Origin: Pachysolen tannophilus NRRL Y-2460 | Taxonomy: Eukaryota | Direction of reading: 5' to 3' | DNA length: 64,000 bases | NCBI GenBank assembly: GCA_001661245.1 | Contig: KV454017.1 | Location: 425,061-489,060 of the forward strand | Shown here: positions 1 to 64,000 of the stretch, piece after piece | Numbering within the stretch: position 1 is the first letter of the stretch | Layout of the letters: each line of letters begins with the position of its first letter | Translations under genes and position numbers: made by a program | The notes under the pieces: generated by a model | Told to the model about the DNA's origin: nothing | The model's input: only the letters and a program-made list of their open reading frames with translations | The model's database searches: none

Positions 1-385
1 TTCCAAAGATGCTTTCAATAGTCATTAACTGTCTCCAATTCAATAACTATTAAAATAACAACCGTTGTTTAATACCCTTAAATAACTTTGGTTCATTTAA
101 TGATCCTATTTTATAAAATGACCCATTTTAGAAGGAACCACACTACGTTTCTTTAGTACCAATAATTGGTATATACAAATTAAATATATATACAGTTGAT
201 CTCATATTGTACTCATAAAACTTAAGCTAACTATATAAACTATTACTTTTACTACCTTTATAGAGAATTAAAAGGAATTTTCATAAACCCCTTGGAAAAG
301 ATGAATAATAATAAAAAAAAAACACTAACTTAGAAAATCAAATTTCGTAGAAACTTTAAATTTGTTACTAACATTTTTTTTAAAT

Positions 386-1762
386 TTAAAAGACATCACC
401 TTGGTCGAACATTGCGTTGGCAACTTTGACGAAACCAGCAATGTTAGCACCTTTGACCAAAGATGGGAGAGCTTCTTTGTTTGATTCGGAGGAGTAAGCG
501 ACGGCAGTGTTCAAACAGTTGTTGAAACAGTTGATCATTATATCTTTCAATTTAGCATCAACTTCTTCAGAAGTCCATTGAGTTCTTTGAGAGTTTTGGG
601 CCATTTCCAATCCTGAGACAGCAACACCACCACAGTTGGCAGCCTTACCTGGAGCGTACCAGATGGCTGGAGCAGCGGATGAGGATTGAATACGTTGAGC
701 TTCAAAAACGTCAATGGCTTCTTGAGTTGAACCCATATTTGAACCTTCAGCAACGTATTTACAACCAGCAGAAACTAAAGCTTTTGCTTCTTCACCAGAA
801 ATTTCATTTTGAGTAGCAGATGGTAATGCAACGTCAACTTGTCCGACATAAGTCCATGGACGAACACCTTTGATGTATTTAATGCCACCTGTTGAGAAAG
901 CAGAAACTTGGGTGATTTCAGCCAATGATTCACGCTTCAATTTACCAGCGGCAATTGCTTCAATCTGAGCAACATTGATACCTTGTTGAGAGATAATTGA
1001 ACCAGTTGAGTCTGATAAGGAAACAACAGAACCACCCAATTCAATAACCTTCAAGGCAGCGTATTGAGCAACATTACCAGAACCTGAAATAGCAACTCTT
1101 TTACCAGCAAAGTTTTCCTTTCCGTTAGTAGCGGTTTCAATCATTTTTTCAACATAATAAACTAAACCATAACCAGTAGCTTCTGGTCTAATTAAAGAAC
1201 CACCCCATGATAAACCTTTACCAGTTAAAACACCTTCCCAAGAATTTCTCATTTGCTTATAAGCACCAAATAAGAAACCAATTTCACGACCACCAACATT
1301 AATATCACCAGCTGGAACATCAGTATCTTGACCAATATAACGAGCCAATTGTCTCATAAATGAAACACAAAATCTTCTAATTTCAGCATCTGATCTACCT
1401 TTTGGATCAAAGTCAGCACCACCTTTACCACCACCAATGTTTAAACCAGTCAAGGCATTCTTGAAAATTTGTTCATAACCCAAGAATTTTAAAATTGATA
1501 AATTGACAGTTGGGTGAAATCTTAAACCACCTTTATATGGACCCAATGCAGAATTGAATTGAACTCTATAACCTCTGTTAACCTCTAATTCACCTTTATC
1601 ATTTTCCCAAACAACACGGAATTGAATAACTCTTTCTGGAATTGAAACAACTGGAATCACTTTCTTGAATTCAGGGTGTCTTTCAAATAAAGTAGAGTCA
1701 TTTAAAGTAGACAACAATTCGTTGTAAGCTTGTTCGAATTCTGGTTCTTGTGGTTGTACCAT
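386..1762 (-). CDS. GDH1: NADP-specific glutamate dehydrogenase
   Basis: EPEFEQAY start, [25 protein letters not shown] and GSGNVAQYA motifs, DQGDVF end; first ATG at 1762 (track starts at an upstream TTG). Confidence 0.96.
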
Positions 1763-3782
1763 TGTCAAAGATTTTGATTTTTTTTTCTTCTTTTACAAAG
1801 TAAAAACGGACTTAATTAAATTTATTAAAAAGCTAATTAATTGATAACAAGAAAAGAGAGAGATTTTTCAACGTAAAAAACGTCCAAATAAGAAATGGAA
1901 ATTTACAGACTTTATATAGTACGATCAAACGTTGGACGAAGATGGTTTAAGCTTGCATTGGGCAAAGTCAGCAATATTATGCGCACGTAATGTTCGTGGA
2001 TTGAAATTATGTGAAAAAAAAAAAAAAAAAAAATTTTTTTTCATTCATTCATTCTTCTGCATTATGTCGCTTAAGGAAGAGCGCGAAAAGTTTTTAAGCG
2101 CGATGAAAAATAAAAAAAAATTAAATTGAAGAAACGGAAATGTAAAGTGGAGGTCCATAACTTTGGTGGACTTTTTGATTCGTTTTTTTTTTTCTTCTGG
2201 CTTTTGTGCAAGAGTGCAAGAGAGTTGCGAAAAAAAAAAAGATACGGTTCGCGAAATTTGTATAAAAATAAAAGAAATTTGTAAAAACTATGCTGACGTT
2301 TTCCATTTCCATGAACCTCCGTATCCATTATTATTATTTTTTTCCAACTCCTAAACCGGTATTAAATTAATAATAAATATGTCCTGAAAGTTAATTTAGA
2401 TCGAATAGATTAGAGAAAATTAATGTGGTGGTATTTTACAGGAGTAGTTAGTTAGTCATCGAAAAAACAAAAAAAAAAAAAATTACGATAATGTTATGTA
2501 CTTCTGCAAAAACGTTAGAATGTAAACTTTAAGGTTATTGGTTGTCTGGCAATGCTTTATCTAAGGCCAACAGAATTTGTTTAAACAGAATTTGTTTAAA
2601 GTGATAGGAAAAATTCCTACGGTTTTTAAATAAAATAAAAAAAAAGTTATTATAAATTTATTGCAGCTTAGAAAGTTTCGTATATATTACAAAAAATACT
2701 ATATTCTTTTTCTTGATGTTTTTATGAATCTAAATAGATAGATAGATAGTTAGATAGTTACATTACAGCAGTGATCTGCTTGGTTCGATTCAATTAGTTT
2801 TAGTCTACTACTACTACTGTATCTTATATATATATATCTTTTATACCTCATGTATTAGAGAGCCGTTTGCGCTGGAAAATATACAGAGAAGCGCCGCTAA
2901 TTTCGCCGGAATTTTTTTTTTTTTTTTGTTTTTAACTTTTCGCGGATTTTCCACCGATTAATTATTACTTGAACTTAAAATATGGAGGCCGGAAAAACAC
3001 GCCGATTTCTCCGGTGGGTCCGCAAATCTGGGGAAGGTATTAAAGATTGGGTCTATTTAAACCATTAAAGATCACGAGCTTTTAATATTTATTTGCTTAT
3101 CTTTTATTCTGGAAGAAGAACTGCCAAGGCGTTTTTAAGTGGGGGGATTACTGATTCTGTAATTTGATAAAAATTCTCTTGAGCCATCAACAATTAGAAT
3201 ATCAACTTTTTCTATCCTCTATCTTCTCAATTATCTCCTGTAATTGAGTCTCATTTTATCCAATTTTTCTTGAAAACACCACGTTCCTTAACGATCTTCA
3301 ATGCAAAATATTTATACTGCTCTTGTATATATCATAGCATAACTTTAAAATCTCCCGTACTGAATCTGGTTGATAATCGATCCAATGGTATATGAAGCTC
3401 AGCTCAGCTCAGCTCAAAAAAAAAAGATGCTCTAACACATTACCAATACCTTCTTTCGATCAAGAAACAGAATCTGTTTTTCAAAAACACAAGCAAAAAG
3501 AAAACAAGTTCATATCCATACAAAATGCTAGAAGCCTAAGGCCTTTCGTTTGAATTGGCCATTATTTCGTCATTGAACTCAAAGACGATGTTAATATATT
3601 AAGTTATTTTAGGGGAAACACTTCTTTTGCGTGCATACCTATGAAAAAAAAAAAATTAAGAAAGAAAAAAAATAAAAAAATCTTGCGCATAAAGAGAAGA
3701 ATTGAGTGTGAATAACGTTGTTTAATTCATCGATTAGTTATATTCATCGTCTATTTCGTCTTTGGTTTCTAGTGTGAATGAT

Positions 3783-5351
3783 ATGACAGGTGTTTTGAAA
3801 CCATTTCCATTTATAAATAAGTATACCAATGATAGTGAAATAAGTGATGAAGATTTGGTAATAATAAATTCTCATTCAAATTTGGTTGATATAGATCAAA
3901 TAATTGATTTGTCATTTGATGGTGATACATTTGAAGATAGAAACTCTTCTGCGTTAATATTAGAATCATTGATTCCATCACTATATCCAACACAGATAAA
4001 TGATTTAAGTAACAGGGTTTTGAAGTCATTAGAAGTATTGGAGACGGACTATATTTGGTGTGGTGATGATTTAAGTGAAGTTGATGATAATATTAGGACA
4101 AAAATTTCTAAAATTGAAATTTATAAATTACAACAATTGTTTAAGTTGAGATTATTTCGTAAGATATTAACATCATCTAATTTTGCAACAACTTGTGATT
4201 TTAATAAGGTATTGGGAAAATTAAGTTATTTCTATATTGAAGATGTACCTTGGTCCAATGAATATATGACAAAACTTTCACGTTGTTGTATTGATGTTAT
4301 ATTACGAGATTTACAGCAAAAGGACAAAGATTTCTTTATTACTACAATTTTACATGATATCTTGAAGCCAAGATTAATAGAAGTAAATAAATTAAACAGG
4401 ACTGATTTAAAATTGAATAAGAAAAAAGAATTATTTAAAGGAATACAACCACAATTGGGGTTTTCCAAAAATTCATCACATGAATTAGACCATTGGAAAT
4501 TAAAAAATACTAAATTATTATCTACAATGGGATTTATTATTAATTTTGAAGTTCAAGATGAATATCAAAATTTTTTAAAAATTATAATACCATTGTTATT
4601 AAATTTTTTAGATGATCATGAATGTTCTATTAAATATCAAAGTTGTAAGATTTTGAGTCAAATAATTAATCAATATAAAAGAGATAATTTGATCAAGAGT
4701 TATTATGCTATTTTCATTGATTCTTTAAAGAAATGTTTATTATATTTACCGTCTTTAACTCCAATTTCAAAATCTTCAAAATTGTTATCCGAAGCATATC
4801 CATTATTAATTCAATTATATCAATTATATTATAGAGATGAATCCGAATTGAATGAAAAATTAATATTACTAATTCAGGATTATATTTTGATATCAATAAC
4901 TGCAGTTAAAGATAAATCTTTTCAAATATTATTAATTTTACTTGATATTTTAAATGATTATTTAATTTCTAATTTAAAAATTGATATTATACCTGTTTTA
5001 TCCAAACTTAACGATGAATTACTCAGTTTATTGATTGATCCATATGTTTTATTGAAACCAGAATTAGTTACAAAAATTTTAATGATTTTAAGAAATTTTA
5101 TGAAATATTGTTGGATAATAATTGATAAAAAATATAAATATGATTATTTAGGTGCGTTTACCATTACATACAAGAGACTAAATGATGATGAATCAAATAT
5201 TTCTAATCTTAAATTACTCGAAATCTTGAGAGAAAATATTCAAATCTTAAGAGAAAGTTGTGAAGATAAACAATCATTTGACTCTGATTGTGATAAGCTA
5301 CTTGAAAAAGATAATTCATTGACAAATTTGTTCAAATCGCCATGTATTTAA
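3783..5351 (+). CDS. TTI2: Tti2-like (TTT complex) HEAT/ARM-repeat protein
   Basis: IIIPLLLNFLDDH...K.Q.C and CLLYLPSLTP motifs typical of Tti2; first ATG 3783. Confidence 0.75.
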   Translation: MTGVLKPFPFINKYTNDSEISDEDLVIINSHSNLVDIDQIIDLSFDGDTFEDRNSSALILESLIPSLYPTQINDLSNRVLKSLEVLETDYIWCGDDLSEVDDNIRTKISKIEIYKLQQLFKLRLFRKILTSSNFATTCDFNKVLGKLSYFYIEDVPWSNEYMTKLSRCCIDVILRDLQQKDKDFFITTILHDILKPRLIEVNKLNRTDLKLNKKKELFKGIQPQLGFSKNSSHELDHWKLKNTKLLSTMGFIINFEVQDEYQNFLKIIIPLLLNFLDDHECSIKYQSCKILSQIINQYKRDNLIKSYYAIFIDSLKKCLLYLPSLTPISKSSKLLSEAYPLLIQLYQLYYRDESELNEKLILLIQDYILISITAVKDKSFQILLILLDILNDYLISNLKIDIIPVLSKLNDELLSLLIDPYVLLKPELVTKILMILRNFMKYCWIIIDKKYKYDYLGAFTITYKRLNDDESNISNLKLLEILRENIQILRESCEDKQSFDSDCDKLLEKDNSLTNLFKSPCI

Positions 5352-6562
5352 TTCAAATAAAAATAAAAATAAAAATAAAATTAAAAAATAAAAAAATAAA
5401 TATTGATTGATTGATTATTACTTTATTATTATGACTTGGTCACTAACCTCCCTTCTGGTTCTTTCTCATTTCTCTATATATACAATGACTTCAAGCAACA
5501 GAAAAAATATAAAATCTTTTGTTTGCTATATTATTCCCGCTAAAACTGTTAACAGTTAGTTAACAGTCCAAAAAACCAAAAAAAAAAAAAAAAAAAGNTG
5601 AATACTAAATTAAANNNNNNNNNNNNNNNNNNNNNNNNNNNNNNNNNNNNNNNNNNNNNNNNNNNNNNNNNNNNNNNNNNNNNNNNNNNNNNNNNNNNNN
5701 NNNNNNNNNNNNNNNNNNNNNNNNNNNNNNNNNNNNNNNNNNNNNNNNNNNNNNNNNNNNNNNNNNNNNNNNNNNNNNNNNNNNNNNNNNNNNNNNNNNN
5801 NNNNNNNNNNNNNNNNNNNNNNNNNNNNNNNNNNNNNNNNNNNNNNNNNNNNNNNNNNNNNNNNNNNNNNNNNNNNNNNNNNNNNNNNNNNNNNNNNNNN
5901 NNNNNNNNNNNNNNNNNNNNNNNNNNNNNNNNNNNNNNNNNNNNNNNNNNNNNNNNNNNNNNNNNNNNNNNNNNNNNNNNNNNNNNNNNNNNNNNNNNNN
6001 NNNNNNNNNNNNNNNNNNNNNNNNNNNNNNNNNNNNNNNNNNNNNNNNNNNNNNNNNNNNNNNNNNNNNNNNNNNNNNNNNNNNNNNNNNNNNNNNNNNN
6101 NNNNNNNNNNNNNNNNNNNNNNNNNNNNNNNNNNNNNNNNNNNNNNNNNNNNNNNNNNNNNNNNNNNNNNNNNNNNNNNNNNNNNNNNNNNNNNNNNNNN
6201 NNNNNNNNNNNNNNNNNNNNNNNNNNNNNNNNNNNNNNNNNNNNNNNNNNNNNNNNNNNNNNNNNNNNNNNNNNNNNNNNNNNNNNNNNNNNNNNNNNNN
6301 NNNNNNNNNNNNNNNNNNNNNNNNNNNNNNNNNNNNNNNNNNNNNNNNNNNNNNNNNNNNNNNNNNNNNNNNNNNNNNNNNNNNNNNNNNNNNNNNNNNN
6401 NNNNNNNNNNNNNNNNNNNNNNNNNNNNNNNNNNNNNNNNNNNNNNNNNNNNNNNNNNNNNNNNNNNNNNNNNNNNNNNNNNNNNNNNNNNNNNNNNNNN
6501 NNNNNNNNNNNNNNNAAAAAAAAANAAAAAAAAAAAAAAATTTTTTAAGAAAATTAAAAAAT

Positions 6563-6635
6563 TGCCTTCAGCCAGATTCGAACTGACGATCTCCTCATTA
6601 CTAGTGAGGTGCCTTACCAACTTGGCCATAAAGGC
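6563..6635 (-). tRNA. tRNA-Thr, anticodon AGT, intronless
   Basis: Minus strand GCCTTTA-TG-GCCAAGTTGGTAAGGC-A-CCTCA CT AGT AA TGAGG-AGATC-GTCAG TTCGAAT CTGGC-TGAAGGC-A folds as a cloverleaf; T-run terminator follows. Confidence 0.96.
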
Positions 6636-6818
6636 TTAATACTTGTCGTTCGACGGGCCGATAAGTTAATTGAGTCCGTACACTATAGAGACTTCACTAT
6701 AGATAGTACACTATAGTAATTGTAATGTAATATATATATATATATATGGAGGGGAGACATATATGTTATTATTATTATTATTATTTTATTTTTATAACTT
6801 TGAATAGTTTAGTGAAGC

Positions 6819-7684
6819 ATGGAGGACACAAATGATGATGGGAGGTATTCTGAGGAAGTGAAGTTGAGGGAAGAAACTTATCAAAGGAAATTACAGGAGA
6901 ATATTGAATTGAAGCAAGCTTTTTATGATAATGGTGTAAGGAATTATAATGATTTTAAATCATCAAAAGAATTGGAAGAGTCAGATGATGATGAAATTAT
7001 AAATTTAAAGAGAGAAACTATAGCTTTATATGATTCATTGAAGAAATTGCTGTTTAGACCAGAAAGAGACGATTTGATTGGGATATCTTTAGCTGATTAT
7101 AAATTGGATAAACAAGTGAAAGGATTAAAAAAGGAAACTGATGGGATTAAAAATTATAACGCGTCGTTGTTGAATAGAATAAATTGTACTTCTGCTCTTA
7201 TTAAAAATTTTGAATCAATTGGAGAATCTTTAGATTTAAGAATAACAAAAGAAGAGTTAAAAACAACACAAGTTAATGATATTTCGGTAAAATTTAAAAT
7301 TAAAGATTTAGAAAAAAAAATTTCAATTCAAAAACAAAGAGAATTACAATTGATGAAATATTCAAAACAAGTAATATATAAATATTTAATTGAATTAAAT
7401 TTTTCTGATTTAAATGATGACACAATAAAGAATAAAACTATTTTGAAAAAAAAAATTTTACTTTAATTGAAACTTTATTAAACAAAATGACTATCAATAT
7501 TATGAATAAAGATAATAAAATTATTTTAGATAGTGGGAATTCTTTAGATGGATATATAAAAGTTGAAGATAAAAATGATCCTTTATTAAGGCAACTATTG
7601 AAAGGTGATTTGATCATAGAAAAAGGAAATTTAGAATATATAAAACTACGGAGTTTTGGATTAGAATTTAATAGTTTAGAATAA
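6819..7684 (+). CDS. Probable kinetochore protein of CENP-K/Mcm22 type; split by a 1-nt frameshift in the A10 run at 7446-7455
   Basis: Coiled-coil ORF 6819-7466 joins ORF 7487-7684 if one A is added (LKKKNFTLIETLLNKM); C-terminal YIKV...LLRQLL...IKLRSFG resembles CENP-K-like ends. Confidence 0.5.
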
Positions 7685-7808
7685 GAAATTTGAAAAATTG
7701 AAAAATAATGGAAAAATCGAAAATGGAAAAAATCACATACATTTATTATTACAATATTAACATTAATATAAACAAAAAATACCAAGTGTGCAATAACAAA
7801 TCATTTAT

Positions 7809-10800
7809 TTATACATGTCTTATTGATGTTATTTGATCAATTGGTCTATGTGCCAACAGTTCTCCTATTTTTAATTTTGTAATCATTCTTGTGCTCAGAT
7901 TACTGACTTGAACTTTGATTAAACTATTATTAATCGATTTTTTTTTCTCGCTTAAAATCTCTTCTTCTTGAGCTTTGACTAATTTCCTTTCATTTAAGCT
8001 TTGTAATTCCATGTTTAAATCCTTGATATTTTGATAATGTCTTTTGACCAAAGACTTGATATGTAATAAGAGAACTTCAAAATTTTCTGGTTTCTTCAAT
8101 AATTCATCTAAATTAATTTTTGATTTCAAAATTAATAATTTTGATTCTAAAATGCCAATTAATTTTTCAAAATTATTCAAGTTGGTTCTAAATTTTTTCT
8201 GTAATAACATGCTATCAAAATCTAATGATCTGTACTTCACCAATTCCGATTTTTGTTCAATCTCATGAATTTTAAGAATAATATCACGAATATCATGTAA
8301 CTTATCAAAAGCTGGTTGCAACTGATCCACTAATTGATTTGTTGATAATTCCAACAGTTGGAATTTTTGTAAAATCGGTGTTAATTCAGATTGATTTTCA
8401 CCTATAATAGCTTGAATAGTACCAGCTTCACCTAATTTCCAATACGAAGGAAATGGTAAAGAAATCTTAGTATGCTTTGGTCTCAATGTTGATTGGTCAG
8501 TAATGTATTCACCAATATTAGCTATATTTTTCTCCACTATTTCTATCTGTGCTGCTGTATTATAATATAATTGCTCCAAACTTCTTTCCACTGGATTAGA
8601 GCTTAAAGATGGATACCGTACTTTACCCAACCTCACATAATTAGGAATCGTCTTCGGTTCGTTAATTCTATTAAGATACAACTCATCATTTTCAAAGTTT
8701 TGTATCTTTAGATCTTCTGTAGTTTTCTGGACTGCTTGAGCTGACTCTGGCGTATGCGTAGATCCTGATTTTATATCCATTGAATTTATATCCGAGGTAA
8801 TGGATTGAAGACTTTCATTCGTAGCACCACTTTGACTGCTGATTAAATTATTAGAAATTTTTGAATCCAGGACAGAAGGTTCAGATTTTGTTTTAGATTT
8901 TACTCCATTTGTCAGTAATGATTGTTGTGTTTCTTTGAAATCGTTTTGGTGATTCATTTCATCTTTTTGAGTTTCCATGTTGAACAATTTTTCTTTGGAT
9001 GCAATATTTTCATTTCCATAAATTGGTTCCTCATCGCCACTAATCCTATGTTCTGGAGTTTCAACATTAGAGTATGAATCCGAAGAAGGCGTCGTTGATG
9101 AATTTTCTTCTTCCTCTTCCAGTACCGGTTCCCTCTCTTGAATAATACTTTGTTTGATTTCTGGTTCTGGTGGCTTTTCATTGTTTTCGGATGATGCAGG
9201 AGATTCAAGAGCTTCTTTGTCAGCAGGGGCGTCGATTAACGTGAACGATTCAGACAGTTTATCAAAACTACCTTCGTTGTCGTCAGAATCCTTTTCATTC
9301 TGAGTTGTTCCATTGACATCATCTTGCACTTTCTCATTTGTTTCATCACCATCGGTTGATTGCCCATTCAAAAAATCTTTTGAATGTGGCAACCCACCAT
9401 TTGAATTTTTTTGTTCTTCCTCAGGTAGTTTTGATCCAAAAAGAGAACCGCCATTGAAATCGTGAGATTTTAATTCATTATCATTATTATGTCCGAAAAC
9501 ATTGCTCTTTCCACTAGTTAGTTGTGAAAAAGGATTACTACCTGAAAAAGACCCAAAACCGCTTGAAGAAACGTTTCCAAAACTCGTCAAGGACTTTCCA
9601 TTATTATCAGAGCTGAACGAGAAAGCGTTGGTAGTGTTTCCACTGCTGCCAAATCCAGATGCTCCAAAACCGTTAGCACCAGAAGAACTAGTGGTACCGA
9701 ACATCGTAGGACCAGTGGACTTTAAACTGCTACCAAAAGAAACCAGCGGTGCAGTTGGCTGTGTTTTAACTTTTGCCGTTTTATTTTCTTGATCTTTATC
9801 CAAACTTAAGGAACCAAAAGAAATTTGTGGCTCTTGAGTTTGTAGTGAGCTTTCTTGTCTAATGTCTTCTTCATCTTCTAACTCTGAATTTTCTGACGGA
9901 GACAATTCTTCGGCGTCAAGTTCATCAAGATCATTAACTGCTCCAACCGGTGTAGATTTAGATGTTAGTGAAAATGCAGGGTTAGATGTATTCGCAAAAG
10001 AACTGGAGTTAGTATCAAATAATGATTTTCCCTTTCCACTAGACTGATTTAATGAAGCAAATGGTGACTCTGAATTAGTTTTATTTGATGAAAGTAATGA
10101 GGAATCTGTTTTTTGATTATTTTTATCATTATTCAATGAAGCAAATGGCGAATCTGTTTTTTGATTATTTTTATCATTATTAAATGAAGCAAATGGCGAA
10201 TCTGTTTTTTGATTATTTTTATCATTATTCAATGAAGCAAATGGCGAATCTGTTTTTTGATTATTTTTATCATTATTAAATGAAGCAAATGGTGACTCAG
10301 AATTAGTTTTATTTGATGAGAGTAATGGTGAATCTGTTTTTTGACTATTTTTATCATTATTCAATGAAGCAAATGGTGATTCAGCACTTTTCGCAAAAGA
10401 GCCAAACCCCGAATTTTTATTATTAGAACCAAACGTGCTACTACCAAATGAAGACTGGTTTTTGTTATTGTTCATGCCAAAAGCAGAAGAACCAAAATCA
10501 GCGTTTCCAAAAGTCTTTCCAAAAGTTCCTGAAGATCCAAATGCAGGAGAAGAATTAGAATTGGAAGAGCCAAACATCCCTGAGGATCCAAAAGCCGGAG
10601 CAGCATTAGAAGCAGCCGAACCAAGTAATCCAGATGAACCAAAGGCTGGAGCTTTAGTTTGACTTTCATTATTTTTATTATTTGTGTTTAAACTATTGAA
10701 TGGTGAGCTACCGAAGCTGTTATTATTATTTTTTTCATTGCTGGATTTAAAATTGCTGAACGGAGAGCTGTTAAGTGATCCAAAGGCAGAAGGTTTTGTT

Positions 10801-12480
10801 TCATTTTTGCCATTATTATTATCATTAACATTAGTTTTCAAGGTGTCAAATGGCGATCCAGTGTTGGAACTAAACGGATTTTGGGCTGTTGCGTCACTTG
10901 AAGCAGTTGTTGAATTTCCAAAGACAGGGTTGGGCTTTATTGATGCAAAAGGATTTGGCAATTCATTCTTAGTATTATCTGTTATGGAACTTATCAGTTG
11001 TCTTGAGTCAGTATTAGCAGAAAAGTCCAAGCTTAAAGTTTCTTTAGCAGCGTTAAAATTATTCAAAACAAATTCCAACGGTCCTTTTAAATCTGCATCT
11101 CCATTTTTAATTCCATGAGATTCAAACACGTTCCAAAAGACAAGTTGACCATCATGTGTTAAAACAACAATTCTTGGTAAAGGATTACAAACATCTACCC
11201 CATTACAAGGTTCATAGACTTTTTCAGTATTGGTCAAGTCAATGGCAAAACCAATAGGAATTGCATCGACAAAAGTATCTTCATTCAAAGGTAGTTGTGC
11301 TCTATCTGTATCATTTAATTGGGCAAATTGTGCTGAGGGCGTTAAAGCCGATATTTCAGTTGATGAAGCTGATGCCAAAAATAATACCAATGGGAATTGT
11401 TTTGACCAATTATGCAAAAGTGCTGGATAATATGTTGCTTTTCTCGGTATATCACTAAAAGCTGGAGTAATATCGAATGCTTCTATATAATTAGCAGAAG
11501 AAATGACCACCTGTTTTGTATCTTGAGCATCATCATGGTTTTTACTTTTGTTAAAATATACAAAAAAATCATTTGTTGAAAGCCAAGTAATGGATATTGG
11601 ATAAAAAATTGGATCTAATTCAGATGATTTAGAAATAGTTTTTTTCAAATCTCCCTTTGGAGTTAATGTTTTCAATTCTCCAGTTTTTTTCAATCCAACA
11701 ACTAATTGTTTACCCTTTGGAGACCAATCAAATGCCGATACATCTGAACAAAGTAATTTTTTATTTTCCGGAATAGTTATATCCAAGATAAATAAATGAT
11801 TTTCAATATCTAAAACAGTAATTATATTACCATGTGATGGACAATTTTTCACTATATCAATTTCATTTTCAAAAAAAAATAACTCATTTAACTTTGGTTG
11901 TTGGAAATTATCGATATAATATAATTTTTCACCAATAGATAACAATAATTTTGAATAATCACTTGTAAATATTAAATTAGTGATTGAATCAACTTTTAAC
12001 CTCACGCCACCTGGAACAGAAACCATGTTTTTAACATTGTTATCCTCATCCGAGTCTTGATCATCATTATCATCACTAACATCACTAGCGCCATTAAAAG
12101 TTTTGGACAAATAATCATTCAAATTTTTTACACTATTTATATACAATTCTGTAGGACCTGCAATTGCAAATACACCATTCACATTATCCCATGCCAACAA
12201 GTTATATGAAAACGACGGAATTTCTTCATCAGAAAATGGCGCTACTGCATGAATCCCTCCTATGAATCGAAACCCAAAATCCTATATCAAACCAAAACAA
12301 AAAAAAAAAAAAAAATTAAAAAAAAATCACTTTGTTAGTACCTTCAATATAAAATCAATCATCAATAGAGAAACCACAATAAAAAAAAAAAAATTAAAAA
12401 ATTTTTTTTTTTCTTTCTCTTTCTTTTCTTTAAACCTATTCATTACATACTTCAGTAGTTTGTTGTTCCAATTCCCGCAT
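7809..12480 (-). CDS. NUP159: Nucleoporin Nup159 (beta-propeller, FG repeats, coiled coil); exon 1 12480-12451, intron 12450-12282
   Basis: Spliced N-terminus MRELEQQTTE/DFGFRF resembles Nup159 TETSEDFGFKF; GTATGT donor, TACTAAC branch (~12334-12340), TAG acceptor in frame; many SAFG/PAFG/SPF repeats. Confidence 0.92.
10048..10385 (-). repeat. Coding tandem repeat in NUP159, 48-bp units (SPFAS[L/F]NNDKNNQKTD) with two 36-bp S[P/S]LLSSNKTNSE spacers
   Basis: Near-identical gaagcaaatgg(c/t)ga...tgttttttgattatttttatcattatt units seen directly. Confidence 0.92.
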
Positions 12481-13172
12481 TACTTATAGAGCCAAAAAAA
12501 TGAAATAAAATTAGAAAATCAACCTATCTGAAAAACTCCTGACTCAATCAGTAACTATGGATGATTTTATTTCTAATTGATATTTTTATATATTACTTAT
12601 TTGTTATTGTTATTATTGTTACAGATTTTCATTTAAATAAAATACACCATTTGATTCTTGATGAACGACCTTTTGTTTTTCTACTGGTTTCTAAAATGTA
12701 TCATCATGGTTCCAAGTAGAACAAGTAGAACAAGAACAAGAAGATAGATATAAGTGTTTAGGGTGTGAGTGTGGATATGATGAGTTAATACCAAATTATA
12801 TTAAAACAGAATTGTACATGAACAATATATATGTGTATAAATCAGAATAGGTGAAAAACTATCTGTTTGAAAAAAAAAAAAACAAACAAAACAAAAACGT
12901 GTAATAATAATAATAATAGTAATAGTAATAAAAAGATATTAAGCAATTCAAATCATTCAATTAATACTCATGATATTTATTAGATATAATATCGTGAGTA
13001 TAAGTTGAGTAATTGAAATCTAAAAACAAAAAAAAAAAGAAATAGAAGTAGAAGTAGAAGTAGAAGTAGTGGTGAAATGGCTTTTACCTGGATTTTTGGA
13101 TTCTGATACTTGGAAATTGAAATTTAGAGTTTTTAATTACTCTTTTTTTTTTTTTTTTTTGTAATAAATATC

Positions 13173-14258
13173 TTACATAATAATTTGTTCGTGTTCAACG
13201 TTTGATGAAATTGTCTTATGAGGCAAGACTTTACCTCCATTAACGTAAACTTCATCTTTAACTTCGACATCATCACCAAGAACACTGACACCATCCAATC
13301 TTGCCCATTCACCAACTGTGGAGTTCCAGCCAACAATTGTTGATTTAATCAAAGCATGATTTTTAATGATTGAACTTTTCAAAATAACAGATCTTTGAAT
13401 TCTAACACCATCACCAACAACAACATTTGGACCAATTACAACATTTGGACCAATTTTACAATCTTTACCAATTTTAGCAGAAGGATCAATCAAAACATTA
13501 CCAACAATATATGAACCTTTTGCTAAAAATTCTGGTTTTTTCTTTGCTAAAGAAGTTAAATATAAGCAAGTACCAGAAAGGAAATCTTTTGGTTGACCAA
13601 CATCCATCCAAAAACCTTCTAAATCAAATGAATATAATGATCTATTTTCAACTAATAATGGGAAAGTTTCTTTTTCAATTGAAGTTGGTTTTAATTCAAT
13701 TAAATCAATAACTTCTGGATTTAAAATATATAAACCAGCATTAATTCTATTTCCAACAAATTCAACTGGTTTTTCAACAAATCTATCAATCAAATTTGGA
13801 GTATCTCTATCATGAACAATAACACCATATTTAGAAGGTTCATCAACTTTAGTAGCAACAATTGTACCAGCACCACCATGAGCCTTATGGAAAGCAGCCA
13901 ATTCAGCAAATGGATATTCACAAATAACATCAGAATTTAAAACAAAAAATGGAGAATTATCCTTCTTTAAAACTTTTTCAGCCAATTTTAAAGGACCTGC
14001 AGTACCTAATGGTTCAGTTTCAACTGAAAATGTAATACTAACACCATATTCTTCTTCATATTTTTTCAAAGTAGAAACCATAACTTCTGGTCTATAATTA
14101 ACAGCTAAAACTATATCAGTAACACCAGCAGCAGCTAAAGCTTCAATTTGATGTAAAATCATTGGTCTATTACCAAATTCCACCAAAGGTTTTGGAACAG
14201 AAAGAGTTAATGGTCTCAAACGTGTACCATAACCACCAACTAAAATTAAACCTTTCAT
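13173..14258 (-). CDS. PSA1: Mannose-1-phosphate guanylyltransferase
   Basis: [28 protein letters not shown] start; hexapeptide-repeat C-terminus ending IIM. Confidence 0.97.
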
Positions 14259-15585
14259 TTTAAATTATTTTTACTTTATTACTTTATTTTATAATAACTA
14301 TAAGTTACACCAAACCAAAAAAAAATTAATAAATCTTTAAATTTAGAAAAAGAATTTTACTTTCTTTTACTTTTTTTCGTTTTCTAAAATTTTCCAATTA
14401 GAATTATTAATACCTAGAAATTAGGTCAAAGAGAGAAAAAAATAAAATATACTATTAAAACTTTAAGAGGGAATATACTTTTATTTATATAGAGTTATGG
14501 AAAATTTCAGTGGAGAACATTTCTTTTTTCGAAGTCAAAAGGCAAAAATTTTGAACAGCGCATACAAAAAAAAAAAATAAAAAAATAAAAAAATAAAAAA
14601 AATAAAAGTAAAAGTTGAAATTCAGCCCAAAAAAAAAAATAAAAAAAAAAAAAAAGTAAGTAAGTAATAAGAAATCGTATGTTTCCACATTCCAAACTCT
14701 AGATGAGAGAGATCATTTCTTATTACTTTTCTTACCTTTCTTAACAATCGAAAGTTTGAGTTTGAACCTTTTATTTTTTTTTTCTTTGTTTATTCTGATT
14801 TATAGACCTTAGTGTTAGTAGGAACTGCCCTGTTGTGAATACGGAATTTTATGCTGAGTTTTTCTTTGCCCAGAAGCGGCGGCGGCGCGCCTTTACTAAA
14901 TTCTTTTTTTTTTTGGAAATCGCTAGTTAATTTCTTTCAGGTGAAACGCGTTGTGTTTTTACTTTTCTGGAATAAATAATTTTTTTATAAGAGGCTGTTG
15001 CTGCTAGTAATGCAGGGTCAAATTCATCTTTTTATTCTGTAGTTTACTAACCATTTTTAACTAGTATTATTGAGATGACTCTCCACGTTCTATTTATTGT
15101 CTTTTGATAGTAGAATTCTTATTGTGTACACGTTAAAAATTTTGTATTACCACGTTGCATACCGGGTTCTAGGTATGAGATAAGACCATAAAATGAAACT
15201 GAGAAACTGAGAAACTGAGAAACAAAGAAACAAAGAAACCGGGTAAGTAAAATAAAAGTAAAAGTAAATTGAGAAAAATAAATTCAAGTGTTATTTTATT
15301 ATTCATTAAAGTTTTGAAATTTCATTTAATAAACTGGTTCTGTTAAAATGAATAGTACCGCGATGATAACTTGCATGAAAACTATCAAATTTTTCCGGTG
15401 CATACATAATAATATAAAGAAAATCCTTGATCATATATATATATATATATATATTAGACTACTCATTTTTACTCTAAAGTCTTGATCTACAAACAATTGT
15501 GATGATTGGAACAGAAAATATTTAAAAAAAATAGTAATTTCATTATTTATTCGTCACTCATACATATTTTAACTTTTTCTCGTAC

Positions 15586-16842
15586 TTAGTCAAGAGATAA
15601 ACCCAAAGCCTCTCTTTGGGACTTGGAATTAGGATCAAAATAAAGAACATCACCTAAACTGGTGACTCTATTCGCATGTCTCTTTGTCTTTGCTTCTTCA
15701 TCATTGTAATCAGCAACAGCAACATGCTGTGAAACTCTATTATCCCATATAGCAGAAGCTCCTAAACCTGGTTTATCCTGTTGCCAACTGATTCGAACTT
15801 GAATATCCAAGTTTTTCTCATAAACATCATATAAATAATTTAAAATCAAATCTGATTCTGCTGGTTCCAAACCAACAATTCTTAAAGAAAGTGATCTATT
15901 AACATTTAATGATTTCCAACCAGTAACAGGATGAGTATGAACCAAAGGATGTTCTCTCTCAATATATTGGGGACCATCAAAGACTTGATCACCATGTTTA
16001 TAATAAGTATGTGCAGATCTTTGAATAACAGTCTTACCATCAACAAATTTTTGTAATGCTGGTGAAAGCTTATCATATGCAGCATAACCACTTGTGAAAC
16101 AAGTATCACCACCAATCTCTGGAATTGAATCCAAATGTAAATGAGTAATACCAGCAGGTGTAAATTCATGAACTAAATCAGTATGCCAACCTGAATTAAT
16201 ACCCTTTTGATATTGTTGTAAATATTTGGCACGATTATACTTGTTCCAAACTGTAGTAATACCTGGATAACCTGGAACATGACCTTGAATTGGATGAACT
16301 TCAACTCTACCATAATATTTACCAATTTCTAATTGTCTTTGTGGTGATAAATCTTGTTCCCTAAAGACAACAACAACTCTTTCAGCTACCAACAAAGCCA
16401 ATTCATCTAATTGCTTTTCACTCAAATCTTCAAGTTGAACACCAACAATCTCAGTACCAATATGTTTAGTTAAATCACGAACTTCCTTAGCAGCACCAAA
16501 TAATGCCTTCTTCTCAGGGTCTGCATTTTTACCTCTTTCAACATAATTTTCTGGACGATCATTTCTAATCTTATATGCCTCTTCCAAATATCTTGGAATA
16601 TGCAGAGGTCTTTCTGGATAACCTCTAGAAAGATCAATATTATATTTAGCAAATCTTTTCCTAGTTGCTTCTGGAAGTGCCTCTACAGGTTGTGCATCAC
16701 CAAAACCTTCTTTTGCACCTTCATGATTAACTTTTAAATAGTTTTCAGGAATTTCAAATAATCCAGAAGCCCTAATGGTGGTTGGGTTTTCATACTTATT
16801 CACGATATCTTCAACCGTGGCTGTTGAAGTTTGAGTACTCAT
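15586..16842 (-). CDS. TauD-family alpha-ketoglutarate-dependent sulfonate dioxygenase (Jlp1-like)
   Basis: IGTEIVGVQL, WHTD (HxD), GGDT, HPLVHTHPVTGWKSL and WDNRVSQH motifs. Confidence 0.9.
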   Translation of the reverse strand: MSTQTSTATVEDIVNKYENPTTIRASGLFEIPENYLKVNHEGAKEGFGDAQPVEALPEATRKRFAKYNIDLSRGYPERPLHIPRYLEEAYKIRNDRPENYVERGKNADPEKKALFGAAKEVRDLTKHIGTEIVGVQLEDLSEKQLDELALLVAERVVVVFREQDLSPQRQLEIGKYYGRVEVHPIQGHVPGYPGITTVWNKYNRAKYLQQYQKGINSGWHTDLVHEFTPAGITHLHLDSIPEIGGDTCFTSGYAAYDKLSPALQKFVDGKTVIQRSAHTYYKHGDQVFDGPQYIEREHPLVHTHPVTGWKSLNVNRSLSLRIVGLEPAESDLILNYLYDVYEKNLDIQVRISWQQDKPGLGASAIWDNRVSQHVAVADYNDEEAKTKRHANRVTSLGDVLYFDPNSKSQREALGLSLD

Positions 16843-17044
16843 CTCTAAAGATTTTTATTAATAGCAAAAACTGCAAAAAATTGAATTATAGATAGTTATT
16901 GTAAAAAATGATTTACGATATAATCTGAATAAATTAAATTATTTGAATTGAAAAAAAAAAAAAAAACTCATAATTCAGAAGAAATCTTCTACATTTATAT
17001 TACTAGTATTATTAATCAAACATCACTAATAAAAGCCATGGTTT

Positions 17045-17157
17045 CCACATTACTTGATTAATCCTTCTTTCAATATCAATTAAGTAAACGGATAACTGAT
17101 CACAATGAAAAATGTGGAAAGTTGGTTTAGTTAAAGTTATAAGGTGAGCCACAGCTT
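17045..17157. promoter_or_regulatory. Three Met31/Met32-like TGTGG sites upstream of the sulfonate dioxygenase
   Basis: ccacatt 17045-17051, aaaaatgtgg 17108-17117 and ccacagctt 17149-17157 resemble AAACTGTGG. Confidence 0.4.
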
Positions 17158-17560
17158 CCTCTATAGTAGTTTTCAAGTTGCTTGCACTACAAAATTAATT
17201 TTTCACTTTTAATAGCTGAAGATATTGAATACATTACATTACATTGCGACCGACGACATGATATGAGGAAGTTTGTAGAAAAAAAAAGGGAAAAGATTGA
17301 TCTAAGATAAGACCTTTGCCGATGAACATACGATTTCTATTATTGAAAGATAACTTTTGATTATTATTAACATACGATGCAAGATAGAAAACACACAGTA
17401 AAACAAAACAAAAAAACAAAAAACTTGAAAATTGACAAAAAAATTGAAAATAAGTTTCAATAGTGGCTTTTCATTAGTGTAAGATTGTAATTAGATTGCA
17501 ATTAGAACTCATTAAGAGAAAGTTTTATGAATCAAACGATGATAATTGCACATTTTTTCT

Positions 17561-18253
17561 TTATTGGCTTCTATTTAATTCTGCTAGGAGATCAAAGGTG
17601 CTATGACAGCTAACACTATTTTTCTTATTCCCATTATTACCATTACTCTTTCTTGTTGATTGTTTCGTTGTATCAATCCACCCTGAATTGTCGTTTATTG
17701 TCCACCCATGATAATGTTTTACATTTGATTTGGAATTTTTGGATAGGGCTTCGATATTTTGAAATCTTTCTTTTAAGAAACTGGATATTTCCTCAGCATT
17801 AAAACTACTATTTGGTTTATTACTGTTATTATTAGCAGGAAGTTTCTGATTTCCCGTAGCAGGACTCCTTTGTCTATTTTCGTCTCTTGAATGTTGTTGT
17901 TGTTGTTGTTGCATTTTGAGGACTGCCTGCGATTTTGCTGTTGCCGCAGCTAAAGGTGGACTAGTAGCAGATGATGAATTGGAAACAGTAGCTTTTGCCG
18001 CAACCTCAGCCCAGCCGCCACTTTTACCAGATGGTTTGGGTGGTGTTGTGTGAGCCGATGACGAAGAGGAGGCCGAAGAAAAAGCTGTATTTGTTGCCGC
18101 CGATGAGTTTGAAGTGGCTACTGGCTTATTATTATTATTATTATTATTATTATTGCTATTGCTATTGGTATTGGCGGTTGATGATTTCCTGGAATGTCCC
18201 AATGGGAAACCACTATTATTACTATTACTCTTTTTATTTGTCACTGAAGGCAT
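17561..18253 (-). CDS. Hypothetical low-complexity (N/S/Q-rich) protein
   Basis: 230-aa ATG ORF with a short ordered segment FNAEEISSFLKERF; no family recognised. Confidence 0.7.
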   Translation of the reverse strand: MPSVTNKKSNSNNSGFPLGHSRKSSTANTNSNSNNNNNNNNNKPVATSNSSAATNTAFSSASSSSSAHTTPPKPSGKSGGWAEVAAKATVSNSSSATSPPLAAATAKSQAVLKMQQQQQQHSRDENRQRSPATGNQKLPANNNSNKPNSSFNAEEISSFLKERFQNIEALSKNSKSNVKHYHGWTINDNSGWIDTTKQSTRKSNGNNGNKKNSVSCHSTFDLLAELNRSQ

Positions 18254-18871
18254 GATTTAGTTGGTATAAATATTGGATTCGAAAACAATGAATAAAATGA
18301 AAACTTTTCAGTTGGATAATTTTTTAACTTTCTCTTTTTTTTTTCTTTTTCTTTTTTTCTTATATTTGCAAGATAATTAAAATAAATTGCTTATAAAATT
18401 ATCAATCTAATTTATTTTTTTAATTCTTTTTGAAAAGAAAGACTTGGAATTTCCCCAACTCTCACTTGATTACAATGATTGAAATATTTCAATCAATATT
18501 GATCAATATTAACCAAAATTAAAAAGAAACTAAAAAGGTGATGAAACGCTTTTTTGATGGAGATTCAAAGTTTTCCATATTAACAATTGAGGAAATGCAC
18601 ACTACCAGAACAAAACGCATAAACTGCTTAACGAGATGCATATTTCATAGATCTGGTCTGTTGGAATGCGTTTGATTTTGTATTCTGTTGATGGTGTAGT
18701 TGTTGAAAGATGGAAATGTATTTAACTGAAGAGTTGTTGAGATTTATATTTGTAATAATAACTTTTTTTTCTTTGCTTTTTTCTTTTTATGTGTGTGTGT
18801 TTTCTTTTGTGTGCGTTGCTATTATGATTATGCAGTTGGGTTTTACAAGCAAAAGAAGAAAGAGACATTGC

Positions 18872-19141
18872 ATGTTAGCTATTGTTAAATCTGGAGTTGT
18901 GTTCAGTGCTCAACAGGTTAATAGTTTGAGTGATAAAGAGTTTCAGGAGTTGACGAATTATAACACGAAGAAGAATTATGAAAATGCAGTTGCGTTGAAG
19001 GCAACTAATGCAAATGCCAATATTAAATTAAATGAAGAACTGGAAAAATGGTCGCTGGTGCAAGATGAAAATTATTGTGATTTTACAAGTTCAAACTTTT
19101 CTACAACAAGTCATATGGGGAAAAAAGTATGTTTTGTATGA
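18872..19141 (+). CDS. Possible small hypothetical protein (89 aa)
   Basis: 3' part of ORF 18710-19141, from ATG 18872 (MLAIVKSG...), has protein-like composition; the 5' part is T-rich and looks non-coding. Confidence 0.3.
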   Translation: MLAIVKSGVVFSAQQVNSLSDKEFQELTNYNTKKNYENAVALKATNANANIKLNEELEKWSLVQDENYCDFTSSNFSTTSHMGKKVCFV

Positions 19142-19343
19142 GTGCCATGTAGTGTGTGTTTTATTTTTATTTTTGTTCAAATGGTTCTATAAAATTATTG
19201 AAACAAAAGTGCAAAAAAAAAAAGATGATGGTAATAATACCTCTGTGTATTTGTATTTCATTTAATTTTTGTTTTTTTGTTTTTTGATAGATTGAAAAAA
19301 TAAAATGATTTGTGATTATATATGACTATTCTTTTTCTTTTTC

Positions 19344-20792
19344 TTAAAATACTATGAAACCTCGTTTAACCCAAATTAGTTTCCAGCAAATGAAAACAAT
19401 TACCATGCTTAAAAACATTCCTCCTGAAATCAATAAAAAAGTCAGACTTAAGCAATTATAAGCTTTATCAGAACCAATATGTAACTGACAATACCTATCA
19501 AATCTGAAACCGTATAACAAGCCATAAAAAATGGATCCAAGAGAAGGTGATAACATGAATAGACCCCATGTACTTCCAAAGATTTCAACACCCCAAATGT
19601 TAGCTAATATAGTTGGATATAATGTAAATACACCACCATATGAAGTACCAAACAATGCAGATATAATGGTAAAATTATTGTAGTTTAAACTTATCAAAAT
19701 TGAACCTACAATACCACATATTAATATAAAAGCTAACAAGTAAACACGACATATAGGATACTTATTAAGATTACTTAATAAATCTGAAAGACCCCCCATT
19801 ATTAATCTAGTCAAAGTTGATGCCGTAGCATGTACCGAGACCTGAGTAGAAATATCTACTTGAGTTTCAACTCCAATAACAGATATTAATGAACCCATAT
19901 TAGTTATAAACATTTCTAAAGGTCCAATACATAAAAATAATGACGCTAAAAGCAAATACATTGATTTATCTTTTAAAAAATTTTTAAATTTTAATTTATG
20001 ATCAATAACCAAATTTTCATCAGGTACTGGATCTAAATCATCTGTTAATAAAGGAGTTTGCTCTGTAGTGGATAATTGAGAAGTTGTTTGATTGCTAAAT
20101 ATGATATCTCTTTCAATTGATACTATAGCAGAGGAAACCCAATTAAAAGCACTTAGGGCAAAATATAAAATACTGAAAAATGTAAATAATTTATAAATAT
20201 CCAATTCATAATCATCTTTAGTATTTGGAATTTTTTTTTGGAAAATATCAAGCTTTGTTAATTGGGAAAGAATCAAAGAACTTAAACCATAACATGTTAC
20301 AGGTGCACTAATCGATAAACCTTTATAATCAGGGTATATCTTGGCACAACTCAATAAAGATGAAAAATATAATGCAGATGTAGCACAACCAATCATCAGG
20401 TACGAAAAACACATATACCAATAACTAAGATTATTTTGGAAAGTAAAAGCAGCAACATAATACCCAGGACAAAATAGTATCATACTTATAACAGCTAATA
20501 GAACTGGACCATGCAAATCTGCCAAGTAACCAAGTAATGGTAACGGCAGATACATTCCTAACGCTATAAAACTTCCAATTAAATTTATAGTAATTTGACT
20601 ATACCCCAAATTTTTGGTGAAATATGGCGTGAACAACGATATTATTAACACTGACCCAGCAAATAAACATGTAAATAACGATATTATAAACGCAGCCTTC
20701 TTCAACTTGCTCACAGTGAAATTCGATATCAAAAAGATTCGAATATGATGCGTTAATGCTTTCTCTAAACTGGATATAGCCATCTTGTACAT
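19344..20792 (-). CDS. MCH1: MFS transporter Mch1
   Basis: About 12 hydrophobic segments; GMYLPLPLLGYLADLHGP, LEMFITNMGS and FGSTWG motifs. Confidence 0.85.
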   Translation of the reverse strand: MYKMAISSLEKALTHHIRIFLISNFTVSKLKKAAFIISLFTCLFAGSVLIISLFTPYFTKNLGYSQITINLIGSFIALGMYLPLPLLGYLADLHGPVLLAVISMILFCPGYYVAAFTFQNNLSYWYMCFSYLMIGCATSALYFSSLLSCAKIYPDYKGLSISAPVTCYGLSSLILSQLTKLDIFQKKIPNTKDDYELDIYKLFTFFSILYFALSAFNWVSSAIVSIERDIIFSNQTTSQLSTTEQTPLLTDDLDPVPDENLVIDHKLKFKNFLKDKSMYLLLASLFLCIGPLEMFITNMGSLISVIGVETQVDISTQVSVHATASTLTRLIMGGLSDLLSNLNKYPICRVYLLAFILICGIVGSILISLNYNNFTIISALFGTSYGGVFTLYPTILANIWGVEIFGSTWGLFMLSPSLGSIFYGLLYGFRFDRYCQLHIGSDKAYNCLSLTFLLISGGMFLSMVIVFICWKLIWVKRGFIVF

Positions 20793-21349
20793 GTATTTCT
20801 TTATACAAAAATTTCAACTTCTTTAAACCTCTTTCTCAATTCTCCCAACAAATTAATACCAACTATCTTATAAAACAGCCTTGACAAACACAAGAAATCC
20901 AATAGCTTCTCTTCACTAGGCTTCCAAAATCATATATATATATATATATTTATATATATATGAAAAAAACGATTATTTCTATTCCAGCTAAAAATTGGTA
21001 TTTTTTGTTTTCATTTAAGAAAACGAGAAGAAAAGAAAAAAGTAAAATAAAATAAAAATATTTAAAAATATTTAAAAACGCCAATTTAGACGCCGATTCG
21101 ATTATTTTTCATTAGAGGGACTGATTTGTTATCTGTTGATGCTTCTTCTTCGTAACTGAAGTGAAGTAACTGCAGGTAAATAGAATAGAGTAGGAGGAAT
21201 AAGAAAAGTTGAAAAGATCGGGGGAAGGAAGCATTAAAGGTGAAGAAGCGTTTTTTGTTTTGGCAAAGATAAGAAGAAGGTTTTTTTGTTTGTTTATAAA
21301 CTCATCAGTGATATAGATTGCATTTTGTATTTGTTTGTTGAAAAATAGA

Positions 21350-23167
21350 ATGGTTGAATTTGGAGCTAAGAAATCACGCGTGAAATTAAGTTTTTATGAT
21401 GATTGTTTTAATGGGAAACTCGATAGTATGGAGATGGTTTTAGATCCAATAGCATTTAGATTAAGGTATATCGGTCGTTTGTTAAACAAACGAATACGAG
21501 TATCAACAAGAATTTCGATACGTATTTGGGCAGTTTTGGCCTTGTTAATTATTAGTGCTGTTGTAATGATTACCAAGATAGTACACCATCTGAATAATGT
21601 TGGTACTACCACTACGATTATTGATATAAATATGGATAATTCATTTTTAACTACTCTGGATTTGAAAAAATTGCCAATACCTCAAAGACCTATAAGATCC
21701 GAGATAGATTCTGTTTTTTATGATGGTTGTGTTAAACCTGATGTTTCTCAACCTAGGAAAAAAGCAGCACTTGTGGTTTTAGCAAGGAATGATGAGATAG
21801 AAGGTGTTATTAATTCAATGAAGTCCCTTGAGAGACATTTTAATCAGTGGTTTAAATACCCATGGATTTTTCTTAATGATGAAGAATTCACAACTCTGTT
21901 TAGGAGAACCGTTAGAAAACATACTTCTGCAAAAGTTTCATTTGGCGTTATACCTAAAAAAGAATGGGATTTTTCCAATGAAAATGAAGAAGTTATGGAA
22001 CATATTAAAAATCAAGGAGATAGAGGAATTATGTACGGACAACTTCAGAGCTATCATAAGATGTGCAGATTTTATTCAATGTATTTTTATAAACATCCAT
22101 TGGTTCAAAAATTGGATTGGTATTGGAGAGTTGAACCGGATGTTGAGTTTTACTGTGATTTGACTTATGATCCATTTGTTGAAATGGAAAAACATAATAA
22201 ATCTTATGGATTCACAGTTATCATCAAAGAATTAATTGACACAGTACCGAACTTATTCAGATATACAAGAAGCTTTATTAAGGAAAATGGTATAGAATTA
22301 CCAGATTCTTGGAAATTATTCATCAAAGATTTGAATTTTTATGAAGGAATTAATAAAGAATATTATAAAGGTGTTGAAAGTGTCCCTGAATTAATACGAA
22401 AGGCTGAAGTAAAGGCAAAGATTGATTATTTGACCAGTATTAAGGAAGATACAAGTATTGATGAATCACTGTTAAATTTATTAGCAAAGCAAACTACTGA
22501 AGCATGGTTACCTAAAATTAAGAAAGACATGTTTGATTTAGAAGAGTATAACTTGTGTCATTTTTGGTCAAATTTTGAAATTGCTAGAACAGATTTATTT
22601 TTAAGCAATGAGTACCAACTGTATTTTGATTTTTTGGAGAAAAGTGGTGGGTTTTATAAGGAAAGATGGGGTGATGCTCCAATCCATTCCTTAGCTGTTG
22701 GAATGTTTTTAAATTTTTCTGATATCCACTATTTCAGAGATATAGGTTATAAGCATTCAACTTTGGGACATTGTCCATTGAACTCACTGAATCCAGATCA
22801 GGCACCATATACTCCCTCAGCTCAGTATCGCAAAAATAAATTCCTATACAATAAACAAAATGAACTGTACTGGTCAAAATATGATATAAACACGAACAAA
22901 GACGTCGGTATTGGATGTCGATGCCGTTGTCCATCCGATTTCAATGAAATTGAAAATTCTGCAGGTTCATGTATGGGCCAATGGATCAATTTAACTAGGG
23001 ACAAGAAAAATAATTCAGATAGAAGAAAATTGGATATGGATAAAATCGAGTTTGAGATTAAACAGCAGTATGCTCAAAGTTTGAAAAGTGGTCAAAAGAA
23101 TTGGAAGCTAACTTCTGCCGATATTAGACGGTTAAGTCAGGAAAGAGTCGATGAACCATTTTTTTGA
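21350..23167 (+). CDS. GT15 alpha-1,2-mannosyltransferase, Ktr5/Ktr7 type
   Basis: Type II TM anchor; SYHKMCRFYS, YWRVEPDV, YNLCHFWSNFEIA and ERWGDAPIHS motifs; start could be 21350, 21428 or 21434. Confidence 0.92.
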   Translation: MVEFGAKKSRVKLSFYDDCFNGKLDSMEMVLDPIAFRLRYIGRLLNKRIRVSTRISIRIWAVLALLIISAVVMITKIVHHLNNVGTTTTIIDINMDNSFLTTLDLKKLPIPQRPIRSEIDSVFYDGCVKPDVSQPRKKAALVVLARNDEIEGVINSMKSLERHFNQWFKYPWIFLNDEEFTTLFRRTVRKHTSAKVSFGVIPKKEWDFSNENEEVMEHIKNQGDRGIMYGQLQSYHKMCRFYSMYFYKHPLVQKLDWYWRVEPDVEFYCDLTYDPFVEMEKHNKSYGFTVIIKELIDTVPNLFRYTRSFIKENGIELPDSWKLFIKDLNFYEGINKEYYKGVESVPELIRKAEVKAKIDYLTSIKEDTSIDESLLNLLAKQTTEAWLPKIKKDMFDLEEYNLCHFWSNFEIARTDLFLSNEYQLYFDFLEKSGGFYKERWGDAPIHSLAVGMFLNFSDIHYFRDIGYKHSTLGHCPLNSLNPDQAPYTPSAQYRKNKFLYNKQNELYWSKYDINTNKDVGIGCRCRCPSDFNEIENSAGSCMGQWINLTRDKKNNSDRRKLDMDKIEFEIKQQYAQSLKSGQKNWKLTSADIRRLSQERVDEPFF

Positions 23168-23721
23168 GCAATTTAAAGCTGAGGATATGAATAAGTTTCA
23201 AAAATATTGAGCGTTAAAAATTACCTTTCGATAGATTTTTTTTGTAATTATTTTTCTTTTTTCGTTGTACTCATATCGCTTTATTTTTTTTTTTTTTGTT
23301 GTTGTTAATGTTGGTACCTGGTACCTAGATTTCAAATTGTATTCATTATTCTTTAATTTTTTTTTTCATTGGGCGTTTCAAATTTTAGATATTACAAAAT
23401 TTTAATTATTCCGTTTTTTAAATCGATTCCTTTATTTAAATAAATTAAATAGTTGAAGGCTTTACCTGTATTTTAACTTTTTTTCGTTGAAAAAAAAAAA
23501 AAAATAAAATAAAATAAAATAGAATAAAGCATGATAATTTAAAAAAGTAACAAAGAGTTTTACGAATGAAGAGCCGTGCTCAAAGCCTTTTCTTTTATAG
23601 GGAAAAACTGCTTCATTCCAAGGAATGACAAAAGAACAAAATAATTTACCAATTAAAAAAATATATAGGGAATCCAATTTTTCGAGAATGTATAATTGCT
23701 TTAGTCTTCGTGATTTTTAAA

Positions 23722-26259
23722 TCATAAGTTTGAATGAACATCATTGAATGAACCATTTGTCAAATTTTCTTTAGTTTCATCTCTGAAAGTTGAATTCTCT
23801 GATTCATTTTCTTCTTTATCACTTGCCATATTTGTGTTTACTTGGTAAATTGGAGAGTTTTCCTCGTCTACTTCATCCTCTTCATCACTTATTTCATCTT
23901 CATCATCGTCGTCATCGTTGTATTCTGTTTTTTCTTCATCTTGTTCTTCCTCCAGATCTTCATCTTCCGCTTCCTGCTCAACTTCAGTACTACCATTTGC
24001 TGTTTCGTTGTCACTGTTTTCTACATCATCCTCAAGATACTCTTCTTTGATACCATCTTTTGGATCATTCCTAGAACTTAACTCGTAAAATAACATAAAA
24101 GTACCTGAACTATTCAAAACTTCTCTCTCGGTGGCAACCCTAACCGTTTCATCACTGACTCTCCACCATATTCCTCTATACTTTCTAAATGCAATGTAAT
24201 GACCATAGTTGTGAGTCCCAAAATGAGATATAGCTGCTTTCAAAGAATAAGTTAACAGACCTACTTGAGTCTCTAACAAATTATCAGAGTCTATGGATTG
24301 TGGTGGTGATGGCTGTTGTTGTTGTTGCTGTTCCTGTTGCTGAAAGTTCGAATTTCTACTTTGGGCTTCCTCTTCTTCTTCATCATCATCCTCTTCTATA
24401 TCATTACCCAAAGCATCTTGTCTTGGTTTTCTGTGTATTAATTCAGAAGTTTCATCATTACTGATTTCATCTAAATTCAAATTTCCAGGAATTCTATCAA
24501 TAATACGTTCAATATCATTATTTCCATTTTGTTGTCTCTTCAATTCATCTTGTTTTCTGAAATCCAACCTAGCATCCATATTAATGTCATCACACTCTGC
24601 AACATAATTAGTCAAATCTAATTTGAGAGGGAAATGTACTTGAGCATTGTTTTTCCTAATCATATATGTTTTTGGATCAAATACTGATCTGTTTATATGC
24701 AAAACTAATAAAGGAGGTGGTCTGCTGTAAAAAATTTGTTTAATTTTTCTAGATTTTTGAATATTATTTTTAGTATGCAATTTCTCATAAACTTCATCAC
24801 TTATTATTGGTTTACTTAATTCTGATTTAATTTCCTTTACTCTTTCTTTCATCATCGCAGTTAATTTTTCATTTTTAGAACCATCAATTTGTTCTTCCAA
24901 TTTTTTAGCAATTTGTAGTAAACCACATCTATTACATTCGACATCATCTATAATTTCCGGTTGTATCCAATCGTCCAATAAATCATATAAAGAATATGAA
25001 AATTTTTGATTAGCTTGTAAATTCAAACTTAATCCGCTAATAACAGAATATCTTATCCCACCAACTTCACCACAAGCTAAACATCCAATTCTTTCTGCTG
25101 ATAATCCATCAACAGGTGTTATTAATTTTAAAGGGTAAACTTTATTTTCTGGAGAAGGATAATTTGGATCTATTTGATTTGCAGGTACATAAACTTCTCC
25201 GATTTCTCCTAATCTCTCACTTCCATAAATCATATCATCACTCTTTTCGACAAATAATGATGAAGGTGGAGGTGACAGAGATTTCTTCGCCCCCAAACCA
25301 TTTTGTTTAATTCCAGGTAATGTTTTTTTAAACTCTTTTTCAATTTCTTCCAATACTAATTGATAAAATTCTTGGGCATCTTCTTGGTCATATCCCATCA
25401 TTAAATTTTTATTCGCTCCACTTGGCATAGCTTTCATTAGTTGATTTGTCTTGTAGTAACCAGATCTATTAAAATGTGATCCATTAATTTTAGTTAAAAG
25501 TCTCATCAATGTTTTCGAAAACTTCAAGTCATCGTTTTTATCAATTTTGTCATCAATTGTAGAAAGTGATGTATATGATGATTTTTCACCCCCAGTACCA
25601 GGGATAATATTATTAGTATATGATGCTAAAAATTCCATAAATTCGTTAGAAGATGCCAAACTTTGTAAAACAGAATTCATAAAACAAGTATTTCCATCAT
25701 TTACCAAACCACCTATAGCTCCTGATTTTACAGCAACGTTATACGATTTTTTATATTCAGGATCACGGAAATTTTGTGAATTACTACTAAATCCATGACC
25801 ATTCAATTTACTTCCCGTATAACTTAAGCCATCCATAATTGCGCTTGAAATATTTGATAACTTATTTCTGATCCTATGTCTTCTCGAAAGTGGTTTTATC
25901 AGTGATGTGGATGAAGAAGACAAGGATGACCGAGAATCAGTATCTTCTGAATCCGATAATTTTAACAAGCTATTAGACAATGCGACTAGTGTAGTTGTCG
26001 ATAAAAATAATAAAACAAATTTCCAATAGCTCGATGGGATTTTATGCCAAGATAATTGTTCCAACTTAATTGTGACTCTATCTAATAATGACAAAGAATC
26101 CGAATCAATTTTTTGATTCAAATTATAAATTTGATTATAATAATAATCGTAATTCAAATATGGTTCTTGTTGATTGAAACCAAGAGCGATATGAACAAAT
26201 AGCAAGAGAATGGATACGAGTATAAACCTGGTGGTATTCTTGATATTGAAAAATGACAT
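23722..26259 (-). CDS. UBP1: Ubiquitin-specific protease with N-terminal membrane anchor
   Basis: Cys box GLVNDGNTCFMNSVLQ, QEDAQEF, His box HFGTHNYGHYIAFR, acidic tail. Confidence 0.92.
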   Translation of the reverse strand: MSFFNIKNTTRFILVSILLLFVHIALGFNQQEPYLNYDYYYNQIYNLNQKIDSDSLSLLDRVTIKLEQLSWHKIPSSYWKFVLLFLSTTTLVALSNSLLKLSDSEDTDSRSSLSSSSTSLIKPLSRRHRIRNKLSNISSAIMDGLSYTGSKLNGHGFSSNSQNFRDPEYKKSYNVAVKSGAIGGLVNDGNTCFMNSVLQSLASSNEFMEFLASYTNNIIPGTGGEKSSYTSLSTIDDKIDKNDDLKFSKTLMRLLTKINGSHFNRSGYYKTNQLMKAMPSGANKNLMMGYDQEDAQEFYQLVLEEIEKEFKKTLPGIKQNGLGAKKSLSPPPSSLFVEKSDDMIYGSERLGEIGEVYVPANQIDPNYPSPENKVYPLKLITPVDGLSAERIGCLACGEVGGIRYSVISGLSLNLQANQKFSYSLYDLLDDWIQPEIIDDVECNRCGLLQIAKKLEEQIDGSKNEKLTAMMKERVKEIKSELSKPIISDEVYEKLHTKNNIQKSRKIKQIFYSRPPPLLVLHINRSVFDPKTYMIRKNNAQVHFPLKLDLTNYVAECDDINMDARLDFRKQDELKRQQNGNNDIERIIDRIPGNLNLDEISNDETSELIHRKPRQDALGNDIEEDDDEEEEEAQSRNSNFQQQEQQQQQQPSPPQSIDSDNLLETQVGLLTYSLKAAISHFGTHNYGHYIAFRKYRGIWWRVSDETVRVATEREVLNSSGTFMLFYELSSRNDPKDGIKEEYLEDDVENSDNETANGSTEVEQEAEDEDLEEEQDEEKTEYNDDDDDEDEISDEEDEVDEENSPIYQVNTNMASDKEENESENSTFRDETKENLTNGSFNDVHSNL

Positions 26260-27439
26260 AAAGTGATGTCAAAACAAACTGGTATTACTTTATACCTGTT
26301 ATTACTTTACTAATTTTCTTTCTTTTTTCTTTTTACTTTAGTTCTTTTTTTTTATTATGTTGGATTATAATAAGTTCTTTATTTTGTATCGTTTTAGATT
26401 ACAAAACAATTATTCTTATCAAAGCAATAAATTCAAATAAATCACTCTTCTATACCTAACAATAATATCCTATCAGATCTTTAGCTGACTTATCAATCCA
26501 TTTTAATTAATTTGAACTAATATAAAGAAGAATAACTTTTCAAAAATTAAGCGCCTTCTAAAAAAAAATAAAAAATTTAAAAAAAAAAAAATTTTTTTTT
26601 TTTTTTTTCATACAAAAAATTATCAAAATCATCATTTAGAAAATAACAATAAATTGGATGATAAAATGTTCATTATGTTTTAAGTAGTAGAAAAGAAAAG
26701 ATTTTGTATTATCAATAAGAGAAAAATAAGAAATAACTAACTAACTAAACTAACTAACTGACTAACTAACGAACTAACTTCAAATTCAAATTCAAACAGA
26801 AAAATCGAATTCATATAAAAAAGAAATATAGAAAAACAATATAAAGCATGATCGGAAAATAAAAATGTAGAAAAAAAAAAAAAAAATAATAGTAATAATA
26901 AAAANNNNNNNNNNNNNNNNNNNNNNNNNNNNNNNNNNNNNNNNNNNNNNNNNNNNNNNNNNNNNNNNNNNNNNNNNNNNNNNNNNNNNNNNNNNNNNNN
27001 NNNNNNNNNNNNNNNNNNNNNNNNNNNNNNNNNNNNNNNNNNNNNNNNNNNNNNNNNNNNNNNNNNNNNNNNNNNNNNNNNNNNNNNNNNNNNNNNNNNN
27101 NNNNNNNNNNNNNNNNNNNNNNNNNNNNNNNNNNNNNNNNNNNNNNNNNNNNNNNNNNNNNNNNNNNNNNNNNNNNNNNNNNNNNNNNNNNNNNNNNNNN
27201 NNNNNNNNNNNNNNNNNNNNNNNNNNNNNNNNNNNNNNNNNNNNNNNNNNNNNNNNNNNNNNNNNNNNNNNNNNNNNNNNNNNNNNNNNNNNNNNNNNNN
27301 NNNNNNNNNNNNNNNNNNNNNNNNNNNNNNNNNNNNNNNNNNNNNNNNNAAAAGATTAAAAAAAAAAATAATAAAAGAAAAAGAAAAAGAAAAGGGAAAA
27401 AAAAAAAGAAATTGGATCACGCTGCTATTTGAGAATGGT

Positions 27440-28597
27440 CTATTTACGGCCCCAGTTAGCCTTTAATGGTCTACCATTGACTAAGAAACCTTGCAAGTTA
27501 ACAATACACATTGCAGCGTGTTCATGATTATCATATTTGATAAAGGCACATCCTTTTTCAGCTTGATATTTAACATCCAAGATGTATCCAAATTGTTGAG
27601 CAATTGCAATAATATCATTTTGATTGGCAAAATGTGGGATATTACCTAAATAAACTGTAGTAATAAACGAAGGAGTTTGTCTTAAAATCATATCAAAATT
27701 TTGAGGAGTTAACATACCCATTGGATTTGGATTATTATTGGTTTGAACATTAACAGGGTTTAAATTTCTATTATTATTTTGCATGTTACCATGATAATTG
27801 TTACGATGCAGGTTTAAAGATTGTTGTTGCTTTCTTGAAGCCCAATTCAATCTAATAGCTCTGCCAGCAATCCATTCACCATTCATGGATTGCAATGCAG
27901 CTTCAGCATCCAGATGTTGTAAAAATGAAACAAAACCATAACCTCTTGATCTACCAGTTTGCATATCCCACATAACATGGGCTTGAATTAAAGAACCAAA
28001 TCTTTGGAAAGTACTTCCTAATAATTCATCATTAACTTCTGGAGATAAATCACCAACAAATAAATTAAAAGTATCATTACTTCTTAATTGTTGAGATTGA
28101 TAAGCCCAATTGATCTTTATTGGAGAATTATTAATAATTCTACCATTTAAAGATTGTAAAGAAATTTCTGCAGCTTGATTATTTTCGTATTCAATAAAAG
28201 CATAATTTAAACCTGGTTGATTTTTATCAAATAAAACTTTAATCGATAAAACTGGACCTCCAACTGAAAAAAGTTCTCTTAACATATCTTCACTTACAGA
28301 TTTATCTAATCCACCAACGTATAAGATCTTGTCCGATAATTCACGACCACCTTCAACCGCATTTGCCGGATTGACATCTGGTTGTTGAGGGTCATTACCC
28401 TGTTGCATTTCATCTATCTGCTGTTGGTCAACAATTTGTTGTTGTTGTTGTTGTGGCTGCTGTTGCTGTTGCTGTTGCAGTTGTTGTTGTTGTTGTTGGT
28501 CAGACTCCACAGGTATCTGTTGTTGTTGTGGAGGTGTTGGCTGCTGCTGCTGCAGTTGTTGTTGTTGTTGTTGTTGTGAATGTTCTTGAGTACTCAT
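27440..28597 (-). CDS. PUB1: Three-RRM poly(U)-binding protein
   Basis: EGGRELSDKILYVGGL, FNLFVGDL and AHVMWDMQTGRSRGYGFVSF motifs; Q-rich N-terminus. Confidence 0.93.
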   Translation of the reverse strand: MSTQEHSQQQQQQQLQQQQPTPPQQQQIPVESDQQQQQQLQQQQQQQPQQQQQQIVDQQQIDEMQQGNDPQQPDVNPANAVEGGRELSDKILYVGGLDKSVSEDMLRELFSVGGPVLSIKVLFDKNQPGLNYAFIEYENNQAAEISLQSLNGRIINNSPIKINWAYQSQQLRSNDTFNLFVGDLSPEVNDELLGSTFQRFGSLIQAHVMWDMQTGRSRGYGFVSFLQHLDAEAALQSMNGEWIAGRAIRLNWASRKQQQSLNLHRNNYHGNMQNNNRNLNPVNVQTNNNPNPMGMLTPQNFDMILRQTPSFITTVYLGNIPHFANQNDIIAIAQQFGYILDVKYQAEKGCAFIKYDNHEHAAMCIVNLQGFLVNGRPLKANWGRK

Positions 28598-29744
28598 GAT
28601 CTAATATATATACTTATCTTAATGATTGACAATTCTTTCTTGTGGGACGCAAAATGTACAAGTTTGTAAAAAAAAAGAAAAAATAAAACACGATTATTAC
28701 TATTAAAGACTAGTAAAACACAAATAATGATAAAACAACCCAATTTCTAATAAAACAAGATGAAATAAAAAAAACTGTATTATGTATAACTCAACAAGAA
28801 CTATGAAAACAAAACTTCAAGTAGGATTTTTTTTTTTTTTTTAAGAAGTANNNNNNNNNNNNNNNNNNNNNNNNNNNNNNNNNNNNNNNNNNNNNNNNNN
28901 NNNNNNNNNNNNNNNNNNNNNNNNNNNNNNNNNNNNNNNNNNNNNNNNNNNNNNNNNNNNNNNNNNNNNNNNNNNNNNNNNNNNNNNNNNNNNNNNNNNN
29001 NNNNNNNNNNNNNNNNNNNNNNNNNNNNNNNNNNNNNNNNNNNNNNNNNNNNNNNNNNNNNNNNNNNNNNNNNNNNNNNNNNNNNNNNNNNNNNNNNNNN
29101 NNNNNNNNNNNNNNNNNNNNNNNNNNNNNNNNNNNNNNNNNNNNNNNNNNNNNNNNNNNNNNNNNNNNNNNNNNNNNNNNNNNNNNNNNNNNNNNNNNNN
29201 NNNNNNNNNNNNNNNNNNNNNNNNNNNNNNNNNNNNNNNNNNNNNNNNNNNNNNNNNNNNAAAAAAAAAAAAAGGTTTTAATTAAATTCTTTTAATCTTT
29301 TTCTTTTTTAGGAGTTATCTTCAATTGAGAAATTGGGTATCTATTTTTTTTAAAATTTTAAAAAATGATTTCCCTCCTTTTTTTTTCTTATTGATTGTAT
29401 ATATTCTTTTATTTTAATTAATTCTTTTAAATGTTTAAATGAAATGGTGAAATCCGTTCAATTTTTTTTTCTTTTCGTTCATCAAAGTAAAAAAAAAAAA
29501 AAAAAAATTTTTTTTTTTCGAAAAAAAAAAACGAAAAAAATAACATCTCAGCCACACTTACCTATACTTTTAACAAGAAATTTCCTAATGCGGAAAGTAA
29601 TACGGACATTGTGGCGTGTGGATCTGAATCACGGGCAAAAAAAAATAAAAGAAAAAAAAATAATTTTGGACTTCAATTACACACGCCACGGTATTCCTAA
29701 TCAGGAAATGTATTAGTATGTGTGTGATGACTTTTTGTGTTTCT

Positions 29745-30462
29745 TTACATCTCACCACACTGAGTTATAACAACGTCAATTAAAGGTTTGTCTTCTGAAT
29801 TTGTCTTGACGTGTTCGATCTTCTTGACGATATCTTGTCCTTCTATTACTTTCCCGAAAACAACGTGTTTGTTATCTAGATGGGGGCAATTTTCGAGGCA
29901 TATGAAAAATTGGGATCCATTAGTATTAGGACCTGAATTGGCCATAGATACCATCATTGGTTCATCTAGAGATTGCGCGGGAATTTAGTTAGTAATTTGG
30001 ATCTTGTATATGGATTCTAGTCTAGATTCTAGCGCCAATGATAGCGCCAATGATAGCGCTGATACTTACGTTTGAAATAAAATCCTTCATCATCAAATTG
30101 ACTTTTCCCATAGATTGATAAAGATCCGGTACCATTATTTTTCAAGAAATCACCTCCTTGGATCATAAAGTTCTTGATGACTCTATGGAATTTTGAACCT
30201 TTATAGCCAATAGGATTGAATTTTTCTCTATATTCTCCAGTACAAAATTGCCGAAAGTTTTCACATGTAATTGGTAACTTGTCTTTAAACAATTCAATCT
30301 TTATTCTACCCAATAATTGCGCTTTAAGGTAAATAATATATTATTTAGTATACATAAACATAAATCATATAATTTAATATAAACAGCGCTTAAATTCTTT
30401 TTATACTTACGTCCTAGACTAATATCGAAAAAAACAATTGGATTCTTCTCTTGACTACTCAT
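29745..30462 (-). CDS. Cyclophilin H (PPIH-type) PPIase; exons 30462-30411, 30321-30070, 29965-29745
   Basis: Splices to [29 protein letters not shown]...[10 protein letters not shown]...[23 protein letters not shown]...QCGEM; two GTAAGT donors, AAG and TAG acceptors, both phase 1. Confidence 0.88.
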
Positions 30463-30684
30463 ACTTCTTTCTTTATTGATAGCTCACTTCAGTTTATCGT
30501 TGTCTTTTATCTTTATTAATTTTTTTGTATTTTTCTTTGTTTTTCTTTGTTTTTTTTTATTTTTTTGATCTTTTTTAACATTTTTTAATAATAAAAATTG
30601 TCTCATAATTATATACAATAATAATCTATTAAGATTCAAGTTGATTTATGGGTGTGAGATTTTTTTTATAATTGAAAAGCACTG

Positions 30685-30779
30685 ATGCCACAACCACTAA
30701 AGAGGGTTCATACCTCAATTCCAGATACAGATACTGCAATTGATAGAAGTATTCCTGAGTTTCCTGCTGCTTTACTTTC
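30685..30779 (+). CDS. CAB2: 5' fragment of phosphopantothenate-cysteine ligase (first ~32 codons), separated from its body by an inversion
   Basis: MPQPLKRVHTSIPDTDTAIDRSIPEFPAALLS resembles the Cab2 N-terminus (HTSVTEISHAIDRT...FPVA); below the ORF-track size cutoff. Confidence 0.85.
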
Positions 30780-30860
30780 TTCGTCCTACCTATTATATGT
30801 AACAGGTATGATTCCACTAGAAAGGGCCTACAGTATGGTATTGGCCTCTCATTTATGTAG
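30780..30860 (+). CDS. SAM50: Displaced 3' fragment of Sam50 (last 26 aa, beta-signal strand)
   Basis: Reads FVLPIICNRYDSTRKGLQYGIGLSFM-TAG, matching the Sam50 end FTLPI...D..RKGFQFGLGLAFL. Confidence 0.9.
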   Translation, partial: FVLPIICNRYDSTRKGLQYGIGLSFM

Positions 30861-31091
30861 TTGAAGACTGTTTGAGTTGACGTTTGTTTGTTTGTTGTTT
30901 TTTTTAAAAAAAATTGCTTTCTAAATACATGTAAATAATGCTGTATCAATCAATATATAGAGAACTTAATATTATTATTAGTTAGTTTTTTTATTTTATT
31001 TTATTTTTTTTTTTGGTTTTAGTTTAGGTGTTTCTCCACATTTTATAGATGAACGTAACCTTAAATTTCAAAAAGCTAGATTAATCATAAA

Positions 31092-32017
31092 CTATTTTCT
31101 ACTCTTTATCCATTCCTCATGCAATTTAATAACTTCTGGGATAATGATACCTTCAATATCGACTTCATTTTCCAATTGTTCATCACTTAACTTGTACCAT
31201 TTGACAAGATTATCGGTGACAAATACAACTTCAGTTTTCCTTGTTTGTAATAAGTTACCAATGACTAATTGATGATTATACCTTTGTAAAGCACCTTTCA
31301 GTTTACTTATTAAGATATTTGAATCTGTTTCTAATTTGAAAGAAACAATCATTGAAGTTGGTGCCCATGAATCTTTTAATCTTCTCAAGAATTTTGGAAC
31401 AGGTTCTAAATTAATTTCTAATTTCCCACCATGATCATGACTTTGAATTTTATGTTCTGGAATTTTAGAAGAAGGAAGAAAAAAATCTGAAACAGCAGCT
31501 GCCAAATAAAACAAAGCATTTGATCCTAATATACTCAATTCCTCTGAAATTAATCTTAAAGTATATAAATATTGATTTACCGTTGTAAATGGAACTAATA
31601 ATAATAAATTATTTTTTTAGCATATTGATATTTTCTTAATACAACTAACATTTGTTCTTGATATTTTGGATCAATTCCTACTTGATGATTTTCTTCTTTC
31701 ATATAATCTAAAAAACAATTTGTTGTATGACTATAATGTCTTGAATATGGTAATAATGAAAATTCTCTATGTAAAAAATTACCGCATATCCATTTTCTAA
31801 AAAATATTCAGCTGATGTAGCACCTCTTGTACCAGCACTAAAATTATCAATAAATCTTACAGTATTATTTTCCAATGGTACCGTAGTACCTCCTGAAGTC
31901 ACCAATGCAATTTTCCTATTTTGTAATTGATGTAATCCAATAAATTTTTGACATTGTTGAGCTATTTGTGATAAATAATTTGGAGGTTCATGTTGTTGAA
32001 AATAATCTTCTTCATCT
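31092..32017 (-). CDS. CAB2: Body of phosphopantothenate-cysteine ligase (inverted relative to its start; 1-nt frameshift at 31773-31778)
   Basis: DEEDYF...LVTSGGTTVPLENNTVRFIDNFSAGTRGA, YLAAAVSDF and VSFKLETD motifs; T6 must be T7 to read IFLHREF. Confidence 0.93.
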
Positions 32018-33527
32018 ATTCAATTCGAATCTTGCAACTGGATGTTTATAGACAATACCAAAACCAGTGGCCACACTTGGATCTTTTAAAATATTTTCAT
32101 AAAAATTATCATGATCGCTTAAATCTTTAATATTGAGTAATTTACCAAAATTGACAAAACTATGGATTTTAAAATTGCTATCAATTGAAGTTTTAGGTAC
32201 ATGGTTAAAGAGACTTAAATTACCTCCATAAAAAAAATTTCCACCAATTGGGGAGCCACTAAGTTTTGGACCCAATCCATTTAACAGGAAACCTCGTAAA
32301 TCGTTAGGTCCACCAAGATAAAATCTATCCATTATGTTTAATGTGTTATTTGTAGAGGATAAGTTATGAATATACCCACCTCTCAAGGAGAAATTGAAGA
32401 AATTTAAATTATTTGAAGTCAATTTTTGGGCTAATTGAAATTCAAATTGATTTTTAATAAATTTCAGATTTTTCTCACTATTAGATGATAATGGAATTAA
32501 CCCAGCAAGTTCAGTTGAATTTTTAAATAAAACACCGGAACTAGGCAATAATGGATTATCTCTGCTATCGAATTTCAAAGAATAAATGAAACTTGATTTA
32601 AAACTTTCACCACACTGACTCAATATGTCATCATTAACTGTGAATTGGTTTGTATATGTAGTTGTTGGTCTTGTTAGTTTAATTGTTCTTAGTATATTTT
32701 CCACTGAAAATTCATGATTGAAAAATTCATATTGTGATGATATTCTATTTGTGAAACCAGTAATATGCTGTTCATGTGGTACACACCAATCTATTAGTCT
32801 ATTTGTAGAATACAGAATATTATCTAATCTCCAATTTGGATTATTATTAAAGGGTAAATTGAAATTTAATAAATAAGTTGATCTTGTCTTGGCACCAATT
32901 GAACTCGAAGAAACATTGGTATCAAACGTCAAATTTTCACCAGCTCCAAATATATTTCGATAATTGACAGTTAAGTATGCATCACCTTCTCCATTCCCAA
33001 CATTAGTACCAATTTTCAGTGTAAAATTTTTAACAGGTATTAATTGTAAAGTGGTGAGTAAATCAATTCCATTAGCAGGAGTACTTCTAGACTTAAAATA
33101 AGCAGAATCAATTTTAAAATTTAAGTTACTTATAGTTTGAGTCTTAAGAAAATTCAATTTTACAGCATCAATATTTTCAAGTAAATTTTCTAAAGTTAAC
33201 TTATCATTAACTAATAACGGATATAATTGTCTTTTAAGGAAAGATTCTCTGAAATTCTGAGCTCCAACCACATTTAAAGATTGTATTCTCATAGGCTTTG
33301 ATGCATTTTGCTCTAATATTGAATTCAAATAATTCCTCGTATGAGACTGTACTATTTCCAATTTTTGTTCTTGCAATAACTCCAACTCGGATTTTCTCTC
33401 CTGAGAAGGTCTTATTTCTGATATTCTTTCAATCACCTATTTCAACGAAAAAACTGTTAGAAAACAAAACTCATATACTTTAATGAATAAAACAAATACA
33501 TACACTATCATTCTCATTGAGAGACAT
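32018..33527 (-). CDS. SAM50: Mitochondrial SAM complex core Sam50 (Omp85), lacking its last 26 aa here; exon 1 33527-33504, intron 33503-33437
   Basis: DRFYLGGPNDLRGF..NGLGP and HPVARFELN motifs; GTATGT donor, TTCTAAC branch, TAG acceptor. Confidence 0.93.
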
Positions 33528-34010
33528 GTCCACACTAAGACTTTTATAAAGGAAAAAAACGGTTTAAAGAAATACTAAATGGTCACAAATTTGTAAATTA
33601 GTTGAAAAGCTGAAAAAACACACTAAAAATGTTACAAATTTTCAAGGGCTGCACTTTGACTGAATAATAATAATAATAATAACAAATGAAGATATATATA
33701 TTAGAAGTTTGAAAATAAAAACAAGAACAGCAATAACTGTCAATAATTAGTCCTATCAGTCATATCAATGACCGAAGAAACAAAACATAAAAAGTTGAAT
33801 AAATAAAAAAAAAAAAGAATAAGAAAAAGAAAAATGGGGAAAAAAGAAAGAAAGAAAAAAAAAAAGTATTAGTTTCATTGGAAATGAATAAGTTACTTAA
33901 AAGTACAATCATAAATATATATATATATATAAAAGAAAAAGAAAAAGAAAAAAAAAATAAAAATTCACAAAACTGTCACACTGTCACACTGTAATTCATA
34001 ATTGAGTTCG

Positions 34011-35942
34011 TTAACCTTTATTAGAATGAGAATTTAGACTTGAACTAAGATCTTCCAAAATCCTTAAACTTTCGACGCTACTTCTCTTGATTTCACTTGA
34101 ATCTTTAAAAGAAGATGTCTTTCTGAAAGCATCTGTTTGACTTGTATTTGTGCTGTTAATATAAATATTTTCCTGAGTAACAGCAGCAATCAGTGCTTTC
34201 AAAGACGATCCGGTTGAACTAGCATCCTGATTATCTTCTTCTTCCTTAAAGTCATTTATACGATCTCGATGAGAACCATTAAAACGCCAAAAATTTTTAT
34301 CATTATTAAGATTAGTATTATCGTGCATTTCAATATCATGATTGAAGAAGCTTGATTCTAAGCAACTTTTTGGTATTGTTGTCTTGATAATCGCGTTTTT
34401 AGAAGGACTATAAAAAATCCCACTGTTGGCTCCAAAGTTGTATTTAGGTCCTAAAACTATTGACCCTGACGATATTGGAGATAGCATTTTTGGAAGAGCA
34501 GGTTTTTTTAAAGAAGACGATAAGGACCTTGCCTTATACGACGACTTTTTAATTGGGGTTGATTCCAATATATTCTCTGATGAAGATGATATTATTGATG
34601 AAGGACTAGAAGAGGAATCATCAGAGATGGATTGGACCGCTTTTGCGATAATCCTTTTATTTTCTGCTTCTGAATCTAAACCTGAGGAATCAACTTCAGG
34701 TTCGGTATCAGTTGTTTCTTCTAGTCCTTGGTAATATTTTTTTTCATCATTTAATTCATCTTCAATTTCTTCACTGATTTCAATATCATCATGGTCATCA
34801 ATAATTTGAACTTGGACTGTAGAACCTACATGGGGGCCTTCATTATATAAGTTCCCATTGATTCTTATAACTTTCTTCTGTTGTTGTTTGTTGCCGCTGC
34901 TGTTGCTGCTGCCGTTGCTGTACGATTTTTGTTTTGTTGTTGTTGTTGTTGTTGTTGTTTTCTTTTTGGAGTTTTTGTTACTGTCGGGGGCGAAGGCAGG
35001 CCTCGCCCTTTCTATATCCACTTCAGTTGTGGAATCTCCTAAAAAACTTTTATCCTCATGAGAAGTCAGTTTCTTAGATTGACCACCCAAGAAATTTGAA
35101 GATGATGAAGACAGAGTATCATCCAAAGATTTTTGAGGAATTTTTTTAAAATTAGATTCTTTTTCGAACCTTTTATCCATACTTTCACTAACATCATAAG
35201 CATCTTCAACGAAAACGTTTAAAATTTTTAAAATTGGTTTTTCAAAAAACTTAAAGATTAAAAATCCAATTAATAAATTCAACGCATGACCAAATACATT
35301 TTCAAAAATTTTATAATGCTCAGCGTAAAAAGGTTTCCAATAATCATCAACATAAGAAGCTAAATATGTCGCATAATAATAATTGACATTTATCAAAGTC
35401 AGTTCAAAAAAAATTTGATATTTCTCCTTAATAACCAATAAATTCGGAAGTATATAATCCTCATATTTTGGTCTAATTGAACCATAAGCAAAAATTAAAC
35501 TAGGATGAACAAAAATTTCATATTTTGTCTTGATATAATCATAACTAGAAACAATCAGTGGTTCAACAATTTCAAAATATTTGGAATTAACATACCGATA
35601 AGCAACAATTGCATGTGGTTTAATATAAATATCATAATAAGGCTTAACAAATTCCATCACTTTAGTGGTATACTTGACAAAATACTTATTTGTCTTGATA
35701 TACTTCTCATAAAATTGAACAAGCGACGAATTCGCATACACATATTTCAAAGCATCTTCAGTATATTCCTCATAACTAACTTTACTCTCAACTGGCAGGG
35801 AACCTAATAACCCATGGACATAATTATACCCAATATCTTTAAACTCGTTATACCTCTTCTCGTCCACCTGGTGTAATATAACAATTGAAATCAATGGTAC
35901 TATAACCGTCGAATACAAGATCAATAGAAGTGACGATATCAT
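34011..35942 (-). CDS. Hypothetical membrane-associated protein
   Basis: 643-aa ORF with hydrophobic N-terminus, Tyr-rich amphipathic region, a second hydrophobic segment and S/D/E-rich tail; no family recognised. Confidence 0.7.
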   Translation of the reverse strand: MISSLLLILYSTVIVPLISIVILHQVDEKRYNEFKDIGYNYVHGLLGSLPVESKVSYEEYTEDALKYVYANSSLVQFYEKYIKTNKYFVKYTTKVMEFVKPYYDIYIKPHAIVAYRYVNSKYFEIVEPLIVSSYDYIKTKYEIFVHPSLIFAYGSIRPKYEDYILPNLLVIKEKYQIFFELTLINVNYYYATYLASYVDDYWKPFYAEHYKIFENVFGHALNLLIGFLIFKFFEKPILKILNVFVEDAYDVSESMDKRFEKESNFKKIPQKSLDDTLSSSSSNFLGGQSKKLTSHEDKSFLGDSTTEVDIERARPAFAPDSNKNSKKKTTTTTTTTKQKSYSNGSSNSSGNKQQQKKVIRINGNLYNEGPHVGSTVQVQIIDDHDDIEISEEIEDELNDEKKYYQGLEETTDTEPEVDSSGLDSEAENKRIIAKAVQSISDDSSSSPSSIISSSSENILESTPIKKSSYKARSLSSSLKKPALPKMLSPISSGSIVLGPKYNFGANSGIFYSPSKNAIIKTTIPKSCLESSFFNHDIEMHDNTNLNNDKNFWRFNGSHRDRINDFKEEEDNQDASSTGSSLKALIAAVTQENIYINSTNTSQTDAFRKTSSFKDSSEIKRSSVESLRILEDLSSSLNSHSNKG

Positions 35943-36249
35943 GTTTGATCAATACAGTCCTTATCCTTACTCTCTCTAAACGTTATTCTTCATTTATCGT
36001 TTAATTATTTATTTTATCTATCATTTATATAATATGTAAATAAACCAAATTCCCTTCTCTTGTACTTGCTCTTAAAAAAATAAGAAAAAAATTAAAAAAA
36101 TTAAAAAGAAAAAAATTTTTTTGAATTTTATTATTGAAAAACCATCACCAAAAAGAGAGAAACGATATCTTTATTACCGGTATTGGAGGAGGATTCATTA
36201 GCCTTTAGTTAGGGATAAAGATAGAGAGATTGCGATCGAGATAGACGAG

Positions 36250-39200
36250 ATGGATGTTCAAGCTTTGCATGATTGTTTTGTTGGTACTTTACAAGCAGAC
36301 CAAGTGACTAGACATCAAGCCGAGTTATCGTTGAAACAAGCTGAAAAATCGAATGGATTCTTGAGTGCTTGTATGGATATTTTAAGTGAAGAAAATGTGA
36401 ATCCTGTTGTTAAGAAATCTTGTGCTATATACTTTAAGAATAGGATTACTCGTCATTGGGTTGATGTGAAACCTGAAACTGGGATTAATGATAATGAAAA
36501 AAATTTGGTTAAGCATAGGCTTGTGTCTTTAGTTATTAGTTCACCAATGGATTTGAGAACTTTACTTTTCCCGATATTGAGTACTATCTTGTCGTATAAT
36601 TATCCAGATAGTTGGCCTGAGTTTTTGCCTAATACCATTGGGTTATTGACCAATCTTGGGGATTTGAAGTCTGTTTATGCTGGATTACTTTGTTTTTCTG
36701 AAGTTGCAAGATCTTATAGGTGGAAAAAAAATGATGAAAGAAAAGAATTGGAACAATTAATACCACAAGTTTTCCCCAATATTTTGAATATTGGTAATTC
36801 AATTATAACAAGCGAATCACATGGTAATTATGAATCCGGTGAGATGGTTAAGTTGATTTTAAAAATTTATAAATTTGTTACTTATCATGATCTTCCCTTG
36901 CTGTTACAACAACAACAAGCTGTTGTTGATTGGTGTACTTTCCATGTCAATGTTATCAATTTAAAATTACCTCAAACTGTGATGGATCTAGATCCAGACG
37001 ATAGAAGATTACACCCTTGGGTTAAATCACAAAAATGGGCATTTGCTAATTTATATCGTTTATCTACTAGGTATGCATCAAAAAGTCTTTCTGAAAAATT
37101 CCAATATAATGATTTTAAAAAATTTTTTAATGAAGGATTTATACCAGAATTATTAAAAGTTTATTTCAACAAAATTGGACAATGGTGTAATAATGAAGTT
37201 TGGATTAGTGATGATTCTTTATATTATTTGGTGATTTTCTTGGAAAACTGCATAGTACAAAAAGATATCTTTAAATTAATTAAACCACATTTAGAAGTTT
37301 TAATTAAACATTTTATCTTCCCATTATTATGTCCAAGTGAAGATACTTTGGATTTATTTGAAAATGATCCAACGGAATATATTCATAAAATATTAGATGT
37401 ATATGAAGAAACAAATGCTCCAGATATGGCTGTCATTTCATTATTATATACTCTTGTGGAGAAAAAGACAAAGTCATCTTTGGAACCTATTTTACAATTT
37501 TGTTATACTACTTTAACTGATTTGCAACAAAAAAATCAAGATGATATAGAAGTTGCTAAAAAAATTGAAGGTGTATTAAGAATAATAGGTAGTATATCAC
37601 ACAAGTTATCATCTGAAAAATCACCATTTTATCCACAAATGGAATCTTTTTTAAATTCATTTGTATTTGTTCATTTCAATAGTAAATTCCCATTTTTAAG
37701 AGCAAGAACATGTGAAGTTGCAAGTAAATTTAGTGAAATTAAACTTCAGAACCCTGATGTTTTACATCATGGTGTTATGAGTGCATTTGATGATGTAGAG
37801 AATTTACCAGTTCAATTAGAAGGAGCTTTAGCTTTACAAGCTTTTATAGGTTTACCTTCTTTTAAAGAAGCTTTGGGTACTGTTATAGTACCAACTATGC
37901 ATAAATTATTGGAATTATCTAATAAAGTTGATAATGATTCAATAGCTGCAGTTATACAAGAGTTTGTTGAAAGTTTTGCCGAACAACTTCAACCATTTGG
38001 TGTTGAATTAATGACCAAATTATCTGAACAATTGATGAGGCTTTTAGTAGAATTAGAAAAAGCTTCTGATACTGATGTTGATGATATTGGAGAACTTGAT
38101 GCAACTTCTGATAAAGAAATGGCTGCTTTAGGTTTAATCAATACCATGGTCACTGTATTGTTATCTTTTGAAAGTTCTGTTGATATTGTTTTCAAATTAG
38201 AAGAATGTTTTGCACCTTGTGTCTTGTATATATTTGACAAGAATATGGATAATTATTTTTCAGAACTGAGAGAATTAGTTGAAAATTCATCTTTTTTAAC
38301 AAGAACTATTTCTCCAACTTTATGGACTATATTTGGTAGTTTAATGGGAGCATTTGAAAATGGATTAGCTATGTATTATATTCATGAATTATTACCTTGT
38401 TTAAATAATTATTTGGTTTATGGTTCATCAAAAGTTATTACTAATAAAGAATTTTCACAATATTTTTATTATATTTTTGATTTAATATCCAAGACTGAAG
38501 ATGTTGGTCGTACTGAAATAATATGTGGTGCAGAATTGGCTCAAACTTTTATATTATCATTACAATCAGAATCAAGAATTTTCATTCCAAATTTCATAAG
38601 AACTATTCTTTCACAATTAAATAATACTGAATTTAGTTCAAGTCTTAATAGTTTAGGTTTTATTGTAAACATGTTAGAAGTTATTATTGCTGGATTAATT
38701 TATGATACAGAAGAAGTTTTAAGATTATTAATTCAAACAAATTCAATTGCATTTTTATTTACAAATTGGTTTAAATTTATTCCAAAATTAGCAAGAGTTT
38801 ATGATTTGAAATTAAGCGTTTTAGGTTTACTTTCTTTAACTTCAATACCTGCTTCTTCAGATTTACAACAATTTTTAATTCAAATTTATCCAGATTTAGG
38901 TACTCAATTAGTAATTTTACTTTCTAAATTACCAGAAGCTATTAAATCTTTAACTACAAAGAGAGAAAAATTCTCAGAATTAGGATTTGATGATGATGAC
39001 GATTACTACGAATACAGTGCAGGAGGAGGAAATGACGACTCATGGGAAGATGACGATGACGATGAATCAGGTACAAGATCTAATGATGACTACCTTCTGT
39101 TTTTATCAAAACAATCACTGGAATATGGTTCTACCAACAACAATAACGGAGCTTCTGCTGCTGCTGCTGCTGCTGCTGCTATTGATCCAAACGAAACCGA

Positions 39201-39471
39201 CAACGCCGAAGACGACGATGACGACGACGATTTCTACGCCAATGACGACGACGATGATGTCCTAGATGAAGACCCACTTTCAAATAACCCTCTAGATTCT
39301 ATCAATATTTTTGAAGTATTTAAAAATTCATTTGTTGGTACACAACAATACCATGAAAATGTATATAGATTGATAGTCTCAAAATTGGGAGATAACGAAA
39401 AGAAAATCATACAGGATGTCATCACAATGGTCACTAACACTCCTAACCCAAATGCCATGCCATCCTCCTAA
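36250..39471 (+). CDS. NMD5: Importin-beta family karyopherin (importin-7 type)
   Basis: IBN_N domain (R.QAE..LK...GFL.AC.DI, IYFKNRI), LRARTCE, acidic C-terminal loop. Confidence 0.88.
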   Translation: MDVQALHDCFVGTLQADQVTRHQAELSLKQAEKSNGFLSACMDILSEENVNPVVKKSCAIYFKNRITRHWVDVKPETGINDNEKNLVKHRLVSLVISSPMDLRTLLFPILSTILSYNYPDSWPEFLPNTIGLLTNLGDLKSVYAGLLCFSEVARSYRWKKNDERKELEQLIPQVFPNILNIGNSIITSESHGNYESGEMVKLILKIYKFVTYHDLPLLLQQQQAVVDWCTFHVNVINLKLPQTVMDLDPDDRRLHPWVKSQKWAFANLYRLSTRYASKSLSEKFQYNDFKKFFNEGFIPELLKVYFNKIGQWCNNEVWISDDSLYYLVIFLENCIVQKDIFKLIKPHLEVLIKHFIFPLLCPSEDTLDLFENDPTEYIHKILDVYEETNAPDMAVISLLYTLVEKKTKSSLEPILQFCYTTLTDLQQKNQDDIEVAKKIEGVLRIIGSISHKLSSEKSPFYPQMESFLNSFVFVHFNSKFPFLRARTCEVASKFSEIKLQNPDVLHHGVMSAFDDVENLPVQLEGALALQAFIGLPSFKEALGTVIVPTMHKLLELSNKVDNDSIAAVIQEFVESFAEQLQPFGVELMTKLSEQLMRLLVELEKASDTDVDDIGELDATSDKEMAALGLINTMVTVLLSFESSVDIVFKLEECFAPCVLYIFDKNMDNYFSELRELVENSSFLTRTISPTLWTIFGSLMGAFENGLAMYYIHELLPCLNNYLVYGSSKVITNKEFSQYFYYIFDLISKTEDVGRTEIICGAELAQTFILSLQSESRIFIPNFIRTILSQLNNTEFSSSLNSLGFIVNMLEVIIAGLIYDTEEVLRLLIQTNSIAFLFTNWFKFIPKLARVYDLKLSVLGLLSLTSIPASSDLQQFLIQIYPDLGTQLVILLSKLPEAIKSLTTKREKFSELGFDDDDDYYEYSAGGGNDDSWEDDDDDESGTRSNDDYLLFLSKQSLEYGSTNNNNGASAAAAAAAAIDPNETDNAEDDDDDDDFYANDDDDDVLDEDPLSNNPLDSINIFEVFKNSFVGTQQYHENVYRLIVSKLGDNEKKIIQDVITMVTNTPNPNAMPSS

Positions 39472-39862
39472 CCTCCCAACCTCCTAACCCCCTAAACATA
39501 CTCATCATTCAATGAAACTTCTTTCTAACCATTACTAACCATCATTATCATTTAAGCTTGATACTTTCCAAACGACTTTTGTTTTTTCGCATTTTTTTTT
39601 TTTTTTTTTTGAAAAAAAATTTGAAAAAAAAAAAAATTTTTTTTTCTATGTAAAAAATAAAAAAATAAAAATTTTTTATAAAAAAAGTGAAAAATTTATA
39701 GTAAAATAAGCAGTAATTTGTAAGAAAAAAGATTGTAAAAAAGTTAGTTGAAGTGAGATTATATGCCTGAAGTTTACTTTGGTGTTGATATTGAGAAGAA
39801 AAGATAAAAGATACTTGAAAGAGCGAGAGCAACAGCAAGATAGAGAGAGAGAGAGAGAGAGA

Positions 39863-41776
39863 ATGTCGGGTACAACAACGATCAATAGTTATATAGATCC
39901 ATCTAATAAATTTTTGGCAATTACTTTGGACAGGCCCAATAGAATTCAGATACGTATATATGGACTTGAGAAGGAGCCAGAGTTGGTATCTGATTTTGAG
40001 CTTGATTCGGAAGATAGGATAAGTTGTATATGTTGGTGTTTAGGTTTGGAGAAAGTGGAGCTGGCGCTGGAGAAGCAGGAGAAGAAGCAGCAGCAGCAAG
40101 AGACTAAAAATAGGAAAAGAAGTCATGATGAAAAGAATAATAGCATAGTGAAAAGAAATGGTAATGATGACAATGGTTATAGAAATAGTAATAATGGTGG
40201 TTCAATAGATAATTATTATTTAGTTGTTTGTTTAGAGCAAGGTGATATTTTAATTTTTTCACCTTTTCAAAAAGATATTGTGAATAAGATTTCTAATGAA
40301 TCAAAAATTATATCATTGGTTGGTAAATCTGATAATTTTTTTTATGGATATGAATTGAATTCTAATACTATAAAGAAATTTTCTATATTTCAAAATAAAG
40401 CTATTTGGGGGAAATCATTTACACAGGATAAATCAATTAATTTAATAAAATTTTTACCACAAGATAATGATTTTTTATTATTATCTTCAAATTGTTTATA
40501 TATTGTGGATATTAAAGATTTACCAAAACTGCTCCATAGATTCCCAGTTCCTAGAGGTCATACATCAAAGATAACATCTATTGTTTTGTCTTTGGAGAAC
40601 CAAGATATTATAGCTACTTCAAGAGAAAATGATAACATTATTCATGTTTATTCTATTAGTAAAAAAAATAATATTTCAATACTTGAAACTTCTTCAAATG
40701 TTAATTTTTTGAAAATAATTATGATAAATAATACAGAATATTTAATTGCTTTTTTAAAAGATGGTAATTTAAATTTTTTCAAAGATTTTAAAAAAATTAA
40801 AAAACTGAAAAATGATTTAATAAAGCTGTTTATAGAGATTGAATCAAACTATAATGATAATTTTTTAAAAGATGTTTATATCAAGTCAAATAAACAACAA
40901 CAAAAAAGAGATGACTTATATGCTGTTTGGTATGATGATATTAACCCAGTTTTTGAAAAAATTGAATTTGATGAAATAAAAGGTGGTAAATTTATAATAA
41001 ATACCAAGAAAGATAAAGTTAATGGGAATGAAAAAATTTTACCAAAAATTAATCAAAATGAAAATGGTCAAGAATTTTTTAAATCTCCATCCATAGATAT
41101 TGAAGATAAAGATGAATATCATGTAACAACCTCTGACGAGTTGTATCAACATTTAAAAGAACAACTTGATTCTAAGACCACCACCACGGACGACTCAATA
41201 TTGTTCAAGATTTGTGATTCAAATATATCAGAGAATATTGTCAAGACCACAGTATTAACAAAATTATCTACAGATCAATCATTACAATTATTTACTAAAT
41301 TATCACAAAAAATTTCAGAACAACCTTCAGAATCTTCAGGTCTTTCTATATGGTTAAAATTTTTGTTATTAGTTCATGGTAATTCTATAATAAAATCTGA
41401 AGATAATTTATCCATATTGAAAAATTTAAGATCATCTTTATTGGATAGTACAAAATACTTGTCCAATTTAATTGCATTACAAGGTAAACTATACTTGTTG
41501 AAATCCCAACTACAATTAAGAAATGAAATGACACAGTTAAGCCTCAATGTCAGCGATGAAGAAGAGAGCGATGCCATCGAAGAAGAAGATGATGAAGTAG
41601 AAGACATCGAGGAAGAAAATGGGCCAAAACAAAATGGAAATGCCACTCATGAGAGTACGTTGGTTTACCTCAACGGTGAAGCCGATGACGACACAGTCTA
41701 CCTAGACGCCGATGATGTCGAAGACGCTGAAGACGCTGAAGATGCTGATGACGCTGAGGAAGACGGAGAATACTGA
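39863..41776 (+). CDS. UTP5: SSU processome t-UTP protein with WD40 and Utp12-like domain
   Basis: WD-like N-half, WLKFLLLVHG...LQGKLYLLKSQL and acidic tail; ATG at 39863 after a (GA)n run. Confidence 0.75.
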   Translation: MSGTTTINSYIDPSNKFLAITLDRPNRIQIRIYGLEKEPELVSDFELDSEDRISCICWCLGLEKVELALEKQEKKQQQQETKNRKRSHDEKNNSIVKRNGNDDNGYRNSNNGGSIDNYYLVVCLEQGDILIFSPFQKDIVNKISNESKIISLVGKSDNFFYGYELNSNTIKKFSIFQNKAIWGKSFTQDKSINLIKFLPQDNDFLLLSSNCLYIVDIKDLPKLLHRFPVPRGHTSKITSIVLSLENQDIIATSRENDNIIHVYSISKKNNISILETSSNVNFLKIIMINNTEYLIAFLKDGNLNFFKDFKKIKKLKNDLIKLFIEIESNYNDNFLKDVYIKSNKQQQKRDDLYAVWYDDINPVFEKIEFDEIKGGKFIINTKKDKVNGNEKILPKINQNENGQEFFKSPSIDIEDKDEYHVTTSDELYQHLKEQLDSKTTTTDDSILFKICDSNISENIVKTTVLTKLSTDQSLQLFTKLSQKISEQPSESSGLSIWLKFLLLVHGNSIIKSEDNLSILKNLRSSLLDSTKYLSNLIALQGKLYLLKSQLQLRNEMTQLSLNVSDEEESDAIEEEDDEVEDIEEENGPKQNGNATHESTLVYLNGEADDDTVYLDADDVEDAEDAEDADDAEEDGEY

Positions 41777-42095
41777 AAAGATAAAAGATCCAACTTAACA
41801 TTCTCACGATTAAACAATACAACTTGCTTTGTACTATTAGACCTTTTGATTATATAGAACTATATGATATGTACGTTTCTTTTACACTACCAGTTTTTCA
41901 AAATGAAAAAAAAAAATAAAAAAAATTTTCAATTTCAAAATCAGATGTAGATAGAGTAAATTAACTTGAAATTAGTTAAGGTTGGAGTGGGTTTTTTTTA
42001 TCTAGTTCTTGTTGAGTTGATAAGGCTTATTAATATTTATAAAATTTGAATTTGAAAACTGGAAAAAAAAATTTTTTTTGTTGTTTAGTGAAGAA

Positions 42096-42695
42096 ATGAA
42101 GACCCCGGAGCCAGATGATAAATTATACCTTCATTATAATTACATTCATAAGTTATGTCAAATTGGAGCAGAACAAATTAGAGCCAATATTGGGAAACCG
42201 GATATAATTATTGCTATTGGAGGTGGTGGGTTTATTCCTGCCAGAATTCTTAGATCTTTTTTAAAGATGCCGAATGAGAAGAACATTCCAATTCAGGCGA
42301 TTGGACTTAGTCTTTATGAAGATTTAGGTACAGGAGAAGTAGGTACTATTGGTAAAGAAGTTATTAGAACACAATGGTTAGATTTTGGTGCATTAGCTAC
42401 TCATTTTGATACTTTGATTGGGAAAAATATCTTGATAGTTGATGAGGTTGATGATACTAGAACTACATTACACTATGCTCTTTCTGAATTAGAGAAAGAT
42501 GTTAGAGAACAAGCTGAAAAATTAGGAAGAACAAATGAAAAAACTATTTTTTCAATATTCGTATTGATCAATAAGAATAAACCAAAAAAGGCAGACTTAC
42601 CAAAGGAAATGTTTGAAGAAGGAAGATATTTTGCTCCTAGAGAATGTGAAGATAGTTGGGTCAATTTCCCTTGGGAAGCTATTGACATAGATACA
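42096..42695 (+). CDS. HPT1: Hypoxanthine-guanine phosphoribosyltransferase, 5' portion (currently fused in frame to the Sgm1 tail, ORF stop 42782)
   Basis: IIAIGGGGFIPARILR, ILIVDEVDDTRTTL and W..FPWE motifs. Confidence 0.92.
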
Positions 42696-42782
42696 GTATC
42701 AGATTTGAAAGAAATTTGTAGACAACAGGTTCAGCAGTTAGTTGATTTACAAATGCAACTTGAAGGAAGGGAAAAGAATTAG
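42696..42782 (+). CDS. SGM1: Displaced C-terminus of Sgm1 (end of TMF TATA-binding domain)
   Basis: VSDLKEICRQQVQQLVDLQ matches Sgm1/TMF1 DVSDLKEMMHQQVQQMVEMQ. Confidence 0.88.
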   Translation, partial: VSDLKEICRQQVQQLVDLQMQLEGREKN

Positions 42783-43133
42783 TTACTATAATAAGTTTTT
42801 TTTTCTTTTTTTTTTTTTTTTTATTCATTTGTCTTTGTGTCTATTATTTAGCTTGTGATTTAGTAAAATTATTTCCATAGAGTTTCATTTCAATTGTTGT
42901 ATTAATTTCTAAAATTTTTTTAAAAAAAAAATTTAAAACCTAGTAAAGATTAGGTCAGAAACTCCAAACTTCAAGCTTCAAGCTGGTTAAAAATTAGTTT
43001 CTCAAGTTTAATTAAAGGAAATATTTCATTTATATAGAAAAAGTACAGTTTGAATAAATAAAAATACAAATTCAAAAAACCAATTATTACGAATAAATAT
43101 GATTCAATATTTAAAAAAAAAGGAAAAAACTTT

Positions 43134-43169
43134 TTAACAATTTCCTTGTTGAATAGCCAATTTACTATG
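43134..43169 (-). CDS. HPT1: Displaced C-terminus of Hpt1
   Basis: HSKLAIQQGNC-stop matches Hpt1 HTRMAIEQGN, which follows PWE..DI.. Confidence 0.85.
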   Translation of the reverse strand, partial: HSKLAIQQGNC

Positions 43170-45848
43170 ATCAGCTTTTAATTCTTCTGCTTTTTCGGAT
43201 TTTTCCCCCAATAGTTCTAATGTTGTATTATATTTTTCATTCAAAGATTTAAGCTTTTCATTTAATTCTAAATTCTTTTGCTTCAATTCTTGAACTTGTT
43301 CATTTTCTTTCATCATGCTGATTATTGTGTTGTTTGCATCATTCTTGTCCTTGTTTAATTGGGATATTTCATCCTTTAATGTGATCAATTCTATTTCTAA
43401 CCTTCTCACTTGTGATGACAATTTATTCATTAATTGTAAGTTATTATTGTTGTTTACACTGTTTATATTGGTCATAGAACCATAAGTGCTTCCATTTATA
43501 GTATTATTATTCAACGTGTATCTTGAAGGAGAATGATAACTAGATGGTGACTCTGCATTACTAAACCTTCCTGTTTGTTCTTCATTATCAGGCGTATCCA
43601 TAATATTATCAGTTGATGTGTTAAGGAAAGAAGAATTTGGGGTCTCTAATATTGGAGAAGGAAACATTTGTTGCTGATTCAATACAGCACTTGAGACTCT
43701 TCTAGTTCCAGGATGTGTGGATCTAGGAGTTGTTGATGATTCACCTAATAATATATTATCATTCCAGTTATTACTGAAAGAAGAGCTAGAACGAATCTTA
43801 TATAATGAAGATGCAAGTGTATTTGCATTCAAATCGTTTAAATATAAATTTGATTGTTGAATACTACTACTCGAGGTATCTAGTGGCCCAGTATACAAAC
43901 TTTGAGACATTTGTTTTTGTTTGTCTAATTCTTCTTGTAATTTTTTCTCTAAATTGGCAATTTCAACTTTATGTTCTTTTTCCAATGAGTTATATTTATC
44001 ATTTAATTTCGATATTAATTCTTCCTTTTCAGGAATTTTTCTTTTTAATGATTTAATCTCATTATTTAATGCATTGCAGTTTTCTAAAATCTCATTGTTT
44101 TCTTCTTTTGAAATATTCAAATCTCTAACCAATGCTTTAATTTTTTTATTGTAATTTACATCTTTTTGTTTTAAAATATTAATATCTTCTTCAAAAGATG
44201 AAATTTTGTGCAAATAAGAACTTTCAATTAACTTCCAGTTTTCTTGAGCCTGTGTATATTGCGATTGCAACAACTCATAAGATGATAAAAGTTTTTTATA
44301 GGATTCAGATGAAGTTCCATTATTATTATTCTGATGATGATTATTATTATTATTATTATTATTATTGACATTCTTGTCGTTACTGGAATCAGTTTTATCA
44401 TGATTATTATTTTGAATAATGAGATCTGAAGAGGATTCACGAGTTAATAATGAATTTTCAGATTGAATACGCAAAGTTTCCATTTTATCTTCCAATCTCT
44501 TGATTTCTTTAAAACTTTCTTCCTTAAGAGAATTATATCTTTTCTGTTCTTTTTCAATTTTGTATTCCAACTCCAGGGTATCATTTTTCAGTTGATCTTT
44601 GAAGAGTCTGAATTTAATATTCAATTGATCTAATTCTTGGGTTATCTTTGAATTTTCTTCAATTTGTTCATCAAGTGCTTTTTGTTTTTTTTCTAATTGT
44701 AAATCTAATCTTTTTGAAGTTAAATCTTTATATTCATAATTTATTTTATTATAATCTTGTTCTAATTTGTTATATTTATTTTCTAAATTTATAAAATCTT
44801 TTGAAAGTTTCAGTTTAATTTTTTCAAAATCTTTTACTTCTTCTAATCTTGATTCTAAACCATTTAACTTATTCTTTAATTCATCATTTTTCTTTGTTAA
44901 TTCTTCAATTGTTTGATTTTTTTCAATTTCTTCAAATTTCAATTTTTTAATAGTAGAAGTTAATTTAACTTCTTTCATAGATAACAGAGAACCTTCTTCA
45001 AGTAATTCTTTTACTAAAGCTTCTTTTTCCAGTAATTTTTTCACCAAATCTGAACTATCTGATTTAGTTGTTGAAAATTTTGATCTTTTTGATTCTTTTA
45101 ATAATGTTTCTTGTTTAATTAAATTTTTTTTTAAATCTTTATTTAATTTATTTGATTCTTTTAAATCTAATTTAAGTTTTGAAAAACTTGTAGTAACTTT
45201 CTTGGTAAGTTCCAATAATTTATCGTAATCCAATTCTGAAAAATTATTTTTAATAATTGTATTTTCTATATCTTCAAATTCATTTTCTTTTTCTTCAATT
45301 TCATCTTCTTCATCATCACCCACACTTAATTCATTGGAAAACCCAAACACATCAGACTCACTTATATCAGGACTTCCTCTTGGTGAATTATTTTTTTTAC
45401 CTTTACCAGCAGCTAAAGCTAACCTCTCTTGTAATGTTAATCTTTTCTTTGTTTGTTTTTTCGGAATTTCAGGTTCTTGTTCTTGTTCAGGTACAGGTTC
45501 AGGTACAGGTTCTGGTACAGGTTCTGGATCTGGATCTGAATTAGGCGCCACTGCTGATGATGATGAAATCTCTTGTTGCTCTTGCTGTTCTTGCTGTTCT
45601 TGTTCTCCCACTCCACTTGCTGCTGATTCCAAAATTTCCAGTTTAATCTGTTCCCCATCTATATCATCCACCTTACCATCTTTACTTTGATGAATCTCTT
45701 GATCTTCAATTTCATTACCAGAAAGGCTTAGTTCTTCATGAGTCGTTTCATCCACATTATCAATTTCTTTCATTGATTCTTTCTCTATATTATCATTGGC
45801 CTCTATACTCCCAATAACTTCCTTATCGAGATTTGGGGAGGGCATCAT
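43170..45848 (-). CDS. SGM1: Golgin Sgm1/TMF1 coiled-coil protein (currently ending in the Hpt1 tail)
   Basis: KKRLTLQERL, LLEEG..LS..E, AQENWKLIE and KLSSQVRRLE...TTLELLGEKSE motifs. Confidence 0.9.
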
Positions 45849-46352
45849 CGATTGTTAATATATATATATTTGTATAATATTAAAATAATAAAAAATTAAA
45901 AAAAAAATAAATAAAAAATATATTTTGAATACGTTGGTTAAATAAGGTCGAAAAAAAAATAAAAAATAAAAAAATGAAATGAAATGAATTGAAATGAAAT
46001 GAGTTATTTATTAACTCTATAAATCTTTATTGAACTACAATTCAATTCAATTGAATCAATGAAAAACATGAAGAAATTGAATTCATAAAAATCAAAATTT
46101 TAAAAAAAAAAAAAAAGTGAAATATCTTATCAAATTTTTTTTAGTTATATTCTATAGCCTAAACTAGTGTTTTCTTTTTAATTTAATTTTAATTTAGTTT
46201 AATTAGAATTTTTACAATTATAACGGTGGAAGAGCACACTACTGAAAAAACGATGATGGGGATTTAAGAAACTTAAATAATAATAATAATAATAATAGAT
46301 TCTAATGATATATACAAAAATGGAAATGGTTTATTTGGAAATCTATTTTCAT

Positions 46353-47108
46353 TTAGTTGGAAGTAAGTCCGAGTTCAATTAATTCTGAATGTTGTGCTGA
46401 TTTTAAATATTTTTTACATAAATTTTTTTTTATTGAATTTTTCAAATCTGATGTATTTTGTTTACCCATTTTTTGTAATATAATTTCAACTTTATTTTCA
46501 TTTTCAATTATTTCCATTAATTTTTTATCCAATTCAACTTCTTTTTGTATTTTATTTAATTCTAATTTTAAATTTTCAATTTCTTGTGATAATTTTTCAA
46601 CATTTAAATCAAATAATTTTTCCTTTGGTGGCCATGAAGTTATACCATATTTTAATTTTAATTCATTAACTTTATTTATTTCATTTTCAGAAAATGTTAT
46701 TCTTTCTGGTGAACTTAATGAAAGTTTTTGAATTTGATATAAATCTTTAATAATATCTTGTTGTGAAGTTTCTTTTCTTCTTTTTAAAAAAAAAGATGCT
46801 TTAATATTTTCTTCTTGTAAAACTTGATTTTTAGCTTCTTCTTCATATTTAGCAAATTGTTGACCTTTATTTTTCTTAATTTCAGCAACAGCAAAAAATT
46901 TCCTTGGTGATAAAGGTCTTGTTGCTTCAATACGAACTAAATCACCTTCACGACAAATTTCACCTTCATCATGAACTAAATAATCTTTCCTCTTTATCAA
47001 TTCTTTATGAATTTTTTTATTATAAGATTTTTGCTGAACTCTAACTTTTACTGTCTTCAGCATCTTGCCCTGAGATATAACAAGACCAACAAAATTTTGA
47101 CGAGCCAT
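46353..47108 (-). CDS. MRPS17: Mitochondrial ribosomal protein uS17m
   Basis: MARQNFVGLVISQGKM.KTVKVRV...YLVHDEGEICREGDLVRIEATRPLS; ATG 47108. Confidence 0.93.
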   Translation of the reverse strand: MARQNFVGLVISQGKMLKTVKVRVQQKSYNKKIHKELIKRKDYLVHDEGEICREGDLVRIEATRPLSPRKFFAVAEIKKNKGQQFAKYEEEAKNQVLQEENIKASFFLKRRKETSQQDIIKDLYQIQKLSLSSPERITFSENEINKVNELKLKYGITSWPPKEKLFDLNVEKLSQEIENLKLELNKIQKEVELDKKLMEIIENENKVEIILQKMGKQNTSDLKNSIKKNLCKKYLKSAQHSELIELGLTSN

Positions 47109-47669
47109 CTTCTGAAAACTCAATACAATCACCAAATATCAATAGACAATACCTCTATATATATATATATGATAATATTCATATATTCTTAATATGAATA
47201 TATAAAAGAAGAAAAGAAATTGAAAAATTGTTCAAACAAAGAAAATGACGGAAAACTCAACTTTTTACCCGGATTTTAAACGGTTTCAAATACAAATAAT
47301 TAATATAATATTAACCTATTTATTACTTGTATTCTTGAAAAGTTATTAAGTTAAATCAAACAATCTATATCTTTATAATAACTATTTCTATCTTTTATAA
47401 ACTGATCAGAGTTATATCCTCAAGTAAAAATAATTTAATTGTTGTTGTTAAAAAATCTTTTGTTTCATTTCAACTTTTGTGTGAGTCTTAACAAATTTTG
47501 TGAAAGAAAAAATTAAAACTTGAAAAAAAAAAAGTTTTCCATTTTTCTGTATGACAGCAGTAAAGCGGTATTATATATATATATAAAAGTTGTGATTCAT
47601 ATAGAAGGTTGAAGTTTTTTTTTTTTTTTTGATCTTTTTGATCTTTTTTGAGCTAGTTTTATTAGAGAA

Positions 47670-49148
47670 ATGGGATTTAATTTGAAAGAATTGGCAAGAC
47701 AAAACATTTTGTCGTTAACGCCGTATCATTGTGCTAGAGATGATTTTACTGAAGGTATATTATTAGATGCAAATGAAAATACTCATGGACCAGCATCAAT
47801 TGATGTGTTGACAGAAGAGGAGAAGAAGTTATCTTTGAATAGGTATCCTGATCCAAACCAGGTAGTTTTGAAGCAGCAGTTGTGTGATTTTAGAAATCAA
47901 GAAGCTTCATTACCTTCTTCAGAGATTAAAGTTATTGATGAATTAAAATTAAAACCAGAAAATTTATGTCTTGGAGTAGGTTCTGATGAAAGTATTGATG
48001 CATTGATTAGAGTTTTCTGTAAACCTGGTAGGGATAAGATGTTAGTTTGTCCTCCAACATACGGTATGTATTCGATTTGTGCAACTGTTAATGATGTTGA
48101 AGTTGTTAAATGTCCATTAGAACTTTGTAATTTCCAAATTCAACCAAAATTAATTAAAGAATTATTGACAAAAGATCCATTTATTAATTTAATTTATATT
48201 ACCACTCCTGGGAATCCTACTGCAAAGAAAATTGAATTTGATTTAATTAAGGAACTTTTAAACAATGAATCTTGGAATGGTGTTGTTATTGCAGATGAAG
48301 CCTACATTGATTTTGCTCCAGTTGGTTCTTCGTTGGCACCATTGGTCAATCAATATCCTAATTTAGTTGTTTTACAAACTTTATCAAAATCTTTTGGACT
48401 AGCTGGTATTAGACTTGGTATTACATTTGCACATGAATCCATTTCAATCTTGTTAAATTCAATGAAATATCCTTATAATATTTCTAATTTAACATCAGAT
48501 GTGGCTATTAGATCAACAACATTTGAATCAATTGCTAAGATGAGACAAAATGTTAACTTAATTTTAGAAAATAGATCATATGTTGAAAAAAAATTATTGG
48601 CTCTTGATGGAATGGGTAAAAATATTGGTGGATTGGATGCAAATTTCTTATTACTTCAAGTCTTGGATAATAATGGTAAACCATCAAACATTGTAGCACA
48701 ACTGGTTTATAATAAATTGGCAGTAGAAGAACAGGTTGTTGTGAGATTTAGAGGTAACGAATTGGGATGTACAGGATGTTTAAGAATAACTATAGGTACG
48801 AAAGAAGAAAATGAAATCTTAATTACTAAATTTAAACAAGTTTTAGAACAAGTTTTATTTAATGAATCTAAGAGAAAAATTGGTAAAATGGGGAAAACAG
48901 AAATAGGTTATTCAGATCAAAGTTATCTTCCTCAAAGCAAAATTGGTAAGACTGAATTTGGTCATAGTGATGGGAAATTAGGTAAAACTGAACTTGGTAA
49001 AACTGAACTCGGTAAAACTGAACTCGGTAAAACTGAGATTGGTAAAACTGAGATTGGCAAATCTCAAATTGGTAAAACTGAACTTGGCAAGACTGAGATT
49101 GGTAAGACCGAATTCGATAAAACTGATTCGAATCAAAAGGACAAATAA
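47670..49148 (+). CDS. HIS5: Histidinol-phosphate aminotransferase with repetitive C-terminal extension
   Basis: LLDANEN, RYPDP, GSDESID, DEAYIDF, PLP lysine in TLSKSFGLAGIRLG, CLRITIGT. Confidence 0.95.
   Translation: MGFNLKELARQNILSLTPYHCARDDFTEGILLDANENTHGPASIDVLTEEEKKLSLNRYPDPNQVVLKQQLCDFRNQEASLPSSEIKVIDELKLKPENLCLGVGSDESIDALIRVFCKPGRDKMLVCPPTYGMYSICATVNDVEVVKCPLELCNFQIQPKLIKELLTKDPFINLIYITTPGNPTAKKIEFDLIKELLNNESWNGVVIADEAYIDFAPVGSSLAPLVNQYPNLVVLQTLSKSFGLAGIRLGITFAHESISILLNSMKYPYNISNLTSDVAIRSTTFESIAKMRQNVNLILENRSYVEKKLLALDGMGKNIGGLDANFLLLQVLDNNGKPSNIVAQLVYNKLAVEEQVVVRFRGNELGCTGCLRITIGTKEENEILITKFKQVLEQVLFNESKRKIGKMGKTEIGYSDQSYLPQSKIGKTEFGHSDGKLGKTELGKTELGKTELGKTEIGKTEIGKSQIGKTELGKTEIGKTEFDKTDSNQKDK
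48981..49130 (+). repeat. 15-bp coding tandem repeat, ten units (GKTE[L/I/F])
   Basis: ggtaaaactgaactt / ggtaaaactgaactc / ggtaaaactgagatt units seen directly. Confidence 0.95.
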
Positions 49149-49412
49149 GTTCAACACAGCTACTACATAATTAATATCCATTCATTTTAAAATTTTCGTT
49201 AATATATATATTAAATATATTATAAATAGAAGCAATTTAAAGAAAAAAAATTAGCCAAATTAAAATTGAATAAACTTTAAATGCAATCGAACTCGAAATT
49301 AAAACCTTACCCCAAAAAAAAATCAAAAATAAATTAAACGTTAAATTATCTTTACAGTGCATTAATCAGAAAAATGCCAATTGCAATACCAAGAACTAAA
49401 AGATCTGCTGTA

Positions 49413-50750
49413 TTATGTTTGATCCATGAGAAATCCATCTGCATTATTTTTAATATCGTTAGCTTCAAATATTCCATGGTCTTCATCATTATCAATAACA
49501 TCATCATCACTGCTCGGTTGCAGATTTTCTGATTCTTTTGGATTAAGTATATCTGTCATGTCAAAAAATGCATCACCACCAGTAGCTTTAAATGCAGTTA
49601 TCGATATTGAACAACTATCCATTATTGAACGTTCAGTTGGTAAATTACAGAAAAATTTTCTTTCTTCTAATCTCATTGTATTGAAAGTTTTCTCTTTTAA
49701 TAAATCATGTGGATCTTGTTGTAATTGTTGTTGAAGTAAATCACAATTTAAATTATCTATGCTTAAATCATTATCTACAGAGTAAACTGAATCCAATCTA
49801 AACAAATTTGAATCTTCATCCAAATAAACAGTAGGTACAAGACCATAACTTCCAAAAGAATTTGTTTGAACAAAATTTGGATTTATACAATCAACTCTAC
49901 TTGCATCTCCAACTTGTGGGAAATTAATATTCAATCCAACACCACTTGGTAAGATTTTTGGTTTTATATTCAAATCATCTGATATATCATGTTTTTGATC
50001 CAATTCATTAAATTTTTTAAAATTATGTTGATCTATAAATTTTGATCTAGAAGTTTTAAAATCATGATATCCAAATTCTGTTGTATGATTTATTGAATAA
50101 TTTTCTAATAATTTTAATAATTCAACAATTAATTTTGAATAAATTTTAGAAGCTTTTTCAAATTTAAAAAATTTTGTTAATTTTTTTTCTTCTGTTTGGA
50201 AAAATCTATGAGTATCATCAGTGGTACTAATTGAAATTGAAGGTATTCCACGTAAAGAACAAAACTTGGCAACGCTAAAGACACCACTAGAATGTTGATC
50301 CAATGGACCTATAGTTTGACCTTCTTTTGGACCAGCAATAACTAAATCAATACTTTCATTTGAATAAAATTGTGGAATAATATAATCTAATCCAAAAATA
50401 GTTGCTCCAACAGTACTACCATCTACATACCAAATATTTTTTTCTACTGGATCTTGTCCATACATTGGACTTTGATTTTCCTTTACATAATAATCAAATT
50501 CTCCAGCAGAAGATACAACAGAAGTTTGTTGATTAATATATACATAACTTCCAATATCAGATTGATCTGTCAATGGTGCCACAAGTATAACTTGATGATT
50601 ATTTTCAATAAGTTTATTGTACAACGTTCTAACATTTGCTGAAACCCATGAATCTTCTGTTGTGAGGAAAATATTTAATGCCATTGTAGTTGGAAATAGA
50701 GTCGCCCATAATAGGACGATCATTGAATTCATAAGCCTCATCATCTGCAT
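49413..50750 (-). CDS. Secreted SurE-like phosphatase/nucleotidase homologue
   Basis: Signal peptide then NIFLTTEDSW, LVAP..DQS, WYVDG, DLVIAGP, GIPSISIS and LNINFP motifs. Confidence 0.82.
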   Translation of the reverse strand: MQMMRLMNSMIVLLWATLFPTTMALNIFLTTEDSWVSANVRTLYNKLIENNHQVILVAPLTDQSDIGSYVYINQQTSVVSSAGEFDYYVKENQSPMYGQDPVEKNIWYVDGSTVGATIFGLDYIIPQFYSNESIDLVIAGPKEGQTIGPLDQHSSGVFSVAKFCSLRGIPSISISTTDDTHRFFQTEEKKLTKFFKFEKASKIYSKLIVELLKLLENYSINHTTEFGYHDFKTSRSKFIDQHNFKKFNELDQKHDISDDLNIKPKILPSGVGLNINFPQVGDASRVDCINPNFVQTNSFGSYGLVPTVYLDEDSNLFRLDSVYSVDNDLSIDNLNCDLLQQQLQQDPHDLLKEKTFNTMRLEERKFFCNLPTERSIMDSCSISITAFKATGGDAFFDMTDILNPKESENLQPSSDDDVIDNDEDHGIFEANDIKNNADGFLMDQT

Positions 50751-51824
50751 ATTAACAATAACAATAGTGATGATGAAAACAAAACAAAAAAGTAATAAAA
50801 CCCCTTTCCATTAAAGACTGAACATCTGCTTTCACCGTTTATATATATATAAATATTTATATATACGAAGTATTAATTAAGCTTGTATATTACACCATAT
50901 AATCCACCCTTTCAAAGAGAGATTTGAATGCATCATACAAAGTCATTGAAAAAATAACGCTCGAGATGCGTAAAATTATTTAGAAAAAGATGCATAAGAA
51001 GAAAACGTGCGTTTTTTTTTAAAAAAGAAAAGAAGGTAAAAAGTAAGCAAAGGTAATCAAAAATAGATGAAAACTACAGTAACAAGAATTGGCAGAATTG
51101 GTATTTTTTCCTCTTTGAACTTTTAGCAGCAACACATGTGTTTTTCTTTTTTTTTTTTTTTATCTTTAAGTGCACATGGCGAAAAAAAAATGAAAAATTA
51201 TAATACAATAATATGTGTGTTGTAACGTTATTCCATATCTATATTTTTTTTTGTTTCTAGAAATCGCTTGGCGCACCGGGTGGAGCGCACTGGGTGGACT
51301 ATGCGGAGTGGGGACATTCTCTAAAGCCGGACATTAGATATTGGATATTGGACATTAATATATATATATATATATAATAAATAATTAGCTAAATTGAAGG
51401 ACAAATAGATTGGTAAAGAAAAAAAGGTTGATCTATTGATCTTTTGATCGTTTGATTTTAAATTCAATTAAGTAGCAATGTAGACGTTGTCTGGAAATTA
51501 GCTGTTTCGTTAACGCAATCTTACCTTTGGCAATCATACTCGCTTTTCTTATTATTATTATTATTATTATTATTAAACAGTAAAAATGAATGCCAAGTAA
51601 TACCAAGAGTTAAGGCGCTGCTTTAAATGTAGGTAAAAATAAAACCCTTATTTACTTTTATTTACTACTAAATATCTAATTTTAGCTTTTTTTTTTTGGG
51701 GTATATTATTATCTAACAATAGATTTTTTTATTTTTTGCAGTGCAAGCAAAAAAAATATATATATATATATAAAAAAAGGCGAGTAAATAGTGAAAGCCA
51801 TTGATTGATTATAATAATAATGTT

Positions 51825-53346
51825 TCAAGAATATTCGTAATCTATCTTGAGAATATTTGTTGGCTCTTTTGCGTTTGAGCTAAAATAGGTTTCTGTATTC
51901 CATAATAACATTCTTGATATAACACCAGCAAAATATTGAATACTTTCTTCTCTATCTTCTTGAGTTCTTTCTGTAAAATATGTCAAGATTGGCCAGTCAT
52001 GGACATGAGCATTATGCTTATCAACTTTTACCTTTCCAAATTTCTTCAAATTAGTAGTTAGGAAGTCAATTTCAGGTGCTAATAATTCTTCAGCACCATA
52101 TGAAATAACAATACCAAATTCAGGGAAAGCATTTTTCCACCATTCTTCATCATTACAAAGCCCTGGACTATGATAACCACAATTTTCTGGATTTTCTGAA
52201 TTTTCTTCAGAATCAAAATCAAAATCTGGAATATAATTTTTACCCCAATTATTAACTATTTTCTTGGTCAATATATCGGGACAAATTTCTAATGCATTTT
52301 GATGATTTTTCTGAATATTATCAGAAATATTGAATTTTGGAATTGGTGATATTAAAAATGCAGCTAATGGCTTTGTTAAATTGATATCACTTTCTGTTGC
52401 ATTTATCATTTCAAAATTTGGTTTTGCTAGAAATAATAAAAGGGATAAAATTAAAGTAGCACCAGTAGAATCACCAATAATAATACAATTAGATGTTGGA
52501 TTTTCTTTCAAGACATAAGACCAACCTTTAACCGTTTCTTCAAGGTGATAAGGATAAACGCCTTTTGGAATTGGTGTAAAAATTTGTATAAACACAGCTG
52601 GATTTTTGAAACCTTGTTCTTGTAAAACTACTAATAAACATTGTAAATATTCAAGATAAATATATGGTGAACCCATCATAAACCCACCTCCAGGAACATA
52701 ATACAACACAAGGTCAAATTCTTGTTTAAACCCATTGCTCTTGGAATAAATCCACATACCTCTGACGCCGTCATTAGTAGAGTTGGTTGTGTTGGTAGAA
52801 TTGGTAGAGCCAGTAGATTTGGTAGATTTGGTAGATTTTATAGAATTGTCTGAACCTGTATTATTATTATCATTTTTAATATTTTTTTTAAAACCAAAAG
52901 TAGTATCACCTAAAGATGCAAAACCTTGAGTATAAACTCTATAATAATAAAAAGCCTTATGAATTCTATCATGAAATAAAGCTGTTCCAGTATCACCTGG
53001 TTTTAAACTTTTAAGAATTTGTTTAATGGTAATATTTGCAATGTATTCAAAATTACTCGATCTTTGATTATACTTTGTCTGCCATTCAAAAGGTTTTAAA
53101 AATCTATCCAACACAACATTATAAGGTAACACAAAGACTATAGATCAAAAAGTTAGAAAATTTCCATTATTTAAAAAATATTTATCTATCTATCTATCTA
53201 TTTATCTAACGGCGGTAAAACTAACGTAAATATGTAGAATGTTGGAAAAGAAAACCAAAGAATTTAAGAAAACCAAATTGAATAATAATCGAGTGACAAA
53301 GAATGCATAAGTACACAGCTGTATCGATATAAGTGATCTCAAACAT
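51825..53346 (-). CDS. Alpha/beta hydrolase (Say1/HSL-like esterase); exon 1 53346-53226, intron 53225-53138
   Basis: YVPGGGF oxyanion motif, GDSTG nucleophile elbow, HVHDW; GTTAGT donor, TTCTAAC branch and TAG acceptor keep the frame and supply the missing ATG. Confidence 0.8.
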
Positions 53347-55699
53347 TTTTTTTTTCTAATTTTCTGGCTTTGAAAAAGGTTGAAGGATTTCAAATAAATT
53401 AAATAAAAGATGATAAATTTAATAAATAAAGTGCTAACATGAAAAAGGGATAAAAAAAATCTAACGGCGGCTAAAGCAAAAAAAAAAATCCTGCACGCAT
53501 AAAAAAAAAAAAATTTTTTAATTTTTACTTTGGGGATACAAGCCAAAAGAGTCTATATAGAAACCAAGTCAAAGAGAAAAAAAAAGACAACAACAAATGA
53601 TAAACAATAAACTTGACATACTAGTTCCATCTTTGTTGGCATACAATTGTGCAAGAAAAAAAAAAAAAGAAAATTTCATTATTTTTTTTTCTTTATCTTT
53701 GTTTTTATCTTGTATTCTACAGTAACAACAACACATAAATACCATTTCTATCATACATATCAATTTTTCTAATGGTGCGCACTGTACCCACCGCTGAAAC
53801 AGCGCAAGATAAATCTTTTTTATTTATTTTTTTTTTTGATGCTTTGAAATCGTTTATGAAAAGTCCGTCTTCCATCGCCGGCTTAGAGTGCATACATCGA
53901 AGCAGCGAAGGTTGCAAACCAAAGAAAAAAGCGACAAAGCGACAAAGCAAAAAAGCAAAAAAGGGGGTCTCAAAATGTGTTGTACTGCACTACTCTTATA
54001 ATACTAACTCTAATTAATCTATCGTTCTCATTCTGGGTAATATATAAAGACAGAAAGAAAAAAATTTTTTCTTTGTTTTACTTTTTGCCTATTAAATTAC
54101 TTAGTATACACTAAAATGGACAATTTCTTACTCATTTCTGCCCAACTGTTTGAGCGTTATGAGTTGTGAATTATTATTTGTAATTTGCGCGTTGCGCGCT
54201 GAGCGTTTCCGCTACAAATAAACGTATTCGGTGGTGCTTGTTCGACTAAGGTTTATCTAATTAGTAAAAACACATGTTCGTGCATACAACGTACAGATTT
54301 AGAGATCCAAAGTAAGTGCGCTTTTCGACTAAAAAAAAAGGGACTCCCAAACATTTATTTCTACAAACTAATTTGTGTAAGATATCTAAAAGCTTAAGCT
54401 TTAGATATCTTTTTTTTTTTTTTTTTTAGCTTTTTGTTTTGAGGCCATAGATAACTACTAGTTTTTTTTACTACTTATTATTTCTTCTCACTCTTCTTTT
54501 ATGAATATGAATTTGGCTGTACTCTAATAGAAATCTAAACTTTTTTTCTCTCTTGTTACATCTACTACTTAAGATCGCGCGCGTAAATTTTGAAAAGGAA
54601 AATTTTTAAATTTCCCAATTCGTCGATTGTCTCTCTTTTTTTTTTTTTTTTTTCCTGTTACAAAAAAGAAGTACAACAACAAATAATAATGTAATTTTGA
54701 ATCTATATCTATTAATTGATTTGAATTGTTACATAACAGCGGTTAATCAAATTTTTGGAATAAAAGAAATTTAATTAATCGGTAATCATAAAGATCCATT
54801 CACTCTTTTAGACACTCACTTAAATCTTTTCGTTAAAAGCTTTTTTAATTATTAATTTTTTATTTTTTAATTTTTTATTTTTTTTTNTTTTTTTTNNNNN
54901 NNNNNNNNNNNNNNNNNNNNNNNNNNNNNNNNNNNNNNNNNNNNNNNNNNNNNNNNNNNNNNNNNNNNNNNNNNNNNNNNNNNNNNNNNNNNNNNNNNNN
55001 NNNNNNNNNNNNNNNNNNNNNNNNNNNNNNNNNNNNNNNNNNNNNNNNNNNNNNNNNNNNNNNNNNNNNNNNNNNNNNNNNNNNNNNNNNNNNNNNNNNN
55101 NNNNNNNNNNNNNNNNNNNNNNNNNNNNNNNNNNNNNNNNNNNNNNNNNNNNNNNNNNNNNNNNNNNNNNNNNNNNNNNNNNNNNNNNNNNNNNNNNNNN
55201 NNNNNNNNNNNNNNNNNNNNNNNNNNNNNNNNNNNNNNNNNNNNNNNNNNNNNNNNNNNNNNNNNNNNNNNNNNNNNNNNNNNNNNNNNNNNNNNNNNNN
55301 NNNNNNNNNNNNNNNNNNNNNNNNNNNNNNNNNNNNNNNNNNNNNNNNNNNNNNNNNNNNNNNNNNNNNNNNNNNNNNNNNNNNNNNNNNNNNNNNNNNN
55401 NNNNNNNNNNNNNNNNNNNNNNNNNNTTTTTTTTTTTTTTTTATCCTTTTTCTATTTTTATCCCGTATCAAGAGAAATTAATCGTTACTGTTCTTTAAAT
55501 TAATCATTAAAAAAAAAAAGAAAATAGCGTTGGAATAAATACCAAGAAATTTTGTGAATAATTGTTTCATTCCGCTGACAAGCATAAAGTTTTTTTAACA
55601 GTTGAAAACAGAAATTGTTATATTATTAGTTTTCTTGTCTTGTCTTGTCTTGTCTTATTTTGTTTTGTTTTGTTTTGTCTTCAATATATCATTTGAGAG

Positions 55700-58600
55700 A
55701 TGTCACACCGGGCCCCTGCCCGAGCTTATCCGAATCAAATAAGTCCTTCACGAAATGATGGGGTCTTTGAACTGCATTCAACTCCAAATATAAATCAACA
55801 ACTGTCTCCACAACGCAGTTTCCGGAATTTATCAAATAATTCACCTTTAAAGACAAATGATTATAGTCCCAGGGCAAATGTTACTGGACATCAGCGGCAA
55901 AGGTCAAATTTATCTATGGAACAGAAAACTGATTGGAGAGCTCTTATCGCGCCAATGCCAGATTTACCTGGATCATATCCATCTTTAACTCCAAGAATGA
56001 ATAATAGAGATTTTAATAATACATCAGCTCGGCCTTCTCCGAGAATCAATAATCAAGATCAACAAAATAAAGATAAATTACAAATGACACCAGTTAAAAA
56101 TCAACAATTTATAAAATCCAGTCCAAGCACAGTAAATAATGAAAATATAAATCAACACCAAAACCAACACCAACATTCTGGATATCAAGGACAAACAACA
56201 ACAACATTAACAACATCAGCTACATCATCAACATCACCATCATATAATAAAAATCTTCAAACAACAGTGCGTATACCTCTTCCACCTCCAGTTTATAAAC
56301 AAAATGCTACAAATTCCAGAAATGAAATTATCAATAATAATATTAATAATAATAATAATAATAATCTTTCAAAAAAACCAATAAAATATTGTAAAAGTTG
56401 TGGACAGCAATTATCAGGTCAATTTGTAAGAGCACTTGGTGACGTTTACCATGTTAGTTGTTTCCGCTGTTATGAATGTGGTAAAGAATGTGCATCAAAA
56501 TTTTTTTCATCAGAAATAAAAGATCCTATAACTGGAGTGGAAGGAACCAAAATTGCTTTGTGTGAATATGATTATTTCAAAAAACTAGATTTAATATGTT
56601 ACAAATGTAATAATGCATTAAGAGGCCCTTACGTTACCGCCTTGAACCGTAAATATCATTTAGAACATTTTACTTGTTCTGTATGTGATAAAGTATTTGA
56701 AACAGATGAAAGTTTTTATGAACATGAAGAAGGTATTTATTGCCATTTTCATTTTTCTAAATTATATGCTTCACATTGTGAAGGTTGTCATTCATCAATT
56801 TTAAAACAGTTTGTTGAAGTATATAGAGGTGGTAGAGAACAACAATGGCATCCAGAATGTTATATGGTTCATAAATTCTGGAATATATCCATAACAGCAA
56901 ATTGTATTGGATTATCTTCAGCCGAAGTATCAAAATTAATGTTACCTAATGGAACTTTTAAAAATTTGGCTGAAATTGATTTGGAACCATCAATATTATT
57001 TGAAATTGAGAGAAAAATGGAAAAATCAATTGTAACCGTATGGTTAACTTTATCTGGCTTTGAAGAGTCAACTGCTGCTTGTATATCTAATATGTTACAA
57101 TATGCTACTACAGGAAATCCTTTGAAAGGACTTCTTGCTACTGGAAAATTAATACTTAAAGTTGAATGTCTATTTAATGGAATAGATGCATTACATTCAT
57201 TGGGAATTGAAAAATTACAGGATAAAGATTCAAAAATTCAAAATTTGAAAAAAGAACCAAGAAGTTTGTCTGCAAAGATAATGACTTATTTAGCTTTATT
57301 AAGAAAATCAACACAAGCTGGAATTAATGCAGATAATAAGTTTTCTCAAGATTTATTATCTTTAGTTACAGGATTAGCTCATTATTTAAAACTAATGATA
57401 CGTTATGGTCTTCATCATGCATTATTATACAATAAATCAGTTCATACGACCATCGCATCAGAGAGATTTTTTGGTAAAGTCTCTGTGCATGAAAGTGTTG
57501 CAGATGATATATTTGAACATTTGGAAGTTCCAGCAAACTCTACTGATGCATGTAGTTTTTGCGATAATAGTATCGAACAAGAATGTGTCCAGTTTAAAGA
57601 TAGAAGATGGCATTTGGATTGTTTCTTTTGTTCAAATTGCCAAAAACAATTGTCCAATTCTACAATTCAAGAGGCATCTTATATATATGATGATGATAAA
57701 ATTCTTTGTTCACAATGCTCTACTGATGATTTGAAGGGAGAAAGAGGGTTTAAAAATATTACTAAGCTATCACAATTAATTTATTTATTAAAAATTGCTC
57801 TAGTTCGCTCAAAAGTTATCATGCAGAAACAATTACAAATAGAAACTCCAGATCAACTCAGTTATGAAATTTCTGATCATAAGAATATTAATGAAACTCA
57901 AGATTCACTGGATCAAGGATATAAGCAAACACTTTCTGATATAAGGAGAATGAGATCAAAGAGGCAAGATCAGAAGTTATCAGGCTCAGTGAAACAAAAA
58001 GCCAGAAGATCAAGAATAATTGAAGCACCAGAAGGTGATTCTGTACAATCAGAGTTCATATTAGATGAGTCTACTAATGGTGGTTTAAATAAAACAAGCT
58101 CGCCGCGTCTAGGAAAAGGGGGAAATGCCAATTCACCAGAAGGAAGTAAATTAAGAGTTGAAGATGAGCCATTCAATCCTAAAAACAGCATTGTAAATCT
58201 TGATAGAACTTCTGATTTGTTAAAGAACGAAAAATCGCTAACATTAGATGATATTCCAAGAATTGTCGCTGCAGAGCAAGCTAGGGAACAACGTCCTAAT
58301 GCCTTTAGACATCATAATAGTGCTCGATCAAATTACCCAAAGCCCAAGTCTATCAAATTACGTAATAGCGTAGGAAACATTGATAAATCCAATTCCAATG
58401 GTAAATCATTACATAAAGAGAAAAAAGTATATTATTCAGAATTAAATGCAACAGAACATTTTATCTTGAGGCATATTGCAGTATTATCATTGAATGAAAT
58501 ATTGAAAAATAAGTTTAACAGAGATGAATTGCTTCTTTTGATACCAATAAAAAAGCCTTCCAATTTCTGGACAAAAATTTTTGGGTCTAAAAATCATGAT

Positions 58601-59632
58601 CATTCTTCTTCTTCAATTTCAAGAAAAGGCTCATCATCTTCTACAAATTCATCCGGGTCACGTGTATTTGGTGTGCTGTTGGAGGAGTTGGCTTCTAAAT
58701 ACGCTGTTGATTCAGATCTTGGTGTTGGTCCGGCAAAGTTACGAATTCCAATTATGGTTGATGAGTGTATTTCTGCATTACATCAGATGGATATGTCCGT
58801 CGAAGGTGTATTCCGTAAAAATGGTAACATCAAGGGACTTAGAGTTCTAACAGAGCTGGTAGACCTGAATCCAAGTAAGATGCCAGATTTTACTAATGAA
58901 ACTCCAATTCAATTAGCTGCTTTATTAAAGAAATTTTTAAGAGAACTACCAGATCCATTATTAACTTTTAAGCTTTATGAAATATGGATCTTATCTCAAA
59001 AATATACACAAGATGCAAAGACAAAGAATGAAATTTTGAAATTGGCTTACTGTATGTTACCAAAACCAAATAGAGATTTGGTTGAAGTGTTATTATATTT
59101 TTTCCGTTGGGTGGCTTCATTTTCACATATTGATGAAGAAACTGGATCCAAGATGGATATTCATAATTTGGCAACCGTTATTACACCAAATATTTTATAT
59201 TTGAAGCATTCAAACAGTAATGGAGGTACTAATAGTAGTAATGGTACAAATGGTTCAGGTTCTTTTAATAGCCCAAATGTGGATTACGCTGTTCCAAATG
59301 GTGAGAATCATTTTCTTGCTATTGAAGTTGTTGATCATCTTTTGGAGAAACATGATGAATTTTGTGTGGTTCCACCTCATTTGTACAAATTTTATCTTGA
59401 TTGTGGGTTCAAGCAATTACCAAATGTGGATGAATTAACTACAAAGGAAATTTTGACTAAATGTGAATTGTTTTTGAAAAATCATCCTGATTACTTCAAT
59501 TGTGCATTAAAAAATGAAGAATTCAAAGAGACTAATAGTAGTAATGAAGACCTAAACAATGGTTCTGATAAGATTCAAAGAGTCAATCCTCAAAATAATG
59601 AAGAGCTAACTGGGGAAACTATTATAGAATGA
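55700..59632 (+). CDS. LRG1: LIM-domain Rho GTPase-activating protein
   Basis: LIM domains (CKSC...HVSCFRC, CYKC...HLEHFTC), LTLDDIPRIVAAEQARE, RhoGAP VEGVFRKNGN and SKMDIHNLATVITPN. Confidence 0.93.
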   Translation: MSHRAPARAYPNQISPSRNDGVFELHSTPNINQQLSPQRSFRNLSNNSPLKTNDYSPRANVTGHQRQRSNLSMEQKTDWRALIAPMPDLPGSYPSLTPRMNNRDFNNTSARPSPRINNQDQQNKDKLQMTPVKNQQFIKSSPSTVNNENINQHQNQHQHSGYQGQTTTTLTTSATSSTSPSYNKNLQTTVRIPLPPPVYKQNATNSRNEIINNNINNNNNNNLSKKPIKYCKSCGQQLSGQFVRALGDVYHVSCFRCYECGKECASKFFSSEIKDPITGVEGTKIALCEYDYFKKLDLICYKCNNALRGPYVTALNRKYHLEHFTCSVCDKVFETDESFYEHEEGIYCHFHFSKLYASHCEGCHSSILKQFVEVYRGGREQQWHPECYMVHKFWNISITANCIGLSSAEVSKLMLPNGTFKNLAEIDLEPSILFEIERKMEKSIVTVWLTLSGFEESTAACISNMLQYATTGNPLKGLLATGKLILKVECLFNGIDALHSLGIEKLQDKDSKIQNLKKEPRSLSAKIMTYLALLRKSTQAGINADNKFSQDLLSLVTGLAHYLKLMIRYGLHHALLYNKSVHTTIASERFFGKVSVHESVADDIFEHLEVPANSTDACSFCDNSIEQECVQFKDRRWHLDCFFCSNCQKQLSNSTIQEASYIYDDDKILCSQCSTDDLKGERGFKNITKLSQLIYLLKIALVRSKVIMQKQLQIETPDQLSYEISDHKNINETQDSLDQGYKQTLSDIRRMRSKRQDQKLSGSVKQKARRSRIIEAPEGDSVQSEFILDESTNGGLNKTSSPRLGKGGNANSPEGSKLRVEDEPFNPKNSIVNLDRTSDLLKNEKSLTLDDIPRIVAAEQAREQRPNAFRHHNSARSNYPKPKSIKLRNSVGNIDKSNSNGKSLHKEKKVYYSELNATEHFILRHIAVLSLNEILKNKFNRDELLLLIPIKKPSNFWTKIFGSKNHDHSSSSISRKGSSSSTNSSGSRVFGVLLEELASKYAVDSDLGVGPAKLRIPIMVDECISALHQMDMSVEGVFRKNGNIKGLRVLTELVDLNPSKMPDFTNETPIQLAALLKKFLRELPDPLLTFKLYEIWILSQKYTQDAKTKNEILKLAYCMLPKPNRDLVEVLLYFFRWVASFSHIDEETGSKMDIHNLATVITPNILYLKHSNSNGGTNSSNGTNGSGSFNSPNVDYAVPNGENHFLAIEVVDHLLEKHDEFCVVPPHLYKFYLDCGFKQLPNVDELTTKEILTKCELFLKNHPDYFNCALKNEEFKETNSSNEDLNNGSDKIQRVNPQNNEELTGETIIE

Positions 59633-60061
59633 ATATCGTTTTTTTTCTTTTTTTTTTTTTTTTTCTTATGTTCTAATTAGTTTTAATTTTAATTTATTTT
59701 TTTTTTTTATCTTTTCATTTTTTTTATTTATAATGTTTTCAGGTTTGTTACTTCGCCACTGGTGGTTTTGTATTTATTTATTACTTTTTTCTAAAAAAAA
59801 AGGGTTGATTATTCAAGAATCGAAAACAAAAAAGTTATATTTTTTTCGTTAATTTTATGGTTTTATAATAATGCTTATACATAGTTTTTTCAATTTGTGT
59901 TTTAACAGTTTATCTTTGTTTTCTTGTTTTTTTGTTTTTTGTTTTTGTTTTTTTTTTTATTCTCTCTTTTTTTCAGATTTTATTTTCAAAATAGTCTAAT
60001 AGCTAATATAATTTTAATTAATCAGTTTGTTTCTTCTAATATTTTGTTGATATGAATAAGA

Positions 60062-60828
60062 TCATCGAACAATTGCATTGCTTAAACTTTTAACATAACA
60101 ACAATTTTCATTTACATTTTCATTATCATTTGATTTGTTTAATTTTAACAAATTTTCACCACCTTCTGGCAATTTATATACAACTTGACAATTTTCATTA
60201 GTTCTCAAATGTTTTGCTATCTCTTGCCAAACTTTTGGTTTAACTCTTCCCAGTTCTTTGTCATGATCAATAATATGAGATTCAAAAAATAATCGATCTC
60301 CTATATTGGAAGAAATTGGTGGTCTAACAACTTCTACTTTTAATTGTTGTTGTGATACATCTTCATCTTCCAAGTTATTACTATTTTCTGCAGCAAGTAT
60401 CATTGCTTCTGATAAGACACCACGTATCTTAGAAGGTTTTAAATTTGTAACAACCACCACTCGAGAGTTTAATAATTCAGACATTGGTATATAAGGTACT
60501 AATCCACTACACACTTGAAGTGCGGCTTTCATTGATTGATTTATTTTAATTTCTTGATCAATCTTTTGATCTTGTATTAATATCTTTGAAACATAAATTT
60601 TGTCAGCATTTTCATGTTTCTGAATATCAATTATCTTACCAACAGTCAATTTTAATAAACTTGGAGAAACTATTATCATCATTATTATCGCATGGTTGTT
60701 AGAATAATTTAAATTTCGTTAACATGTAAGAAAAAATTTCACTTACATTGAGGTGAAGCTATACTCGACTCAAATCTTACCCCATTGCGAGAAGTAATCG
60801 CTACTACTGAATTGAAAAACTTTAACAT
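60062..60828 (-). CDS. Stand-alone tRNA-binding OB-fold protein (Arc1/EMAP II C-domain-like); exon 1 60828-60747, intron 60746-60670
   Basis: LTVGKI...HENADKIYV, QVCSGL, NLKPSKIRGVLSEAMILA and NAIVR end; GTAAGT donor, TTCTAAC branch, TAG acceptor in frame. Confidence 0.82.
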
Positions 60829-61718
60829 GATGTAAATATTTCACTACAAAATTATTTCTATCTAACTTTATTCTACCACAGCCAATGCTGAACAGTTTTT
60901 CAACTATACAAACCAATCAAACTCATCAATACTTTCTCGTCAAAATTAACAAGAAATAAAAAAAACAAAGTCGTGCATTAAAGTCTACATCAGGGTAATT
61001 TTGTCCGCACAATTAGTACTGCTATTTGAAGTATTCAAGGCAAGGTAATAGACATAGACACACAAGATTAATCATGATTCAACTATTCCAAAGAATTGAA
61101 AGCTGAAATCTGAATTTTTCATCTACTAGATATCTTAATCACAGAATTTTTCATTGTAAACTTCAAAAGCAAAATTTTAATACTTCTTGCAGTAGCAGTA
61201 CAACGCAGTTGAAGAAACGCTTTGCTCATTACTTATTAAGGAAAAAACAGCTGTTTTGAGCCGTTCGTTCTCTTTTAAATTTGAACGCACAAGTTGCGGC
61301 GAAATTTCTCTCATAGAAAAAATCTTTAAAAAAAAAAGAAAAAAAGAATTTCCCAAAAATAGTCAAATTTATAATACAAAATTGTAATCTAGTGTTTTTT
61401 TTCATTTTTATACGAAACTTATTGATAGAAGTGATTTTGAGAAATTTTATCTCTATTTAATCATTGATTGATATAGACTTCTGTTTTACAGAATTTTATT
61501 TTAATTTTGTTATATAAGTTTCTTCAAAAAAAAATTTTTTTTTTCTTTTTGGTTTATTTATTTTTTTACTGATTTTATAAGCTGGATTTTCTTATAAAAA
61601 AAGTTTTTAAAAGGTTTATTTTTTGTTAATATTTGTATTTTAGAGAATAAAACAAAATAAAAAAAAAAGAAGGTTATCGAGGAATCTTTAGAGACAAGAT
61701 TAAGTTTGATCAGAATCA

Positions 61719-63023
61719 ATGTCAGAAATTAAAACTGGGTCATTACTCGAAGATAAGGATAAGCGCCCTTCGATATCGAATCTTGTGGGACCCACTATTC
61801 GAAGCGGCGATGAACAAGATCTTAAAGTTGCTCCAACTACTGCAAAGGAGATTCAAACTACTCCTGTTATGACCACGACCACTAATAGTACGCCATTGAA
61901 TAGTGCCAATAGTAGTAGTAATAATAGTAGTGGAGGTGGTGGTGGTGGTGCTATAAGTGCAAATCAAAAGCCGCTTGGTTCAAGTTCAAGTTCATCTACT
62001 CAACATCATACATTTCAGCCGCACCAGCAACAACCACTTCCAGCTGTTCAGCCGCCACAATATTTCAACCCATCAGCAAATTATAGTCCGGAATATTATC
62101 AGTATTATCAACAATATCCAGTTCCTCAATATTTTCAAGGAATGATGACACAAGCTTCAGCAAATTCACCATATGGGAGATACTATTACCAACCATATCC
62201 TTCAAGATATAATTATCCTCCAAATTATTCTCCACATCCGCCTTCAGCTTCATCGAATCAAGTACTTCCTTCATCTAATGAACTTTCAGAAGGGGCAGAA
62301 CTGACATCATCAAGAAATACAAGTACAAATTTAAATAATAATAAATTGAGTAAAATTACTAAATCAAGTACAACTTCTGGTGTAACGGATATTGAAAATG
62401 TCAGCGGCAAAAATAATTATAAAGTTAAAAAACCTAAAAAACAACCTAAGGTGAAATTACCACCAAAACAAGAGATAGTGGATAATTCTGGAACTAATAT
62501 TCAAAGACCATATCCATGTACTCATGAAGGATGCCTTTGGGCTTTTGCAAGACAAAGTGATTTGAAAAGACATATAAAATCACACATGCCTCCACTGTTT
62601 CATTGCCCCTTTTGGAAAAGTGATCCAACGTGTCATAGAAATGGTGGCGCATTCAATAGGTTGGATGTTTTGAAAAGACATCTTAAATTGGTACATTTTG
62701 TTCAAGATAAAGATGATTTTTCTACAAGCAGTAGAATTGAAAAAGGTTGGTGTAGATCTTGCCAAAGACAATTTTCTTCCGTTAGAGAGTTTGTCGATCA
62801 TTGCGAGACATGTGCTGCAAATTTGCATCCAACAGAATGGAAACAACATTACAGTAACGGCAACAGCAACGGAAACGGTAATAGTCTAACTTCTATAGGG
62901 TCAGATATATCAGCAAGAAGAAAACCGAGAATCTCTAAAGCAAAATTGAAATCCAACCAGCAAGAAAGTCCAGAGAGTATCGACGACGTAGAAGCAGAAT
63001 CTGTTGGAGAACAGGTGAGTTAA
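61719..63023 (+). CDS. C2H2 zinc-finger transcription factor
   Basis: YPCTHEGCLWAFARQSDLKRHIKSH and FHCPFW...CH...FNRLDVLKRHLKLVH fingers; Q/Y/P-rich N-terminus. Confidence 0.88.
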   Translation: MSEIKTGSLLEDKDKRPSISNLVGPTIRSGDEQDLKVAPTTAKEIQTTPVMTTTTNSTPLNSANSSSNNSSGGGGGGAISANQKPLGSSSSSSTQHHTFQPHQQQPLPAVQPPQYFNPSANYSPEYYQYYQQYPVPQYFQGMMTQASANSPYGRYYYQPYPSRYNYPPNYSPHPPSASSNQVLPSSNELSEGAELTSSRNTSTNLNNNKLSKITKSSTTSGVTDIENVSGKNNYKVKKPKKQPKVKLPPKQEIVDNSGTNIQRPYPCTHEGCLWAFARQSDLKRHIKSHMPPLFHCPFWKSDPTCHRNGGAFNRLDVLKRHLKLVHFVQDKDDFSTSSRIEKGWCRSCQRQFSSVREFVDHCETCAANLHPTEWKQHYSNGNSNGNGNSLTSIGSDISARRKPRISKAKLKSNQQESPESIDDVEAESVGEQVS

Positions 63024-64000
63024 CCAACAACAAAAACTTATTGACTACGATTTTTAAAGGTGTTATATGGATAGATCCTGATGTTTTTGGCGTTATTGTT
63101 TTATTTTATTTGATTTTTTTTTTTTTTTTTNNNNNNNNNNNNNNNNNNNNNNNNNNNNNNNNNNNNNNNNNNNNNNNNNNNNNNNNNNNNNNNNNNNNNN
63201 NNNNNNNNNNNNNNNNNNNNNNNNNNNNNNNNNNNNNNNNNNNNNNNNNNNNNNNNNNNNNNNNNNNNNNNNNNNNNNNNNNNNNNNNNNNNNNNNNNNN
63301 NNNNNNNNNNNNNNNNNNNNNNNNNNNNNNNNNNNNNNNNNNNNNNNNNNNNNNNNNNNNNNNNNNNNNNNNNNNNNNNNNNNNNNNNNNNNNNNNNNNN
63401 NNNNNNNNNNNNNNNNNNNNNNNNNNNNNNNNNNNNNNNNNNNNNNNNNNNNNNNNNNNNNNNNNNNNNNNNNNNNNNNNNNNNNNNNNNNNNNNNNNNN
63501 NNNNNNNNNNNNNNNNNNNNNNNNNNNNNNNNNNNNNNNNNNNNNNNNNNNNNNNNNNNNNNNNNNNNNNNNNNNNNNNNNNNNNNNNNNNNNNNNNNNN
63601 NNNNNNNNNNNNNNNNNNNNNNNNNNNNNNNNNNNNNNNNNNNNNNNNNNNNNNNNNNNNNNNNNNNNNNNNNNNNNNNNNNNNNNNNNNNNNNNNNNNN
63701 NNNNNNNNNNNNNNNNNNNNNNNNNNNNNNNNNNNNNNNNNNNNNNNNNNNNNNNNNNNNNNNNNNNNNNNNNNNNNNNNNNNNNNNNNNNNNNNNNNNN
63801 NNNNNNNNNNNNNNNNNNNNNNNNNNNNNNNNNNNNNNNNNNNNNNNNNNNNNNNNNNNNNNNNNNNNNNNNNNNNNNNNNNNNNNNNNNNNNNNNNNNN
63901 NNNNNNNNNNNNNNNNNNNNNNNNNNNNNNNNNNNNNNNNNNNNNNGTACTCAAGTAACTGTAACTCATTCAAATATACGTTCATCTATCCATTCATTCA

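What the first reader, a model, noticed from the sequence alone, without database searches (positions are those of the whole stretch)
30780..32017. Precise 1,238-bp inversion cuts CAB2 and SAM50 and swaps their 3' ends
Seen: Sam50 (-) stops at ...ARFELN-R-stop, and its missing end FVLPIICNRYDSTRKGLQYGIGLSFM-stop lies on the + strand at 30780-30860. The Cab2 body (-) has no start, while a Cab2-like N-terminus begins at ATG 30685 on the + strand. Reverse-complementing 30780-32017 gives ...FPAALLS-DEEDYFQQ... and ...RFELN-FVLP..., both in frame with no base gained or lost (breakpoints +/-1 nt). No inverted repeat, gap or long homopolymer lies at the junctions. Known: both genes are essential in S. 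cerevisiae, and Sam50 needs its last beta-strand. Inference: the locus as written is unlikely to be viable, so it is a misoriented or altered segment, a heterozygous or transient state, or a switchable inversion.
Basis: partly seen in the sequence, partly recalled or inferred. Interest (0 to 1): 0.9.

Follow-up and report, generated by a model that had tools for sequence, protein, structure and literature searches.

The report
Misoriented segment in yeast reference assembly
A 1,238-base piece of the public Pachysolen tannophilus genome assembly sits backwards and carries two dropped bases, which falsely breaks two essential genes (CAB2 and SAM50); it is almost certainly an assembly error, not biology.

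Summary
Window 30780-32017 is inverted relative to the gene logic. Turning it round joins the Cab2 N-terminus to its body and gives Sam50 back its last 26 residues, with no base gained or lost.

The inversion is in the public record. The annotated Pachysolen tannophilus NRRL Y-2460 Sam50 (PACTADRAFT_71659, 482 aa) ends ...ARFELNR, like the window.

An independent DNA run (X3) shows the other order. One contig of 1,260 nt at depth 113 joins 30779 directly to 32017 on the opposite strand, with 0 mismatches. It also has one extra T behind 31611 and one extra A behind 31772. With them, the reverted gene gives a 340-aa Cab2 colinear with 7 homologues.

No inverted repeat lies at the junctions.

Best reading, about 0.9: a misoriented, locally low-quality segment in the reference assembly.

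Biological interest is low. The practical value is a truncated SAM50 model and, apparently, no CAB2 model in the reference proteome.

The parts
30685..30779 (+). Cab2 (phosphopantothenoylcysteine synthetase) 5' end: the ATG and 31 codons plus 2 nt, cut off from its body
   Evidence: It aligns with the N-termini of 7 of 7 Cab2 homologues (RVHTS.PD..TAIDR..P.FP.A).
30780..32017 (.). The 1,238-bp segment that is inverted in the window and public assembly relative to run X3
   Evidence: an X3 contig joins 30779 to 32017 on opposite strands, with sides of 207 and 986 nt, 0 mismatches and no letters between; reversal restores both reading frames.
30780..30860 (+). Displaced Sam50 3' end: the last 26 codons plus the stop (the last beta-strand region of the Omp85 barrel)
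   Evidence: 18 of 26 identical to residues 469-494 of the 494-aa P0005, E 6e-12; homologues P0002 and P0005 end in the same motif; the Omp85 profile is matched only to position 301 of 325 in the body.
30861..31091 (.). AT-rich spacer between the two stop codons. It is the shared 3' region of the convergent genes in the un-inverted order.
   Evidence: The X3 contig ends at 31032, inside this low-complexity stretch.
31092..32017 (-). Cab2 body and stop codon (31092-31094), in three reading frames because of two 1-nt deletions
   Evidence: ORF pieces of 103, 70 and 174 aa. (PF04127 DFP on the 174-aa piece). (hits to Cab2/PPCS)..
31773..31778 (-). A6 run (T6 in gene sense), the first Cab2 frameshift. 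Run X3 has one more A.
   Evidence: table 4 (A put in behind 31772, depth 113.5 of 113.5). (run length).
31612..31618 (-). T7 run (A7 in gene sense), the second Cab2 frameshift. Run X3 has one more T.
   Evidence: table 4 (T put in behind 31611, depth 113.5 of 113.5). (run length).
32018..33436 (-). Sam50 exon 2 (473 codons), which ends ...ARFELN at the breakpoint. In the window it reads on into R and a stop.
   Evidence: 99% identical to PACTADRAFT_71659; the differences are L/A at CTG codons. (PF01103 Omp85).
33437..33503 (-). Sam50 5' intron (GTATGT...AG, 67 nt)
   Evidence: sequence. P0001 reads MSLNENDS|VIERIS across it.
33504..33527 (-). Sam50 exon 1 (MSLNENDS)

Best explanation
[quoted passage not shown] In the real genome CAB2 (+) and SAM50 (-) are intact, convergent neighbours. 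In the assembly, a 1,238-bp stretch was written in the wrong orientation. It holds most of CAB2, the spacer and the last 81 nt of SAM50. It also carries two single-base under-calls in homopolymer runs. So it is a local assembly or finishing error, a misoriented low-quality piece, and not a biological inversion. Shown: the assembly has the inverted order, an independent run has the un-inverted order with two extra bases, and that form encodes full-length proteins. Inferred: the sequenced strain itself has the un-inverted form. The step of the assembly pipeline that flipped the piece is unknown.
For: (1): a contig from run X3 (a different study from the other four holders, depth 113.5) runs 30573-30779 (+) and then directly 32017->31032 (-). 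It has 0 mismatches over 207+986 nt, and a second contig has 0 over 1,376 nt of Sam50 (32416-33791). Its only differences from the window are the strand switch and two 1-nt insertions (T behind 31611, A behind 31772). (2): reverting the segment and adding those two bases gives a 340-aa Cab2 colinear end to end with 7 of 7 homologues of 335-358 aa. It also gives a Sam50 with the conserved C-terminus. (3): the public annotated protein PACTADRAFT_71659 ends ...ARFELNR, which needs the window's 32017/32018 junction. So the error is in the public record and was not introduced afterwards. (4) Both differences inside the segment are 1-nt homopolymer under-calls, a typical sequencing-error signature (my knowledge). 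X3 shows 2 indels in 986 nt inside the segment and 0 in 1,583 nt outside. None of the other 25 long ORFs submitted to Pfam shows pieces of one family split over adjacent frames. (5): there is no inverted repeat or microhomology that could drive recombination. (6) Both genes are essential in S. cerevisiae (my knowledge). The protein searches found no second P. tannophilus Sam50 and no P. tannophilus Cab2 at all, so the locus as written would leave the organism without either function. (7): all 5 holders, including 4 runs of the sample that may be the window's source, hold the same 0.93 share of the sampled words. 107 of 4,571 31-mers (2.3%) distinguish the window state from the X3 state. This is a weak hint that the source sample lacks the junction words too. 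(8) (passages): the assembly is a scaffold-level draft with contig N50 in the 10^4 bin, and the window holds 5 N gaps.
Against: The source sample's own reads were not seen across either junction. X1 and X2 gave no laid contig, and X4 gave only 86 nt elsewhere. X3 carries a different organism label (B against A), so it could be another strain. Only one of the two un-inverted junctions (30779|32017) is bridged. No laid contig covers 30780-31031 or 32018-32415. A base-exact flip without flanking gaps or repeats is not what common assembler failures produce, and I could not read how the assembly was made. The enrichment of indels inside the segment is not significant on the X3 data alone (2 of 2 in 986 of 2,569 covered nt, p about 0.15).
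Confidence: 0.9

Rival explanations
1. The inversion and both frameshifts are real in the sequenced isolate. They would be a null allele carried beside an intact copy (diploid, disomic or sub-clonal state), and the assembler happened to write out the broken haplotype.
For: The inverted order really is in the public assembly. The source sample's reads were not seen over the junctions. X3 has another organism label.
Against: Otherwise X3 is identical over 2,569 nt. An allele old enough to collect an inversion and two indels shows no substitution. Both indels are homopolymer under-calls. No second copy of either gene turned up among annotated proteins. All holders have an equal word share, although 2.3% of words differ between the states.
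Confidence: 0.05
2. The segment is a programmed, switchable inversion (a flip/flop switch) that toggles CAB2 and SAM50.
For: P. tannophilus does have one inducible inversion, at MAT (PMC6692504, passages). Two orientations of the present segment exist in public data.
Against: The MAT switch is an 8-kb region flanked by 2-kb inverted repeats. Here there is no inverted repeat above chance. One orientation destroys two essential genes and creates no alternative product. The frameshifts would make the switch irreversible in function.
Confidence: 0.01
3. The window was altered after the public record (an in-silico change peculiar to this copy of the sequence).
For: The flip is base-exact, and run X3 differs from the window only at this segment.
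Against: The NCBI protein of this strain ends ...ARFELNR, which needs the 32017/32018 junction. No P. tannophilus Cab2 model appears among the listed hits, as expected if the public sequence is broken too.
Confidence: 0.02

Closest known systems
Inversion-type misassembly (strand switch inside a contig) in draft genome assemblies
   Same: A stretch is written on the wrong strand inside an otherwise colinear contig. Independent reads show the other order. Gene models are truncated or lost as a result. The piece also carries local base errors.
   Different: Such errors usually sit at repeats, gaps or contig joins. Here the flip is base-exact, has no repeat or N at either end, and lies about 1.5 kb from the nearest gap. 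That this is a recognised class of assembly error is recalled, not taken from a paper read here (searches gave nothing).
Flip/flop mating-type inversion of P. tannophilus (FF1 system)
   Same: Same species, and a DNA segment that exists in two orientations.
   Different: The MAT region is 8 kb with 2-kb inverted repeats and is inducible by nitrogen depletion (PMC6692504, passages). The present segment is 1.2 kb, has no inverted repeats, and one orientation is simply broken.
Two-break, end-joining inversion (natural structural variant)
   Same: Two breakpoints, no homology, and the segment re-ligated in reverse.
   Different: Natural cases seldom keep every base at both joints (my knowledge). 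They would also be lethal here in a haploid, and they do not explain the two homopolymer deletions.

Membership tests
Assembly misorientation artefact | Independent reads of the same or a near-identical genome show the opposite orientation | tested here: met
   an X3 contig bridges 30779|32017 on opposite strands, at depth 113.5, with 0 mismatches.
Assembly misorientation artefact | Reads of the assembly's own source sample do not support the assembled junctions | tested here: inconclusive
   X1 and X2 gave 0 laid contigs, and X4 gave 1 contig away from the site; an equal 0.93 word share for all 5 holders is only a hint (2.3% of words differ).
Assembly misorientation artefact | The assembled order breaks conserved genes, and reversal restores them exactly | tested here: met
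Assembly misorientation artefact | A known pipeline step accounts for the flip | not testable with these tools
   The paper describing the assembly is not held, and no whole genome is held.
Invertible DNA switch (flip/flop or site-specific) | Inverted repeats or recombinase sites at both ends | tested here: not met
   no pair among the 25 longest of 420 inverted pairs lies at the junctions; score 12 against a null of 11.7 +/- 3.0.
Invertible DNA switch (flip/flop or site-specific) | Each orientation gives a functional, alternative expression state | tested here: not met
   the window's orientation gives a Sam50 that lacks its last 26 aa and a Cab2 without a start on its body.
SAM50 / Omp85 (PF01103) | A complete Omp85 barrel domain including the C-terminal strand | tested here: not met
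   the profile is matched 1-301 of 325 in the window's ORF. The missing 26 aa lie at 30780-30857 on the other strand. The condition is met only after reversal.
CAB2 / phosphopantothenoylcysteine synthetase (PF04127 DFP) | A full-length colinear match to family members in one reading frame | tested here: not met
   The window has 4 pieces on 2 strands and in 3 frames. The form seen in run X3 gives 340 aa colinear with 7 of 7 homologues.

The most novel reading that the evidence does not exclude
The sequenced NRRL Y-2460 culture really carries this inversion, as a broken haplotype beside an intact one. That would be a base-exact, homology-free inversion that knocks out two essential convergent genes at once and is sheltered by a second copy.
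Probability: 0.05. Interest if true: 0.4.

Novelty: not a real feature. Interest (0 to 1): 0.1.

Why it matters
There is nothing new biologically. The practical point is that P. tannophilus is the reference species for the CUG-Ala genetic code and is used in many comparative sets. Its public proteome carries a Sam50 that lacks the last barrel strand (PACTADRAFT_71659, 482 aa). No Cab2 model turned up in the ranges searched (95-2000 aa). Presence/absence screens, completeness scores and structure predictions could then report a false loss of CoA synthesis step 2 and a false truncated SAM50. The locus should be corrected by flipping 1,238 bp and adding one base in each of two homopolymer runs. 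It also shows that this draft can hide small strand switches inside contigs.

Tried and rejected
- **Whole genome:** none is held for this window. I therefore could not search for second copies or other flips genome-wide.
- **RNA evidence:** no RNA holder is listed, so nothing can be said on expression.
- **Read laying:** X1 and X2 gave no laid contig, and X4 gave one 86-nt piece at 29547-29632. The source sample's orientation was therefore not seen. No contig covered 30780-31031 or 32018-32415, so the second un-inverted junction was not seen.
- **Protein searches for an intact or modelled P. tannophilus Cab2:** none appeared among the 120 listed of 1,978 hits at 306-2000 aa (best 82% identity). 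None appeared among 90 hits at 95-305 aa (best 67%).
- **Papers not held:** the paper I recall as describing this assembly, a paper I recall as classifying assembler inversions, and the 2012 draft-genome note of the same strain. The assembly method and the second assembly therefore remain unseen.
- **PMC5632298 (passages):** nothing on inverted segments.
- **Other searches:** (search listing only) was not followed further. A search for 'Pachysolen tannophilus' plus 'SAM50' found 0 papers. Earlier findings of this scan gave nothing for this genome.
- **Synteny in sister species:** not testable, because no collection of yeast contigs is on hand.
- **In-silico planted change:** considered and rejected. 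The public protein carries the junction.

Full report
**What is in the sequence**

The region holds two genes. SAM50 lies on the - strand:
- exon 1 at 33504-33527 (MSLNENDS);
- a 67-nt GTATGT...AG intron at 33437-33503;
- exon 2 from 33436 down to 32018, where it reads ...VARFELN and then runs into R and a stop.

The 26 residues that every homologue has after ELN lie on the + strand at 30780-30857, followed by a stop. They read FVLPIICNRYDSTRKGLQYGIGLSFM. They match residues 469-494 of the 494-aa homologue P0005, with 18 of 26 identical and E 6e-12. P0002 and P0005 end in the same motif. Pfam matches the Omp85 profile only to position 301 of 325 in the window's ORF.

CAB2 starts on the + strand at ATG 30685 and is cut after ...FPAALLS at 30779. 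Its body lies on the - strand from 32017 down to a stop at 31092-31094.

Reverse-complementing exactly 30780-32017 puts both genes in frame with no base gained or lost. In that order they are convergent neighbours sharing a 231-nt AT-rich spacer.

The breakpoints cannot slide. Bases 30779/32018 are C/A and bases 30780/32017 are T/T. Read laying also reports 0 ambiguous letters at the joint.

Reversal alone gives only a 134-aa open Cab2 frame. The body is in three frames (ORF pieces of 103, 70 and 174 aa). The shifts lie at an A6 run (31773-31778) and a T7 run (31612-31618).

**Whose sequence it is**

The best hit of the Sam50 ORF is 'hypothetical protein PACTADRAFT_71659 [Pachysolen tannophilus NRRL Y-2460]'. 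It is 482 aa, 99% identical, and sits on a 1.08-Mb contig.
- It begins MSLNENDSVIERIS, which confirms the intron.
- It differs from my standard-code translation by A for L at CTG codons. This fits the CUG-Ala code of this yeast (PMC4937558, abstract and passages).
- It ends ...ARFELNR.

That ending needs the window's 32017/32018 junction, so the inversion is in the public assembly and was not made afterwards.

The assembly is given as GCA_001661245.1 in PMC13232491 (passages). It is 12.6 Mb, scaffold level, with contig N50 in the 10^4 bin and under 2% N. The window has five N gaps, so it is a draft.

No P. tannophilus Cab2 appeared among the listed hits:
- at 306-2000 aa, the best of the 120 listed out of 1,978 hits was 82% identical;
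- at 95-305 aa, the best of 90 hits was 67% identical.

**What independent reads show**

Five public runs hold 0.93 of the sampled words of 29400-34000. Four come from one sample (S1, study P1), and X3 comes from another study with another organism label.

I laid X1, X4, X3 and X2 on the stretch. X1 and X2 gave no laid contig, and X4 gave one 86-nt piece away from the site. X3 gave three pieces.
- Record 1 is 1,260 nt at depth 113.5. Its letters 35-241 lie on window 30573-30779 (+). Its next letters, 242-1229, lie on 32017->31032 (-). There are 0 other letters and 2 gaps.
- Those gaps are a T put in behind 31611 and an A put in behind 31772, each at depth 113.5 of 113.5.
- Record 2 is 1,543 nt. 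It covers 32416-33791 with 0 differences.

So in X3 the segment is the other way round, and both Cab2 homopolymer runs are one base longer.

In a script I built that form from the window: the segment reverted and the two bases added. It gives a single 340-aa ORF from ATG 30685. That ORF aligns end to end with 7 of 7 Cab2 homologues of 335-358 aa, including the N-terminal RVHTS.PD..TAIDR..P.FP.A block and the regions across both former frameshifts.

**Is there a recombination substrate?**

No. None of the 25 longest of 420 inverted pairs in 30400-32400 has its arms at the junctions. The best local alignment between +/-60 nt around one breakpoint and the reverse complement of the other scores 12. 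The mean for 1,000 control pairs at the same spacing is 11.7 +/- 3.0, and 47% of them reach 12.

The one known switchable inversion of this species, at MAT, is 8 kb long and flanked by 2-kb inverted repeats (PMC6692504, passages). The present segment is nothing like it.

**Local quality**

X3 shows 2 indels in 986 nt inside the segment and 0 differences in 1,583 nt outside it. That is suggestive only, with p about 0.15.

I gave Pfam 27 ORFs, chosen by eye as the gene-like ones among the 63 stop-to-stop ORFs of 90 aa or more listed. Two of the 27 are the Cab2 pieces. Of the other 25:
- none shows one family split over adjacent frames;
- many match their profiles end to end, for example ELFV_dehydrog 1-241/241, NUP159 propeller 1-366/366, TauD 1-267/267 and Aminotran_1_2 2-360/361;
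- five had no family;
- several matched only part of a profile.

This is therefore a soft control. If these roughly 40 kb of ORF are intact, two frameshifts falling in 0.92 kb would be unlikely by chance, roughly 5 in 10,000. That figure is my rough estimate and rests on the assumption.

**Reading**

Single-base under-calls in homopolymers are a sequencing-error signature (my knowledge), and a strand switch inside a contig is an assembly error.

CAB2 and SAM50 are essential in S. cerevisiae, and the Sam50 barrel needs its last strand (my knowledge). The searches found no second copy of either gene. The locus as written would therefore not support life in a haploid.

The simplest account is that this 1,238-bp piece of the reference assembly is misoriented and of lower base quality than its surroundings. 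I put this at about 0.9.

A weak further hint comes from the word shares. 107 of 4,571 31-mers (2.3%) tell the window state from the X3 state. Yet the four S1 runs and X3 all hold 0.93 of the sampled words.

**What remains open**

- The source sample's reads were not seen over either junction.
- Only one un-inverted junction is bridged.
- X3 may be another strain.
- I could not read how the assembly was made, so the step that produced a base-exact flip without gaps or repeats is unknown.
- A real, sheltered broken haplotype in the sequenced culture (about 0.05) is therefore not formally excluded. A programmed switch (about 0.01) and a late in-silico change (about 0.02) are very unlikely.

**Comparison and novelty**

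This is a known kind of thing, an inversion-type misassembly. It is not a biological feature. I found no paper that mentions this locus: 0 papers hold both 'Pachysolen tannophilus' and 'SAM50'.

Its value is as a correction. The SAM50 model of the reference proteome is truncated by 26 residues, and CAB2 appears to be unannotated.

Noticed in passing
window 32018-33436 (-), compared with P0001: The public protein has Ala wherever the standard code gives Leu at CTG codons (for example NFTAKIG against NFTLKIG). This fits the CUG-Ala code (NCBI table 26) of Pachysolen.
   Followed up: partly
window 5615-6515, 26905-27349, 28851-29260, 54896-55426, 63131-63946; single N at 5598, 6525, 54887: There are five N runs (3,106 N in all, 4.9% of the window), with isolated single Ns a few bases from three gap edges. 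They look like scaffold gaps of a draft assembly. The inverted segment lies about 1.5 kb from the nearest one.
   Followed up: partly
window 29745-30465 (-): A cyclophilin gene (PF00160) in three exons. Its second intron begins GTAAGT and holds three tandem copies of a 12-nt unit (about 30030-30065).
   Followed up: no
window 27443-28600 (-): A three-RRM protein with a long poly-Q N-terminus. It sits directly beside the gaps at 26905-27349 and 28851-29260, so its ends may be incomplete.
   Followed up: no
window 34014-35948 (-), 61710-63020 (+), 17564-18256 (-), 6816-7463 (+): Long ORFs (645, 437, 231 and 216 aa) with no Pfam family at E 1e-5. The 645-aa one is Ser/Thr-rich with an N-terminal hydrophobic stretch.
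   Followed up: no
protein searches: No P. tannophilus Cab2 model appears among the listed hits in the 95-2000 aa range, so the reference proteome apparently lacks this essential enzyme. P0057 (335 aa, 82% identical) and P0002 (Sam50, 55%) come from unnamed assemblies of what may be a close relative.
   Followed up: partly
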